A program made the position numbers and the translations under genes. From Campylobacterales bacterium (GTDB taxonomy: Bacteria > Campylobacterota > Campylobacteria > Campylobacterales > Sulfurimonadaceae): a DNA stretch of 64,000 nucleotides. The stretch lies in NCBI GenBank assembly GCA_016938175.1, contig JAFGVE010000017.1:344-64343 (forward strand). The letters run 5' to 3'. Of this stretch, positions 1 through 64,000 are shown one piece after another (position 1 is the first letter of the stretch; the number at the start of each line of letters is the position of its first letter). Below the pieces are notes generated by a model, which worked only from the letters and a program-made list of their open reading frames with translations, was not told the origin of the DNA and made no database searches.

Positions 1-21
1 ATGCTAGACCTCCGAAGAGTT

Positions 22-156
22 TTAGAACTCCATTAACAGATGTGGTGACCACTCTGAAATAAAAATTCCAGCATCTTCATACTCTGCCATGTGATGAGCA
101 GATACACTAGTAGCTACAGCACCAAGAATCATAAGTGTGATGAAAACTTTTTTCAT
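22..156 (-). CDS. small predicted secreted peptide (44 aa), unknown function
   Basis: Not in ORF track (shorter than 60 aa). ATG at 154-156 (complement) has AAGGAG (complement of 163-168) 6 nt upstream. Translation is MKKVFITLMILGAVATSVSAHHMAEYEDAGIFISEWSPHLLMEF, with a signal-peptide-like N-terminus. Stop at 22-24. Confidence 0.35.
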   Translation of the reverse strand: MKKVFITLMILGAVATSVSAHHMAEYEDAGIFISEWSPHLLMEF

Positions 157-387
157 TCTTTTCTCCTTTATTTGATGGAGAAAGTATAAAGTAGCTACGT
201 TAGCGAAGTATTAGCGAGAACTTTGCATAGTTTCTATATTTAACTACTTAAAAGTCACACCCTCATACCTAGTAAGTATAAAAGATATAAAAGAAGTACT
301 TCCAAAGTCTAAAGTTATCAACTGCTGTGACTAGAAACTTTTAGCAAGAGTGTGTCATAATTCCGTATTTAAAAGAAAAGAGAAATT

Positions 388-843
388 ATGCACACATATC
401 AAATAGCCTCTTCCGTTTTAGACGGATATAGAAACGAAAAACTCACTCAAGAGAGACTCGATTTTTTATTTGCTCAAGTAGATGAACAACTTGAAGAGTT
501 AGCTACAAAACCAGACTATTACGCTACGTTTTTAGAGCGTGCAAATGTCCCAGAAGGCATTGATAAAATTCTTAAATGGATACTTATTATGTCTAATGAG
601 TCTATATGTGAAGACTATATAGACGAGTACAGAAAAAACTACAGAGAGATAATTCCCGTAAGTGACCTAGGTGACCTTCTTGTATACGCTGTGCACCTCA
701 AAAAAGTTAAAAACACTCCACCTGAAGGTTTTGATTATCTTTTAGAGATAAATTCTGCAGGTGTAGAGGAAGTAGACCAGTACGCTTTTACAAATGTTCT
801 GCTTTATATTCAAAAATCTAAAGAAGTGGAGATGGAGTTTTAA
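388..843 (+). CDS. hypothetical protein (151 aa)
   Basis: Clean ORF with ATG after a purine-rich stretch. It is tightly followed by the next gene. No family recognised. Confidence 0.6.
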   Translation: MHTYQIASSVLDGYRNEKLTQERLDFLFAQVDEQLEELATKPDYYATFLERANVPEGIDKILKWILIMSNESICEDYIDEYRKNYREIIPVSDLGDLLVYAVHLKKVKNTPPEGFDYLLEINSAGVEEVDQYAFTNVLLYIQKSKEVEMEF

Positions 844-858
844 TGCTACAATAGCATC

Positions 859-2514
859 ATGCTAGAAATTTTTTCAATACTCTTAACACTTATTCTTATT
901 TCAAAATACATAGAAGATAGGACAAAAGTCTCTTTTGTTCTCATCATCATTGTCTTAGCGTATGTAAGTAGTTCATTTTTCAATCTCTCTTTACTCAAAG
1001 AGAATTTTCACTCTATTATCTACTTGATGCTTCCTATCATTCTTATTCCCGATGTTTTAGGTCTTTCGTCAAATGAGTTAAAAGAAAATAAATCAAGTAT
1101 ATTTTTTCTCTCGGTTATAGCAGTATTTGCTTCCATAGCCTTAGCTGTTGGAATAAGCTATTTTTCAAACTATTTTGAAACGCTCTCTTTAGCCTATCTA
1201 CTTCTTCTTTTTACGCCCCTTATGGCGACAGACGTTGTCTCTGTAGGTGCTATATTTACAAAATTCAATCTCCCTTCACACTTAAAACTTTATGCAGAGG
1301 GAGAGAGTCTCTTTAATGACATTACCGCTATGGTACTCTTCTTTTTTATCGCTCTGCCACTAGCTCATGGAGATGATATACTCATTTCATCTTTAATGAC
1401 ACTCACTCTGAGCACTGTTTTTTTCTCACTTGTTTTGGGTCTTGGATTTGGTTTTTTAGGCTACTTTACGTTTAATAATTCAAGAGATAATTTAGAAGAG
1501 TTCATTACAGTCTATTTAATGGCTTCTTTCTCTTTTTTACTTGCTGAACATTTTAAGCTTTCGGGAATTCTTTCAGTTATAGTCTCCGTCATTGCATTTA
1601 AGTACTTTTTTAACCAGGCAGGACACTATAAAAAAAGAAATATTTTTGCCGCCTATCTCCACCTTAACAAAAAAAGCAACGCTACTCTCTCGTTAAGAGC
1701 CTATATAAAAGAGTCTCACTATCTCGGTTTTTTTGCCAATGCAGTCATCTTTACCTCTATAGCAACTGTTATAGACTTAGAACTGCTTTTTCGCTACAAA
1801 TACGAAATACTTTATGTTTTTGTACTGACAACAGCCATTCGTTATCTTATGATGTTTCTTTTTATCAACTACAAAAAACATCCTTTACACTGGACAAATA
1901 TACTAACCCTCTCTGGTATGAAAGGAGGTTTGGCACTTATTATGGTTATCTCCCTTGGCGATGATTTTCTCTACAAAGAGATGTTTGTTACAACGACACT
2001 TGGCGTTGTCATACTCTCAATTTTTGTCAATACCTTCTTTCTTATGCTCTACCTCCATTTTAACAAAGAGCACCTTCTTTTAGATAAAGCGGATGAGCAT
2101 CATATTGCTATAAGTGATGTTAAAGAGATATTTCAAAAAGAGCCACTTACAAAAGCGTATAACGAAATCATCTTTGAAGATTTGATAGAGAATGAGATAG
2201 AACGTGCAAGCAGATATAATCAACAGTTTGTTATTGTAGCATTTCATGCCACTAGTACAACAGCCCATGCAGTTGGTTCTTCTATGGTTAGAAAGGGTGA
2301 CTATTTTGGTAAATTAGATGCCTATACATACGCTATTTTAATGCCTCATACATCTCTAGAGGACATTTTAGGATTTTCCCAAAGATTGGAGTTAGCAACA
2401 AACAACGCCAGTTTATCTATCGCCCAATATATGCCAAACGATACAAAAGAGCTCATTTACGAAAAACTCTTCAGCGGCTTTGCACACAAAAACAAAATCG
2501 CTATAGAGATATAA
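859..2514 (+). CDS. CPA1-type cation/proton antiporter fused to a degenerate GGDEF-like C-terminal domain
   Basis: Polytopic N-terminal ~400 aa has NhaP-like motifs ATDVVSVGAIF and EGESLFNDITAMVLF. The C-terminus (EPLTKAYNEIIFEDLIENEIERASRYNQQFVIVAF ... RKGDYFGKLDAYTYAILMP) follows the GGDEF-domain pattern, but GGDEF is replaced by DAYTY. Confidence 0.75.
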   Translation: MLEIFSILLTLILISKYIEDRTKVSFVLIIIVLAYVSSSFFNLSLLKENFHSIIYLMLPIILIPDVLGLSSNELKENKSSIFFLSVIAVFASIALAVGISYFSNYFETLSLAYLLLLFTPLMATDVVSVGAIFTKFNLPSHLKLYAEGESLFNDITAMVLFFFIALPLAHGDDILISSLMTLTLSTVFFSLVLGLGFGFLGYFTFNNSRDNLEEFITVYLMASFSFLLAEHFKLSGILSVIVSVIAFKYFFNQAGHYKKRNIFAAYLHLNKKSNATLSLRAYIKESHYLGFFANAVIFTSIATVIDLELLFRYKYEILYVFVLTTAIRYLMMFLFINYKKHPLHWTNILTLSGMKGGLALIMVISLGDDFLYKEMFVTTTLGVVILSIFVNTFFLMLYLHFNKEHLLLDKADEHHIAISDVKEIFQKEPLTKAYNEIIFEDLIENEIERASRYNQQFVIVAFHATSTTAHAVGSSMVRKGDYFGKLDAYTYAILMPHTSLEDILGFSQRLELATNNASLSIAQYMPNDTKELIYEKLFSGFAHKNKIAIEI

Positions 2515-2567
2515 GCATTGCTTTGCTACTATTTTGCTTTTAAAATACTCTAAGCGAGCAAAAAACC

Positions 2568-4523
2568 ATGGCACTCATCGACCTGCAAAATATCTCTAAA
2601 CACTACTCTGCACAACAGATACTCACTGAGATTAATTTTCATGTAGATGAGGGTGAACGCATAGTTATCATTGGTAAAAACGGGAGTGGAAAGTCTACTC
2701 TTATGAAAATTGTCAATGGAACCCTAGAGCATGATGGCGGTCGTCGTATAACGCAAAACGACCTAGAAATAAAAATGCTTGACCAACGTCCACAATTTGT
2801 AGATGGACACAATGTACGTCAAGCGGTTGAACATGGACTCAAAGAGTTAAACGCCGCAAAAGAGCGTTACAATGAGCTCTCTTTACTCTTAGCAGAAGAC
2901 TTTGAAAACAAATTACTACTTGATGAACACGAAAAACTCTCACGTTATATAGAACATCACAATGCTTGGAATTTAGATGATAAGATAGAACGTATAATCC
3001 AACACTTTGATTTAAAACGCTATGAAGACAAACCTATTGCACTCTTAAGTGGTGGAGAACAGCGTCGTGTTGCCCTAGCCTCCCTTCTTCTTCAAAAACC
3101 AGATGTTTTACTTCTTGATGAACCTACAAACCACCTTGACGTTTATATGGTTGAGTTCTTAGAAGAGTTGCTGTTAAAAGAGAAGTTTACTCTTGTTTTT
3201 ATCTCGCATGACAGATATTTTATAGATAGAGTTGCGACAAAATCTATAGAGGTTGAAGACTGTGCTCTACGTGAATATAGCGGTGGATATTCAAACTACC
3301 TTACACAAAAAGAGGAGTATCTCAGAACGCTACAAAAACAGCATGAAAATCTTCTGAGTGTACTCAAAAGAGAAAATGAGTGGTTTGCAAGAGGCGTACG
3401 TGCAAGACTCAAAAGAAATGAGGGAAGAAAAGAGCGTCTTATGCAACTTCGTGAAGATGCAAAAACAAACCCTGCAAAAATTCGTAAAATGTCGGTAGAG
3501 TTACAGCGTGAAGCGAAACACTTTAACCGTGACAAAAGTATTAACAAACAAAAAATGCTCTTTGAAATTGAAAACCTCAGTTTAAAACTTGGTGAGAAAG
3601 AGCTTCTAAAAAACTTTACAACACGTATACTTCAAAAAGATGTTATCGCTATAGTCGGACCAAACGGAAGCGGAAAATCTACTCTACTAAAGACTCTTTT
3701 AGGAAGAATAGAACCAACCAGCGGAGTTATCAAACGTGGTGAGTTTAAAGTCGGATATTTTGACCAGCATAGAGAGATGCTCGATGATGATAAAAATCTC
3801 ATAGAGACATTTTGTCCAAATGGTGGAGACAGAGTAAATGTACGTGGAAGTGACCTGCATGTTTATGGTTATCTGAAGAACTTTCTTTTTCCTCGTGAAT
3901 TTTTAGATAAAAAAGTTGGTGTACTCAGCGGTGGAGAGAAAAACCGTGTGGCACTTGCCCTGCTCTTTACTAAGAATGTAGATATCCTCATTCTCGATGA
4001 GCCGACAAATGACCTTGATATTCCAACAATTAATATTCTAGAAGAGCAACTAACAAACTTTGCAGGAGCTGTTATTATTGTAAGTCACGATAGATATTTT
4101 GTGGATAAAATTGCCAAAAAACTCTTTATTTTTAAAACAGATAAAACCATAGAAGAGTCACATCAGCAATACAGCGAATACCTTGAACTTGAAAAAGAGT
4201 TACAAGAACTAGACAGTATGGAAAGTGAAGCAAACGCGAGCCTGCAAAAACCTAAAGAGCCTCTGGAGAGTAAAGAGAAACCAAAAGTACTCAAACTTAC
4301 TTACAAAGAGAAAATAGCTCTTGAAAAGCTCCCTATAGAGATAGAAGAGCTAGAGGCAAAAATTGCGGAGAAAAATGAGTGCCTTTCAAACCCAAAATGT
4401 TATGAAGAGATAGGTTTAAGTGTTCTTGCAAAAGAGTTAGCTGAGTTAGAAGCTCTATGCGAAGAGAAGATTGAAGAGTTGTTTGCTATTGAAGAAAAAG
4501 TTGAAGAGATAGAAAATAGCTAA
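2568..4523 (+). CDS. ABC-F family ATPase (Uup/YheS-like, two ABC cassettes, no membrane domain)
   Basis: Two Walker A motifs (GKNGSGKST, GPNGSGKST), two signature motifs (LSGGEQRR, LSGGEKNR), an inter-domain linker and a charged coiled-coil C-terminus. Confidence 0.9.
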   Translation: MALIDLQNISKHYSAQQILTEINFHVDEGERIVIIGKNGSGKSTLMKIVNGTLEHDGGRRITQNDLEIKMLDQRPQFVDGHNVRQAVEHGLKELNAAKERYNELSLLLAEDFENKLLLDEHEKLSRYIEHHNAWNLDDKIERIIQHFDLKRYEDKPIALLSGGEQRRVALASLLLQKPDVLLLDEPTNHLDVYMVEFLEELLLKEKFTLVFISHDRYFIDRVATKSIEVEDCALREYSGGYSNYLTQKEEYLRTLQKQHENLLSVLKRENEWFARGVRARLKRNEGRKERLMQLREDAKTNPAKIRKMSVELQREAKHFNRDKSINKQKMLFEIENLSLKLGEKELLKNFTTRILQKDVIAIVGPNGSGKSTLLKTLLGRIEPTSGVIKRGEFKVGYFDQHREMLDDDKNLIETFCPNGGDRVNVRGSDLHVYGYLKNFLFPREFLDKKVGVLSGGEKNRVALALLFTKNVDILILDEPTNDLDIPTINILEEQLTNFAGAVIIVSHDRYFVDKIAKKLFIFKTDKTIEESHQQYSEYLELEKELQELDSMESEANASLQKPKEPLESKEKPKVLKLTYKEKIALEKLPIEIEELEAKIAEKNECLSNPKCYEEIGLSVLAKELAELEALCEEKIEELFAIEEKVEEIENS

Positions 4524-4534
4524 AAGCTATTTTC
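4512..4534. terminator. candidate bidirectional intrinsic terminator between convergent genes
   Basis: Perfect 10-bp arms GAAAATAGCT / AGCTATTTTC with a 3-nt loop. It overlaps the ABC-F stop codon and sits 8 nt from the DAHP synthase stop. A/T runs flank both sides. Confidence 0.45.
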
Positions 4535-4541
4535 CAAAGAG

Positions 4542-5891
4542 TTATTTTTGTCCCTCTTTAATAGAGTCTGCGATTAAAAAGGCAAGTTCTAAAGCTTGAT
4601 CTGCATTTAAACGTGGATCACAGTGTGTATGGTAACGAGACGATAAATCCTCTTCTGTTACAGTGAAACTTCCACCTATACACTCAGTAACATTCTTACC
4701 TGTCATCTCTAAGTGTACACCACCACCAAAAGTTCCTTCTGATTTATGCACTTGGAAAAACTCTTTCATTTCAGTAAGTACTGCATCTACAGGACGTGTT
4801 TTATAGTTGTTAGAAGATTTAATTGTATTTCCATGCATCGGGTCACATGACCATACAACTTTTTTACCTTCACGCTCAATTGCACGGATAAGTGCAGGTA
4901 AGCCATCACCAACTTTTCCTGCACCCATTCTTACGATGACGTTGAGACGACCAGCTTCATTGTTAGGGTTGAGTTTATCACAAAGTCTTACTAAGTCTTC
5001 AGGGTCCATTGACGGTCCTGCTTTAATACCAATAGGGTTATTTACACCGCTTAGGTACTCAACGTGTGCACCATCAAGCTGACGAGTTCTGTCACCTATC
5101 CAGAGCATGTGAGCAGATGTGTCGTACCAGTCACCAGTTGTTGAATCTTTTCTTGTAAATGCCTCTTCATACGGCAGTAAAAGTGCCTCGTGTGATGTAT
5201 AAAAATCTGTCTCTCTGAGTGTTCTATATGTACGTGAAGTAATTCCACACGCTTCCATAAACTTAAGTGATTTTTGAATTTCGTTTGCAAGTGTTTCAAA
5301 CTTTTGGCTTGCTCCACCTTGACTGGCAAAATCAAGTGTCCACTTGTGCACTTGATGTAAATCAGCCAAACCACCCGAAGCAAAAGCACGAAGTAAGTTT
5401 TGTGTAGCAGCCGACTGATTATACGCTTTGATCATTCTTTGTGGGTCTGGTATACGTGCTTCAGGAGTAAACTCTGAGCCATTAATGATGTCACCACGGT
5501 ACGAATCAAGTGTAACGCCACCGATGGTCTCCGTGTCACTTGAACGTGGTTTTGCAAACTGACCTGCAATACGCCCTACTTTTACAACAGGAAGTCCTCC
5601 TGCATAAGTCATCACAACTGCCATCTGCAGAAGTGCTTTAAAGCTATCACGAATATTTTGCGCCTTAAACTCAGAAAAACTCTCAGCACAGTCACCACCT
5701 TGAAGTAAGAAAGCCTCTCCATTTGCAACATTTGCAAGCTGACTTTTGAGTGAACGTGCTTCACCTGCAAAAACAAGTGGCGGATAGTTTCTTAGCTCTT
5801 CAAGAACGCTCTCTAGCGCAGCTTTGTCTGGATATGTTGGCTGTTGTAAAATAGGCTTATCTCTCCAACTAGATGGGCTCCAAATACTCAT
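4542..5891 (-). CDS. class II (plant/AroH-type) 3-deoxy-7-phosphoheptulonate (DAHP) synthase
   Basis: 449 aa. The N-terminus [24 protein letters not shown], and the C-terminal HLEMTG..VTECIGG pattern are typical of class II DAHP synthases. Confidence 0.9.
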
Positions 5892-6042
5892 GTTTTAACC
5901 TTAATATTATAATTTTGAGGGATTCTAGCAAAACATACCTAAAAAAGTGATGAATAGACACACCAACTAACTAAAAAACGGCGTAAAAGCTTTATTTATG
6001 CTTATTAGAGTATAATGACGCAATATTTTATTTGGGACAACC

Positions 6043-6966
6043 ATGGAAAAGTCAGACTTAAAATCTTTAGTAACACAGATGTATGAGGATTTACTCAGCA
6101 ACATAGAAGCTTCAGATACTGTTTCACGAGAACAGGTACTTAGCTTTTTAAAAGATGCGTCACGCGCAATTAGCACAATTAGCGATGAAAGTCTTGACTC
6201 TTCCGAACACGCGAGAGAAGTTTTTAAAAACACTTACAAAGAGATAGCTAAAAAATCCATCTCCTCTTACGAGCATACAAATGGCAAATTTGAAAAGCTT
6301 TCCAAAATGCAAAAAGAGACGCTTGACGAATGTGAAAAGATCCATATTGACTACCCAAGCATCAAACAAAAATTTGATGAGATTCAAGACCATATGAGTC
6401 AAGAGGTACAAAAAGCCAACGCTCTTATTTCAAAACTTACTCGACAGGTACAAGATTTAGAAGAGAGTTCAAACCTAGACTCACTGACAAAAGTATTTAA
6501 CAGACGTGCTCTTACAACATACCTTTCAAAAGTATGTGACAGAGGTGAAATACAAGGTACCCTCTACCTGCTAATCCTCGATATTGACGACTTTAAACAG
6601 ATTAATGACTCGCACGGGCATATTGCCGGAGATAAAATTCTTATATTCATCGCAAATATTCTCCGTAAAACACTCCGTGAAGGCGATAAAATTTTCCGTT
6701 ATGGTGGTGAAGAGTTTATTATTACTCTTAACAGAATTGATGAAGCTACTTGTCTTGAAATCGGAGAAAGAATTCTCAAACTCATTAGCTCAAACCAACT
6801 TATTTACAAGGGTGCTTCACTCAACGTTACAATGAGTGTAGGTGCAACACGCTACTATGCAGGAGATGTGCCTGATAAAATTATCTCAAGAGCGGATAAG
6901 GCACTTTATAAATCTAAACATAGTGGAAAAAATCAGATGAATATGGAATTAATTGATGGAAATTAG
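6043..6966 (+). CDS. GGDEF-domain diguanylate cyclase with coiled-coil N-terminal region
   Basis: Contains LTKVFNRRAL, DIDDFKQINDSHGHIAGD, an intact RYGGEEF active site, an RxxD I-site (REGD) five residues upstream, and ADKALYKSKHSGKN. Confidence 0.85.
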   Translation: MEKSDLKSLVTQMYEDLLSNIEASDTVSREQVLSFLKDASRAISTISDESLDSSEHAREVFKNTYKEIAKKSISSYEHTNGKFEKLSKMQKETLDECEKIHIDYPSIKQKFDEIQDHMSQEVQKANALISKLTRQVQDLEESSNLDSLTKVFNRRALTTYLSKVCDRGEIQGTLYLLILDIDDFKQINDSHGHIAGDKILIFIANILRKTLREGDKIFRYGGEEFIITLNRIDEATCLEIGERILKLISSNQLIYKGASLNVTMSVGATRYYAGDVPDKIISRADKALYKSKHSGKNQMNMELIDGN

Positions 6967-7573
6967 TTATTTTGATCTTATTGTAGGCAGTATCATTTTA
7001 CTGCTTGGGCTCAAAGGGATTATAAACGGTTTTTTTAAAGAAGTTTTCGGACTTGTTGGGATTATAGGAGGTATTTTTATAGCTTCGCGCATTGGAGACA
7101 GTGTAGGTGAATATTTAAATACGCTTATTTTTAACTTCTCTTCTCCCGCAGCTGTAAGCTTCTTAGGTTTTTTAACAACATTAGCTATTTTTTGGCTACT
7201 TATGGTGTTTGTTGGTTTCCTTTTCAAAAAACTAAGTGCAATGAGTGGACTTGGTCCCGTTGATAAGCTTTTGGGCTTTGTATTTGGAGCAAGTAAATTT
7301 TTTCTTATCGCTGCTGTTATTGCACACGCAGCCTACAATATAAAAGCACTTCGTACAACTATAGACAACTCTTTACAAGGGAGTATACTTCTTCCAGTAC
7401 TTGTTGAGACAGGGAGTGTTATTATGAAAATTGACCCTGTTGAGATGAGTGAAGATTTAAATGCTACTATAGAAAAAAGTTCGGATGTAATTGAAGAGAA
7501 AACACAAGAGTTAGTTGAGGAGTCTGCAAAAGAGCAGATAGAAGAGATTAAAAACGAGTTAAAAGAGAAGTAA
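6956..7573 (+). CDS. cvpA: CvpA family membrane protein
   Basis: Four predicted TM segments and an acidic C-terminal tail. It sits directly upstream of fur as in Campylobacter. ATG at 6956 is preferred over TTG at 6953. Confidence 0.75.
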   Translation: MEISYFDLIVGSIILLLGLKGIINGFFKEVFGLVGIIGGIFIASRIGDSVGEYLNTLIFNFSSPAAVSFLGFLTTLAIFWLLMVFVGFLFKKLSAMSGLGPVDKLLGFVFGASKFFLIAAVIAHAAYNIKALRTTIDNSLQGSILLPVLVETGSVIMKIDPVEMSEDLNATIEKSSDVIEEKTQELVEESAKEQIEEIKNELKEK

Positions 7574-7575
7574 TT

Positions 7576-8052
7576 ATGGAGAACGTACACACAGATTTCA
7601 ACGATAGAACAATCGCTTATAAGCAACTACTCAGCGATTTTAAAGAGTTATTAAAAAAGAACAACCTTAAGTTTACTATTCAAAGAGAAGTAATTTTAGA
7701 GACACTTTACAACTCAGATGAACATCTCACACCTGAAGCACTTCATCACCTTATTCAAGAGAAGCATCCAGATTTAAAAACAGGGATTGCTACTGTGTAC
7801 AGAACTTTAGCGCTTCTTGAAGATTCAAACGTGGTCACTTCACTCTCATTTGGTGCACAAGGGAAAAAGTATGAACTTGGTGCAAAAGAGCACCACGACC
7901 ACCTTATTTGTACTGAATGTGGAAAGATTACGGAGTTTGTTGATGAAGAGATTGAAAAACGCCAACACGCTATAGCCGATACACTAAAATTTCAAATGAA
8001 AGACCACTCTATGCAGATTTACGGAGTCTGCTATGAGTGCCAACAAAAATAG
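7576..8052 (+). CDS. fur: Fur family transcriptional regulator
   Basis: Winged-helix N-terminus ([18 protein letters not shown]) and metal sites [13 protein letters not shown] and CYEC. The fur-lysS context matches C. jejuni. Confidence 0.75.
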
Positions 8053-9605
8053 AGAACGACGATACTACAAAGGAAAAACGATTGATTTTTGATAATAAAT
8101 TTGTACAACAGAGAATAGAAAAAGCCAATATTTTAAAAAATGCTGGATATAACCCTTATGCAAATAACTCTAAAAGAAATACAACCATAGCAAAATACCT
8201 CAACGTAAATGCAGATGTTGCAAATACAGAGAGTAAACGTGATGAAAAACGCCACTACATTGTAAGCGGTCGTATAAAACTTCAACGTATTATGGGAAAG
8301 GCTTCATTTATAAAAATAGAAGATGAAAGCGGTATGCTACAGGTATATGTAGCTCGTGACAATCTTCCTGAGGGTTTCTATAACGATATTTTCAAAAAAA
8401 ACATTGAAGTCGGTGATATTGTAGAAGTTGGAGGATACCCTTTTGTAACAGGACAAGGAGAACTCTCTCTACACGCTGATAGTCTACAACTTTTAACAAA
8501 AGCAATCAGCCCTCTTCCGGAAAAATTTCACGGTGTTACAGATAAAGAGATACGTTATAGAAAACGTTATCTTGATCTTATCATGAACACAAAAGTGAAA
8601 AAGACGTTTCAAACACGTTCAAAAGTTATCTCTTTAACAAGACGTTTCTTTGAAGACAAAGGCTTTTTAGAAGTTGAAACTCCTATGATGCACCCTATTG
8701 CAGGCGGAGCAAACGCTAAACCATTTGTTACACACCACAACGCACTTAGTATTGACAGATATTTAAGAATTGCTCCTGAGCTTTACTTGAAACGCCTTAT
8801 TGTTGGTGGCTTTGAAGCTGTTTTTGAAATTAACCGTAACTTTAGAAACGAAGGAATGGATGCAACGCATAATCCAGAGTTTACTTCTATAGAGTTTTAT
8901 TGGGCATATAAGACATACAAAGACCTCATTAGAATTACAAAAGAGTACTTTGAGTATCTTTTTGACCATCTTAACCTCCCGACACTCCTTCCTTATGGTG
9001 ATTTAGAGGTAAACTTTGCAAATTTTCAAGAGATTCCGCTCATTGAGTCATTAACGACTATTGGTGGAGTTCCTGCAGATGTTACAGGTGATGCTACAAA
9101 AATTGTAGAGTATCTTAACGCAAAAGGTATCACTGTAAAGCCAGGGCTGAATCTTGGACAACTTCAAGGTGAGCTTTTTGATGAGTTTGTAGAAGAAAAA
9201 TTAATCGATCCTACATTTATTACAGAGTATCCTGTAGAGATTTCACCACTTGCAAGAAGAAGTGATGAAAATCCAGCTATTACAGAACGTTTTGAGCTCT
9301 TCATTGCAGGGCGTGAAATAGCAAATGCATTTAGTGAGCTAAATGACCCAGTTGATCAACTTTCACGTTTTGAAGCACAGATGGCTGCAAAAGATAGTGG
9401 TGACGATGAAGCTCATGAGATGGATAGTGACTTCGTTGAAGCGCTAAGTTACGGTATGGCACCTACTGCTGGACAAGGTATAGGTATAGACAGACTCGTT
9501 ATGCTACTTACAAATGAGCATAGTATTCGTGATGTACTACTCTTTCCTGCAATGAAACCAATCAGTGCAGAAGAATCAGTTCTTCAAAACACAGACGAAG
9601 AGTAA
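8037..9605 (+). CDS. lysS: lysine--tRNA ligase (class II)
   Basis: OB-fold N-terminus and class II motifs ([36 protein letters not shown]). The start is uncertain: GTG 8037 overlaps the fur stop, and TTG 8082 has AAGGA upstream. Confidence 0.95.
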
Positions 9606-9659
9606 AATGAAACCACCACGCGGCTTTGCAAAAAACTACTTTACATTTGCAGCTGTCTT

Positions 9660-9900
9660 AGCACACAGTGTAATTCCTACTCTGCATAGCCGTGCAATAT
9701 CTAGCTCTCTTTTACTAACAAAAACCTCTTTTTTAGAAGATGCAACAGAAGAAGAACCACCCCAAGAGGAACTTCTTCTTACCCCTTGTGAACTCAATGC
9801 AAAGCCTTGCTTGTGCAATGTTTTTTATAAACTTAAAACAAAAATAGCTCTTCTTATCAACCACTATATCCCGAGATGTCCCTATTACACTGTCTGTTTT
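9660..9900 (+). promoter_or_regulatory. structured 5' leader of metE; candidate riboswitch (cobalamin class suspected, unproven)
   Basis: The 393-nt gap before metE is far longer than other gaps here. A 10-bp long-range helix pairs ACAGTGTAAT (9665-9674) with ATTACACTGT (9884-9893). An internal 8-bp hairpin pairs 9747-9754 with 9772-9779. Loose matches to cobalamin-element blocks occur in the expected order: AGAGGAA, GTGAACTC at 9788, GCAAAGCC..GC..GTGCAA, CCACTA, GAGATGTCCC. Confidence 0.3.
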
Positions 9901-9998
9901 GCATTTCGTAGATCTGGCGTACATCCACCTCTTTAACTCTCTTACTATTTACAACTAACGCAAAAACAAAAACAATTTAAATATACAAGGATATACCC

Positions 9999-12272
9999 AT
10001 GTCAAAAAAAAGCTATATAGTTGGCTTTCCTAGGATTGGAGAGCAGAGAGAATTAAAAAGAGTGCTTGAGCAATACTGGGCACAAGAGTGTTCATTTGAT
10101 GATGTTATGAATATTGCAAAAAATCTTCGAAAAAGACACTGGAACTACCAAAAAGAAGCGGGTATAGCATACATAAGTTCAAATGATTTTTCACTCTATG
10201 ACAATATGTTAGATACAGCCATTATGCTCGGAGCGATTCCAAAAAGATTTAGAGGGCTTCAAGAGCAAGAGCTCTATTTTACAATGGCAAGAGGCAATCA
10301 AAACTTGGTCGCTATGGAGATGACAAAATGGTTTAATACAAACTATCACTATATAGTTCCGGAACTCTCATTAGAAGATGAGTATAAACTCAATACTACA
10401 AAACTTATAAACGAGTACAAAGAGGCCAAAGAATACGGTATTAAGACCAAGATAAACCTGATTGGACCGCTTACATTTTTGGGACTAAGCAAAAGAGTGG
10501 ATAATGGTGATGTATATGAGCTTTATGGAAAAATTTTTCCTCTTTATGAGGAGTTAATCAAGCAGATTGCGACATTTGATGAGAATATTACTTTACAAAT
10601 CGAAGAACCAATCTTTGTGAAAGATAACGATGCAAAACTTTTAAGTCTTATAAAACTAAGCTATGAAAAACTCTCTACACTTTCTAAAAACGTAGCTATA
10701 GTTGTCTCTACATATTTTGAACATTCAAATGAAGCAACAAAAATTTTACTCCATACACCAATATGGGGAATTGCTTTGGACTTTATACACGGAAGTAAAA
10801 ATTTAGACCTCTTAGAAGAGATAGCTCAAAGTAACAAAATTCTTATTGCTGGTGTAATTGATGGTAGAAATATCTGGAAGAGTGATTTGTATGCAGCGCA
10901 AGAACTACTGACTACAATAGCTCAATCTATAACTAAAGAACGTATTATTATAAGCTCATCATGCTCACTTCTACATGTCCCTTTTACACTCGAATATGAA
11001 AATAGAATGAATGATGAAATTAAAAACTGGCTTGCATATGCAAAAGAAAAACTTCAAGAACTCTCTTTACTCAGTAAAATATTTTTTAATGAAGCTCTGA
11101 CTACAGAAGAAAAAGAAGCTCTCAAAAATAATACAATAGCACAAGAAACACGAACTACATCGCATCGCATTCACGATCCAAAAGTACAAGAACGTACTAA
11201 AAATATACAAAAGCATCAAAGAGAAGGTATATATACAGAGCGCATACATGTACAAAAAAAACTTCTCAACTATAAAGAGCTTGCAACAACGACTATAGGC
11301 TCCTTTCCGCAAACTCCAGAAATAAGAAAAGTTCGTAAAGATTTTCAAAATGGTTTTATCAATGAACACAACTATGACGAAGAGATTAAACGCTACATTC
11401 GAGAGTGCATAACCCTTCAAGAAGAGTGTGGCATAGAAGTTTTAGTTCATGGTGAACCTGAACGTAATGATATGGTTGAGTATTTTGCCGAACAACTTCA
11501 AGGCTATGGTTTTTCGCAAAATGGTTGGGTACAAAGTTATGGAAGCCGTTGTGTAAAACCTCCTTTTATCTACGGAGATATCTCTCGTGCATATCCAATG
11601 ACACTCAAATGGAGTACTTATGCACAAAGCCAAACCAAGTCTATCATGAAAGGTATGTTGACTGGACCGGTTACTATACTCAACTGGTCATTTGTCAGAG
11701 ATGATATAAAACGTAGTGAAGTTTCTCAGCAAATTGCTCTTGCAATTAGTGATGAAGTTGATGATTTACAAAAAGCTGGGATTCAAATTATTCAAGTTGA
11801 TGAAGCCGCTTTTAAAGAGGGCTATCCACTTCGAAAAGAGAATATTTCTCATTATGAATCATGGGCAGTAAGAGACTTCAAACTTGCTGTAAGCAGTGCA
11901 TGGCCACAAACACAAATACATACACATATGTGCTATAGCCAATTTAACGACATAATTAAAACTATAGAAAATATGGATGCAGATGTCATCTCAATAGAGA
12001 CTGCAAGAAGTGGTAATAAGCTTCTAAAAATTTTTAAAGAAGTTGGCTATAAACAAGAAGTGGGTCCAGGAGTTTACGACATACACTCTCCAAGAGTTCC
12101 TTCAGTAGAAGAGATTGTAAAACAGATTCATCTTCTTCTAGAAGTTCTTCCAAAAGAGCAGTTATGGATAAACCCAGACTGTGGATTAAAAACCCGTAAA
12201 TTTTTAGAGGTAAAACAGAGTCTTAGCAATATGGTTCAAGCCGTAAATGTAGTTCGTAATGAACTAAAATAA
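9999..12272 (+). CDS. metE: cobalamin-independent methionine synthase (5-methyltetrahydropteroyltriglutamate--homocysteine methyltransferase)
   Basis: 757 aa two-domain MetE: N-terminus VGFPRIGEQRELK, C-terminal TTIGSFPQT, HMCYS, INPDCGLKTR zinc-site pattern. Confidence 0.95.
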   Translation: MSKKSYIVGFPRIGEQRELKRVLEQYWAQECSFDDVMNIAKNLRKRHWNYQKEAGIAYISSNDFSLYDNMLDTAIMLGAIPKRFRGLQEQELYFTMARGNQNLVAMEMTKWFNTNYHYIVPELSLEDEYKLNTTKLINEYKEAKEYGIKTKINLIGPLTFLGLSKRVDNGDVYELYGKIFPLYEELIKQIATFDENITLQIEEPIFVKDNDAKLLSLIKLSYEKLSTLSKNVAIVVSTYFEHSNEATKILLHTPIWGIALDFIHGSKNLDLLEEIAQSNKILIAGVIDGRNIWKSDLYAAQELLTTIAQSITKERIIISSSCSLLHVPFTLEYENRMNDEIKNWLAYAKEKLQELSLLSKIFFNEALTTEEKEALKNNTIAQETRTTSHRIHDPKVQERTKNIQKHQREGIYTERIHVQKKLLNYKELATTTIGSFPQTPEIRKVRKDFQNGFINEHNYDEEIKRYIRECITLQEECGIEVLVHGEPERNDMVEYFAEQLQGYGFSQNGWVQSYGSRCVKPPFIYGDISRAYPMTLKWSTYAQSQTKSIMKGMLTGPVTILNWSFVRDDIKRSEVSQQIALAISDEVDDLQKAGIQIIQVDEAAFKEGYPLRKENISHYESWAVRDFKLAVSSAWPQTQIHTHMCYSQFNDIIKTIENMDADVISIETARSGNKLLKIFKEVGYKQEVGPGVYDIHSPRVPSVEEIVKQIHLLLEVLPKEQLWINPDCGLKTRKFLEVKQSLSNMVQAVNVVRNELK

Positions 12273-12380
12273 AAAGTTGTTGGAAAATATGTAACACAAA
12301 AAGAAACATATATACCTCTCAAGGGAGAATAAAAAAAGTTTTATATTTATTCTGTAGAATTATAAGAAAGGCTTCTACAA

Positions 12381-14501
12381 ATGCGTATAAACTTTCTCCC
12401 TCTTTTTCTCCTTTTTTCTTCTCTGCAGGCATTCACAACTTCACTATTGGCAAATGAGACTGTTATAAATTCTGAAGATGAACTCACCTTATATTTAGCC
12501 GTATTCGGACTAGCTTTAATTGCTATTTTTGCACTGTATCTCTCATCTAGAAAAATATCCCAACTCCAAGAAGAGAAAAGAAATAAAGAACAGGCTATGC
12601 TCGAAGAACACGAAAAGCAGGATGCACTCATATCAAAAATTGGGGAAAATATTTACGACATTGCAAAAGATAGTGCAACGAATTCGCATATTACAAAATC
12701 TGAAAACCAACTTCTTGCCATAACAACGAACCTTATAGATTTTTTACGTATCAAATCGCATAAAGTGGTCATTGACAAACAGCCCTTAAAACTCTCAAAT
12801 CTCTTAAATGACGTCTCTGGAACACTGAAGACAAACGTGAGAGGACGAGAGTTTGAACTTATTTACGACATAGAAAAAAATCTTGAAAAAGAGATAGTCT
12901 CAGATACGCTCAATTTAAGTAAAGTTCTCATAAATATTCTTCTATATTGTGTTGAAAACAGTGCAAAAGAGCTGCTTTTAACTATTGGAAAAAGCTCTTT
13001 AAGTGCAAAAGATGACAGACTCTCTTTTACACTCAGTAGCGATTTAACAATCAATGTCGAAGGAGATATTGATATTTTTCGTTTTAGTTATAATGAACAG
13101 ACTGAAGAGTATGACAGTTTAGGTCTTTTTATAGCAAAAGAGCTTGCTGAACTCATGCAAGGCGACCTCATTGCAAGAAATACTGAAGACAAGAAAGTCG
13201 AATTTCTCTTTAGCATTCCCTATATTCAAGCCCAAAGAGAACCTCTCCAAGATAAATATATAATCAGCACAAAAACAAAAGCTAAAAATATCCTGCTTAT
13301 AGACTCATCAGAAGGTTCAGCAAAAGCGATAGAGTCTATACTCCTTATGTTAGGCCACGATGTCAAAAAAATTGATAAAGAACACTATACAAACTATTTT
13401 GAATATTTCGATATTTATGACCTTATTATGCTTGATGAAAAACTCTTTACAAATAAAACTGTTACTGTACTTGAAAATACAAACAGTAAAGTTTTGGCAC
13501 TTTCAAATCTTTTTGGTTTACAAGAGAGTTTTCCGAATGCGGCAATCGCCGATGCTAAAATATCTAAACCATTTACACTTTGGCAATTAACCAATGTTTT
13601 ACAACAACTCTGTTCAACACAACACGATGCATCTTCTATCATTAAGGACGGTGTAGTCAATTCAGGAAATGCGATAGTTCACAGAAACTCTTTCCAAGAC
13701 ACGAGGGACATTAGCCTCTCAAGTTTTTCTAAATTCCATGGAAAAAGTGTACTACTGGTAGAAGACAACGTAATCAATCAAAAAGTTTTTATTGGTGTTT
13801 TAAACAAGTCATCTATGAATATTGAAATAGCAAATCACGGGAAAGAAGCACTCAAACTTTTAGAAGAAAATAAAAAATACGACATTATATTTATGGATAT
13901 AAATATGCCCATAATGGATGGATATACAACAGCTATCAAAATTAGAGAACAATCCATCTATAATGATATACCGATAATAGCACTCAGTGCCCTTACTTCT
14001 AGTGATGAAGTGGCAAAAATGTTTAGCTCAGGTATGAATGGCTATATGTCTAAACCACTGCAAAAAGAGAAACTCTACACAGCACTTTCACTCTTTGTAG
14101 AACATGCCCTCAAAAAATCTGATGAATCTGTGAACGAAGAGTCTCCAAAACTTCAATACCCTGGACTCAATATTTCTATAGGTATCGCAAAATCAAGTGC
14201 AAATGAAGTTTTTTATAAAGAAATTTTAACAGAGTTCCTTGATGCTTACGGCGATACAGACAAAATTTTTGAAAAACTAATGCAAGACTTCAGATATGAA
14301 CAGTTACGTATACTTTGTACAGACATTAGAGGTTTAACAGGAACAATTGGTGCCGAAAAGCTCAATGTTGTGGTGACAGATATGCTGAAAAAACTCTCCT
14401 ATAAGAAGTATGATTTCATTCCGGAGCTTGTAAAAAAATACAGTATAGAACTGCAACTTATCAATGGTTCTATTAGACAATATCTAAGTACATCAGAATA
14501 A
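12381..14501 (+). CDS. membrane-anchored hybrid sensor-like protein (HisKA/HATPase-like, two receiver domains, HPt-like C-terminus)
   Basis: Signal/TM N-terminus and a kinase-like core (NLIDFLRIKSHKVVIDKQPLKLSNLLNDV; SLGLFIAKELAELMQGDL). A REC domain has LLVEDN, IIFMDINMP, ALSA, SKP. An upstream REC-like module has LLIDSS, IMLDEKL, SKP. The C-terminus is an HPt-like helix bundle. Confidence 0.8.
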   Translation: MRINFLPLFLLFSSLQAFTTSLLANETVINSEDELTLYLAVFGLALIAIFALYLSSRKISQLQEEKRNKEQAMLEEHEKQDALISKIGENIYDIAKDSATNSHITKSENQLLAITTNLIDFLRIKSHKVVIDKQPLKLSNLLNDVSGTLKTNVRGREFELIYDIEKNLEKEIVSDTLNLSKVLINILLYCVENSAKELLLTIGKSSLSAKDDRLSFTLSSDLTINVEGDIDIFRFSYNEQTEEYDSLGLFIAKELAELMQGDLIARNTEDKKVEFLFSIPYIQAQREPLQDKYIISTKTKAKNILLIDSSEGSAKAIESILLMLGHDVKKIDKEHYTNYFEYFDIYDLIMLDEKLFTNKTVTVLENTNSKVLALSNLFGLQESFPNAAIADAKISKPFTLWQLTNVLQQLCSTQHDASSIIKDGVVNSGNAIVHRNSFQDTRDISLSSFSKFHGKSVLLVEDNVINQKVFIGVLNKSSMNIEIANHGKEALKLLEENKKYDIIFMDINMPIMDGYTTAIKIREQSIYNDIPIIALSALTSSDEVAKMFSSGMNGYMSKPLQKEKLYTALSLFVEHALKKSDESVNEESPKLQYPGLNISIGIAKSSANEVFYKEILTEFLDAYGDTDKIFEKLMQDFRYEQLRILCTDIRGLTGTIGAEKLNVVVTDMLKKLSYKKYDFIPELVKKYSIELQLINGSIRQYLSTSE

Positions 14502-14555
14502 TATTATCTCTTTTTGAGTATAATCGCCTTAATTATAATGAAGGACAGCTAGAAA

Positions 14556-15803
14556 ATGAGCTTTTTAAAAGAGTATGACAGTGAAATATTTGAGTTATGT
14601 GAGAAAGAGTTAGAGCGTCAAACAGACCACCTCGAGATGATTGCATCTGAAAACTTTACACTTCCTGCAGTTATGGAGGCAATGGGTTCTGTTTTTACAA
14701 ACAAATATGCTGAGGGTTACCCACAAAAACGCTACTACGGTGGATGTGAGTTTGCTGACCAAGTTGAACAACTTGCTATTGATAGAGCATGTGAACTCTT
14801 TGGTTGTAAATTTGCAAACGTGCAGCCTCACTCTGGAAGCCAGGCAAACGGTGCAGTATACGCAGCACTTTTAAAAGCTGGTGATAAAATTCTTGGTATG
14901 GATTTAAGCCATGGTGGACACCTTACTCATGGTTCTAAGCCAAGTTTTTCTGGACAAAACTACTCACCATTTTACTATGGTGTAGAGCTTGACGGTCGCA
15001 TAAACTATGACAAAGTTATGGAAATTGCACAAATTGTAAAACCAAAAATCATTGTATGTGGTGCTTCGGCTTATGCTCGTGAAATCGACTTCAAAAAATT
15101 CCGTGAAATTGCTGATTCAGTTGGTGCAATTTTATTTGCTGATATCGCTCATATCGCTGGTTTAGTTGCAGCAGGTGAGCATCCTAGTCCATTCCCATAT
15201 GCTGACGTTGTAACAACAACTACACACAAAACTCTTGCTGGTCCTCGTGGTGGTATGATTATGACTAACGATGAAGAGCTTGCAAAAAAACTAAACTCTG
15301 CAATTTTCCCTGCGCTTCAAGGTGGACCACTGGTACATGTTATAGCTGCAAAAGCGGTTGGTTTTAAACACAACCTTTCACCTGAATGGAAAGAGTATGC
15401 AAAACAAGTAAAAGCAAATGCCAAAGTTCTTGGTGAAGTTATGATGAAACGTGGTTACGATGTAGTTTCAGGCGGAACTGACAACCACCTTATTCTTGTA
15501 TCATTCGTAGGCAAAGAAATTTCTGGGAAAGATGCAGATGCCGCTCTTGGTAACGCAGGTATCACAATCAATAAAAACACTGTTCCAGGTGAAACGAGAA
15601 GCCCTTTTGTAACATCAGGTATCCGTGTTGGTTCAGCAGCTCTTACAAGTCGTGGTATGAAAGAAAAAGAGTTTGAATTTATTGCAAACAAAATGGCTGA
15701 TGTTTTAGATGATATTAACAACACAGAGCTACAAGCTTCTATAAAAGAAGAGATGAAAGCTCTTGCGCAAAACTTTGTAATCTATAACCAAGCAACATAC
15801 TAA
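14556..15803 (+). CDS. glyA: serine hydroxymethyltransferase
   Basis: Full-length SHMT with the PLP-lysine motif [14 protein letters not shown]. Confidence 0.97.
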
Positions 15804-15827
15804 AACGACAAAAAGAGAGCACTTATA

Positions 15828-16370
15828 ATGACTTCTATGGATCTTAAATTAATTAAAATGATCACTGATCACTACTGGATTAAAAGAGATACCGTAGTTG
15901 ACAAACTAAATTTTAAAGGGCGTACTTTTTACAATAAATTTGAAAAAGTAGATGCTCCACTCTCACAAGCTGTTATAAACCAGCATCTCAAAGGTGAAAT
16001 TACCATTGCCCACTCACTTGTTAACAAGCATAATAAAGTAGAAAATATCGTTATTGACTACAATGGTAGAGACCCTGAACGTTTCTACCACAAAGCACAA
16101 CTTCTTCTTCGTGAAGAGGGATATATAAACTTTACTGCATATAAAACAAAAACAGAGGGACACCTTCACGTTTATATACATAAAGGGCATACAACACTTC
16201 CTGAAGCGATACAACTAGGAAAGATGCTCTCTATGAAATTAGCTGCGAAACAGCCAAAACAGTGGAGAATGTTTCCTAACAACGATATGCCTGATGAGTA
16301 TAATATACTTACTGTACCTTATGAAGTCTATGCAAAAGAGCGTGGTGCTTCTTGGTCGAAACATATGTAA
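15828..16370 (+). CDS. conserved epsilonproteobacterial protein found downstream of glyA (DUF1882-type, family name from memory)
   Basis: 180-aa ORF 25 nt after glyA, the same position as Cj0403/HP0184-type genes. No enzymatic motif is confidently recognised. Confidence 0.7.
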
Positions 16371-16453
16371 GGTAATAGACTCACAAACTTATAAACTCTT
16401 GCCAAGCATACAGATTTTAGATATGATTTACAATAAAAATCAAGGGATAGACT

Positions 16454-17098
16454 ATGAATGAAAATAACGAACTCAACGATATTATACTCAACAAAAGCTC
16501 CTCAGCGAACTCAAACAAAAAGATAATCTTAGCAGTTGCTACGCTGGGTGTTATCCTCATTATTGTCGTTATGCTAATGAACTCTCTTAGTTCAACTGGT
16601 ACAGATAACCTTCCAAAAGCAGTTCTTCCGCCACAACCACAGACACAGACTACTAATGATACTACTCAAGAACCTCTTTTTGAAGAGATTGAAGTAACAG
16701 AAGAGCCTGAAAGTACAAATGCAAATCTTGAAGAGATTGCACAAAAGCTTAAAGAAGAGAGTGTAGTTGAAGAGGAAGAAGCGATAGTTCCACCTGTTGT
16801 TGAGACACCAAAAGTTGTTGAAGCTCCTGTACAAAAAGCTGCTCCAAAACCGAGTGTAGCTCCAAAATCAACTTCTCAAATCACATACTACATACAAGTT
16901 GGATCTTTTTCAAAATATGAACCAAATAAAAAGTTTCTCAACTCTATTTCATCTCTTGGTTTTAACTACAAATACCACAAGGTTGGTGCATTAAACAAAG
17001 TGCTTGTAGGACCTTTTGCTACAGAAAAAGCTGCAAAAGATGCAAGACGTGTCCTTCGTGCAAAAGTTGAGCCGGGTGCATTTTTAGTAAGATTATAA
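16454..17098 (+). CDS. SPOR domain-containing membrane protein (septal peptidoglycan binding)
   Basis: N-terminal TM segment, a Pro/Glu/Val-rich linker, and a C-terminal SPOR pattern YYIQVGSFS...LVGPFATEKAAKDARRVL. Confidence 0.8.
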   Translation: MNENNELNDIILNKSSSANSNKKIILAVATLGVILIIVVMLMNSLSSTGTDNLPKAVLPPQPQTQTTNDTTQEPLFEEIEVTEEPESTNANLEEIAQKLKEESVVEEEEAIVPPVVETPKVVEAPVQKAAPKPSVAPKSTSQITYYIQVGSFSKYEPNKKFLNSISSLGFNYKYHKVGALNKVLVGPFATEKAAKDARRVLRAKVEPGAFLVRL

Positions 17099-17113
17099 TT
17101 TTTAAGGCAACAC

Positions 17114-18523
17114 TTGATTTACTCGAAACAATTTACCCTTGACCAATTTGCACCTATTGCGGTGTACGCAAAACTAAAAGATATGTTCTCTTCTGAAATA
17201 ACATATCTTTTTGAGAGTGCAGGCAATAGTGAAGGAAACTACAGTTTTATATGTATAGGTGCACGTGAGCGTCTTCAATATATAAATGGACAAACACTCT
17301 ATACCGATGCAAAAGGTAAAGAACACCACAAAAAAGAGAACCCTTTTACTTTTTTAAAAAAATACTATAAAGATACAGAAACATCTCTCTATAAACAAGC
17401 GACAAAAGAGCTTAAAATAGGATACGTTGATGGTTTTATAGGTTATATCGGCTATGATATGGTTAAAGTGTTTGAACCAAAACTCTCTTCTAGCATGAAC
17501 AATCTCATAGATGAGCTAAACACTCCAGACTTAGACTTAATCCTTCCAAAAATGGTTTTAGTTTACTCACATAAAAACCATCAAATAACACTTGTCACAA
17601 CTCTTAAAGAGTTTGATGCAAAATTTGAAGAGATTCATAATGAGCTCAAAGGTACTTATCACTACAAACATAAAATTATGAATGTAGGTAATGATAAAGG
17701 AAGTTTTGCACACTCTAAAGAGCGCTTTTTTGAAATGATTGATAAATCAAAAGAGATGATACGTAGTGGTGACGTTTTTCAAATTCTAATGACAAACCGT
17801 TTTACACGTAACATTAAAGTAGATCCTTTTAGCTTTTATAGAATTTTACGTGCAAAAAACCCCTCTCCTTATATGTTTTTAATGGAGTACGAAGATTTTA
17901 GTATAGTAGGTTCATCTCCTGAAGTTATGGTACGTCTAAATGAAGGTGAACTTCTTCTTCGTCCAATTGCCGGTACTAGAAAACGTGGTGCTACAAAACA
18001 AAGAGATATAGAGCTTGAAAAAGAGTTACTTGCAGACCCTAAAGAGTTAGCAGAACATCTTATGCTTATAGACCTAGGGCGAAATGACGTCGGACGTGTT
18101 GCAAAAACTGGAACTGTAAAAGTTGAAGATATGATGCATATTGAACGTTTTTCACATGTTATGCATATTGTCTCAGATGTGACAGCGGAGTTAGCTGACG
18201 ATAAGGATATGTTTGACTTGTTTATGGCTACGTTTACAGCAGGAACTATGACTGGAGCACCAAAAATACGTGCTATGGAACTTATTGCAGAGTATGAAGG
18301 CTTAAAACGTGGCTTTTATAGTGGTAGTATTGGCTACTTTGGCTTTGATGGTAACATGGATAGTGCCATTACCATTAGAACAGCAATGGTCAAAGAAGAC
18401 AAAGTTGTTCTTCAAGCAGGTGCGGGTGTTGTAGCGGATAGTAAAAATGAACTCGAGTATCTCGAAGTTGAAAATAAACTAGGCGCTCTTATTCACTCAT
18501 TAGAAGACCTCGATCCACAATAG
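17114..18523 (+). CDS. chorismate-utilising enzyme, anthranilate synthase component I family (TrpE-like; PabB not excluded)
   Basis: Contains SGDVFQILMTNRF, NPSPYMF, LRPIAGTRKRG (TrpE-type PIAGT), DLGRNDVGRV, GAPKIRAMELI and GYFGFDGNMDSAITIRT. TTG start. Confidence 0.8.
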   Translation: MIYSKQFTLDQFAPIAVYAKLKDMFSSEITYLFESAGNSEGNYSFICIGARERLQYINGQTLYTDAKGKEHHKKENPFTFLKKYYKDTETSLYKQATKELKIGYVDGFIGYIGYDMVKVFEPKLSSSMNNLIDELNTPDLDLILPKMVLVYSHKNHQITLVTTLKEFDAKFEEIHNELKGTYHYKHKIMNVGNDKGSFAHSKERFFEMIDKSKEMIRSGDVFQILMTNRFTRNIKVDPFSFYRILRAKNPSPYMFLMEYEDFSIVGSSPEVMVRLNEGELLLRPIAGTRKRGATKQRDIELEKELLADPKELAEHLMLIDLGRNDVGRVAKTGTVKVEDMMHIERFSHVMHIVSDVTAELADDKDMFDLFMATFTAGTMTGAPKIRAMELIAEYEGLKRGFYSGSIGYFGFDGNMDSAITIRTAMVKEDKVVLQAGAGVVADSKNELEYLEVENKLGALIHSLEDLDPQ

Positions 18524-18539
18524 CAGTAAAGACTTTTTC

Positions 18540-19334
18540 TTGAAAAAACTTTGTACTATCTTCGGTAATCCTGTTTCTCATTCTCGTTCTCCACTTATGC
18601 ACAACGCAGTTTTTAAAAAACTGCACTATTCTGCTTGTTATACACGGACACACTTGGATGATGGAACAAAACTCAAAGAGACTTTTTTTGCTCTTGGTTT
18701 AAGTGGTGCCAATGTAACTGTTCCACATAAAGAAGCAGCCTTTGCTGCTTGTGATGAAGTACGTGGGTTTGCTAAAGAGATAGGTGTTGTTAATACACTT
18801 GTAAATGAAAATGGCAAGCTTATTGGCTATAACACAGATGCAGATGGTTTTATGTATGCCATCAGTGAGTTTACTAATCTACAAAATATCCTCATAATTG
18901 GAGCTGGTGGTACAGCAAAAGCACTCGCTGCTAAGTTTTTACAAGAGGGACTCTCTGTAACTGTACTCAATCGTAGTGAAGGAAGATTAGAGTACTTCAA
19001 GTCTCTTGGAACAAAGTGTTTTGACTGGAAGAATTTTAAACTTGAAAAATATGACCTTGTTGTAAATACAACAAGTGCTGGACTCAAAGATGAAGAGCTT
19101 CCAGCACCTCAAGAGATGATAGAACAGATCCTTGAAAATAGTCGTTACGTAGCAGATGCAATCTATGGAAAACTCACACCTTTTTTACAACTTGCACAAC
19201 AAAAAGGTCTACACTACAAAGATGGTGCAGATATGCTTCTTGGACAAGGTGTTTTAGCCAATGAATACTTTACAGACTTCCAACTCAACAAAGAGGATAT
19301 TAAAAGAGCAATGCAACAGAGTTTTGCACTCTAA
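18540..19334 (+). CDS. aroE: shikimate dehydrogenase
   Basis: Contains GNPVSHSRSPLMHN, NVTVPHK, NTLV, GYNTD and IIGAGGTAKA. TTG start. Confidence 0.9.
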   Translation: MKKLCTIFGNPVSHSRSPLMHNAVFKKLHYSACYTRTHLDDGTKLKETFFALGLSGANVTVPHKEAAFAACDEVRGFAKEIGVVNTLVNENGKLIGYNTDADGFMYAISEFTNLQNILIIGAGGTAKALAAKFLQEGLSVTVLNRSEGRLEYFKSLGTKCFDWKNFKLEKYDLVVNTTSAGLKDEELPAPQEMIEQILENSRYVADAIYGKLTPFLQLAQQKGLHYKDGADMLLGQGVLANEYFTDFQLNKEDIKRAMQQSFAL

Positions 19335-19335
19335 A

Positions 19336-20199
19336 CTATCTTGAGAAGCTAAAGCCTATAGAGTATTTGCTAAGGTTTCTATTGTAATCTATGAGAGACT
19401 CTCCATATCCACTGAAAATTTGTACATAAAAATTTGCATCATTTATGAGTGGATATGAATATGTTGCTTCTACTGCCCCGCGAAGTGTACCAGGGTTTCC
19501 TCTTCCCATCAGTGTAAACATGTGTTCTTCAATAAAGTAAGTAAACTTTGCTTCTAAACATCCTCTATAGTCCATAATATCTGGATTATCAGAGAGATCT
19601 GAAATTGGAATAATCACCTTAAAATCACTCACAAATGAATCATGCTGTGTACGTAATTTTGCATAAAGGTAGTTAATACTTCGTGAAAAGTTTCCTAATG
19701 TTTGGTTGTTATCAAAGGTAATTCCCTCTGTATTTGGTTGACCATTTGACTCATGTTTATAACCAAGGCGTAGACTACGTAGACGCATCCACGAATCATC
19801 ATCTTCTATAGGAAACTCTACAAAAGCTTCAGGGGAGTAAAGAGATTCCCTAAACGGTGCAGAGTCTGTGTAAAGCTGCCAAAAAGCCCTCTGCGTATAT
19901 GCTAAATAGTACTTTTCATTAAGTTGAAAAATATTTTTAGTGACAGGAAGCTTGAGACTCACTTGCAGTTGTGCTTCTATATTGTTGTACTCAACTTTCG
20001 GGACACTTGATACATAAGGATCTTGGGTATAACCATAAGGTAAAATATAGTTTACCTCATGTGGTTCTAAGCCAAAATTTCCATCAAGCCAGTTTTGCAT
20101 ACTCTCTTTTGTTTTTTTATCATCAATACACTCGACATCACATAAATCATTTCCTAAAAGTACAGAAGCTACTATAACAAATAAGAAAATTTTTTTCAT
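19336..20199 (-). CDS. pldA: outer membrane phospholipase A
   Basis: Signal peptide followed by beta-barrel OMPLA motifs YTQRAFWQLY and GYKHESNGQ. Confidence 0.85.
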   Translation of the reverse strand: MKKIFLFVIVASVLLGNDLCDVECIDDKKTKESMQNWLDGNFGLEPHEVNYILPYGYTQDPYVSSVPKVEYNNIEAQLQVSLKLPVTKNIFQLNEKYYLAYTQRAFWQLYTDSAPFRESLYSPEAFVEFPIEDDDSWMRLRSLRLGYKHESNGQPNTEGITFDNNQTLGNFSRSINYLYAKLRTQHDSFVSDFKVIIPISDLSDNPDIMDYRGCLEAKFTYFIEEHMFTLMGRGNPGTLRGAVEATYSYPLINDANFYVQIFSGYGESLIDYNRNLSKYSIGFSFSR

Positions 20200-20201
20200 A
20201 T

Positions 20202-20771
20202 TTACACCTTTACTCTATCTTCAAGTGCTCTTGTAAGCGAGAGTAAGTCGATGTTTTCCAAACTAACACCCGTTGGGACACCTTGAGCAATTTTAGTAAA
20301 ATTAAGATTGTACTCACTGAGTTTATCTTCAATGTATAAAATAACTGCATCATTTGCAATAGATGGAGTTAAAGCAAATAAAACCTCTCGTACACCATCT
20401 TCTATAATTTCCTCAAGATGAGAAATGCTTAACTCCTCTAAAGAGTCTAAAACAAAGTATCTTCCATCAAAAAGCCCATTTTCTTCAAGTAAAAGTATAT
20501 CTTTTGCATTTTCTACTATACATAAAAGAGTATGGTCTCTTCTCTCATCAGCACAAATATAACAGAGCTCATCCTCACTCATTCCACCACAATCTTTACA
20601 CTTTTTCAATGTTCCTATTGCATCTTCTATTGCATGTGATATCTTCATGCCTGTATATGTATCGTTCATTATCATAAAATAAGCAAGCCTGGTAGCGGAC
20701 TTTTTTCCTATTGTAGGAAGCTCCTGTAAAGCATCTACAAGACGATTAAACTTCTCTAACGAACGATTCAT
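20202..20771 (-). CDS. recR: recombination protein RecR
   Basis: HhH N-terminus (LPTIGKKSATRLA), a C4 zinc finger (CKDCGG...CYIC) and a Toprim domain. Confidence 0.95.
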   Translation of the reverse strand: MNRSLEKFNRLVDALQELPTIGKKSATRLAYFMIMNDTYTGMKISHAIEDAIGTLKKCKDCGGMSEDELCYICADERRDHTLLCIVENAKDILLLEENGLFDGRYFVLDSLEELSISHLEEIIEDGVREVLFALTPSIANDAVILYIEDKLSEYNLNFTKIAQGVPTGVSLENIDLLSLTRALEDRVKV

Positions 20772-21865
20772 ATTTCTTGCTCCTCATTGGGTAAAAGAAT
20801 CCATAAATTTAATGGTGCTTTTAAGCGTCCTGCTATCTCTAAAGCATCTTCACCGCTTCCCAAAAAAAGGTCTGCCCTTACAGAACCTTTTATTGCCCCG
20901 CCTGTATCTTGAGCGAATACAACATTACTTATTTCACCACTATGTGTTTGGGCATCCAAATAGAGCATACTTCCAAGTGGAATAAATCGTCTGTCAATAG
21001 CAACAGAACGTTTTGGTGTCAACTCTATACCTAAGGCTCCTGTTGCTCCCTGCTCTCTTTGTCCAAAAAAAACCATTGATGCATTATAGTTAAGTACTTC
21101 ATCAAGGCGAGAAGGATTTGCTTCTAACCACTCTCTAATTGTCTGCAAACTCACCTCTTCAAGTTTTAAAGCACCTATCTGTACAAGGTATTTTCCTATA
21201 GCTCTATATTTATGTCCATTTTGATTTTCAAAACCTATATACATAGAACTGTTATCATCAAGTAAAACCCTACCAGATCCCTGTATCTCTAAAAAAAATC
21301 TGTCAATCTTAGAGTCTGTATAGCAAAGTACCTCAGCATCAAGACCAGACTCTTTACTTTTTGCGCGTGTATAATAAGGCACTAATCTATCACCTTCAAG
21401 ACGCCCCCGTAAACGGTAATGTTTTAATTCTGGATAGATTGAGGAGAGTTCAACTGTTACTAAATCTTTCGGTTTTTTGTAAATTGGATAAGGATACGCC
21501 TCACTTTTTTCAAAAGATGCACGTAAAAAAGGTTCGTAATAACCAGTTAGAAGTCCAAATTCTGCTCCTGCATCACTTTTAATTTGATAAGGAGAAAATT
21601 CTGTTTCCAAAAAGGCTTTTGCATCAACAACTTCTTGAGCTTTTTGACAACTTTTTGGATAAATTTTTTGTACTTTGCTACTTGTACAACTCTGTTGAAA
21701 AAGGGAGAGTACCTCAGTATAGTTCTCATTCTTCCAATTTTTCAACTCATTAAAACTCTCTTTTACAAGAACTGTTTGTGGAGCGGTTTGGAGTTTTCTC
21801 TCAGGTTTTTTAGCACACCCATAAAAAAACAGTAAAAATAAACATATGCTCAGTATTAGTTTCAT
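20768..21865 (-). CDS. mltA: membrane-bound lytic murein transglycosylase A (lipoprotein)
   Basis: MltA pattern (LTGYYEP, FLEIQGSG, DTGGAIKG..RADLF). The start is placed at MKLILSICLFLLFFYGC (lipobox), 27 nt inside the longest ORF (21892). Confidence 0.85.
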   Translation of the reverse strand: MKLILSICLFLLFFYGCAKKPERKLQTAPQTVLVKESFNELKNWKNENYTEVLSLFQQSCTSSKVQKIYPKSCQKAQEVVDAKAFLETEFSPYQIKSDAGAEFGLLTGYYEPFLRASFEKSEAYPYPIYKKPKDLVTVELSSIYPELKHYRLRGRLEGDRLVPYYTRAKSKESGLDAEVLCYTDSKIDRFFLEIQGSGRVLLDDNSSMYIGFENQNGHKYRAIGKYLVQIGALKLEEVSLQTIREWLEANPSRLDEVLNYNASMVFFGQREQGATGALGIELTPKRSVAIDRRFIPLGSMLYLDAQTHSGEISNVVFAQDTGGAIKGSVRADLFLGSGEDALEIAGRLKAPLNLWILLPNEEQEI

Positions 21866-21943
21866 AGTCGAGATTATATCTAAATATTGCATTTATTTTT
21901 TATAGGTATAATTCCAAAAAAATTATCATTTTATGGGGTATTC

Positions 21944-23059
21944 ATGGAAGAGTTAAGCTATTATGAAATCTTAGAAGTAACTAGGGATGCAGATAAAACG
22001 ACTATAAAAAAAGCATACAGAAAACTTGCAAAACAATACCATCCTGATAAAAATCCAAACGATCCAGAAGCAGAGCATAAATTTAAACTCTGTAATGAAG
22101 CATATCAGTGTTTAAGTGATGACCAACAACGTAGTATATATGATCGTTATGGTAAAGAGGGTCTTCAAGGTGGTGCTGGACGCTCTTCTGGTGGATTTGA
22201 TGATTTAAGTTCAATGTTTGAAGAGATGTTTAGTGGATTTGCAGGTGGTGGAAGACGTCGTCAAAACCCAGCAGATATGGATAAGTATCCTCTTGACATG
22301 AATGTCGATATGCGCATTAGCTTTAATGAAGCGATATTTGGCTGTGAAAAAGAGGTTGAGTTTACATATAAAAAATCGTGTAATGACTGTAAAGGTACAG
22401 GTGCAAAAGACGGAAAACTCTCAACATGTAAACAGTGTGGCGGACAGGGACAGGTCTACATGAAACAAGGTTTTATGACCTTTTCACAAACATGTCCTGC
22501 TTGTCAAGGTACAGGAAGTGCTGCGACTGATAAATGTAATTCTTGTCGTGGAGCGGGCTACGAAGAGGTTAAAGAAAGCGTTAGTATAAAAATACCAAAA
22601 GGTATAGATACGGGTAATCGTTTAAGAGTTTCAGGTAGAGGAAATATTGGGAAACGTGGTACTAGAGGTGATCTTTATGTAACATTTGAAGTGACTCCGG
22701 ACAAACATTTCATTCGTGATGAAAATGACGTCTACATCGAAATTCCTGTCTTTTTCACACAAGCTATTACTGGAGCAACACTCACTATTCCTTCTCTAAG
22801 AGGTGAATTAGAACTAAAGCTTGATGTTGGTACAAAGGATAAACAACGTTTTACATTCAGAGGAGAAGGAATTGACGATGTTCACGGACATGGACGTGGT
22901 GATCTTATCGCTCAAATAGATATTACCTATCCGAAAAAACTCAGTGATGAACAACTTGACTTACTTGAAAAACTACAAGACTCATTTGGAATAGAGTCCA
23001 AACCGCATGAAAGCGTTTTAGATTCCGCCATAGAAAAAATGAAAGGCTGGTTTAAATAG
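21944..23059 (+). CDS. dnaJ: molecular chaperone DnaJ
   Basis: J domain with HPD (YYEILEV...YHPDKN), a G/F region and four CxxCxGxG repeats. The start is at the [13 protein letters not shown] (21944), not the upstream alternative start at 21887. Confidence 0.95.
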
Positions 23060-23067
23060 ATATAAAT

Positions 23068-23244
23068 ATGGTAAAGTACTCCCCTTTTCTACTGCTACTT
23101 ACCATTCCTTTTTTCAGCTCCCAAATATATTATGGAGTTCCATTATGGGCTTATATCTCTTTAGGAGCAACAGCTTTTTACGCTCTTGTCCTCATCTTTA
23201 CTATTGAAACAAAATACCAAACACTCAAAGAAGATGATGAGTAA
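23068..23244 (+). CDS. small membrane protein, DUF3311-like partner of the sodium:solute symporter
   Basis: Not in ORF track (58 aa). Translation is MVKYSPFLLLLTIPFFSSQIYYGVPLWAYISLGATAFYALVLIFTIETKYQTLKEDDE, with two hydrophobic segments. Its end overlaps the ATGATG start of the symporter. No strong SD sequence. Confidence 0.45.
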   Translation: MVKYSPFLLLLTIPFFSSQIYYGVPLWAYISLGATAFYALVLIFTIETKYQTLKEDDE

Positions 23245-24694
23245 TCCTGTACTGCTCTCAGAATTTGGTATCTATTTTTTACTTTTATATCTGAGTTCTC
23301 TTATTCTCATTGGCTTTGCAGGCAAGTTTGCCTCTAAAGAAGAGAGTTTAAAAGAGTTTTATCTTGGTGGTGCCGGTTTTGGTGTAGGAATATTATTTCT
23401 GACTATGTATGCGACACAATACAGTGGAAACTCTCTTATAGGTTTTGCAGGTAGTAGCTACAGAAACGGCTGGTTTTTTCTAGTAAGCGTCACGTTTATG
23501 ATAGCTATAGTCGGTGGTTATTTACTCTATGCACCCAAACTTTACCCTCTGAGTAAAAAATATGACTTCATTACTATTGGAGATTATATAAAATACCGCT
23601 ACAGCTCCAAACTCTTAACATATCTCATAGTAGCTATCTCAATTTTTGCACTCTCAAACTATATGCTAACCAACCTCAAAGCAATCGGTTATATAGTTGA
23701 ATATGTTACAGGCGGGGCAATCGGTTTTACACAGGGTATTATCGTAATGTCTATAATTATGGTAATTTACGAAACTCTTGGAGGAATGAGAAGTGTCGCA
23801 TGGACTGATGCTATTCAAGGAGTACTACTTCTTGTGGGTGTTATTATTATCTTTAGTGTGATTCTCATTCACTACGGCACACCTTATGCAAATACAGAAC
23901 TATTTTTGCAAAACAATAGTGAGTTATTTAGAAGTGTAACATCTGCAGACCAGATACAATGGCTGAGTGTACTCATTCTTATATTTTTTGGAATTTCAGT
24001 CTATCCTCAAGCAATTCAAAGAATATACTCTGCAAAAAATGAACAGACACTCAAACGCTCTCTCTCCCTCATGGTGATAATGCCTTTTTTAACAACATTA
24101 CCTCTTATAATCATCGCGATTATCGGTTCAGCATACTTTGTTGATTTAGATAAAACGCAGAGTGAGCAGATAATTCTTTTAATGCTTGCAAAGCTCTCAA
24201 ATATTCCTGGTATGGAGATTGTACTTACCCTTTTCGTGAGTGCTGCTATTGCAGCAATAATGTCTACAGTTGATAGTGCAATGCTTGCTATAGCCTCACT
24301 CTTTACACAAGATATATATCATGAACAAAAACCTCAAGCGACACAAAAAGAATTGACCTATGTGGGAAAACTATTTTCATGGGGTGTTATGATTGTTATG
24401 GTGACACTTGCCATTAACCTTCCTTCAACAATATGGTGGCTTATACAAATTAAACTTGAACTACTTGTTCAAATTGCACCTGCTATTATGCTTGGTATAC
24501 ACTTTAAAAACATTTCAGCAAAAGCTATCCTTTTTGGTCTTTTAAGCGGTGTTTCCTTTACTCTTTTACTTCTTTTGACACCTCTCCCAAGTAAACCTTT
24601 TGGTTTTCATGCAGGTGTTTTAGGACTGATAATAAACTTCTTAACACTATTTGTGATACACTTAAACGAAAAAAAGAGACTTGGACTCTACTAA
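23234..24694 (+). CDS. sodium:solute symporter (SSS) family transporter
   Basis: About 13 predicted TM segments with an SSS-like pattern (GGMRSVAWTDAIQG). The start is placed at ATGATG 23234 rather than the non-ATG start at 23186. Confidence 0.85.
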   Translation: MMSNPVLLSEFGIYFLLLYLSSLILIGFAGKFASKEESLKEFYLGGAGFGVGILFLTMYATQYSGNSLIGFAGSSYRNGWFFLVSVTFMIAIVGGYLLYAPKLYPLSKKYDFITIGDYIKYRYSSKLLTYLIVAISIFALSNYMLTNLKAIGYIVEYVTGGAIGFTQGIIVMSIIMVIYETLGGMRSVAWTDAIQGVLLLVGVIIIFSVILIHYGTPYANTELFLQNNSELFRSVTSADQIQWLSVLILIFFGISVYPQAIQRIYSAKNEQTLKRSLSLMVIMPFLTTLPLIIIAIIGSAYFVDLDKTQSEQIILLMLAKLSNIPGMEIVLTLFVSAAIAAIMSTVDSAMLAIASLFTQDIYHEQKPQATQKELTYVGKLFSWGVMIVMVTLAINLPSTIWWLIQIKLELLVQIAPAIMLGIHFKNISAKAILFGLLSGVSFTLLLLLTPLPSKPFGFHAGVLGLIINFLTLFVIHLNEKKRLGLY

Positions 24695-25281
24695 TGAATA
24701 CTAGTTACGTGAAAAAAACCCTTGCATCCCTCGCACTCTCTATGTTTAGAAAAGACTTTTTTGGTATTTACCATGGTTCAATTTCCGCAAAAACAGAAAC
24801 AAATAGATTTATCATAAACACCAAAGAAGCGGTATTTGATGCACTGGACAATGAGAGTCTCATTCAACTCTATTTTAAAAAAGACTATAGATGGAATATG
24901 GCAAGTATTGATGCGAGTATTCACTATAGTATTTACTCACAGATAAGTGAAGCTAAATTTATCTGTTTTAGTATGCCTCCATTTACAACAGCATACTCGC
25001 TCGAGCATGACATCATCGAACCAAAAGACTACTTTGGATACAAAGAGATAGGCTCTATAGAGATTTTTGATCCAAAAAAATTCGACAACTGGTACGATAG
25101 AGCTGAGAGTGAAATCACATACTATCTACTAACAAATAAGACTAACATTATGGTCATTCGAGGCTATGGAGTATATGCATATAGTAGAGATATCCATGAG
25201 ATGGCAAAACGCCTCTCAATTTTAGAAAAAAGTTGTAGACTGCTTATGCTTGATGGCTCACAGTCGCACCTAGAGGACTAG
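24694..25281 (+). CDS. class II aldolase/adducin N-terminal domain-like protein
   Basis: Loose match to the aldolase II fold pattern (GSISAK..., ASIDASIHYSIY, FICFSMPPFTTAYS). Its start overlaps the symporter stop (TAATG). Confidence 0.5.
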   Translation: MNTSYVKKTLASLALSMFRKDFFGIYHGSISAKTETNRFIINTKEAVFDALDNESLIQLYFKKDYRWNMASIDASIHYSIYSQISEAKFICFSMPPFTTAYSLEHDIIEPKDYFGYKEIGSIEIFDPKKFDNWYDRAESEITYYLLTNKTNIMVIRGYGVYAYSRDIHEMAKRLSILEKSCRLLMLDGSQSHLED

Positions 25282-25388
25282 AGCTTTTACTCTTCTCTCT
25301 GGGTTACATAGGGCACCCTATTCTTTATCAAGTTTTAATACGAATTTATCTAGAATTACACGAATATCACAAAACAAGGTTTTTTTCA

Positions 25389-26855
25389 ATGATTACATGG
25401 ATGCAAAGACACAAAAAGTGGCTGATTATTACTATCTGGATTTCAACAATTGCGTTTGTCGGAGCTGGTTTTGTCGGATGGGGACAATATAGCTATGGAG
25501 ACAAGGCAGGAGCTGCGGCTAAAGTTGGCAATGTTGAAATAAGTATGGGCGAACTACAAAAAAGCTACTCTAACCTTTATATGCAGTACAATCAAATGTT
25601 CCAAGGTAATTTTGATGAAGAGAAAGCAAAACAGTTTGGCTTACAAAAACAGGCTCTAAACCAGCTTATTCAACAAGCACTTATTATTAACCTAGCAAAC
25701 TCCTATGACCTCAGTATAAGTGACAGTGAACTTATAGAAGCATTACAACAGCAAGAGTATTTCTTTAAAGATGGTCTCTTTGACAAAGAGACATATAAAA
25801 GCGTACTTTCTCAAAACAGACTCACTACAAAAGAGTACGAAGCTGATTTAAAAAAGAACCTTCTTATAATGAAAACACTTGCTATGCTACCCGTAGAAGC
25901 TACTGAAAATGAAAAAAATATTCTCAATACACTTACAAGCATTGCAGATAAAATCAACTATAAAGTCTTAACAAATGATGATGTAACGATAGATACATCT
26001 GATGAAAAATTAAAAGCTTTCTGGGAAACAAAACGCCAAAACTTCATGAGTGAAGTAAGTTATGACATCAAATATATAACACAACAAGCTCTCAACAATG
26101 AATATAGCGAAGCAGAACTCTCAAAATACTATGAAGCCAATAAAACACATTTTAAAGATGCCGAAGGAAAAATTCTCTCTTTAGAAGATGCAAAAGTTGC
26201 AATAACAAAAGAGCTTAATGACGATGCTACAAAAGACAAAGCACTAAGAGCATATATAGATTATAAAAAAGGAAACCTTACAGAAGATGTAGCGGTACAA
26301 TCTACAACAATTTCACAAAGTAACAACCCTTTCTCAGCAGAACTATTTAAGAAAGTAACAGAGTTATCATCTGCATCACCATATCTTAAACCTGTTAGTG
26401 TAAATGGAGTATACTACATAGTAGAACTTGTTAAAACAAATCCATCAGAAATGAAAAGTTTTGAAGAGGCAAAAGCAGAGGTTTTCCCTCTTTTTGTGCA
26501 ACAAGAACGTGCAAAACAACTTCTTGCGTTAGCAAATGAATCTTTAGGTAAATTTTCTGGAAAAACTACCGATTTTGTTACAGTTGAAGATACAGATAAA
26601 ATAACATTGCTCACACAAACTGAAGCTAAGGAATTTCTAGGTAAACTCTTTACAAGTGACAAAAAACGCTCTTTCATCCAGTTAAGTAACACAAAAGTTG
26701 TTTTATTTGATGTTTTGGAACAGAAACTGCTTCCTAACACTAACACGGCACAGAGTGAAGATATCGTAAGATTCAAAAGTGCGATGTTTAATGAAGCTCT
26801 TATAAAAGAACTACAAAACAAGTATCAAACAGAGATATTTATTCAAGGACTCTAA
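25389..26855 (+). CDS. periplasmic chaperone/peptidyl-prolyl isomerase PpiD-like (SurA N-terminal domain protein)
   Basis: N-terminal membrane anchor MITWMQRHKKWLIITIWISTIAFVGAGFVGWG. It sits directly upstream of ftsA-ftsZ as in Campylobacter. Confidence 0.75.
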   Translation: MITWMQRHKKWLIITIWISTIAFVGAGFVGWGQYSYGDKAGAAAKVGNVEISMGELQKSYSNLYMQYNQMFQGNFDEEKAKQFGLQKQALNQLIQQALIINLANSYDLSISDSELIEALQQQEYFFKDGLFDKETYKSVLSQNRLTTKEYEADLKKNLLIMKTLAMLPVEATENEKNILNTLTSIADKINYKVLTNDDVTIDTSDEKLKAFWETKRQNFMSEVSYDIKYITQQALNNEYSEAELSKYYEANKTHFKDAEGKILSLEDAKVAITKELNDDATKDKALRAYIDYKKGNLTEDVAVQSTTISQSNNPFSAELFKKVTELSSASPYLKPVSVNGVYYIVELVKTNPSEMKSFEEAKAEVFPLFVQQERAKQLLALANESLGKFSGKTTDFVTVEDTDKITLLTQTEAKEFLGKLFTSDKKRSFIQLSNTKVVLFDVLEQKLLPNTNTAQSEDIVRFKSAMFNEALIKELQNKYQTEIFIQGL

Positions 26856-26856
26856 A

Positions 26857-28218
26857 TTGAGTAGAACAGTTTTAGCCATCGATGTAGGCTCTACAAAGAT
26901 ATGTGCGATAATTGCCCAAATTGAAAATGACAATTCAATTTCAATTACTGGTGCAGGTACAACAAAAGCACAAGGACTAAAAAAAGGAAGCATAACGAAT
27001 ATAGAGTTAGCTTCTCGCTCTATAAAAACTGCTGTTGAAGATGCCAAACGTGTCTCAGGCAGCGATGTTAAAACTGCAATAGTATCTATCTCCGGTGCAT
27101 ATACAAAAAGCCTCAACTCAAACGGAATTGTAAATATTCAAACAAAAGAGATTAGCTTTAAAGAGATAGAACGTGTCATGCACACCTCTCTTTATAATGC
27201 AAACATTCCAAATGAGTATGAAGTCCTCCACGCACTTCCATATAATTTTAAAGTTGACGATCAAGACTTTATTGAAGATCCTTTAGGTATGAATGCTGCA
27301 AGGCTTGAAGTTGAAACACATATCATTACAACACAAAAGTCAAATCTCAACAACCTTCGAAAAGCTGTTCAAGGTGCAGGTGTTGAAGTTGAAAATATAG
27401 TTCTCAACTCATACGCATCTTCTATAGCAACACTTAATGAAGATGAAAAAGAACTTGGTGTTGCAGTTATTGATATGGGTGGAAATACAAGTAATATTGC
27501 TATACACTCTGGCAATTCTATTCGCTACAATGAGTTTTTAGGTGTAGGCTCAAATCATGTAACGAGTGATTTATCTATGGCGCTTCATACTCCGCTAAAC
27601 GTAGCTGACAGTGTGAAACTCACATATGGTTCACTACTTACACCAAGTAATGACCTGATTGAACTCCCTGTAATTGGCGATGAAGAATCAACACACGAAG
27701 TATCTTTAGAAGTTGTGCACAATGTTATTTTTGCAAGAGTTGAAGAGACTCTCATGATTCTTGCACAATTTATTGATAAAAGTGGTTTAAAAGACCAAAT
27801 GGGTGCAGGTGTTGTACTAACAGGTGGTTTTTCTAAAATGGAAGGTATTAGAGATTTAGCAGTCGCTACTTTTGGTTCAATGCCTGTTCGTCTTGCTCGT
27901 CCAATTGAAATGGATGGACTCTTTGATAATCTCAGAGATGCAGAATATTCAAGTGCAATAGGTCTTGTAATGTATTCCGCTCATCCATATACCCGCTACG
28001 AAATTGATGTAAACAAAAGAGTTAGACATACAAATGAGGCACCAACCTCACATCATAGCGTGAACTTCAATGTAGGAGAACTAGAGATTCCAGTCGCACC
28101 ATCTGAAGAGATAGCGGCAGCTAAGATGGTTAGTCTTGAAGCTTCAAAAAAAGAGAAAAAGAGTGATGAGGCGAGTAGTTTTAGTAAGTTTTGGAACTGG
28201 GCTACCCAGTTATTTTAA
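26857..28218 (+). CDS. ftsA: cell division protein FtsA
   Basis: Actin-like ATPase (LAIDVGSTKICAII, VIDMGGNTSNIAI, VLTGGFSKMEGI). TTG start. Confidence 0.95.
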   Translation: MSRTVLAIDVGSTKICAIIAQIENDNSISITGAGTTKAQGLKKGSITNIELASRSIKTAVEDAKRVSGSDVKTAIVSISGAYTKSLNSNGIVNIQTKEISFKEIERVMHTSLYNANIPNEYEVLHALPYNFKVDDQDFIEDPLGMNAARLEVETHIITTQKSNLNNLRKAVQGAGVEVENIVLNSYASSIATLNEDEKELGVAVIDMGGNTSNIAIHSGNSIRYNEFLGVGSNHVTSDLSMALHTPLNVADSVKLTYGSLLTPSNDLIELPVIGDEESTHEVSLEVVHNVIFARVEETLMILAQFIDKSGLKDQMGAGVVLTGGFSKMEGIRDLAVATFGSMPVRLARPIEMDGLFDNLRDAEYSSAIGLVMYSAHPYTRYEIDVNKRVRHTNEAPTSHHSVNFNVGELEIPVAPSEEIAAAKMVSLEASKKEKKSDEASSFSKFWNWATQLF

Positions 28219-28231
28219 AAGGAGTTAGATA

Positions 28232-29344
28232 ATGGAAGCATTTGTAGTAGAAGAAGCGAGTAACCAAAGCGGTGCAAGAATAATTGCTGTTGGCGTCGGC
28301 GGTGGCGGTGGCAATATGATTGGACATATGCTCAAAGAAGGTGTAACAGGAATTGAAATGATTCTTGTAAATACAGATGCTCAAGTTTTAAATGAAACAA
28401 ACGGCGCATCAAAAATCCAAATAGGTGCAAAACTTACAAAAGGGCTTGGAGCAGGGATGAAGCCATCTGTAGGGAAAGACTCAGCACTTGAAAACTATGA
28501 CGATATTCGTAACGCTCTTGAGGGTGCGGATATAGTATTTGTATCTGCCGGTCTTGGTGGTGGAACAGGTACAGGTGCTGCACCGGTTGTTGCACAGATT
28601 GCCAAAGAAGTTGGAGCACTTACAATCTCTATAGTTACTAAACCTTTCAAATTTGAGGGGAGTAAACGCCTTAAACTTGCTGAAGCAGGTCTTGAAGAAT
28701 TAAAAAAAGAGAGTGATTCAATTGTTGTTATTCCTAATGACAAACTCCTTTCAATTATCGATAGAAAACTTGGTTTAAAAGATAGTTTTAAAATTGTTGA
28801 TGGTGTTTTAGCACAAGCAGTTAGTGGTACCTCAGGTGTGATTCTCTCGAGTGGAGATAATGATATCAACCTCGACTTCGCAGACTTACAAACTGTTATG
28901 AGCCATAAAGGTATGGCGCTTATGGGTGTTGGTGAGCATGAAGGTGAAAATGCTGCATATGAGGCAATAAAAGCCGCTATAGAGTCTCCACTCCTTGATA
29001 ATATGTCAATTAATGGTGCAATGGGTGTTCTTGTACACTTTAAAATGCACCCAAGCTTCTCAATGATTGAACTAGCAGATGCTATGGAAGTTGTACATGA
29101 GAGTGCACACGATGATGCAGAAGTAATCTGGGGAACCTCAACTGATGAATCTATTCCAGAGAACTATATTAAAATCACTATAGTAGCAACTGGTTTTGAA
29201 AAAGAGTTAAGTAATAACGATGACTTTGTAGGAGAAAAAACAGCTCCTCCACGTGCAGTTGTACGCCCTCGCCTTGTTGTGGGTGGTGATTTAGATAGTG
29301 ACTACCTTGACGTTCCTGCATTTATGAGAAGACAACAAGACTAA
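28232..29344 (+). CDS. ftsZ: cell division protein FtsZ
   Basis: Tubulin signature GLGGGTGTGAAPV, NTDAQVL, and the C-terminal DVPAFMRRQ peptide. Confidence 0.97.
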   Translation: MEAFVVEEASNQSGARIIAVGVGGGGGNMIGHMLKEGVTGIEMILVNTDAQVLNETNGASKIQIGAKLTKGLGAGMKPSVGKDSALENYDDIRNALEGADIVFVSAGLGGGTGTGAAPVVAQIAKEVGALTISIVTKPFKFEGSKRLKLAEAGLEELKKESDSIVVIPNDKLLSIIDRKLGLKDSFKIVDGVLAQAVSGTSGVILSSGDNDINLDFADLQTVMSHKGMALMGVGEHEGENAAYEAIKAAIESPLLDNMSINGAMGVLVHFKMHPSFSMIELADAMEVVHESAHDDAEVIWGTSTDESIPENYIKITIVATGFEKELSNNDDFVGEKTAPPRAVVRPRLVVGGDLDSDYLDVPAFMRRQQD

Positions 29345-29371
29345 CACTCCTTGCACTCCTTTGAAAAAATA

Positions 29372-29641
29372 ATGAAGTCCAAATCGCTTCTTGGACTTCG
29401 TGAAACCTCTACACTTAAAGAGATAAAAAATAAATACAAAAACCTTATGAAAAAGTGGCACCCTGACAAACATAAGGACAATCCAGAAAAAGCTACAAAA
29501 ATGAGTATGCAGATTAATGAAGCATATGAAGTTATTATGGATTACTGCAATAACTATGAATACTCTTTTGATGAAGAGAGTATCAAACAAAAAACCTATA
29601 CACCAGCCCAGTGGTGGCATGACAAGTTTGGTGGAAGATAA
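29372..29641 (+). CDS. small J-domain protein
   Basis: LLGLRETSTLKEIKNKYKNLMKKWHPDKH contains the HPD motif. The start is placed at ATG 29372 inside the longer non-ATG ORF (29351). Confidence 0.7.
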   Translation: MKSKSLLGLRETSTLKEIKNKYKNLMKKWHPDKHKDNPEKATKMSMQINEAYEVIMDYCNNYEYSFDEESIKQKTYTPAQWWHDKFGGR

Positions 29642-29647
29642 ATTTTG

Positions 29648-31108
29648 CTAACAGTAAATATCCTCTTGTAAATCTCTAAAAAACTTCATTTCGTACTCTC
29701 TTAACACACGAATCATATTTGTATTACCAGCAACACCTATAGGGTCTCCCGCAGTTAAAATGTAAGAATCCTCTAAATCTAATACACCCCTTTGCAGTCC
29801 TTCATTTACAACTTGAGACATAACTTTACCAAGAGAAGCTTTCTCAACCATAAATGCAGGTACAACACCCCAACAAATAGTTAAAAAGCGTGCCACTTTT
29901 TCATCATGTGCAACCGCATAAATATCTTTTTGGGGTCTGTAACGTGAGATTTTTCTTACTGAAGCACCACTTGCTGTTAAACAGATAAGTCCAGTAGCAT
30001 TAACATCTTTAGAGAGTTTTACTGCTGCTGCATTAATGCTGTCTGTCTCATCATATAACTCAAAGGCATTATGTTTGTTGTATGGATAAATCTCTTCAGC
30101 ACCCTGTATTGCACGAACCATAGTCTCTACTGCCAATCTAGGATTATGTCCCACAGCACTCTCTTCTGAGAGCATTACCACATCTGTTCCATCAAGAACG
30201 GCATTTGCAACATCACTTATCTCCGCTCGAGTAGCTCGCTCTTGCGTAGTCATTGAAAGGAGCATCTGTGTTGCGGTAATTACTGGTTTAGATGCTTGGT
30301 TTGCCTTGGATATAATCATTTTTTGAAGAGCAGGCACTTTATAATATGGCACCTCTATACCTAAGTCACCACGCGCTACCATTATTCCATCACTCGCTTC
30401 TAAGATGGCATCTATATTTTCTACCGCATCAAACTTCTCAATCTTTGCAAATAACTGAACTCTACCTTCCAGGCTTTCAACAATTTTACGTGCATTGTAC
30501 ATATCTTCTGCACTTTGTACAAAAGATATAGCCATAAAATCAACACCATTTGCAACACCCCATGCCATATCGTCTCTATCTTTTGGTGTAAGAATCTCTA
30601 TGCCTAAACGTGTACTAGGAAAATTAACACCCTTTCTAGAACTCAAAAGCCCGTCATTAAGAACATGCACAGTAACAGAATGAGCTGTTGTAGCTGTTAC
30701 TTCACATTTTATAGTTCCATCATAGAGATAAATAGACTCTCCTACTTGTAACTGCTTGAGAATTTCAGGCTGATTTATTGAGACTCTATAATGATTACTT
30801 GAGAGTTGCGTTCCTAAAATATCTTCCTGAACAAATTCAATTGTGTCATCACACTTTAACTCAAATATATTCTCTAACTTACCAACTCTAATTTTAGGGC
30901 CACTTATATCTTGTAATACACCGACAAAAAGTCCTGTCTCTTTTTCAGCCCTTCGTATTTTTTGAAGAACTTCATAATGATACTCATGAGAACCATGTGA
31001 AAAGTTCAGACGAAATACATTGACACCAGCTCGCATAAGAGAAATAATATTTTCAATAGAATCAGATGCCGGACCTATAGTTGCTAAGATCTTTGTACGC
31101 TTTTTCAT
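29648..31108 (-). CDS. pyk: pyruvate kinase
   Basis: Contains TKILATIGPAS, FRLNFSHG, MVARGDLGIEV, ATQMLLSM and a C-terminal regulatory domain. Confidence 0.95.
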   Translation of the reverse strand: MKKRTKILATIGPASDSIENIISLMRAGVNVFRLNFSHGSHEYHYEVLQKIRRAEKETGLFVGVLQDISGPKIRVGKLENIFELKCDDTIEFVQEDILGTQLSSNHYRVSINQPEILKQLQVGESIYLYDGTIKCEVTATTAHSVTVHVLNDGLLSSRKGVNFPSTRLGIEILTPKDRDDMAWGVANGVDFMAISFVQSAEDMYNARKIVESLEGRVQLFAKIEKFDAVENIDAILEASDGIMVARGDLGIEVPYYKVPALQKMIISKANQASKPVITATQMLLSMTTQERATRAEISDVANAVLDGTDVVMLSEESAVGHNPRLAVETMVRAIQGAEEIYPYNKHNAFELYDETDSINAAAVKLSKDVNATGLICLTASGASVRKISRYRPQKDIYAVAHDEKVARFLTICWGVVPAFMVEKASLGKVMSQVVNEGLQRGVLDLEDSYILTAGDPIGVAGNTNMIRVLREYEMKFFRDLQEDIYC

Positions 31109-31119
31109 ACGCTATCCTT

Positions 31120-32079
31120 TTAGAGAAGAACTCCATGTTTGGCGTAGTATATCAAAACATATCCACAGACAAGGAACACGTAAGAAGAAATAAATAACAA
31201 TGAAATTTGCATATATTTTCTTTTTTCAACTCTGACAGTTTCTATAATACTCACTAAAATGCCAAAAAACGTTCCCAAAAATAAAAGTGTATAGAGCAAA
31301 TACCCTATGTAGTGGTACTCCTGTGCAAGCAGACAAAATGGGCAGTGATGTGTTGGCAATTCGTAAATATATGTACCAAAAGAGCCTATTAAAGTAATGA
31401 GAGCAATGGATAAAAAGAGAAAAGATGCTATAGCGTATAACTTACTATCCTGCCTAAAATAGCTAAGGACTAAAGAGAGATAAGAAAGAATCAAAAAAGA
31501 TGCTTGTACTCTAAATGGCGAACTTAAAAGAGATGCCATATAACTCCCATCACTACTCGAAAAAACCACACCACAACAATCAACTATGGAGTCTATTTTT
31601 ATTGAGAGAAACATAGTTATTTCTAAAATAATTTCTATTAAAAGCAAAATAAAAAAAGGAAGAAGAAGTTTATATTTAAAAGGGGTATATGGAAGATGTT
31701 CATCTTTCATATCTTTGGCATTTATGACAAGCCAAAACGCGAATAAAAAAAGATTTAAAAGCTTCAATATAAGCAAATAAGGACCATAAACTGTAGCGTT
31801 TACAACTCCTGTCGCACACATTGCCCCAGGTAAAATCAATGCTATCTTTTCCAAAGAAAAAATAAAAAATAAAAAAAGAGGTATTTTAATAGCAAAAAGA
31901 TACTTTGTAACAGTCATCGCTAGGTAACTCTGTTTCTCTAACATATACTGCTGTGAAGTTGTCGAATTCTTCTCATAAAATAGAGAAACTTTTGATGCAA
32001 TAACAAAAGCCAAAGATGCAAAAAGGAGAAAAAAACCGTTAAGTACAAAAAGAGTAATAACTTCAGGAGTCAAAATCAA
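31120..32079 (-). CDS. polytopic membrane protein with conserved cysteine motifs (unknown family)
   Basis: About 9 hydrophobic segments. Cys motifs GAMCATG, VDCCGVVF and THHCPFCLL. TTG start overlaps the stop of the upstream ABC ATPase gene by 17 nt. Confidence 0.7.
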   Translation of the reverse strand: MILTPEVITLFVLNGFFLLFASLAFVIASKVSLFYEKNSTTSQQYMLEKQSYLAMTVTKYLFAIKIPLFLFFIFSLEKIALILPGAMCATGVVNATVYGPYLLILKLLNLFLFAFWLVINAKDMKDEHLPYTPFKYKLLLPFFILLLIEIILEITMFLSIKIDSIVDCCGVVFSSSDGSYMASLLSSPFRVQASFLILSYLSLVLSYFRQDSKLYAIASFLFLSIALITLIGSFGTYIYELPTHHCPFCLLAQEYHYIGYLLYTLLFLGTFFGILVSIIETVRVEKRKYMQISLLFISSYVFLVCGYVLIYYAKHGVLL

Positions 32080-32704
32080 TTATCCTATCAACAAAATCAA
32101 GTTCAAAAAAGAGTGGATCATGCGTCGCTACGATAATAGTTTTATTTTTTGACTTCATCTTCTCTAACATCTCTATAAAATTTTTAGAAAGTACCTCATC
32201 TAAGTTTGCAGTTGGTTCATCTGCAAGAATAATTTTAGGGTCTGCGATATGTGCACGTGCTATAGCTGTTCTTTGTTGTTCACCGCCAGAGAGGTACTTT
32301 ATAAGTTCATCTGCCTTATGCGAAATATTAAAAGTATGCATCTGTTCTGCTACTCTTTTTTCCAATAACTCCTCGGAAAGGTTAAGTGGTACTAATGGCA
32401 GTAATATATTCTCTTTAACACTCAGAGTTTCGATAAGATTATATTTTTGAAATATCATTCCAATATTATCACGTCTATAGCTACTACAAAAATGCTCTGG
32501 CAATTTTGAAATATGCTTGCCATCAACAATTATCTCACCACTCGTAGGTTTTGCAAGACCTGCAATAAGTGATAGTAGTGTACTCTTACCACTCCCACTT
32601 TTACCCTTTATAACAATCAACTCCCCCTCATCAAACCTAAGAGAGAGCTCTTTTAAAACCTGTTGAGCATCAAAACTTTTTGTGACATTTATTAGCTCTA
32701 TCAT
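32063..32704 (-). CDS. ABC transporter ATP-binding protein (MacB/LolD-like)
   Basis: Walker A GKSGSGKST, signature LSGGEQQR, Walker B ILADEPT. Its ATG overlaps the permease stop (ATGA). Confidence 0.9.
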   Translation of the reverse strand: MIELINVTKSFDAQQVLKELSLRFDEGELIVIKGKSGSGKSTLLSLIAGLAKPTSGEIIVDGKHISKLPEHFCSSYRRDNIGMIFQKYNLIETLSVKENILLPLVPLNLSEELLEKRVAEQMHTFNISHKADELIKYLSGGEQQRTAIARAHIADPKIILADEPTANLDEVLSKNFIEMLEKMKSKNKTIIVATHDPLFFELDFVDRIIDFDS

Positions 32705-33864
32705 CGTATTACCTCATCAGCATCAACTATAGCAATTCTCCACGCAGGAATAAGCGTTGCCAAAGTATAAACAGGAACTATAAGGACAAAGAGTAAAAAA
32801 AGTGTATCGATATCCAGCACAAATATGAGTTCAAAAGAGGGTTTTAAAGTAGTATACCCTATAAAAATATCTTGTATAATCGGTGCATCGAAAAAGTACA
32901 CAAAAGCTAATGCGAGAACAAGTCCTAGTAAAAAAGCATTAAACGAAATAAGAAGTGCCTCATAAAGTTTTGCTTTGAGAATATCTTCAACTCTCCAACC
33001 TATTGCTTTTAAAATTCCTATCTCACGTTTATCCGCACTACTGATAGCACTGAGTTTGTCATACACAATTACAAAAAATGTAAAGAGTACAATAGTAAAA
33101 AGAGCTAAAAAAAGTCCATTTTTATAATTAAAAATATTTTCGTAAAAGACTTTTACATCATCTTTAACAACAACTCGCATATTTGGAAACTCTTGCTGTA
33201 GTTTAAGTGCTAACATCGGTGTTTCTGTCTTATTTGCAACGTCTATGGCTATGTCTGTTGCTTCATGCTCTGTATAGCCAAATATATCTCGTAGTTCATT
33301 TTTAGGCATAACCATCATCTCATTTGACTCTAGTGATATTGCAGATGTAAATGTTCCTGCTATGTTTATCCGTTTTTTTGTGCCATCAGACTTAATAAAG
33401 TTAAAATAATCACTATAGTAATTTCTCGCTAGTAAAGCTTTTACACCTTCTCCTACAAACATAGAATTTACAGGGACCTCATTCTCATTTACAAGCCTTA
33501 CGAGAGAGTCTCTTTCTTGCGGTTCAAAAATATCTACCCCAACTAAAGAGAGATAGAGTGACTCTGCATCAAAATAGTAATATCCCCAAACTCTCCCTTT
33601 TACACTTTTTACACCTGGGATTTCTAAGATATGCTCACTTACACGTTCATCAACTGTGCTACGCATTCCCCCTTTAGTATTTTGCAGGACAATATCTGGC
33701 AAAGCATCTACACCCAAAGAGAGTTCATACTTCATCGAGTTAGTTATAAAAAAAATGGAAGCTAAAAGCCATGTTATAAGTGTAAGTACAATAAAAAGAA
33801 AAGTATTTTTAAACGCGTGACGCTCTATATAACGAATAACATACTTAAGTAATTGTAAATTCAT
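32701..33864 (-). CDS. ABC transporter permease, FtsX/MacB-type
   Basis: N-terminal TM, a large extracytoplasmic domain, and a C-terminal FtsX-like 3-TM bundle (REIGILKAIGW). Confidence 0.85.
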   Translation of the reverse strand: MNLQLLKYVIRYIERHAFKNTFLFIVLTLITWLLASIFFITNSMKYELSLGVDALPDIVLQNTKGGMRSTVDERVSEHILEIPGVKSVKGRVWGYYYFDAESLYLSLVGVDIFEPQERDSLVRLVNENEVPVNSMFVGEGVKALLARNYYSDYFNFIKSDGTKKRINIAGTFTSAISLESNEMMVMPKNELRDIFGYTEHEATDIAIDVANKTETPMLALKLQQEFPNMRVVVKDDVKVFYENIFNYKNGLFLALFTIVLFTFFVIVYDKLSAISSADKREIGILKAIGWRVEDILKAKLYEALLISFNAFLLGLVLALAFVYFFDAPIIQDIFIGYTTLKPSFELIFVLDIDTLFLLFVLIVPVYTLATLIPAWRIAIVDADEVIR

Positions 33865-34148
33865 AAATGTATACTCGGAATCGAAATAATAAAACTCTTT
33901 TTTTCATACTCTCTAAGAGTTGCATCAAGAGGATATATATCAAAAACAGAATCCAAGGCATCTAGCCTAGAGTTTCCACTCTCTGAACTTACAAAACCAC
34001 TCATCCCCACATAAGTGTTAAAGCTGCGTTTGCTCTTTATCATCTCTTCTTGCTTCATTTGATTTATGCTTGAGAGATAAAAAAACTGAGTACTCAAAAA
34101 GCCAAGCAATATAAAAGTACTTAAAAATACAGCGTATACTTTACTCAT
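33861..34148 (-). CDS. small membrane-anchored protein, unknown function
   Basis: Single N-terminal TM (VYAVFLSTFILLGFLSTQFF). Both ends overlap neighbouring genes, indicating translational coupling. Confidence 0.6.
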   Translation of the reverse strand: MSKVYAVFLSTFILLGFLSTQFFYLSSINQMKQEEMIKSKRSFNTYVGMSGFVSSESGNSRLDALDSVFDIYPLDATLREYEKKSFIISIPSIHL

Positions 34149-34803
34149 CAAGATTATAAACCTTTTGAACAGTTATTTCATCAAAACTTAGTATCTCTTT
34201 TCCTCGATGATCAAGAAGAAAGGTTTGTGCATTTTTTTTAGATTTAAAAGCTATAAGTTCATTTCCCATAGGTCCATATACATCGCTTCCTAAAACATAA
34301 AATCCTTTTTGTGCTTCTAGTGTATCTCCGCTGTAGTAGTCTTGAACAAGTATCTTCTGGATATTTTCTTGATGTTCAAAATAGTACTTGAACATATCTT
34401 TTATACCATCAAAGGCAAAACTCTCATCTTCATAATTTATGCGACATATCCACTCCGGATATTTATAGAGAAACATACCGCATACTGGGCACTTTTCATC
34501 TTTAGTCACACTCAGTTTTGGATATTTTTTTATCTCTAATTCATTACGTTTAACATCCCATAAATAAAGGCTTAATGCCTCAAGATGTTTTTCTGAGAGT
34601 TGTCCGCATAACTCTGTGTCATGAAGTTCACTATAAAGAGATTCATAGCTTGAAAAATTTTCTACGCTTAAATCTTTACATTTTTTTGTAAATATTTTTT
34701 GACCCATAGGATAGTAGGATTTTTCTTTTACATTTTGAGATATTTGAGGGTATGCAAAGAGTAAAGTAGTTGTACAAAAAAGAAAAAAAAGTCTCAAAAA
34801 CAA
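34141..34803 (-). CDS. NosL family protein (exported metallochaperone-like)
   Basis: Signal peptide, then CPVCGMFLYKYPEW...FAFDGIKDMFKYY and GPMGNELIAFKSKKNAQTFL, matching the NosL-domain pattern. TTG start. Confidence 0.7.
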   Translation of the reverse strand: MFLRLFFLFCTTTLLFAYPQISQNVKEKSYYPMGQKIFTKKCKDLSVENFSSYESLYSELHDTELCGQLSEKHLEALSLYLWDVKRNELEIKKYPKLSVTKDEKCPVCGMFLYKYPEWICRINYEDESFAFDGIKDMFKYYFEHQENIQKILVQDYYSGDTLEAQKGFYVLGSDVYGPMGNELIAFKSKKNAQTFLLDHRGKEILSFDEITVQKVYNLDE

Positions 34804-34860
34804 GGCTACAACCTTTTACAAATGTAAAGATTATAGTAGCTAAATAGTGTTAAAAAAGTG

Positions 34861-35340
34861 TTAAGCTATACGAAGAAGCATAAGTCTACGGACAAATAAG
34901 ATTAATAAACCAAGTGCCAAGAGTTTAAAATCTATCTCGCTTGCTATGTGAATATTTGAAAATGTGTCACTTTGTGTCGCTTCAACTCCAATAGCTTGCA
35001 TTTCAAGAATTTTTGGTGCATATACTGCACTAAACATAAAAGAGGTAAAAATAACACTTACAGCGGCACCAAAAGCGATAGCATCACGCTCACCACTCTT
35101 ATAACGCATAGCTTCATATAAAATGACATACACTGCTACAAAATATACCCAGTATGAAAATCTATGAAAAATTTCACCCATTATAATGCCTGCATTATAA
35201 TTATCTAAAAGCAAATCAACTAAAATTTTATCTGTATGAAAAACAACAGGTGCAACTATAGCACCAAGCACTAAAACAGCACCTAGTGTTGCGGCTAAAA
35301 TTATAAAGTAAGTAAAATCTATATATATGTTTCTTTTCAC
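34861..35340 (-). CDS. DUF4149-like four-TM membrane protein
   Basis: Four hydrophobic segments. The family name comes from memory of the TMEM205-like pattern. Confidence 0.6.
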   Translation of the reverse strand: MKRNIYIDFTYFIILAATLGAVLVLGAIVAPVVFHTDKILVDLLLDNYNAGIIMGEIFHRFSYWVYFVAVYVILYEAMRYKSGERDAIAFGAAVSVIFTSFMFSAVYAPKILEMQAIGVEATQSDTFSNIHIASEIDFKLLALGLLILFVRRLMLLRIA

Positions 35341-36182
35341 TGCTGTACCTTTAGTGTGAATCCTCTGTCAAATCCACTTAAATCTTCGTAAAATTTTAGA
35401 GATGAGTAGGTCTTATTTTGTAAGTAATTTTGTATTTTATCTTTTTGGTCATAACCCATCTCACAACTAAAAAATCTAATCTTTCTCTTTAAGACTTCAT
35501 CAAGAAGTTCTTGAATAATCTCATCACCGATTTCTCCTCCAAAAAGAGCATTTTGTGGTTCATATGAGAGATTTTTTTCTAAGAGTGCATCGTTTGCAAT
35601 ATAAGGAGGATTGGAAACAAGATAATCTATATGCTCTGAAACAGGTTCTAAAAGCGAACCTAAACGTAACTCCACCCTACTCTCTAAGTTAAACTTTTTT
35701 AAATTAACAGCAGCAATTTCAAGTGCCGCTTGCGAGATATCAACAGCAATAAACTTCGCGTTTGGAAAGTGTAAAGCAAGCATTATAGAGATAATCCCAC
35801 TTCCAACTCCTACTTCGGCAAATGTAAGTGCTTTTTGATTATCTTCTATAGCATTTATGACTTCATCTATTAAAAGTTCTGTTTCGGGTCTGGGGATGAG
35901 TGCGCCTTCTTTAATGAAAAACTCTTCACTATAAAAACTGACACTGTTGACAATGTACTCAAGAGGCTCTTGCTCTACTCTACGTTTAGCCCAGGCAAAA
36001 ACACGTGAAGTATCCTCTATTTGATATGCTCCGTTAGTTATAAGCCATAACTCATCTTTTTGTAAATCTGCCATGAGAAGTAGTTGCGCTTCACGAGAAG
36101 CCCTTGGAATATGCGGCTGCAAAATTGCAGTAAGCTCTTTTAAAAGCTCCTTAACGCTATAGTTTTTCAACATCAACGCCAA
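35337..36182 (-). CDS. prmC: peptide chain release factor N5-glutamine methyltransferase
   Basis: SAM-binding motif EVGVGSGIISI and catalytic NPPY (VSNPPYI). Confidence 0.9.
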   Translation of the reverse strand: MALMLKNYSVKELLKELTAILQPHIPRASREAQLLLMADLQKDELWLITNGAYQIEDTSRVFAWAKRRVEQEPLEYIVNSVSFYSEEFFIKEGALIPRPETELLIDEVINAIEDNQKALTFAEVGVGSGIISIMLALHFPNAKFIAVDISQAALEIAAVNLKKFNLESRVELRLGSLLEPVSEHIDYLVSNPPYIANDALLEKNLSYEPQNALFGGEIGDEIIQELLDEVLKRKIRFFSCEMGYDQKDKIQNYLQNKTYSSLKFYEDLSGFDRGFTLKVQQ

Positions 36183-37374
36183 GTGCTTTTAAACGTTCTA
36201 AAACTGGTGGATGCGTGTAATGAAAGAATATATAAAGAGGATGAGAGAGAGGAAAACTCTTATTTTCGCTGACAAGTTTACGTAATGCACTTGCTAACTC
36301 AACTGCACCTGCTGGTCCACCAAGTTCACTTCCCATTTTATCTGCTTCATACTCATTATGACGACTAATTAATCCCATAATCGGCATCATCAAAAAACCT
36401 AAAACAGGCATAAAAAGCATGAGTAAAATCATTACAACGTATGGTTGTTCACTCAATCCCATCTCTAAATATAGTGATTCTGGAAGATTTCCAAAAACAG
36501 CAAACATAACAAAAAGCATACTGCCAACAACAGCTATATTTTTATAAATATCACCATGTGCAAAATGCCCAAGTTCATGTCCTAAAACAGCTAAAAGCTC
36601 TTTTGTCGAAAGTTTTTCTATGAGAGTATCAAAAAGGACAACTCTTTTTGCCTTACCAAATCCTCCAAAATAAGCATTTAGACGTGCATCACGTTTACTT
36701 GCGTCACTGACAAAAATACCAGAACTGACAAAACCAGTTTTATCCATAAGTTCCTTAATACTTGCATCTAGCTCTTTATTTTGTAAAGGAGTTAATTTAT
36801 CAAAGAAAAGTGCTCTAAAAGTAGAATAAAGCATATTAATCACCACTAAAACTGCAAAAACAAATAAAAAACTCCAAAGCCACCAAAGGGTAAAGTTACT
36901 CATGATCATATAAATACCCCATACAACTGCTGAGCCAAAAAGAAGTGTTGTTACAAAAGAGATAAAACTATCTTTTAACCACTGCTCTTTTGAAGACTTA
37001 TTAAATCCATACAGAGTATCTAAAGAGAACTTCTCATAGTAAGAAAAAACAAATGAAACGATAGAGTTAATGACAATAAACCCCATAACAATAGCGACAT
37101 TGAGTAAAACTTCGTTTTCAAAAAATATATTTGCTTGAAGTGCCTGAATTCCAAAACCCATCCACCCAATAAAAAACAGATACTCAACAAAAGCAGACGC
37201 AATACTCATCTTCTCTTTTGCAATACTGTAGTTTGCAGCTTTTAAAAACTCACTCTGTTCTAAAAGTACAGCAGGTTTGTTTTTTACTTCATTGATATAA
37301 CCTATCTGCATAATGCTCGTATAGACCATAAGAAGAAGATAAAGGGTATAAATACCCATAATTGTCATTAACAT
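36157..37374 (-). CDS. M48 family zinc metalloprotease (Ste24/HtpX-like)
   Basis: Multi-TM N-terminus, HELGHF zinc motif, downstream NEYEADK. Confidence 0.85.
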   Translation of the reverse strand: MLMTIMGIYTLYLLLMVYTSIMQIGYINEVKNKPAVLLEQSEFLKAANYSIAKEKMSIASAFVEYLFFIGWMGFGIQALQANIFFENEVLLNVAIVMGFIVINSIVSFVFSYYEKFSLDTLYGFNKSSKEQWLKDSFISFVTTLLFGSAVVWGIYMIMSNFTLWWLWSFLFVFAVLVVINMLYSTFRALFFDKLTPLQNKELDASIKELMDKTGFVSSGIFVSDASKRDARLNAYFGGFGKAKRVVLFDTLIEKLSTKELLAVLGHELGHFAHGDIYKNIAVVGSMLFVMFAVFGNLPESLYLEMGLSEQPYVVMILLMLFMPVLGFLMMPIMGLISRHNEYEADKMGSELGGPAGAVELASALRKLVSENKSFPLSHPLYIFFHYTHPPVLERLKALGVDVEKL

Positions 37375-37383
37375 CTCTACCCT

Positions 37384-37575
37384 CTATTTTACAGGTACAC
37401 TTTTAATTGTGTCTTGAGTAGGAATTGAGTCACTCGGAGTTGCATATGCCTTGCTTGCTACAACGTAAATAGTTCCAATAATTAATCCCGCTAAAATAAC
37501 GGCTAAAACAACCTTTTTCTTTTCACCTTTTAAAGTATTATAATCTTCTATATTTTCTAAAGTTGGTTCACTCAT
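37384..37575 (-). CDS. small single-TM protein
   Basis: 63 aa with one TM (VVLAVILAGLIIGTIYVVA), placed 9 nt upstream of the M48 protease gene. Confidence 0.5.
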   Translation of the reverse strand: MSEPTLENIEDYNTLKGEKKKVVLAVILAGLIIGTIYVVASKAYATPSDSIPTQDTIKSVPVK

Positions 37576-37736
37576 TTAAAAATCCTTTTGTAATATGAAA
37601 TCATGTTGATTATAACCAAAAAAAGATACAAAAAATTAATGTACTTCAAAGTAGTTACATCGCTTAAGTCGTCTTTTTATTTTATTTTTTCGGCACCCTA
37701 CTCTGATATAATTAGATAAAAATTAGGAGTATGTAT

Positions 37737-38147
37737 ATGTTTGAAAAAACTATTTTCCCTCTACTTTTTGCCAGTTCCCTTTTTGCGATAGATGGCTATG
37801 AAGTCTACAAAAAAAACTGTATGCAATGCCATGTTGAAATGATGTCAAAAGAGTATGCTTTACAAAACTTTAAAAAGCTCAAAGCACCTCCAATGGTGGA
37901 AGTTTCCTCACGTTTAAAACAAAATATTAAAACTACAGATGATGAAGAGGATGTAAACAGATACCTTTTTATACTTTTTGTAAAAGATTATATAGTCAAT
38001 CCAAATTTAGACAACAGTATGTGTAATACAGGGGCAATTGAGAGCTTTGGTGTCATGCCTTCACTCAAAGGAAAAGTGAGCGAAGAAGAGAGACAAGCTG
38101 TTGCAGAGTGGCTTTATGATAGGTATGAAAATATATCTTTTGAGTAA
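37737..38147 (+). CDS. monohaem c-type cytochrome (periplasmic)
   Basis: Signal peptide and a single CMQCH haem-binding motif. ATG 37737 has AGGAG 7 nt upstream; the ATG at 37731 is too close to the SD. Confidence 0.7.
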   Translation: MFEKTIFPLLFASSLFAIDGYEVYKKNCMQCHVEMMSKEYALQNFKKLKAPPMVEVSSRLKQNIKTTDDEEDVNRYLFILFVKDYIVNPNLDNSMCNTGAIESFGVMPSLKGKVSEEERQAVAEWLYDRYENISFE

Positions 38148-38149
38148 AA

Positions 38150-38443
38150 CTACTCTAAGGTATAATCAACAACTTTTGACTCAAGAGCGACACTCTTTAT
38201 AAACGCAACAACTTCTAGATGTGCAGGGTGCGTAGCGTATGTACTTAAATCCTCTTTTGTAGCAAATTTTGAGTACAAAGAGAGATCCATAGCACGTTCA
38301 GCTGTATCGAAATTGATACCGACTTCCATTGAGATTAAAACTTCTATCTTCTCTACAAGTCCTAAAAGCATCTCTTTGGCTTGAGCGATATTTTCTTCTT
38401 TGTTTTCCTCTTTAAAGGTAAACATAACTATGTGTACTATCAT
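38150..38443 (-). CDS. Dabb (stress-responsive alpha/beta barrel) family protein
   Basis: 97 aa: MIVHIVMFTFKE...HPAHLEV, typical of Dabb domains. Confidence 0.8.
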   Translation of the reverse strand: MIVHIVMFTFKEENKEENIAQAKEMLLGLVEKIEVLISMEVGINFDTAERAMDLSLYSKFATKEDLSTYATHPAHLEVVAFIKSVALESKVVDYTLE

Positions 38444-38482
38444 TTATAATCCTTAAAAAATTTCAAAAGTCTAACGAAAAAT

Positions 38483-39844
38483 TTATAAAAGTATATTTTT
38501 CCAAAAAAACTCAGCAATGAGAGCTATCAGTGCAATTCCTACAAGATTTAAAATAACTCCGTAACGTATCATCGATTTTACATCAACTACTCCACTACTC
38601 ATAGCTATTGCGTTTGGAGGTGTAGCTATTGGCAGCATGAAAGCATAACTTGCACAGAGTGTTGCCACCATCATAAAAAGTGTTGTATTTATACCTGTTT
38701 GTTCTGAGACAGAATAAATCACAGGAAGCATTATAGAGATAAGTGCTGTATTGGATGTCACCTCTGTTGTAAATGTGATAAGTGCAGCAATTGCCAAAAG
38801 TAAAAATATCGGCTGAAGTTGCGTCATACTGATAAGATAAGACGCCACTTCATCTGCTAATCCAGTTTGCATAAATGCACTCGCTATAGAAAACCCAGCT
38901 CCAAAGAGAAACATAATTCTATAAGGAATATTATCCTTATCTTCCATCCACTCCAATATATTAAAAGGAGATACAAAAAGAAGCAATCCTGTTCCCAGTA
39001 AAATTCCGCTTTCATTAAGCCCTAATCCATCCCAATAGGGACGTATAGGAGCATTTACAAGAAGTAGAGCAATCAGTCCTCCAAGTACAAATAAAACTTT
39101 TTTTTGCTCTTTATTAAGGAGATGAGTCTCTTTACTTCTCTCTATCGTGCTGCTATGTACACCTATACCCAAAATAGTACTCACAGCAAAAAGCATTATA
39201 AGTGTAAGCGGTGCAACCATCCACATCCATTGAAAAAATGGTATTAGCTCCATTCCCTTCTCTTGCATTAATCCAAGTAAAATTAAATTTGGAGGTGTGC
39301 CTATGGGTGTTAATATACCCCCGACACTTGCACCATAAGCAATAGCTAAAGCAAAACGCAACTTTAACGCAACTTCATTGGTAATAAAAAGAGCTATGGA
39401 CATTAAAAGCAAGGTAGTTGTTGTATTGGATAAAATTGAGCTCAAAAGTGAGGAAGTCAGTGCCAGTGAAAAAATCATAGCTCTTGGCGTAGAGGGGAAA
39501 AAGTTTAATATTTTATCTGCTATCCATAAATGCAGTCTACTCTTCTCAACCGCTATTGCAATTAAAAAGCCACCTAAAAACAAAAAAACAATTGGATTAG
39601 CATAATTTATTGCTGTCGCTTTTGTATTGAGCACGCCAAATGTAGGAAACAATACAATTGGCATAAGAGAAACTACAGCGAGAGGTAAGCCCTCATTTGT
39701 CCAAAGAGTCACCAAAAACGCAATAATTCCAACTAAAGAAGCTTGTGTGGCATTCAGAAAAGGTAAAGAGAGTAAAGATATTAGGAGAGCTATAAAAACA
39801 GCAAGTGCAATTTTTTTTAACTGTGAAATATCTAAACTACTCAT
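38483..39844 (-). CDS. SLC13/DASS family anion:sodium symporter
   Basis: Polytopic protein with duplicated hairpin motifs GTPPNLI and ATPPNAI. Confidence 0.8.
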   Translation of the reverse strand: MSSLDISQLKKIALAVFIALLISLLSLPFLNATQASLVGIIAFLVTLWTNEGLPLAVVSLMPIVLFPTFGVLNTKATAINYANPIVFLFLGGFLIAIAVEKSRLHLWIADKILNFFPSTPRAMIFSLALTSSLLSSILSNTTTTLLLMSIALFITNEVALKLRFALAIAYGASVGGILTPIGTPPNLILLGLMQEKGMELIPFFQWMWMVAPLTLIMLFAVSTILGIGVHSSTIERSKETHLLNKEQKKVLFVLGGLIALLLVNAPIRPYWDGLGLNESGILLGTGLLLFVSPFNILEWMEDKDNIPYRIMFLFGAGFSIASAFMQTGLADEVASYLISMTQLQPIFLLLAIAALITFTTEVTSNTALISIMLPVIYSVSEQTGINTTLFMMVATLCASYAFMLPIATPPNAIAMSSGVVDVKSMIRYGVILNLVGIALIALIAEFFWKNILL

Positions 39845-40728
39845 TGTGACAGTAAATCTCTCAAACTCGCTTGAGGACTTTTTCCTTCAAGCATATAGTA
39901 AACCTCTTTGGCTATTGGCAAGTAAAGTCCATTAGCCTCACTCAAACGCCAGAGTGCATAGGCTGTACCTATTCCCTCTGCAACTTCCCCAAGTTCTTGA
40001 AGTATCTCATCTTGTGTTTTTCCTTGGGCTAAGCCAAGTCCAACTCGGAAATTTCTGCTCATAGATGAAGATGCAGTTAAAAAAAGGTCTCCCGCACCAC
40101 CCAAACCTATAAATGTTTCATTCTTTGCACCATATGCTATACCAAAACGATGCATCTCTACAAGTCCACGTGCAATCAATGCCGCCGCCGCATTTTTTCC
40201 TAACTGTAAACCTTCACAAATTCCAGCAGCAATGGCAATAACATTTTTATATGCCCCAGTAATCTCTGCTCCTATAACATCATCAGAAGTATAGGTTTTA
40301 ATAAAAGAAGGAAAGAGTGAAGCAAAGGATTCAGCAGTCTTTAAAGAGAGCGAATTTACAACCAAAGCAGTCGGTAGAGAAGCTAAAACTTCAACGGCAA
40401 ATGAAGGACCAGATAAAAAAGCAACATTCTCTTCTGGTACATGCTTAGCGTATATCTCATTTAAAAATCTTCCACTGCTCGCTTCTATTCCTTTTGCCGC
40501 TACTAAAATTTTTTGTCCCTTGAAAACAAAGTTCTCTTCCAACCACAAGGCTATCTGCTGTGCTGGAACAGTAATGATAAGATACTCACACTCGAGTATT
40601 CTCTCTAATGAGACAAAGTTTAGCAGTTCTCTTGATCTACGGGAATTTATGAGTACATCATTTTTTTCACTCATAGCAAATGCTAAAGCACTTCCCCATT
40701 TTCCAGCACCGATTACACCAACTTCCAT
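39841..40728 (-). CDS. gpsA: NAD(P)H-dependent glycerol-3-phosphate dehydrogenase
   Basis: N-terminal GAGKWGSALA, then GPSFAVEV and YKNVIAIAAG. Confidence 0.92.
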   Translation of the reverse strand: MEVGVIGAGKWGSALAFAMSEKNDVLINSRRSRELLNFVSLERILECEYLIITVPAQQIALWLEENFVFKGQKILVAAKGIEASSGRFLNEIYAKHVPEENVAFLSGPSFAVEVLASLPTALVVNSLSLKTAESFASLFPSFIKTYTSDDVIGAEITGAYKNVIAIAAGICEGLQLGKNAAAALIARGLVEMHRFGIAYGAKNETFIGLGGAGDLFLTASSSMSRNFRVGLGLAQGKTQDEILQELGEVAEGIGTAYALWRLSEANGLYLPIAKEVYYMLEGKSPQASLRDLLSQ

Positions 40729-41418
40729 CTACACACTCCCTATGCGTTTTTTAAACTCGTCTATATCTTTTTCAAAGCCTACAACAACAAGTATATCGCC
40801 CTCATGTATAATATGGCTATTTAGTTTTGAAGCATAAATAAACTCATGGCTCATATCTTCATGCATTACAGACAAAATGATAATCCCTTTGTATCTACTC
40901 CAGTCAATATCAGCTATCATCTGATCTTTAAAATATTCTGCATTTAAAACTTTTACCTGCTCAATTTTAAGATCACTCTCTTCATACAAAATACTATGTA
41001 ACACCCTGTTTGAAATTGGTCTCTCCAAAACATTTGCTATTATATCCGCAGTTGTTTCAACTATTGGAATAACTTTATTTGCCCCTGCCATTTTCAACTT
41101 ATTAGCACTCTCATTATTTGAAGCAATAGCAATAATTATTAAATCTTTAAAATGTGCACGAAGTGAAATTGTCAAGAAAATATTTTCTGCACTATTCTCT
41201 AAAACACAAAATGCTATAGAGTTTTCTATATCTACGCTCTGTGCTATATCAAGCCAGTCATCACTCAAATCAAAACGTTCAGTGACTATAGTCTTTCCAC
41301 TTACATCTTGCCCTTCAAGAGCATATATGTTTACTGTGTCATACTTACTTTTTACATTTGCCTCAATCTCTAATGCATACTTGTTAAGACCAAAAATCAT
41401 AGCTGTTGTACTAGACAT
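40729..41418 (-). CDS. RCK/TrkA-like regulatory domain protein (degenerate nucleotide-binding loop)
   Basis: TrkA-N-like then TrkA-C-like pattern (EGDILVVVGFEKDIDEFKK). ATG at 41418 overlaps the stop of the upstream channel gene by 8 nt. Confidence 0.6.
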   Translation of the reverse strand: MSSTTAMIFGLNKYALEIEANVKSKYDTVNIYALEGQDVSGKTIVTERFDLSDDWLDIAQSVDIENSIAFCVLENSAENIFLTISLRAHFKDLIIIAIASNNESANKLKMAGANKVIPIVETTADIIANVLERPISNRVLHSILYEESDLKIEQVKVLNAEYFKDQMIADIDWSRYKGIIILSVMHEDMSHEFIYASKLNSHIIHEGDILVVVGFEKDIDEFKKRIGSV

Positions 41419-42973
41419 GTTCAACCTTTTTATGCAGTGACATTTCAAACTCACTTATAAATGCTTTATAACCGACGACTAAAAGATAATCTCCAGTCTC
41501 CAAAAGAGTCGAATCTATAGGATTAAAGTAAAATCTATCGCTCTCTCCCTTTGATACTCCAAGAACAATAACTCTATATTTTTTATTTGTCAAAGAACCT
41601 ATAGTAGGAAAATTTTCAATTATACGAGGCGTAAGCATAATCTCATCAATATCAACGTAAGTATACTCACTTCTAAACTGATGAATAACCTCAAAAGCAG
41701 CCGGTTTTCCTACAAGCTCTTTTGTGATTAATCCTACAAGCTCTTGAGGATATACAATCTTATTGATACCTGCAAATTCCAACTTTTTACGATTTGCATC
41801 TTTCATAAGTAAAGAGAGAATTAAAACATCCTTGTCTATCGCCCGAATTGTTAAAGCTGTATAAACATTTTCAACATCATCTTCTCGTAGACATAAGACA
41901 GCTTTTACCTGTTTAGAGATGTCAATATTTAATTTTTCATAACTCTCCATACTCCCTGGAGAGTAATGCATTGCGATAAAACCATCTTGACGAGCACTCT
42001 GTACACGTGCTTCATTTTCATCTAAAACAATAATTTGATGTGAACTTCGTTTGAGTTTTCTTGCCAACTCTCTAGCTATGTTTTCATAACCACAAATGAG
42101 ATAATAGTCACGAAGTTTAGTAATATCTTCAATATTTTTCACCTCTTTTATCTCATCAAGTTTCTCCGTAAATGCGGAAACAACTAAAGAGGTCGTAAAG
42201 GCTAAAACAGCAATTCCTGAAGTAATTACTATCATAGCCACTACACGTCCCTCTGTTGTTACAGGAGTAACATCACCATATCCAACTGTAGATATAGTTA
42301 CTATAGACCAGTAAACAGCCTCAAAAAGTGTATTTACCGGAGAACTTGGATTATTAGCTTCCATGACATAAATAAGTACAGAAGAGACAAAAATAACTAT
42401 AGAAGCAAACATAGCAAGCGTTATAAACTCAAATTTTTTAGTCGCTAAAACACCCGCAAGTGTTTGAAAACTTTTTGCATATCTAAAGAGCTTAAATACC
42501 CGAAAGAGAATAAAAGTACGAAGTAATCTCAGTTCATGAAAGAAAGGAAGAATTGCTAGAAGATCGATAATAGCACGTACTGAAATAATATAAGAAAATT
42601 TTACTGAGAGCACCTCTTTAAAGGCTTTTGAAAGCCGAACCTTAGAACCAAGAAAACTGTCATGTTCAGAGCGTCTTACAATAATTTCACTGACACTGCT
42701 ACTTACCCAGAGGCGTAGCATATACTCGATAAAAAAGATTATTGAAACTATATAGTTGCTAAAATAAAGTAAAAAATCACTGACAGGATACTTTACTTCC
42801 CGAATTAGTACTCCAACACTTATAAATATAAGTGTTATCATCAAGATATCTACATATTTTTTATATCTGTACTGGTCATTTTCAAGAAGATTGTAAAAAA
42901 AAGTTTTTTTCGCCTGATACTTTTTAGATGTATGAAGTGCATATGCAGCATCTAATATCAAGCGTTTGAGCAT
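41411..42973 (-). CDS. voltage-sensor-type potassium channel with C-terminal RCK domains
   Basis: S4-like segment LRLLRTFILFRVFKLFRYAK, selectivity filter TVGYGD, and cytoplasmic RCK modules (YYLICGYENIAREL, GDYLLVVGYKAFISEF). Confidence 0.85.
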   Translation of the reverse strand: MLKRLILDAAYALHTSKKYQAKKTFFYNLLENDQYRYKKYVDILMITLIFISVGVLIREVKYPVSDFLLYFSNYIVSIIFFIEYMLRLWVSSSVSEIIVRRSEHDSFLGSKVRLSKAFKEVLSVKFSYIISVRAIIDLLAILPFFHELRLLRTFILFRVFKLFRYAKSFQTLAGVLATKKFEFITLAMFASIVIFVSSVLIYVMEANNPSSPVNTLFEAVYWSIVTISTVGYGDVTPVTTEGRVVAMIVITSGIAVLAFTTSLVVSAFTEKLDEIKEVKNIEDITKLRDYYLICGYENIARELARKLKRSSHQIIVLDENEARVQSARQDGFIAMHYSPGSMESYEKLNIDISKQVKAVLCLREDDVENVYTALTIRAIDKDVLILSLLMKDANRKKLEFAGINKIVYPQELVGLITKELVGKPAAFEVIHQFRSEYTYVDIDEIMLTPRIIENFPTIGSLTNKKYRVIVLGVSKGESDRFYFNPIDSTLLETGDYLLVVGYKAFISEFEMSLHKKVEHV

Positions 42974-42976
42974 AAC

Positions 42977-44404
42977 TTACCCTAATTTGGATTTTAAAAG
43001 TTCATTAACTGTTTGTGGGTCGGCACTCCCTTTTGAAGCTTTCATAACCTGACCAACAAAAAAACCAAAAAGTTTATCTTTTCCACCTTGGTACTCTGCT
43101 ACTTTTTCAGGATTTGCACCAATAATTTCATCACAGATAGCTTCAATTGCACCTGTATCAGTCACCTGTTTTAATCCTAAAGTATCAATGGAACTATCAA
43201 CATCTACATCATTTTCCATAAGATAATCAAGTACCTCTTTTGCAGCTTTACCAGAGATTGTTTTATCATCAATACGAGCTGCTAAGAGACCTAATTTATT
43301 TGCATCAACTGGTGAGTTTGTAATGTTTAGCTCACCTTTTAGACGAGCTAGTAGTTCAACAGTTAGAAGTGATGTTGCAGTCTTTGCACTTACACCTTTA
43401 ATACTCATCATAGTTTCAAAGAAGTGTGCCATCTCCACAGATGATGTAATAACACCTGCATTGTACTCATTAAGTCCAAACTCTTTTACAAAGCGTTCAC
43501 GTTTTTCATCTGGAAGTTCAGGAATCTTTGAGTACTTCTCTAACATCTCATCTGTGATAACAGCTTTTAAAAGATCTGGCTCAGGAAAGTAGCGGTAATC
43601 TGCAGCTTCTTCTTTACCACGCATAGAGCGAGTCTCTTGTTTAACTTGGTCAAAAAGACGAGTCTCTTGGAAAATTTCTTCATCATAAACACCATCTTCC
43701 CACGCTTCACTCTGACGTGTAATCTCCACCTGAATAGCTTTCTCAATGAATTTAAAAGAGTTAATATTCTTAATCTCAACACGAGTGTAAAGCTTCTCAT
43801 CACCCTTTGGACGAATAGAGACATTTACATCCACTCTAAAAGAACCCTCTTGCATATTCGCATCACCAATATCTAAATAGCGAATAATAGAGTGGAGTTT
43901 TTTCAAATATAAAATTGCCTCCTCAGCACTTCTCATATCTGGTTCTGAAACTATCTCTAAAAGAGGTGTACCTGCACGATTTAAATCAACTTTAGAGATA
44001 TCACCATCATGGATATTTTTTCCTGCATCTGCTTCAATATGTGCACGGTTTATTCGAATTTCTTTATGTGTTCCATCTTCAAAATCAATTTGCAGTTTTC
44101 CATGTTCTACAACAGGAGTATATAGTTGTGTTATCTGATATGCCGATGGTGAATCAGGATAAAAGTAAGACTTTCTATCAAAAAATGAAGTTTTGTTTAT
44201 TGTTGCATCAATCGCTGTTCCAAGCATAATTGACTTATGAAGTACCTCTTTATTTAAAACTGGAAGTGCTCCTGGAAGTGCTAAACAAGTTGGACATGTA
44301 TTTGTGTTTTGTGTATGATTAAAACTCGTCGGACACGAGCAAAAAAGTTTTGTTGCTGTATTTAACTGTACATGAACTTCAAGACCGATTACTACTTCAA
44401 ACAT
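42977..44404 (-). CDS. gatB: Asp-tRNA(Asn)/Glu-tRNA(Gln) amidotransferase subunit B
   Basis: Contains [23 protein letters not shown]-type motif [12 protein letters not shown] and [17 protein letters not shown]. Confidence 0.97.
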
Positions 44405-44483
44405 AAATTTCCTTAATTGTAATAAATTATAATCAATCTATTTTATCTTATTTATGCTTTCATAACTCATAAACGTAAGGATT

Positions 44484-44750
44484 TTAGCTTTTTGTATGTT
44501 TCTTATAAATTTTTTCTAAAAGTTGTGTCTGTTTTTTCGCCTCTTCCAAACGCTCTTTATTAACAGCTAGACCATCAAGTAAAAGAACTAAAAAAAGAGA
44601 GACTACTATAAATAAAATTGTGAGAAAAATTGCAAGTGTCACTCCCAAAGAGAGGGAGATTTTGAAGGTTAAATAAGCACCGAAAAGGATAATTCCCCAT
44701 GATGCTCCAAGCAAAAAGCTTATAATACGATCGTAAATATCTTTTTGCAT
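44484..44750 (-). CDS. small two-TM membrane protein
   Basis: 88 aa, placed 13 nt downstream of atpB on the same strand. No family recognised. Confidence 0.5.
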   Translation of the reverse strand: MQKDIYDRIISFLLGASWGIILFGAYLTFKISLSLGVTLAIFLTILFIVVSLFLVLLLDGLAVNKERLEEAKKQTQLLEKIYKKHTKS

Positions 44751-44763
44751 CTGCTAAAAGAGC

Positions 44764-45438
44764 TTAGTGCTCGTCAACCGCTATAGCACCACCAAGGTAA
44801 ACATATGTAAGCATCATAAAAATGAAAGCTTGTAAAAATGCCATAAATGTAAGAAGTGCAAATGGAATCATTGGTAAAGCCCAAGGAGCAAGCATAAGGA
44901 TTACCATTAAGAACATATCATCACCTTTAACGTTACCGAAAAGACGGAATGAAAGAGAAACTAAACGTGAAAAGTGTGAAACGATTTCGATTGGAAGCAT
45001 TAACCAGTATAACCACCAAACTGGACCTAAAAAGTGTTTAAAGTATTTAATAACACCTTGACGACGAATCCCCTCAAAGTTATAGTATACAAATACAACT
45101 AATGCAAGTGTAAGTGGCATTTCAAGGAATGCAGTAGGAGCTTCAAAACCTGGGATGACACCAATTAAGTTTGCAATACCAACAAAAAGTCCAATAGTAG
45201 CAACTAGTGGAAGGTAACGACGAGCAGCCTCTTTACCCATAACATCCGTACCCATTTTTAAAACACCACCGATATACGCTTCCATAAGGTTTTGAGCACC
45301 TTTTGGAACTGTTTGTAAGTTTGCCATAGCAACTTTAACAAGTAAAATAGCGATACCTGCAGAAAGCAGCATGTGTGTGATGTAAATAAAAGTCTTATCA
45401 TGACCTATAAGACCGAAAAACGTAAACAATTCTGGCAT
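44764..45438 (-). CDS. atpB: F0F1 ATP synthase subunit a
   Basis: Contains [10 protein letters not shown] with the essential Arg, and C-terminal TM helices [13 protein letters not shown]. Confidence 0.93.
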
Positions 45439-45548
45439 AGAAGAGCTCCCTTGCGTTAAAAATTACGCAATTATATGCAAAGTTGCATTAAATTATTCTA
45501 AGTTTGCTACAATTGAGCCCAAACATAACTCATAAGAAGGAAAGTAAA

Positions 45549-46115
45549 ATGAAAATGTTACACATTAGCGCACTTATTACATTAACAACTACACTTCTTT
45601 GTGCCACATCTCAACAAGAGCAAGCAGAGCTTATCAAAACTGGTAAGGAGAGTACTGCTCTTCTGCTTAAAACCTTAGGTACAAATATGCAACAACATAT
45701 GAAAGCTGGGGGTCCGATGGATGCACTAGACTTCTGTTCAAATGAAGCGTATAGTTTAACTGAGTCTGTGAATAAAAAGCTACAAGAAGGTGTTACCGTC
45801 AAACGAGTTAGCAGTAAATTTAGAAGTCTTGTAAACAAGCCATCTACTGATGAACAAAAGGTATTAGAAAAATTACAAGCGCAACAAGATGCAGGAGAAA
45901 AACTACCGCCTTACGTTTTAAAACAAGTAAATCAAAATAGTTATAAATTTTATAAACCTCTCATAATAGAAAAAGAGGTCTGTCTTAAATGTCATGGAAA
46001 TGTAACAGACAAGCATTTAAAGGATGCGATTGAAGCTCGCTATCCAGATGACAAAGCAATGCATTATAAATTAAACGATTTACGTGGAGCAGTAGTTGTA
46101 ACAATTACAAAGTAG
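45549..46115 (+). CDS. DUF3365-like periplasmic protein with one CxxCH haem motif
   Basis: Signal peptide from ATG 45549 (AAGGAAAG upstream), VKRVSSKFRSLVNKPSTDE and CLKCHG. Confidence 0.65.
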   Translation: MKMLHISALITLTTTLLCATSQQEQAELIKTGKESTALLLKTLGTNMQQHMKAGGPMDALDFCSNEAYSLTESVNKKLQEGVTVKRVSSKFRSLVNKPSTDEQKVLEKLQAQQDAGEKLPPYVLKQVNQNSYKFYKPLIIEKEVCLKCHGNVTDKHLKDAIEARYPDDKAMHYKLNDLRGAVVVTITK

Positions 46116-46133
46116 CCTTTTTCTATGGCTACT
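46111..46133. terminator. candidate bidirectional terminator hairpin between convergent genes
   Basis: AGTAGCC / GGCTACT 7-bp stem with a 9-nt T-rich loop. It spans both stop codons. Confidence 0.3.
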
Positions 46134-47697
46134 TAGCAAACTCGACTGCTCTACTCTCTCGAATAACACTTACTTTAATCTCTCCTGGATATTGTACACG
46201 CTCTTCAATATCTTTTACTATCTCTTTGGCTATGAGTACAGATTCATCATCATTCACAAGTGCTGCATTGACTATCACACGAATTTCACGACCTGCATTA
46301 ATAGCATATGCTTGTTTTACACCTGTCTGTGCAGATGCAATTTCCTCAATTTGTGTCACACGTTTTAAAAAACTCTCTAAAACTTCTCTTCTCGCTCCAG
46401 GTCTGGCAGCTGAAAGTGCATCAGCAGCACATACTGCACCACACTCTATTGAGTTAATCTCTTGATGTCCATGGTGTGCATATATTGCATTTATAACTAC
46501 TTCATCTTCATTATAACGACGACATACTTCTACACCTAAATCAACATGGTTTCCATCGTTTTCATGTGTTAAGGCTTTTCCTATGTCATGAAGTATACCT
46601 GCACGTTTTGCAAGACGTGCGTCACCACCCATTTCTGCTGCCATAATACCAGCAAGATGTGCGACTTCAAGGGTATGTGCAAGTGCATTTTGCCCATAAC
46701 TTGCTCTATAACGAAGACGTCCTATAAGCTTCACAAGTTCTGGATGCATAACACCAAGATCCATATCCGCAATAATTTCTTCACCCTCTTCTAAAATTTT
46801 TGATTCAAACTCTTTACTGACTTTTTCAAAAATCTCTTCTATTTTAGCTGGCTGTACACGACCATCTTCAATGAGTAATTCCAAAGTTTTTGTAGCAATA
46901 GCTCTTCTATAAAGGTTAAAACTACTTACAAGAATAACATTTGGCGTCTCATCGATAATAATATCAACGCCCAAAAGCATCTCAAGAGTTTTGATATTTC
47001 GTCCCTCTTTTCCAATAATGCGTCCTTTGAGCTCATCACTATCAAGATGAACAGTATTTGTTAAACGCTCACTTGAAAACTCTCCTGCATAGCGACTCGT
47101 AGCCTGTGCAAGTATGAAGTTAGCCTTACGTTCACCTTCCTCTCTTGCTTGACTCTCAAAACGTCGTACTGTATGTGCTATCTCTGCACGTGACTTCTCT
47201 TCAATTTTTTCGAAAAGAACTTTTTTTGCTTCATCTTGTGTCATTCCCGCACTGTTTTCTAAAGTGTGTAGGACTTCATCAATTTGATTCTCATATTTTA
47301 ATTTTAGTGCCGCTAGGGACTTTTCATTTCTTTCTAAATTAATCTTTAGTGCTTTAAGGTTTTGGTTCTCTTGTTGTAGTTTTTTCTCTTCTACTGCTTT
47401 AAACTGTGCAAACTGATTCTCTTTTCTTTGTACAGATTCTTCTCTTTGTACTAAATCAGCTCTTGCTCTATCCTTAGCAGTTGCAAACTCTTTTTGTGCC
47501 TCTTGAATAATATTGTCAGCTTTAAACTGAGCACGTTCTAAAAGTGTTTGCGCTTCATTCTCAATTGCACGTGCTTTTGCTTGTGCTTGTTGTACATAAA
47601 CCTCAAAATTTGCACTTGTTAATTTTTTTGAAATAAAAAATCCGACAACACCACTTACGATGGCTGTACCACCACCTAGCAGTATTTCGTTAAACAT
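46129..47697 (-). CDS. rny: ribonuclease Y
   Basis: N-terminal TM, coiled coil, KH domain (GRIIGKEGRNIKTLE) and HD domain (HTLEVAHL...LHDIGK). Confidence 0.95.
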   Translation of the reverse strand: MFNEILLGGGTAIVSGVVGFFISKKLTSANFEVYVQQAQAKARAIENEAQTLLERAQFKADNIIQEAQKEFATAKDRARADLVQREESVQRKENQFAQFKAVEEKKLQQENQNLKALKINLERNEKSLAALKLKYENQIDEVLHTLENSAGMTQDEAKKVLFEKIEEKSRAEIAHTVRRFESQAREEGERKANFILAQATSRYAGEFSSERLTNTVHLDSDELKGRIIGKEGRNIKTLEMLLGVDIIIDETPNVILVSSFNLYRRAIATKTLELLIEDGRVQPAKIEEIFEKVSKEFESKILEEGEEIIADMDLGVMHPELVKLIGRLRYRASYGQNALAHTLEVAHLAGIMAAEMGGDARLAKRAGILHDIGKALTHENDGNHVDLGVEVCRRYNEDEVVINAIYAHHGHQEINSIECGAVCAADALSAARPGARREVLESFLKRVTQIEEIASAQTGVKQAYAINAGREIRVIVNAALVNDDESVLIAKEIVKDIEERVQYPGEIKVSVIRESRAVEFAK

Positions 47698-47698
47698 T

Positions 47699-48283
47699 TT
47701 AATTCCCTATTTTTTTGACTTTAGCTCTATTTGTAACTAGCCCTGCTGGAGTAACTAAAAAATTACAGTCTATATCATGCACGTCGCAAAGCGACTCTTG
47801 TGTATAACAGAGCTTTGGTTGTGTAAATATTATTATTGGCCTTTCCTGCAATGTCGCAAAAAAACGATCATACATCCCTTTTCCAAAACCAACTCTTTGT
47901 AAATTTCCATCAACCCCAACCGCAGGTACTATGGCTATATCAATTTTTTTTATTTTTCTATATGTATTACCCGCTTCAAAAATATCAAACTTTTTTTTCT
48001 TCAGCGGTAATCTAAATGGTACCATCTTAAAACTTTCGCCTTCCATAAATGGTAAATAAATTTCACAAGAACTTCGTAGGTGCTTCATTAGTTTGCGTAT
48101 ATCTGCTTCAAAATTTAAAGGATAATAAAAAAGTATCTTGGTACGTTTGGTTTTTCCATGCTGCTTTAACAATTTCAATAGATATTTTTGCAATTTTGCA
48201 TTCAAATAGAAACTATTATGTTTAGGCAAGTTTTTAATTGTATTCAGAGAGTTTTGTCTAAATTCATTTTTACTAAGGGGCAT
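47699..48283 (-). CDS. 5-formyltetrahydrofolate cyclo-ligase family protein
   Basis: IAIVPAVGVDGNLQRVGFGKGMYDRFF matches the MTHFS motif. Confidence 0.75.
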   Translation of the reverse strand: MPLSKNEFRQNSLNTIKNLPKHNSFYLNAKLQKYLLKLLKQHGKTKRTKILFYYPLNFEADIRKLMKHLRSSCEIYLPFMEGESFKMVPFRLPLKKKKFDIFEAGNTYRKIKKIDIAIVPAVGVDGNLQRVGFGKGMYDRFFATLQERPIIIFTQPKLCYTQESLCDVHDIDCNFLVTPAGLVTNRAKVKKIGN

Positions 48284-48350
48284 ATTAAATCTTTATGGCT
48301 ATAATTTCGCACATTTTACACAAAAAACAAAAATGAGGTAATACTTTTTT

Positions 48351-48911
48351 ATGTCTAAATTTTTTCTATCTACAGCAACAATACTTTTTCTCCTCTTCCT
48401 TAGTGCCTGTTCTTCAGATGAACAAAACGCCAACGATGCAAATGCAATGGTTTCAACAAACGAATACGTTTTAGATGGTCTCAATAAAGAGCAATATGTG
48501 CTTATAAAAAGTGAAAATGGCTTTTACATCAAAGGAGCTAAAGAAAAAATTCTTATGCTCGATATTTTTGCAACATGGTGTCCACCTTGCCAAGCAGAAG
48601 CTCCTCATCTCTCATCACTTCAAGAAAAATTTAAAAATGATCTACTTATCATTGGTGTAAGTGTTGAAGATGGAATTGAAAATGTAAAACTACTCTCATT
48701 TGCACAAGAGTACAAGGCTGAATATCCGATGGTGAATTCTGCACAAAACCGTAGACTTATTAGTACAGTTGCAGATCAGCTGAAGCTTGGTAGAAATTTT
48801 GGTATCCCTCTCATGGCACTTTACAAAGATGGTAAGTTAATTAACTATTATCAGGGAGCTACAGAAGAAGAATTCATACAGAGTGATATAGAAAAAGCTC
48901 TGGGAAAATAG
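48351..48911 (+). CDS. TlpA-like thioredoxin-fold lipoprotein (thiol:disulfide oxidoreductase)
   Basis: Lipobox LFLSAC and the redox motif WCPPC. Confidence 0.8.
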   Translation: MSKFFLSTATILFLLFLSACSSDEQNANDANAMVSTNEYVLDGLNKEQYVLIKSENGFYIKGAKEKILMLDIFATWCPPCQAEAPHLSSLQEKFKNDLLIIGVSVEDGIENVKLLSFAQEYKAEYPMVNSAQNRRLISTVADQLKLGRNFGIPLMALYKDGKLINYYQGATEEEFIQSDIEKALGK

Positions 48912-49799
48912 ATGTTTGGTTTTATTAAAAAATCACTCGACAAAACTGTTGAGGCTATAAAAAGTGTTGCTCCAAAAAAGAAAATAACCTTTTCAAAAGA
49001 TGAAATTGAAGGTATACTCCTTGAAGCAGATGTTGAATATGCACTCATTGAGGTCATTTTAGGTGAAATATACCAAGAAAAAGTTACACGCGAAATTCTT
49101 CGTTCAAAACTTTTAGCAACACTTGCATACACATCTTATAAAGAACCAGAATTCACATCTCCTTTTGTTGAACTCATAGTTGGTGTAAATGGTGCTGGAA
49201 AAACAACAACCATCTCTAAACTCGCCCTTCGTTATAAAAATGAAGGGAAAAAAGTTATTTTAGGTGCTGGTGATACATTTAGAGCAGCAGCAATAGAACA
49301 GTTAACTCTCTGGTCTAAAAAACTCGACATTCCTATAGTAGCATCAAAACAAGGTCATGATAGTTCAGCAGTTGCTTACGATACTATAGACTCAGCGAAA
49401 TCTAAAGGTTTTGACAATGTCATTATAGATACCGCCGGGAGACTTCATACACAAACAAATCTTGCAAATGAACTTAAAAAAATTCATCGTATATGTGACA
49501 AGGCACACTCTGGTGCACCGCATAGAACAATTTTAGTTTTAGATGGAACACAAGGTAACTCTGCAATTGCGCAAGCAAAAGCCTTTAATGAGATGATTGG
49601 TGTTGATGGAATTATAATTACCAAACTTGATGGAACTGCAAAAGGTGGAAGCATATTTAGCATCGCATATGCACTTGAACTACCTATTTTATTTGTAGGG
49701 ACAGGTGAACAACCTGAAAACCTAACACCTTTTGATAAGTACGAGTTTGTAGATGGTCTTTTAGACGCAATTTTTGAAGAGGAAAGTACGGAATCATAA
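48912..49799 (+). CDS. ftsY: signal recognition particle receptor FtsY
   Basis: NG domain: [27 protein letters not shown]. Confidence 0.95.
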
Positions 49800-49803
49800 A
49801 CAC

Positions 49804-49826
49804 AAATATGACACTTTGTCATATTT
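49804..49826. terminator. perfect palindrome after ftsY (candidate terminator or operator upstream of radA)
   Basis: AAATATGACA ctt TGTCATATTT: 10-bp arms, 3-nt loop. It starts 5 nt after the ftsY stop. Confidence 0.35.
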
Positions 49827-49888
49827 TAAACCAGTTCATCTAATCCATATTATAATTCTTCCATCAAACTACTAAAGGCGATAGTTCT

Positions 49889-51235
49889 ATGGCAAAACAA
49901 AAAGTACTCTTTGAATGTCAACACTGTGGACTTACAACACCAAAATGGATGGGAAAATGTACAAACTGTGGTGCATGGGACAGTTTTATTGAACTCTCGC
50001 AACACCAACAAGAAGTTGTCAAACAAACAAAAAGCTCTTCCTCTAAATCTGCAAAAGCACAAAGTATAAAAGATATTATTGAAGAAGAGGTATTTCGATT
50101 CTCATCATTAGACACAGAACTCGATAATGTACTTGGCGGCGGTATCGTACCAGGTTCACTTACGCTTATCGGGGGAAGCCCTGGAGTTGGAAAATCTACA
50201 CTACTTTTGAAAGTGGGTTCAAATATCGCATCTTCTGGCAAAAGTGTACTCTATCTAACAGGCGAAGAGAGTGCAGGACAGATTAAACTGCGAGCAAATA
50301 GACTCGGTGCAAATCAGGAAAACCTCTATCTTTTGAGCGAAATTCGCCTCGAACAGATTTTAGTAGAACTGGAAGAGCGACGTTACGATTTTTTAATCAT
50401 AGACTCAATTCAAACCATCTATTCTGACTCTATCAGCTCTGCACCCGGTTCGGTAACACAGGTTCGCCAAATCACCTTTGAATTAATGCGTATAGCAAAA
50501 GAACGCGATATCGCTATATTTATCATCGGGCATATTACAAAAGAGGGTTCTATAGCAGGTCCAAGAGTTTTAGAACATATGGTCGATACTGTACTCTACT
50601 TTGAAGGAGACTCTTCACAAGAGCTTAGAATTTTAAGGGGTTTTAAAAACCGTTTTGGTCCAACAAGTGAAATTGGTGTTTTTGAGATGCGTGCTGATGG
50701 ACTTGTATCAGCAACTGATATTGCATCACGTTTTTTTAACCGAAATTCTCAGCAAAGTGGTTCAGCTTTAACAGTAATCATGGAAGGTTCACGCCCTATA
50801 ATCTTAGAGGTACAAGCCCTCGTTTCTGAATCTCATACAGCAAATTCAAAACGCCAAGCTACTGGTTTTGACACAAATAGGCTCAATATGCTTCTTGCAC
50901 TTCTTGAGAGAAAACTCGAAATTCCGCTCTCGGGATACGACGTTTTTATAAATGTCACGGGTGGTATAAAAATCACTGAAACTGCTGCTGATCTTGCTGT
51001 TTTAGCTGCTATTATTAGCAGTTTTAGAGATAGAGCAATTTCAAAAGAGACAATTTTTATAGGAGAAGTATCGCTCGTAGGTGATGTAAGAGAGGTTTAT
51101 GCTCTTGATACAAGGCTCAAAGAGGCCAAAATGCAAAACATCACAAAAGCTTTAGTATCCAAGAAGCCCTTAGAAAAAACAACTATTAAAACATTTGTTG
51201 TTGATGAAGTAACAAAACTTCTAGAGTGGTATTAG
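49889..51235 (+). CDS. radA: DNA repair protein RadA
   Basis: N-terminal zinc finger (CQHCG...CTNCG), Walker A GGSPGVGKST, KNRFG motif and a Lon-like C-terminus. Confidence 0.97.
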   Translation: MAKQKVLFECQHCGLTTPKWMGKCTNCGAWDSFIELSQHQQEVVKQTKSSSSKSAKAQSIKDIIEEEVFRFSSLDTELDNVLGGGIVPGSLTLIGGSPGVGKSTLLLKVGSNIASSGKSVLYLTGEESAGQIKLRANRLGANQENLYLLSEIRLEQILVELEERRYDFLIIDSIQTIYSDSISSAPGSVTQVRQITFELMRIAKERDIAIFIIGHITKEGSIAGPRVLEHMVDTVLYFEGDSSQELRILRGFKNRFGPTSEIGVFEMRADGLVSATDIASRFFNRNSQQSGSALTVIMEGSRPIILEVQALVSESHTANSKRQATGFDTNRLNMLLALLERKLEIPLSGYDVFINVTGGIKITETAADLAVLAAIISSFRDRAISKETIFIGEVSLVGDVREVYALDTRLKEAKMQNITKALVSKKPLEKTTIKTFVVDEVTKLLEWY

Positions 51236-51310
51236 TTTTCTGAATTGATACTTCTCTAAGTTTATAAATTTTGCTATACTAAGCGAAACATTCATTTGGA
51301 AGGAAAAATC

Positions 51311-51862
51311 ATGGCTGAAGATGTAGCTAAAGAAGAAGAGAGTGCACCCGCAGAAAAAAAATCAAGTAACCTTTTACTCATAATTATAATTGTTGTTCTT
51401 GTACTCATAATTATACTAGGAGCTGTCGGATTTTTACTTTTAAGCGGAGATGATGACACTGTACAGCAAAGTGCTCCTCAGGCAAAAGAGAAAAGTGTCT
51501 CTAAACCTAAAAAATCTCTTGCTGCAGCAGAATTTGATGATAGCAGACAATTAAGTGAGATTGGTGTTCTTTATCCTTTAGATACTTTTACTGTAAATCT
51601 CAAAAGTGATGCTGGACGCCGTTACTTAAAAGTGACAATGAGTCTTGAACTAGAAGGTGCGGAATTAAGTCTCGAACTCGATGCAAAATCACCAGTACTG
51701 CGTGATAGAATTATTCGAATTCTTACATCAAAAACGCTAGAAGAGATATCTTCTAAAAAAGGGAAACAGAAAGTTTCTCAACAAATCATGGATACTCTTA
51801 ATGCTATGATATCTGATGGTACCATCAAAGGTATATACTTTACAGAATTTGTTATTCAATAA
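51311..51862 (+). CDS. fliL: flagellar basal body-associated protein FliL
   Basis: Single TM, then LDTFTVNLKSDAGRRYLKVTMSLE...YFTEFVIQ. The start is taken at ATG 51311. Confidence 0.8.
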   Translation: MAEDVAKEEESAPAEKKSSNLLLIIIIVVLVLIIILGAVGFLLLSGDDDTVQQSAPQAKEKSVSKPKKSLAAAEFDDSRQLSEIGVLYPLDTFTVNLKSDAGRRYLKVTMSLELEGAELSLELDAKSPVLRDRIIRILTSKTLEEISSKKGKQKVSQQIMDTLNAMISDGTIKGIYFTEFVIQ

Positions 51863-51868
51863 ACTTCT

Positions 51869-52249
51869 ATGATAGGCATTGACCTTATTAAAACTTCTCG
51901 TATGGAGCGTTTTATAGAGCGCTTTGGAGAGAAGTCCCTCCAAAAGTTTCTCAGTGAAGACGAAATCAAACTTGTTAAAAATTTTAAAACAGCTTCTGGA
52001 TTTTGGGCTACAAAAGAGGCATTTTCAAAGGCTCTAGGTGTAGGTATAGGTTCAGAGTGTTCATTTATGGATATTAAGATTTACAAAGATGAGAAAGGTG
52101 CTCCAAAAATTGCAATATCTAAGAAGATTGCACAAAAGCATAAAATTGTCTCTACAGCTCTCTCCATAACACATGATGGAGAGTACGCCATAGCTGTTGT
52201 TCATTTAGAACTAGAATCAGCCGCCCCCGACAAAGTCAAGCAATTCTAA
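51869..52249 (+). CDS. acpS: holo-[acyl-carrier-protein] synthase
   Basis: MIGIDLI..., FWATKEAFSKALG, SITHDGEYAIAVV. Confidence 0.85.
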   Translation: MIGIDLIKTSRMERFIERFGEKSLQKFLSEDEIKLVKNFKTASGFWATKEAFSKALGVGIGSECSFMDIKIYKDEKGAPKIAISKKIAQKHKIVSTALSITHDGEYAIAVVHLELESAAPDKVKQF

Positions 52250-52417
52250 TTTATCACCATCAACAAGAGTATGTTCATTCCATTTATCTTGTTTAACTAT
52301 ATTCATATTTACAGCCGCAGCCATTACCTTACCCTCTAGTGAGAGTACCTGCAACACTTCAGAGAGTTTTATTCCATCTTGAAACTCTTTCTCTTGACCA
52401 TTTACTATAACTTTCAT
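52217..52417 (-). CDS. thiS: ThiS/MoaD-family sulfur carrier protein
   Basis: 66-aa beta-grasp-like protein: MKVIVNGQEKEF...DGDKLELLDFVGGG, with a C-terminal Gly-Gly. Confidence 0.65.
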   Translation of the reverse strand: MKVIVNGQEKEFQDGIKLSEVLQVLSLEGKVMAAAVNMNIVKQDKWNEHTLVDGDKLELLDFVGGG

Positions 52418-52474
52418 TGTTTCACTTTTATCTAATATTTAGTGCAATTGTAGCACTCTTAATTGAATACAAAA

Positions 52475-53002
52475 TTACAGCCCAGAGATGTAATCACCAA
52501 GTGCTTTAATATCTTCATCGCTTAATTTTGTAACTTGTCCTTTCATGATGGCTTTCATTGGACCGCCATAACTGCCATCTTTATATCCGTGAAGAGCATT
52601 TACTACTTTTGTACTCTCCCAACCTTGGATTATCTGAGATTTGTTAAGTGCTTTTTTCTCTGCGTTTACACCATGACAAGATATACAGGCTTTAAACAAA
52701 ACAGCTCCGTCAGGTTTTACTGTTGCAACAACAGGAGCTTTTTCTACAACTTTTGGAGTCTCTAGACTCTTGATAGGTGCTACTTCTTTTTCAACAACTT
52801 TTACAACTTCAGTTGTCTCTTTTTTTACCTCTTCTACACTCTCTTGAACTACTTCTTCAGGCTCTTTCACTACCTGCGGTGTCTCTTGTTCTACAACTTC
52901 AACAGTTTTTTGAGCTACTTCCTCTTGAACCTTTGATGTACTCTCTTGATCACTACAACCTAAAAGTAAAAATGCAACTAAAGTAGATATTACTATCTTC
53001 AT
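52475..53002 (-). CDS. c-type cytochrome lipoprotein (c553-like) with repetitive Glu/Val-rich linker
   Basis: Lipobox LLGC, a repetitive EVV/EEV linker, and a C-terminal CISCHG haem motif with GGPMKAIM. Confidence 0.8.
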   Translation of the reverse strand: MKIVISTLVAFLLLGCSDQESTSKVQEEVAQKTVEVVEQETPQVVKEPEEVVQESVEEVKKETTEVVKVVEKEVAPIKSLETPKVVEKAPVVATVKPDGAVLFKACISCHGVNAEKKALNKSQIIQGWESTKVVNALHGYKDGSYGGPMKAIMKGQVTKLSDEDIKALGDYISGL

Positions 53003-53889
53003 ACTCTCTCCTTAGATAATTTTTGCCCATTATACAAAAGTTTTATTTTCTCACTATTAAAACCTATATTAAATATGTACTTGAAGCTCGCATACATTAT
53101 CAAAAGATATAAAAATGGGAAAATAAGGCTCTGTACAATGAAAATAGTTATGAGTGATACTATTTTTTTTGAACTGATCTCTATACTCGCTTGCATATTT
53201 TCCAACTCTTGAGAGATATTTAACTTCTCTACTACACTCTCGTACTTAGCACTAATGCTTTCAAAAAAACCACTACTTTTTTGTTCTTGAAGCAATGTTG
53301 TACGTTTCTCTTCAAGATTCTCTAACTCTTGTTGCGTTTTTCCTATGACGACTGTAGCATTTTCATAATCATCTTGTAATACACTACTATATAGCATCTG
53401 TGATGAGTATACAAATACAATCGCTCCAAAACGTAGTAACAGCAAAAACATAAATACTTTTCCTGCATAAAAAAGTACTTTTTGGTTTTGTATTTTTTCA
53501 ATCCACATAGATGAGACAAGGACAATTCCACTTGTAAAGAGTAAAATAGCCAAAAAGAGTTTTGTACTCAGAACAAGTAAAAGTTTTTGTACTCCCAAAG
53601 AGACCGTAGCAAGCAGCATAACCCAAGAAAATCTCTCGACCAAGTCATTAAAAGGGTCAAGAACTTCACCGATACTGATGTTTATACCAATTCCTACAGG
53701 TGTTAAGTAAAGTTGCGTTCCTTGTAACAAAGAGATTATTGCATTGAGCCCTTTTGCAAGTCCAAACGCTATGAACGAACGTTCAAGTGCCTCTTCTTGT
53801 AGTAACATCGCAGACTCATCTAAAGAGAGACTCAGACTTGCCAACAAAAACAATCCAACCATAAGACTTACAAATATTTTCATCTTCAC
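52999..53889 (-). CDS. membrane protein, unknown function
   Basis: 296 aa with a signal/TM N-terminus, several TM segments and a coiled-coil insert. Its stop overlaps the cytochrome gene start. Confidence 0.6.
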   Translation of the reverse strand: MKMKIFVSLMVGLFLLASLSLSLDESAMLLQEEALERSFIAFGLAKGLNAIISLLQGTQLYLTPVGIGINISIGEVLDPFNDLVERFSWVMLLATVSLGVQKLLLVLSTKLFLAILLFTSGIVLVSSMWIEKIQNQKVLFYAGKVFMFLLLLRFGAIVFVYSSQMLYSSVLQDDYENATVVIGKTQQELENLEEKRTTLLQEQKSSGFFESISAKYESVVEKLNISQELENMQASIEISSKKIVSLITIFIVQSLIFPFLYLLIMYASFKYIFNIGFNSEKIKLLYNGQKLSKERV

Positions 53890-53934
53890 TCCAAGCTAAT
53901 ATAATTTGAAGAGATTTTTGTTATAATCCCACCT

Positions 53935-55074
53935 ATGAAATTTGAACCGTATCCATTTGAAAAATTAAACAATTTACTCAAAAACATTATACCTAACGAG
54001 AAGTACAAAGCCTCAGTTTTAACTATTGGTGAACCTCAATTTGAGACACCAGCTTTTATACAAGAGAGCCTTGCAAAAAATGCTAATCTACTTAGAAAGT
54101 ATCCAAAAACAGCAGGTGAAGATACTCTTAAAGAGGCGATGATTCGCTTTAATAAAAAGAGATTTCATGTATCACTTGACGAATCTCAAATAATTCCTAC
54201 CTTTGGAACACGTGAAGTACTTTTTAATTTTCCTCAGTTTCTTCTTTTTAACAAAGAAAATCCTGTAATGGCATACACAAATCCCTTTTACCAAATTTAT
54301 GAAGGTGCTGCAATTGCAACACGCTCTAAAGTTATACATCTTAATCTAACTGAAGCAAATAACTTTAAACCTATTATAGATGAGAGTGAACTTGCTCAGT
54401 GTGACCTTGTTATTTTAAACTTTCCAAACAATCCTACAATGTCTGTCTTAAGTAAAGAAGAACTTTCTGAGTGGGTAAAGCTGAGTTTAAAACATAACTT
54501 CGTACTCTTAAATGACGAGTGCTATAGTGAAATTTATACAGGCAAACCAGTTCCTTCTCTTTTAGAAGCTTCTATTTATGCAGGTAATGAGAATTTTAAA
54601 AATGTAATCGTCATTAACTCTATTTCAAAACGCTCAAGTGCACCAGGACTTCGTTCTGGTTTTATAGCTGGAGATGCCGATATTCTTGCTGAGTATATGA
54701 ACTACAGAACATACATTGGATGTGCATCACCTCTTCCTCTTCAAAGTGCCGCAGCAGCAGCATGGGATGATGAAGCACACGTAAGCAGTGCGAGAGAAGT
54801 TTATAAAAATAACTTCCAAATTGCTCACGAAATTTTAGGTACAAAAATACCTGAGGCCACCTTTTACCTCTGGATAAAAGTGCCAAATGCTTTAAAGTTT
54901 ACACAAAAACTTTACAGAGACTATAATGTAAAGGTTCTTCCTGGTGAATTTTTAGCACGTGCAGATACAAATGGAGAAAACCCGGGTATAGATTACATTA
55001 GAATTGCTCTTGTAGAAGATGAAGCAAAAACAAAAGATGCACTTTTAAGACTTAAGGAGTGTCTGGATGCCTGA
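53935..55074 (+). CDS. class I/II aminotransferase, succinyldiaminopimelate transaminase (DapC)-like
   Basis: PLP-lysine region NSISKRSSAPGLRSGF resembles DapC-type enzymes. Confidence 0.75.
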   Translation: MKFEPYPFEKLNNLLKNIIPNEKYKASVLTIGEPQFETPAFIQESLAKNANLLRKYPKTAGEDTLKEAMIRFNKKRFHVSLDESQIIPTFGTREVLFNFPQFLLFNKENPVMAYTNPFYQIYEGAAIATRSKVIHLNLTEANNFKPIIDESELAQCDLVILNFPNNPTMSVLSKEELSEWVKLSLKHNFVLLNDECYSEIYTGKPVPSLLEASIYAGNENFKNVIVINSISKRSSAPGLRSGFIAGDADILAEYMNYRTYIGCASPLPLQSAAAAAWDDEAHVSSAREVYKNNFQIAHEILGTKIPEATFYLWIKVPNALKFTQKLYRDYNVKVLPGEFLARADTNGENPGIDYIRIALVEDEAKTKDALLRLKECLDA

Positions 55075-55558
55075 TACAGAAACTCTCAAAAAAAGAATAT
55101 TTGATGCACATACACAAGGTGATATAGCCTCTTTATATGTCCTTGAAAAAGAGGTTCAAGAGAGTTCAGATGAAGTGGTACTTGAAAGCTTTTATGCAAA
55201 TATTTTAGATCTTGCTCTAGAACGTCTTACAGACACCTTGGAGTCGCATAGAAAAATGGACTTGAATGAAGTACAAGACTTTGCTACAACGAGAGCTCTT
55301 TATGAGTATGCTATTGAACACTATAGTACGGGTGATTTACATGATGCTGCTGCTCTTTTTGAAGTCCTCAGTGGTATCACAGATGACACAAAATTTTCAG
55401 ATGCGCTCAAACTTCACTGGGGTGCGGCTTCACAAAAAATGAGTTTAGACGATTTCTTGGAAAGTGTAGCTGATTTAAATGCTACCCAAGAAAATGGTAC
55501 TTTTTATATCTCCAGCTTCACAAAAGAGGCACAGAGTTTGCTAGATAATGTGCAATAA
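55067..55558 (+). CDS. acidic helical hypothetical protein
   Basis: 163-aa ORF overlapping the aminotransferase stop by 8 nt. TPR-like helices. No family recognised. Confidence 0.55.
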   Translation: MPDTETLKKRIFDAHTQGDIASLYVLEKEVQESSDEVVLESFYANILDLALERLTDTLESHRKMDLNEVQDFATTRALYEYAIEHYSTGDLHDAAALFEVLSGITDDTKFSDALKLHWGAASQKMSLDDFLESVADLNATQENGTFYISSFTKEAQSLLDNVQ

Positions 55559-55567
55559 GGAGCTTAA

Positions 55568-56881
55568 ATGAAGATTCACTTTATTGGAATTGGTGGTATA
55601 GGAATTTCGGGGCTTGCTCAATACATGCACTACAAAGGGCATACAGTAAGCGGTTCGGATATTAAAGAGAGTCTCATTACACAAAAGCTTGCAAAAATGG
55701 GTATAAAAGTTAATGTGCCTCATTCAGCAGAAGCTATAACTGACCACGATTTGGTCGTTCATTCAGCTATTATTTCCCCAGAAAATCCAGAAGTTATTGC
55801 TGCAAAAGCAAAAGGTATAGAAGTGCTCGCTCGTAGAGAAGCTCTTTTAAAAATCATAAATGACAGAAAAGTTTACTCTGTTGCAGGTGCACACGGTAAG
55901 AGTACAACTACTGCAATACTCTCTTCAATTATGGAAGGCTCTGCGATAATTGGTGCAGAATCTAAATCTTTTGGCTCTAACGTGCGTTATGATGAAAGCA
56001 CGGATGTTATGCTCTTTGAAGCAGATGAGAGTGATGGAAGCTTTATTAACTCAAAACCACACTGTGCCATCGTTATAAATGCAGAGCCTGAACATATGGA
56101 GTATTACGATTATAATTTTGAACTCTTTTATGAAACATACAAAAAATTCATCAAATCTGCTCCATGTAGTGTTTTAAATGCCGAAGATCCTTTTCTCTCT
56201 ACACTGGTAGGTGAAGTAGATGCCGAGTGGCTTTACCCTTCTAAAGATATAAAAAATCTAGAATACACACTCATTAATGACGAACCACACACACAATTTG
56301 AACTCAAAGACCTTGGTGTATTTAGCGTTTGGGGATTTGGAAAGCATATTGCTCTTGATGCTTCTTTAGCTATTTTAGCGGCTAAAGAGTCCATGGACAT
56401 CGAAGAGATACGTACAAAAATTCTTACCTTTAAAGGAATCAAAAAACGTTTTGATATCGTTGGATTTGAAAATGACAGTGTTATTATCGATGATTACGGT
56501 CACCATCCAACAGAGATAAAAGCGACACTAGAGTCTGTAAAAGAGTATGCTGCCCTCAAAGGTTTTGATAAAATCACCGCTATTTGGCAACCACATAAGT
56601 ACTCTAGAACAATAGACAATCTTGACGCATTTACAAAATGTTTTGAAGGTGCCCAAGAGTTAATCATCCTCCCTGTTTGGGCGGCAGGAGAGACTCCAAG
56701 AGAGATAGATTTCCAAGAACGTTTTAAAGAGTATAACCTTACAATGGCAGATACTATAAAACGTGCTAACAACCACATCCAGGTTATTAAAAACGAAAAA
56801 GATTTACAAAAACTCGATAAAGGACTTATCATCGGTTTTGGTGCAGGTGATATAACTTACCAAATTAGAGGAATTGCATAG
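55568..56881 (+). CDS. murC: UDP-N-acetylmuramate--L-alanine ligase
   Basis: Contains IHFIGIGGIGISGLA, GAHGKSTTTA and DDYGHHPTEI. Confidence 0.95.
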   Translation: MKIHFIGIGGIGISGLAQYMHYKGHTVSGSDIKESLITQKLAKMGIKVNVPHSAEAITDHDLVVHSAIISPENPEVIAAKAKGIEVLARREALLKIINDRKVYSVAGAHGKSTTTAILSSIMEGSAIIGAESKSFGSNVRYDESTDVMLFEADESDGSFINSKPHCAIVINAEPEHMEYYDYNFELFYETYKKFIKSAPCSVLNAEDPFLSTLVGEVDAEWLYPSKDIKNLEYTLINDEPHTQFELKDLGVFSVWGFGKHIALDASLAILAAKESMDIEEIRTKILTFKGIKKRFDIVGFENDSVIIDDYGHHPTEIKATLESVKEYAALKGFDKITAIWQPHKYSRTIDNLDAFTKCFEGAQELIILPVWAAGETPREIDFQERFKEYNLTMADTIKRANNHIQVIKNEKDLQKLDKGLIIGFGAGDITYQIRGIA

Positions 56882-57210
56882 TGGCATACATTTTTGGTCT
56901 TATTGTCGTCGGTATATTTTTTCTTGCCCTACACTATTATACTGAACTCACAAAGTCACAAAAACTTGGTGTAACAGCAGCTTTTTTTAGCATTGTAATT
57001 GGTGCAATAGCATACAACGCCTATAGTGATACACAAAGAGAAAAAATGCTTATGGTAGTAACAAAATTTCAACAAAACAAAACTGTTCACTGTAACGCTA
57101 AAGAGGTCAATATGACAAATTATGACCTAAGCGTTGGAACATATACTTTCATAGGTCGTGAAAATACTCCTTTCTACGGTGAAATGATTAGTGCCGCAAG
57201 CTGTGAATAA
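56881..57210 (+). CDS. small membrane protein
   Basis: 109 aa with two N-terminal TM segments. GTG start abuts the murC stop. Confidence 0.5.
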   Translation: MAYIFGLIVVGIFFLALHYYTELTKSQKLGVTAAFFSIVIGAIAYNAYSDTQREKMLMVVTKFQQNKTVHCNAKEVNMTNYDLSVGTYTFIGRENTPFYGEMISAASCE

Positions 57211-59416
57211 AAACGATAAACTCCACACTCTAGTAACCCAGCTCGATCTTACACAACATATCGAAGAGTTTACAAGCTTCTTCGCTCGTCAAAACTCCCT
57301 CTATATGGAGGGTGATCAAGAACTCCATTTTCGCTACATAAAAGCCCTTGATGCTCTCGAATTTAAAGCACCTCCAAAAGTAGGAGACTTTTTTGATTTA
57401 AAAGAGCGTCTCAAAAAACATGGTGTACTTGGTTTTGAGATGATTTTTGAGATTGTCAAAGTTGTTCGCTACTTCCGCTACTTTAAAAACAGAGAGATTG
57501 AAGGGCTTATCGGCGAATGGATGGACAAATTCATAATTCCTGAAGCCTTTTTAGAGATAGAGAAATACTTTAGAGCTGATGGAAAATTTGAAGAAAATCT
57601 TGATGAGACTCTCTTTGGTTTAAGTAAACGTGTCCAAGAACATAAAAATGCCATAGCCTCATCACTAAAACATATGATGGGAAGTCAAAAATTAGCTGGC
57701 TACCTTGTAGATACTCAAGTTCACTTTATCAATAATGAAGACTCTCTTTTAGTCAGAGGTGGTTTTAATCATGTTTTAAAAGGTGCAGTTGTAGGGCGCT
57801 CAACAGGAGGATTTTTTTATGTAGCTCCAGATAGCATACTCAAAGAGAAAGAAAAAATCCGCTATATCGAACAAGAGAGAGAAGCTATCTTTTACGAGTA
57901 TGCAAAATCTTTCTCTTCAAAACTTCAAGAACTGCTTCCGTTTATAAATTTTATTGACAAAGAGTTCTCTAAATTTGACAATTATCAAGCTCGTGTTTTA
58001 TTTGCAAAGAGTAAAAATATGCAGATACTCAAGTCAAAAAATGATGCACAGATAGTCTTAAGTGGTTTTATTCATCCCGCACTACACAATGCAAAGCCAA
58101 TAAACGTGAACTTTTCAAAAAATATACTGATGATTACCGGTGTAAACGCCGGTGGAAAGACTATGCTCCTAAAGTCTATACTGGCATCTGCTTTTTTAGC
58201 AAAATATATCATCCCTATGAAGATTGATGACAACAAATCACACATAGGAAGTTTTAAAGCTATTTCAGCGATTATAGACGACCCTCAAAACGTCAAAAAT
58301 GACATCTCTACCTTTGCCGGACGTATGCAAGAGTTTTCCAAGATATTTGAACATAAATCTGCTCTTATAGGTGTTGATGAGATAGAACTTGGAACAGACT
58401 CTGATGAAGCAGCAGCACTCTTTAAAGTTATACTAGATGACCTCATAAAAAGAGGACAAAAAGTAGTCGTAACCACACACCATAAACGTCTTGCAGCACT
58501 TATGGCAGATAGAGACGATGTAGAGCTAATGGCTGCAATTTACGATGAAGAACAGAGACGACCAACTTATGAGTTTATGCAGGGCATTATCGGTAAAAGT
58601 TATGCTTTTGAGACCGCTCTTCGCTATGGTATTCATAACAACCTAGTTACTCAGGCAAAAAGTGTTTATGGAGATAACTCAGAAAAGCTCTCTTTACTTA
58701 TTGAACGTGGTTCGCAGCTAGAACGTGAACTCAAAGAGAAACATAGAAAAGTAGATGAGAAGATAGAAGAACTTCGTCTCAAAGAACTTGCCTTAAAAGA
58801 GCAAAGAGAGAGTATTCAAAGAGAGTTAGAAGAGCAGAAGTTTGCTCTCAAACGTAGCTATGAAGTGGCGATTAGCGAGGCAAAAAATGCAGCAAAGGCT
58901 ACGGATACAGCTGCTATTCATCGGGCTATGAACAAAGCAAATCAAAAACTTCCAAAAGAGGAAGTAAAAATACTCCAAGAACCACAAAAGTTTTCTGTAG
59001 GAGACAATGTAAAGTACCACTCCCAACGTGGTGTTATTGTCTCTATGAAAGGTGATAAAGAGGCAATTATAGAAGTTGATGGAATGCGTGTGCGTGTAAA
59101 AACAAAACAACTTCGCCATACTCAGGCAGTGAAGGCAAAACCGCAAACAAACCTCAAACTTACAGTTGAGAAAAAAGCTGGTCTCAAATGTGACCTTCAC
59201 GGAATGCGTGCGGATGAAGCGTGTGAAATACTCGACTCATTTTTGAGTAATGCACTCATAAATGGCTGGGATGAAGTGATTGTTTATCACGGCATAGGAA
59301 CAGGTAAACTCTCTTTTGCAGTAAAAAACTTTTTAAAAGCACATCCAAAAGTAAAAAAATTTGAGGATGCACCGCCACATTTAGGTGGATATGGTGCAAA
59401 AATCGTAACGCTCTAA
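57191..59416 (+). CDS. mutS2: endonuclease MutS2 (MutS domain V ATPase plus C-terminal Smr domain)
   Basis: Walker A GVNAGGKT, DEIELGTD, a coiled coil, and an Smr domain (DLHGMRADEA...YHGIGTGKL). The start codon is uncertain (GTG 57191 or 57203). Confidence 0.92.
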   Translation: MPQAVNKNDKLHTLVTQLDLTQHIEEFTSFFARQNSLYMEGDQELHFRYIKALDALEFKAPPKVGDFFDLKERLKKHGVLGFEMIFEIVKVVRYFRYFKNREIEGLIGEWMDKFIIPEAFLEIEKYFRADGKFEENLDETLFGLSKRVQEHKNAIASSLKHMMGSQKLAGYLVDTQVHFINNEDSLLVRGGFNHVLKGAVVGRSTGGFFYVAPDSILKEKEKIRYIEQEREAIFYEYAKSFSSKLQELLPFINFIDKEFSKFDNYQARVLFAKSKNMQILKSKNDAQIVLSGFIHPALHNAKPINVNFSKNILMITGVNAGGKTMLLKSILASAFLAKYIIPMKIDDNKSHIGSFKAISAIIDDPQNVKNDISTFAGRMQEFSKIFEHKSALIGVDEIELGTDSDEAAALFKVILDDLIKRGQKVVVTTHHKRLAALMADRDDVELMAAIYDEEQRRPTYEFMQGIIGKSYAFETALRYGIHNNLVTQAKSVYGDNSEKLSLLIERGSQLERELKEKHRKVDEKIEELRLKELALKEQRESIQRELEEQKFALKRSYEVAISEAKNAAKATDTAAIHRAMNKANQKLPKEEVKILQEPQKFSVGDNVKYHSQRGVIVSMKGDKEAIIEVDGMRVRVKTKQLRHTQAVKAKPQTNLKLTVEKKAGLKCDLHGMRADEACEILDSFLSNALINGWDEVIVYHGIGTGKLSFAVKNFLKAHPKVKKFEDAPPHLGGYGAKIVTL

Positions 59417-60609
59417 TGGCAAAAAAAGTAGCTATTGTCGGTGGTGGAGCATCTGGACTCATCTGTGCAATATTTTGTGCAAAAGCAGGTCTAAACGTAG
59501 AACTTTTTGAACAGAATACAAAGCTCGCAAAAAAAATACTCGTGTCTGGGAATGGGCGTTGTAACATCATAAACAGAGAATTCACCTCTGCAAACTATAT
59601 CTCTTCGAATCCTGAATTTGTCAACTACGCTCTCAAACAATTTGACTTTCATGCTTTTGAGAGTTTTGTCAACTCCCTTGGACTTCTTTTAGAACAAAAA
59701 GCTGATGGAAAATGCTATCCGCTGAGTAACGAAGCAAAAAGTGTTGCAAAACTCTTTGAAGAGAGTGCAAAAAACAATGGTGTGCATATTACACAAGATA
59801 CAAAAATAGAAAATATACAAAAACTACTTAACTCCTATGACGCAGTTGTCATAGCTACTGGAAGTGAAGCCGCTTCACATTTGGGTGGAAATCGGGACGG
59901 TATGAACTTTGCAGAATCTCTTGGACATACAGTTATGCCAACCTACCCTACTTTAGTACAACTACATCTTGACTCACCTAGTGCATATAAAATGGCTGGA
60001 GCAAAAGTCGATGGTGAAGTGAGTTTACTTATAAATAGGGAACTCCTCTCACAGATTAAAGGGGATGTTCTTTTTACAAACTACGGAGTTTCTGGTTTTA
60101 GCATTTTAGATATATCCTCGCGTGCAAGCGAGGCACTTCTTAACTTTGAAACTGTGGAAATAAGTATAAATCTACTTCCAAACTTTCCTGCCCAAAAACT
60201 TGCAGCACATATTCAAAATATTGCAAAGTTAAATCCCTCGCTTCACTTAATCGACGTACTTGTCGGTTTACTGCCTGTAAAAATTGTCAAAGCACTCCTT
60301 GAAGAGTTGGAACTCTCTTTTGACTTATGCGGAGAAGCGATAGGTACAAAACTGACAAAAAAAATAGCCAACAAACTTGTAAACTGGCGTTTTCATGTCA
60401 GCGACACACATGGGTTTCGTCATGCCGAAGCGAGTGGTGGAGGTGTCAATACACATGAAATTAATCCCAAAACAATGGAATCACTTCTAGTAAGAAATCT
60501 CTATTTTGTCGGAGAGGTTGTTGATGTTGTGGGAGAACGTGGTGGTTATAACTTCGCATGGGCATGGGCAAGCGGTGTTTTAGCTGCAAAAAGCATCTCT
60601 AAAGAATAA
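59416..60609 (+). CDS. NAD(P)/FAD-dependent oxidoreductase, HI0933/BaiN-like flavoprotein
   Basis: Dinucleotide motif VAIVGGGASGL, SGNGRCN, and C-terminal GGYNFAWAWASG. Confidence 0.85.
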   Translation: MAKKVAIVGGGASGLICAIFCAKAGLNVELFEQNTKLAKKILVSGNGRCNIINREFTSANYISSNPEFVNYALKQFDFHAFESFVNSLGLLLEQKADGKCYPLSNEAKSVAKLFEESAKNNGVHITQDTKIENIQKLLNSYDAVVIATGSEAASHLGGNRDGMNFAESLGHTVMPTYPTLVQLHLDSPSAYKMAGAKVDGEVSLLINRELLSQIKGDVLFTNYGVSGFSILDISSRASEALLNFETVEISINLLPNFPAQKLAAHIQNIAKLNPSLHLIDVLVGLLPVKIVKALLEELELSFDLCGEAIGTKLTKKIANKLVNWRFHVSDTHGFRHAEASGGGVNTHEINPKTMESLLVRNLYFVGEVVDVVGERGGYNFAWAWASGVLAAKSISKE

Positions 60610-60660
60610 GTAGCTAAAATATTCTCCTAAATTCATCTCACCCTCTTAAAGGAGACAAAC

Positions 60661-61218
60661 ATGTCGACACCACTCATTATACTTATTGTTGTAGTTATTG
60701 TACTTATACTTATGTACAACTCACTTGTAGGTAAGAAAAACCAAGTTGAAAATATCTTCGCAAGTGTTGATACACAACTCAAAAAACGCTATGACCTCAT
60801 ACCAAACTTAGTTGCCTCAGTAAGTAAATATATGGAGCATGAAAAATCAACTCTCGAAGAGGTGACAAAACTACGTGCAGATGCAAATAAACCAAATATA
60901 TCAGATGAGCAAAAAATTGCTTTAGATGCGAAAATAACTTCTGCTCTTGGTTCTATAATGATTGCTGTTGAAAACTATCCTGAACTCAAAGCCAACCAAA
61001 ATGTTATGCATCTCCAACACTCATTAAATGAGATTGAGGAGCAAATTTCCGCTGCAAGACGTGCTTATAACCAAGCAGTTACGGACTACAACAACGCTAT
61101 TGAAATGATTCCCACAAACTTTATGGCAACAGCTATGAATTACAAACGCAAAGCTGTTTTTGAAATCAGTGAAGGTGAGAGACAAAACGTTAATGTTAAA
61201 GAGCTTTTTAACGCATAA
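60661..61218 (+). CDS. lemA: LemA family protein
   Basis: N-terminal TM, then YNSLV..KNQVE, RYDLIPNLV, YPELKAN and ARRAYNQAV.YNN. Confidence 0.9.
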   Translation: MSTPLIILIVVVIVLILMYNSLVGKKNQVENIFASVDTQLKKRYDLIPNLVASVSKYMEHEKSTLEEVTKLRADANKPNISDEQKIALDAKITSALGSIMIAVENYPELKANQNVMHLQHSLNEIEEQISAARRAYNQAVTDYNNAIEMIPTNFMATAMNYKRKAVFEISEGERQNVNVKELFNA

Positions 61219-61223
61219 ACTCC

Positions 61224-62186
61224 ATGATAAGCAGTAGCGAACTTACAGACTTTTACTATAAAGAGCTTCATGCCACTCTACAAGAGCTTGAAAAAGAGCG
61301 TGAGGATTTAAAGTATCGTATTATCATTATAGGTGTTATTTACACCGTTATTGCACTGCTTATAGTACTTTCTGTCTTGAGCATGCAAGCCTCGCTTGAT
61401 GCTATTATTTTTATTGGATTTGCTTACTTTGGCATTGGAGGGTTTCTCTATAAACTCCTCACAAAAAATTACGCTGCAAACTTTAAAGACAAGGTCATCT
61501 CTCCTCTCATCAAAGCGATAGATAAAAATTTAAATTATGATTCACATCGACACATAGACCCTCTACACTTCAAGCGTTCAAAGCTCTTTACCTCTGAACC
61601 AGACAGAGTAAGAGGCAATGACTACGTTTATGGGCATATTGACTCCATTTCCATTCAATTTTCGGACTTTCATGCTGAAAAAAAACACAAAGACTCCAAA
61701 GGAAGAACTACTTGGAGTACTATCTTCCAAGGACTTTTTATAGTCTCTGAGTTTAACAAAAACTTTCACGGAACTACAGTAGTGCTACCTGACACAGCGC
61801 AAAGCACATTCGGAGACCTGATAGGAAACTTTTTACAGTCTAAAAATGCGATGCGACAAGAGCTTGTGAAGATGGATGATGTTGAGTTTGAAAGAGAGTT
61901 TGTAGTCTACTCTTCAGACCAAGTAGAAGCACGCTACATACTCACACATACACTGATGAAGAGACTACTCAACTACAAAAAAAGAACAGGAGAAGATGTC
62001 CTTGTCTCCTTTACAAGTAAAAACATCAACATCGCCATAGCCTATAACAAAGACCTCTTTGAGCCTTCTGTCTTTCACTCGCTTTTGAAGTACAAGGTTG
62101 CTATGGAATATGTACAAACACTCCACCTTGCAACTGGCATAGTAGAAGAGCTAAAGCTAAATAAAAAGCTTTGGAGTAAATTGTAA
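61224..62186 (+). CDS. membrane protein, DUF3137-like (family name from memory)
   Basis: 320 aa with two TM segments after a short N-terminal helix. It sits 5 nt after lemA, a commonly seen pairing. Confidence 0.6.
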   Translation: MISSSELTDFYYKELHATLQELEKEREDLKYRIIIIGVIYTVIALLIVLSVLSMQASLDAIIFIGFAYFGIGGFLYKLLTKNYAANFKDKVISPLIKAIDKNLNYDSHRHIDPLHFKRSKLFTSEPDRVRGNDYVYGHIDSISIQFSDFHAEKKHKDSKGRTTWSTIFQGLFIVSEFNKNFHGTTVVLPDTAQSTFGDLIGNFLQSKNAMRQELVKMDDVEFEREFVVYSSDQVEARYILTHTLMKRLLNYKKRTGEDVLVSFTSKNINIAIAYNKDLFEPSVFHSLLKYKVAMEYVQTLHLATGIVEELKLNKKLWSKL

Positions 62187-62197
62187 TCTAAAAAGTA

Positions 62198-62494
62198 CTA
62201 TTTACAAAACTTACATTTTTTAAGATTTTTCACTGTAGAAATGTTTCTTGAAAACTCTTTAGAGCATTTTGCACATCTAAAGCGAACTTGTTTTAGCCAT
62301 CGCCTGCCATCTTTGGATCTTTTACGATAAATGATTTCAAATCCGTTAATGACATCTCCTACGGAATATGTGCATCTTGCGGGATTATTAATATTTGATT
62401 CAAGCTCTTTGGTGTTTTGGATTTTTTTCAGCTTCCAAGATGGAAGTTCATCTTCTTCAAATTCTTCAATATCAATAGTGTATTTATCAGTCAT
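62198..62494 (-). CDS. small basic zinc-ribbon-like protein, unknown function
   Basis: 98 aa with an acidic N-terminus and a C-terminal Cys cluster (CAKCSKEF...CKFC) plus an upstream Cys. No family recognised. It lies downstream of intI on the same strand after a 230-bp gap. Confidence 0.5.
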   Translation of the reverse strand: MTDKYTIDIEEFEEDELPSWKLKKIQNTKELESNINNPARCTYSVGDVINGFEIIYRKRSKDGRRWLKQVRFRCAKCSKEFSRNISTVKNLKKCKFCK

Positions 62495-62724
62495 AATTTT
62501 TTATCAAACTCGTAGCATCATTTTTCTAATACGATGTAGAAGCATTTTAATGCTAATTTTCATATAGCTTGTTTCTTGAAACTTCAAACTGTTCTCCTTT
62601 GTTAGCATTCTCCCATAAAAAATAAAGCATCTTTATATATTTTGCAGATTGTCATAATTTGTCTTATGTTTAGAGTAGGACTAGTTATTAAATATTTTAT
62701 TGAAGATAAGTAATGCATTAACTC

Positions 62725-63687
62725 TTAAAAATCTAAAGGACTAATGACTTTAGATTTGTTCATCTCTGCAACTACATGTGTATATATCATAGTAGTTTCA
62801 ACACTTTTATGCCCTAGTAATTCCTGTATACTTCGCAAATCTATTCCTGCTTGAAGTAGATGGGTTGCATAAGAGTGTCGAAAAATGTGTGAAGTCACTC
62901 TTTTGTCTATATTTGATTTTGCAACAGCACTCTTTATGTTTCTGCTTAAAGTGGCATCTAAAATATGATGCCGTCTTTTTTCACCGCTTCTTGGATCGGT
63001 TGAAATTTTTTCCATAGGAAAAACATACTGCCATTTCGTCTCATATTTTGAACTAGGATACTTTCGTTCTAATGCATAAGGTATATACACACTTCCATAT
63101 CCATCTTCTAGATCCTTTTTATGAAGCTCTTTGACTTTTTTTACTTGGACTTTTAGTTCATCTTTTATTTTCAATGGTAGCGGTACGGTTCTGTCTTTTA
63201 AAGACTTACTATCCCATATATAAACTTTATCAAAACCAAAGTCTATATCTTTTATACGTATGTTCTGCACTTCACTCATTCTAAGTCCGCATCCGTACAT
63301 AAGATTAAGCATAAGTTGATAAATTCCTTTCATGTTAGCAATGATGTTGTGAACTTCTTCTTTAGTTAAAACTACAGGAATGTGCTTTCTCTGTTGAGCT
63401 CTAAGAGCCTGAATGTTTTGATCTTTTAAAGATATGTCTAAAACTTGCTCATATAGGAATAGAAGAGCATTAAAAGCTTGGTTCTGTGTTGTTGGACTAA
63501 CTTTTAGTTTTGTAGCTAAATGGGTTAAGAACTGTTCAATTTCCAGTTTTTCCATATCTTTAGGGTGTCTTTTGTTATGAAAAAAAATATACCTCTTAGC
63601 CCAGCCTATATAACTTTGTTCTGTTTTTATACTGTAATGTTTAAATCGTATTTTGTCTCTCATGATATCAAGTAATTTCTTTGCCAT
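62725..63687 (-). CDS. intI: integron integrase (IntI-type tyrosine recombinase)
   Basis: 320 aa colinear by eye with IntI1: [66 protein letters not shown] (R-K-H-R-H-Y catalytic set). It carries the IntI-specific insertion [20 protein letters not shown]....[21 protein letters not shown] upstream. Confidence 0.92.
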
Positions 63688-63966
63688 GACTCACTCCTGA
63701 TATATTTAACATTTTGCTAAACTATTACGATTTTCGCTTGATATCTTTACTAATTGATAAGATATTACAGATATACCTTAATAGTTATACATAAAAATGA
63801 TACAAAAATCTTTAAAAAATATTAAAAATTATTGCAATTTGTCATATTTTTACATCACTTTTCCTTACTATACGAATTTAACACAACTTAATAGTATTAC
63901 ACTATAAATGATGAGATATTAAGTAGTTATATAGCTAAACTATATATAATGTAGTACTAATAAATA

Positions 63967-63999
63967 GTTGTACGTTCCCGCGGAGCGGAAACGTACAAC
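63967..63999. repeat. GC-rich inverted repeat/hairpin truncated by window end (attI/attC-related site, terminator or repeat unit; undetermined)
   Basis: GTTGTACGTT (63967-63976) is the exact reverse complement of AACGTACAAC (63990-63999). The centre CCCGCGGAGCGGA adds CCGC/GCGG pairs around a GGA loop, with one C-A mismatch. Confidence 0.85.
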
Positions 64000-64000
64000 G

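Follow-up and report, generated by a model that had tools for sequence, protein, structure and literature searches.

The right end of a 64,000-nucleotide stretch of a Campylobacterales genome (contig JAFGVE010000017.1; this whole stretch is called the window hereafter) encodes a tyrosine recombinase next to housekeeping genes. The locus raises the question of whether this gene belongs to an integron and, in that case, where the attachment site lies and in which direction the cassettes are to be found. We consider it highly likely that the right end of the window is a chromosomal integron platform in a Sulfurimonas-like Campylobacterales MAG, composed of intI on the minus strand, a regulatory and attI region of 279 nt, a crossover at 63967-63969 and the start of a first cassette that is gene-less. 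The features of the locus are listed below, with the slash marking the recombination boundary.

62725 to 63687, minus strand: intI, intact, encoding an integron integrase of 320 aa (ORF list, TIGR02249, Pfam, alignment to PDB 2A3V)
63688 to 63966, no strand assigned: intI-attI intergenic region of 279 nt (blastn conservation among relatives, aligned upstream sequences)
63945 to 63950, plus strand: candidate Pc -10 box TATAAT, 16 nt ahead of the crossover and directed into the cassettes (conservation)
63959 to 63969, plus strand: attI core AATAAATA/GTT (conserved in 63 loci)
63967 to 63999, plus strand: palindrome of 33 nt, GTTGTACGTTCCCGCGGAGCGGAAACGTACAAC, opening of the gene-less cassette 1 (nhmmer profile, metagenome junctions)

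The integrase and its chromosomal setting

The intI gene is preceded by the ribosome-binding site AGGAG, located 6 nt ahead of the ATG. The protein contains the Pfam domains Phage_integrase and Phage_int_SAM_4 and matches the NCBIfam model TIGR02249 (integron integrase) with 411.9 bits (cutoff 265), in a single stretch covering the model positions 1 to 313 of 315. The profiles XerA, XerD and XerC yield 153, 140 and 135 bits, respectively, against cutoffs of 220-335 (around 330 for XerD and XerC), and each of them matches as two separate pieces whereas TIGR02249 matches in one. Being below the cutoffs of the three Xer profiles, the protein is not, by profile, a chromosome dimer resolvase of the XerC/XerD type. 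The class 1 equivalog NF011946 is colinear with the protein over positions 15-328 of 337, though its score of 282.2 bits is under the cutoff of 435. An exact look-up of the IntI sequence retrieved no record.

Among the solved structures, the best match is the Vibrio cholerae integrase IntIA (VchIntIA, PDB 2A3V; E=5.8e-82). Residues 6-318 of IntI pair with residues 6-317 of VchIntIA, and the sole gaps are of one residue each, near positions 91 and 195 of the query, both outside the segment specific to integron integrases. This segment (residues ~205-241) is aligned without gap, residue for residue, with that of VchIntIA. The catalytic positions read from the alignment are Arg136, Lys161, His267, Arg270, His293 and Tyr302. 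All six are kept and correspond to Arg135, Lys160, His267, Arg270, His293 and Tyr302 of VchIntIA (numbers counted from the printed alignment), which we take to be the catalytic residues of the latter enzyme. By these comparisons the protein is a true integron integrase, neither a Xer protein nor a phage integrase, and not a member of class 1.

The remainder of the window is chromosomal housekeeping DNA with a G+C content of ~35%, including genes for MetE, pyruvate kinase, GatB, MutS2, an ABC-F protein, transporters and a hybrid kinase. The independent Logan assembly of the run SRR13394436 contains a contig of 7.6 kb that is 100% identical to the window over positions 61000-63634, reaches upstream through MutS2 and ends inside intI. 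Because this assembly is identical across the join, intI is physically linked to the housekeeping genes and the join is no binning or assembly artefact. The preliminary description had proposed a full-length integron integrase, colinear with class 1 IntI, keeping the catalytic residues and the extra IntI segment and placed in an otherwise housekeeping, chromosomal context. All of these points hold, and every motif that it quoted is present in the protein.

Between intI and a DUF3137/LemA gene pair, an ORF of 98 aa (62198-62494, minus strand) displays zinc-ribbon-like cysteines (CxxC...CxxC). This ORF has no match in Pfam or PADLOC, and no homologue was found beside intI in the best 80 of the 267 related loci described below. 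Its only exact copy is in the Logan contig of the same sample.

Related loci in the Campylobacterota

One scan of species-representative genomes recovered 267 stretches encoding relatives of IntI. The best 80 of these 267 relatives are 67-91% identical to the window protein and come without exception from Campylobacterota, namely from Arcobacteraceae, Sulfurimonas, Sulfurovum, Sulfuricurvum, Nitratifractor and symbionts. At the DNA level (blastn), the similarity between the window and the relatives is 71-83%, extends from the intI stop codon (~62725) to positions 63969-63977 and is found nowhere else. The genes LemA, DUF3137 and the 98-aa ORF adjoin intI in none of these 80 loci, and the array-distal side of intI is never syntenic. 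Since the DNA similarity is confined in this way and no locus shares the neighbouring genes, the conserved module comprises intI and attI alone, placed in differing chromosomal neighbourhoods.

The GatB protein of the window has its nearest named relatives in Sulfurimonas (86-87%), while IntI is nearer to Arcobacteraceae (80-86%) than to most Sulfurimonas MAGs (73-81%). Together with the non-syntenic array-distal side, this hints that the intI-attI module has moved horizontally between families.

The statement of the preliminary description that integrons are not commonly reported in this bacterial group does not stand. Besides the 267 related loci, Campylobacterota figure among the integron-bearing phyla in a 2021 review (PMC8618304), and IntegronFinder results have already been published for Sulfurimonas autotrophica (In0 and CALIN) and Sulfurovum NBC37-1 (CALIN) (PMC10295459); the group is not named in the main IntegronFinder paper. 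The locus of the window is an unremarkable representative of an integron lineage found widely among relatives of Sulfurimonas, Sulfurovum and Arcobacter.

The attI site and the intI-attI region

The intergenic region 63688-63966 is expected to contain the intI promoter together with the sites at which IntI binds attI. When read in the cassette orientation, which is the plus strand of the window, the upstream sequences of 63 loci have in common the consensus tataatgttc.tt.AATAAATA/GTT, situated 240-303 nt from the ATG of intI. Directly past GTT, the sequence differs between lineages in these 63 loci. The attI site was placed at AATAAATA/GTT because the similarity among the relatives stops there and the sequences diverge immediately after GTT; such a boundary is characteristic of an attI recombination junction. 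The crossover G/TT corresponds to positions 63967-63969 of the window.

The hexamer TATAAT at 63945-63950 is a candidate -10 box of the cassette promoter Pc, proposed from its conservation and position. In 33 of the 63 loci the exact hexamer stands at one constant distance ahead of the crossover, and in 57 a TAnnnT-like hexamer does. A sigma-70 scan, which also requires a -35 match, did not pick up this hexamer, having found no -35 match, and the scan does not rise above chance in such an AT-rich region.

The same region contains an imperfect palindrome, TATTGCAATTTGTCATA (63830-63846), located ~145-160 nt upstream of the intI ATG. Its counterpart is perfect, ATATTACA-N3-TGTAATAT, in the loci L008, L009 and L010. 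This palindrome may be an operator regulating intI; to our knowledge, it does not resemble LexA boxes.

Cassette arrays and attC sites in the related loci

A first attC finder, based on AAC...GTT flanking a hairpin of strong minimum free energy, returned no sites, since its thresholds excluded AT-rich sites whose unpaired spacers are large. Repeat finding followed by a covariance model took its place. Repeat finding in Arcobacter iocasae (L007, complete genome) and in the loci L002 and L003 revealed spaced copies of an element of ~68 nt upstream of intI. In the cassette orientation, this attC is xxATAAC-AAATCAGNG-GAGCC..stem..CCC-TGC-GGG..stem..GGCTC-ATTTTAAAC-GTTAxx, where the stems vary in a compensatory manner.

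The covariance model was built on 15 sites and used to search the window and 85 loci (~1.0 Mb, both strands, E<=1e-5). The search detected 71 attC sites in 24 loci, and every one of the 71 lies upstream of intI on the cassette strand; no site was found in the flanks downstream of intI in the 85 loci, nor in positions 1-64000 of the window. In the alignment of the 71 sites, which is fitted to the covariance model and so favours the structure, 14 of the 23 base pairs show changes on both sides. In the same alignment the covariation score is 0.234 versus 0.103 in shuffles, and none of 500 shuffles reaches 0.234; slid registers score much lower. In the arrays of the relatives, the 10 kb retrieved upstream of intI yielded about 1-13 attC sites. 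Real cassette arrays, directed away from intI, accompany this IntI lineage.

As far as the window goes, its array points rightwards, since attI lies to the right of intI, the first cassette starts at 63968 and the attC sites of the relatives are all upstream of intI. The direction is the one foreseen in the preliminary description for a chromosomal integron, and the divergence that it expected between intI and its attI and array is found as well, with intI on the minus strand and the attI core on the plus strand at 63959-63969.

In one metagenome contig with exactly the attI junction of the window (L084), the region 663-3406 comprises two ORFs that follow a gene-less unit of the kind described in the next section, with no canonical attC detected between them. 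One of these ORFs encodes a defence-associated reverse transcriptase (PADLOC RT_UG36, 467 bits; Pfam RVT_1), and the other, an upstream partner of 296 aa, displays a weak likeness to RT_UG35. By the RT_UG36 match and the RT_UG35-like partner that come after the gene-less unit, the array of this integron related to that of the window includes an anti-phage system of the DRT type.

The gene-less cassette family

Cassette 1 begins at position 63968 and is cut by the end of the window at 64000. The 34 nt beyond the crossover represent the opening of an attC-bearing unit, without a complete attC or cassette. An nhmmer profile of the gene-less unit matches positions 63967-64000 with an E-value of 4.4e-7. 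Palindromes of the same kind are found directly at the attI crossover in L004, L029, L030, L048, L057, L061 and L062. A search with the exact pattern of the palindrome stem across the related loci gave no matches, since the stems covary.

A metagenome scan with the last 42 nt of the window recovered five contigs that carry the identical junction. None of them comes from the same organism, and where the overlap is measurable, their attI region shares 79-90% identity with the window. The three of these five contigs with enough sequence (L083, L084, L086) continue with the palindrome, a long attC-like hairpin, G/TTA and then ORF cassettes.

In L029, L062 and L084, a unit of ~176-190 nt is present twice per array, with one copy after attI and the other after a canonical attC, and each copy ends in ...G/TTA. 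The positions of the copies, together with the one of L014, are as follows.

L029: 571-758 and 1980-2168
L062: 5293-5479 and 9551-9738
L084: 419-607 and 3476-3664
L014: 9553-9712

Across the data set, the length of the gene-less unit is ~160-190 nt, and it is made of a perfect palindrome of 29-33 nt and a long attC-like three-way hairpin. Its layout is, in order, TTxxxx, a palindromic linker of ~17-19 nt, xxxxAAC, a perfect stem of ~13-14 bp, ~125 nt with two to three hairpins, the complementary stem and a final G. The copy of the window opens with TTGTAC, followed by a palindromic linker of 19 nt. Full copies are flanked by G/TT on both sides and follow either attI or a canonical attC. The leading TTxxxx of a unit always complements its own xxxxAAC, and both covary across lineages (GTACAAC, TTACAAC, GTGCAAC, GATCAAC, AGATAAC and others), as expected if the two segments together form a single attC R box once the cassette is circular.

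A second sequence family with the same architecture opens with GTTATCTCGGACGCTGCGCGTCCGAGATAAC-GGCGCCGCGGGCTGAAC... It occupies the first position in L014, L015, L021, L043, L053, L065 and L073, and is internal in L002, L017, L046, L053 and L073. Taken together, the two families come first after attI in 14 of the ~59 genome loci with a judgeable junction (about a quarter).

In all 12 full units, the fold of the bottom strand is more stable than that of the top strand by 3-15 kcal/mol, as is known of attC sites. For the unit of L029, the values are -55.7 kcal/mol (bottom) and -41.0 kcal/mol (top), with z-scores of -10.8 and -6.9, respectively. The stem predicted beside AAC/GTT is of ~17 bp and perfect, with no bulge, and shows neither an unpaired central spacer nor evident extrahelical bases. 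For this reason the long hairpin is termed attC-like and is not filed as a canonical attC; its recognition by IntI is inferred from the boundaries of the unit. In L049, a long hairpin without palindrome follows an ordinary ORF and has an unpaired spacer of 5/7 nt; it is the only ORF-serving copy in the data set. On the strength of this copy, the long hairpin can act as the attC of a cassette, and an "empty" cassette is the best reading of the unit.

Several other identities of the unit were considered. Rfam contains no family matching the window at gathering thresholds and gives only chance-level matches for the unit of L004. Rfam offers no support for reading the GC-rich hairpins as the terminal part of a group IIC-attC intron or as another known RNA, and no intron features are seen. 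An IS1111-attC or bridge-RNA-like element was rejected as well, the unit being bounded by G/TT like a cassette and associated with no recombinase gene. An ORF of 15 codons after AGGAG in L029 is not conserved in L062 or L083, so a micro-ORF was discarded. No sigma-70-like promoter was found inside the gene-less unit.

Two units have internal rearrangements. The first-position unit of a Sulfurovum MAG (L053, 434-630) contains a tandem duplication of ~55 nt, with GCAACCAATGTGAAAGTAAACTTTCCCATCGGCTGTCGCTTAC present twice, and the unit of L086 has a deletion of ~60 nt between GGCAGG repeats. From these two cases, the unit seems to be prone either to slippage or to assembly error.

The gene-less palindromic cassette family is the one mildly novel element of the locus, which is otherwise of a known kind. 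A more far-reaching proposal, to which we give tentative and limited credence, is that the unit is more than an empty cassette: a conserved attC-only element of Campylobacterota integrons, mobilised by IntI and existing as two families of the same architecture. It would fold as a rod or dumbbell when single-stranded, duplicate in arrays and prefer the attI-proximal slot. Such an element might be a minimal selfish cassette, or else a regulatory module, acting for instance as a 5' hairpin on the Pc transcript, or separating intI from the array as an insulator or terminator.

Proposed functioning of the locus and alternative explanations

Applied to the locus, the mechanism is that of established integron biology. 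IntI would recombine the folded bottom strand of the attC of a cassette with the double-stranded attI at G/TT, so that new cassettes would be inserted immediately to the right of 63967. Transcription of the cassettes would start at a promoter within attI and proceed rightwards; the hexamer TATAAT at 63945-63950 is the candidate for this promoter. Cassette 1 would be a member of the gene-less family, whose copies recur inside arrays and often come first in related integrons. Past position 64000, ORF-bearing cassettes very probably follow, as in the relatives.

A decayed or In0-like integron, in which the integrase and attI would be followed only by a remnant palindrome or by a single empty cassette, appears unlikely. 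The lack of an attC in a window that extends only 34 nt past the crossover would agree with it, as would the In0 call made by IntegronFinder in Sulfurimonas autotrophica (PMC10295459) and the many related contigs that end within a few hundred bases of intI. However, intI is intact with all its catalytic residues, and every related locus with enough sequence past the same unit (L029, L062, L083 and L084) has attC-bearing ORF cassettes. The interrupted contigs are themselves expected of a repeated element, because repeats break short-read assemblies: eight contigs break inside the gene-less unit, and the window likewise stops 34 nt into it.

We judge it similarly improbable that the terminal palindrome is a stand-alone regulatory hairpin, that is, an intrinsic terminator shielding intI from the transcription of the array, or a repeat of the REP/MITE type. 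On the minus strand, a scan describes it as terminator-like, with a stem of 15 bp followed by TATTTATTAG, which is attI sequence; it is GC-rich within AT-rich DNA, and the palindrome is more stable on the bottom strand in 15 of 19 copies. Against this, every full copy continues with the same long hairpin and a second G/TT, which makes the palindrome the left end of a cassette-sized unit. The internal copies lead into minus-strand sequence that is not T-rich, so the terminator context exists only at attI, for first-position copies, and in the ~1 Mb searched the unit is found only in arrays upstream of intI. At the first position, the palindrome may have a secondary role as a terminator.

A Xer-type (XerC/XerD/XerH) or phage/ICE integrase resembling IntI, with the palindrome as a dif-like or att site, would account for the common tyrosine-recombinase fold and motifs and for the partial Xer matches, but is extremely improbable given Xer scores of 135-153 bits in two pieces (cutoffs 220-335) versus 412 bits in one piece for the integron model, the presence of the IntI-specific insertion, and the relatives of 67-91% identity that adjoin attC arrays in at least 24 loci.

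As a chromosomal integron platform, the locus of the window adds one more representative to a lineage already found in hundreds of Campylobacterota genomes; any cassettes with new functions would lie outside the window sequence. The map obtained for this lineage (attI core, crossover, candidate Pc and model of the 68-nt attC) allows precise annotation in MAGs, whose assemblies are commonly interrupted at the array. The recurrent gene-less cassette directly after attI lends itself to simple tests of two questions: how small can a mobile integron unit be, and do non-coding cassettes regulate arrays outside Vibrio?

Comparison with known systems

The closest known counterparts are VchIntIA (IntI4, PDB 2A3V) and the sedentary chromosomal integrons of Vibrio, Xanthomonas and Shewanella. 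The likeness concerns the colinear integrase of 320 aa with its RKHRHY residues and IntI-specific insertion, the divergent orientation of intI relative to attI and the array, the chromosomal setting and the mutual resemblance of the attC sites within one array, as seen here in the relatives. The window IntI, however, has diverged considerably from VchIntIA and is part of a lineage specific to Campylobacterota. The arrays of the relatives are short to medium (about 1-13 detected attC per 10 kb fetched), and unlike a vertically fixed superintegron, the array-distal side of intI is non-syntenic in all of the best 80 of the 267 loci. With class 1 integrons, the locus shares the colinearity of the integrase to IntI1 (NF011946, positions 15-328 of 337), but the score of 282 bits is under 435, and the locus has no Tn402, qacEdelta1 or sul1 context and no visible resistance genes.

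Long attC sites such as the Vibrio VCR have a branched variable terminal structure. The gene-less unit is similar to the VCR in exceeding 120 nt, in its bottom-strand folding bias and in its branched inner structure. It differs by the perfect stem of ~17 bp beside AAC/GTT with no obvious unpaired spacer, and by the single copy, that of L049, which serves an ORF.

Gene-less cassettes of ~450-650 bp, mostly bearing promoters, are known in Vibrio (PMC11014356), and ORF-less cassettes, many of them promoter-active, in oral Treponema integrons (PMC6557892). The unit described here resembles the gene-less cassettes of Vibrionaceae and Treponema in being bounded by recombination sites, in having no plausible ORF and in its location inside arrays. 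Whereas the Vibrio and Treponema cassettes are of several hundred bp, the present unit is ~160-190 nt long and almost entirely hairpin, with no sigma-70-like promoter found. Unlike them, it also forms two sequence families distributed across several genera and comes first after attI in roughly one locus out of four.
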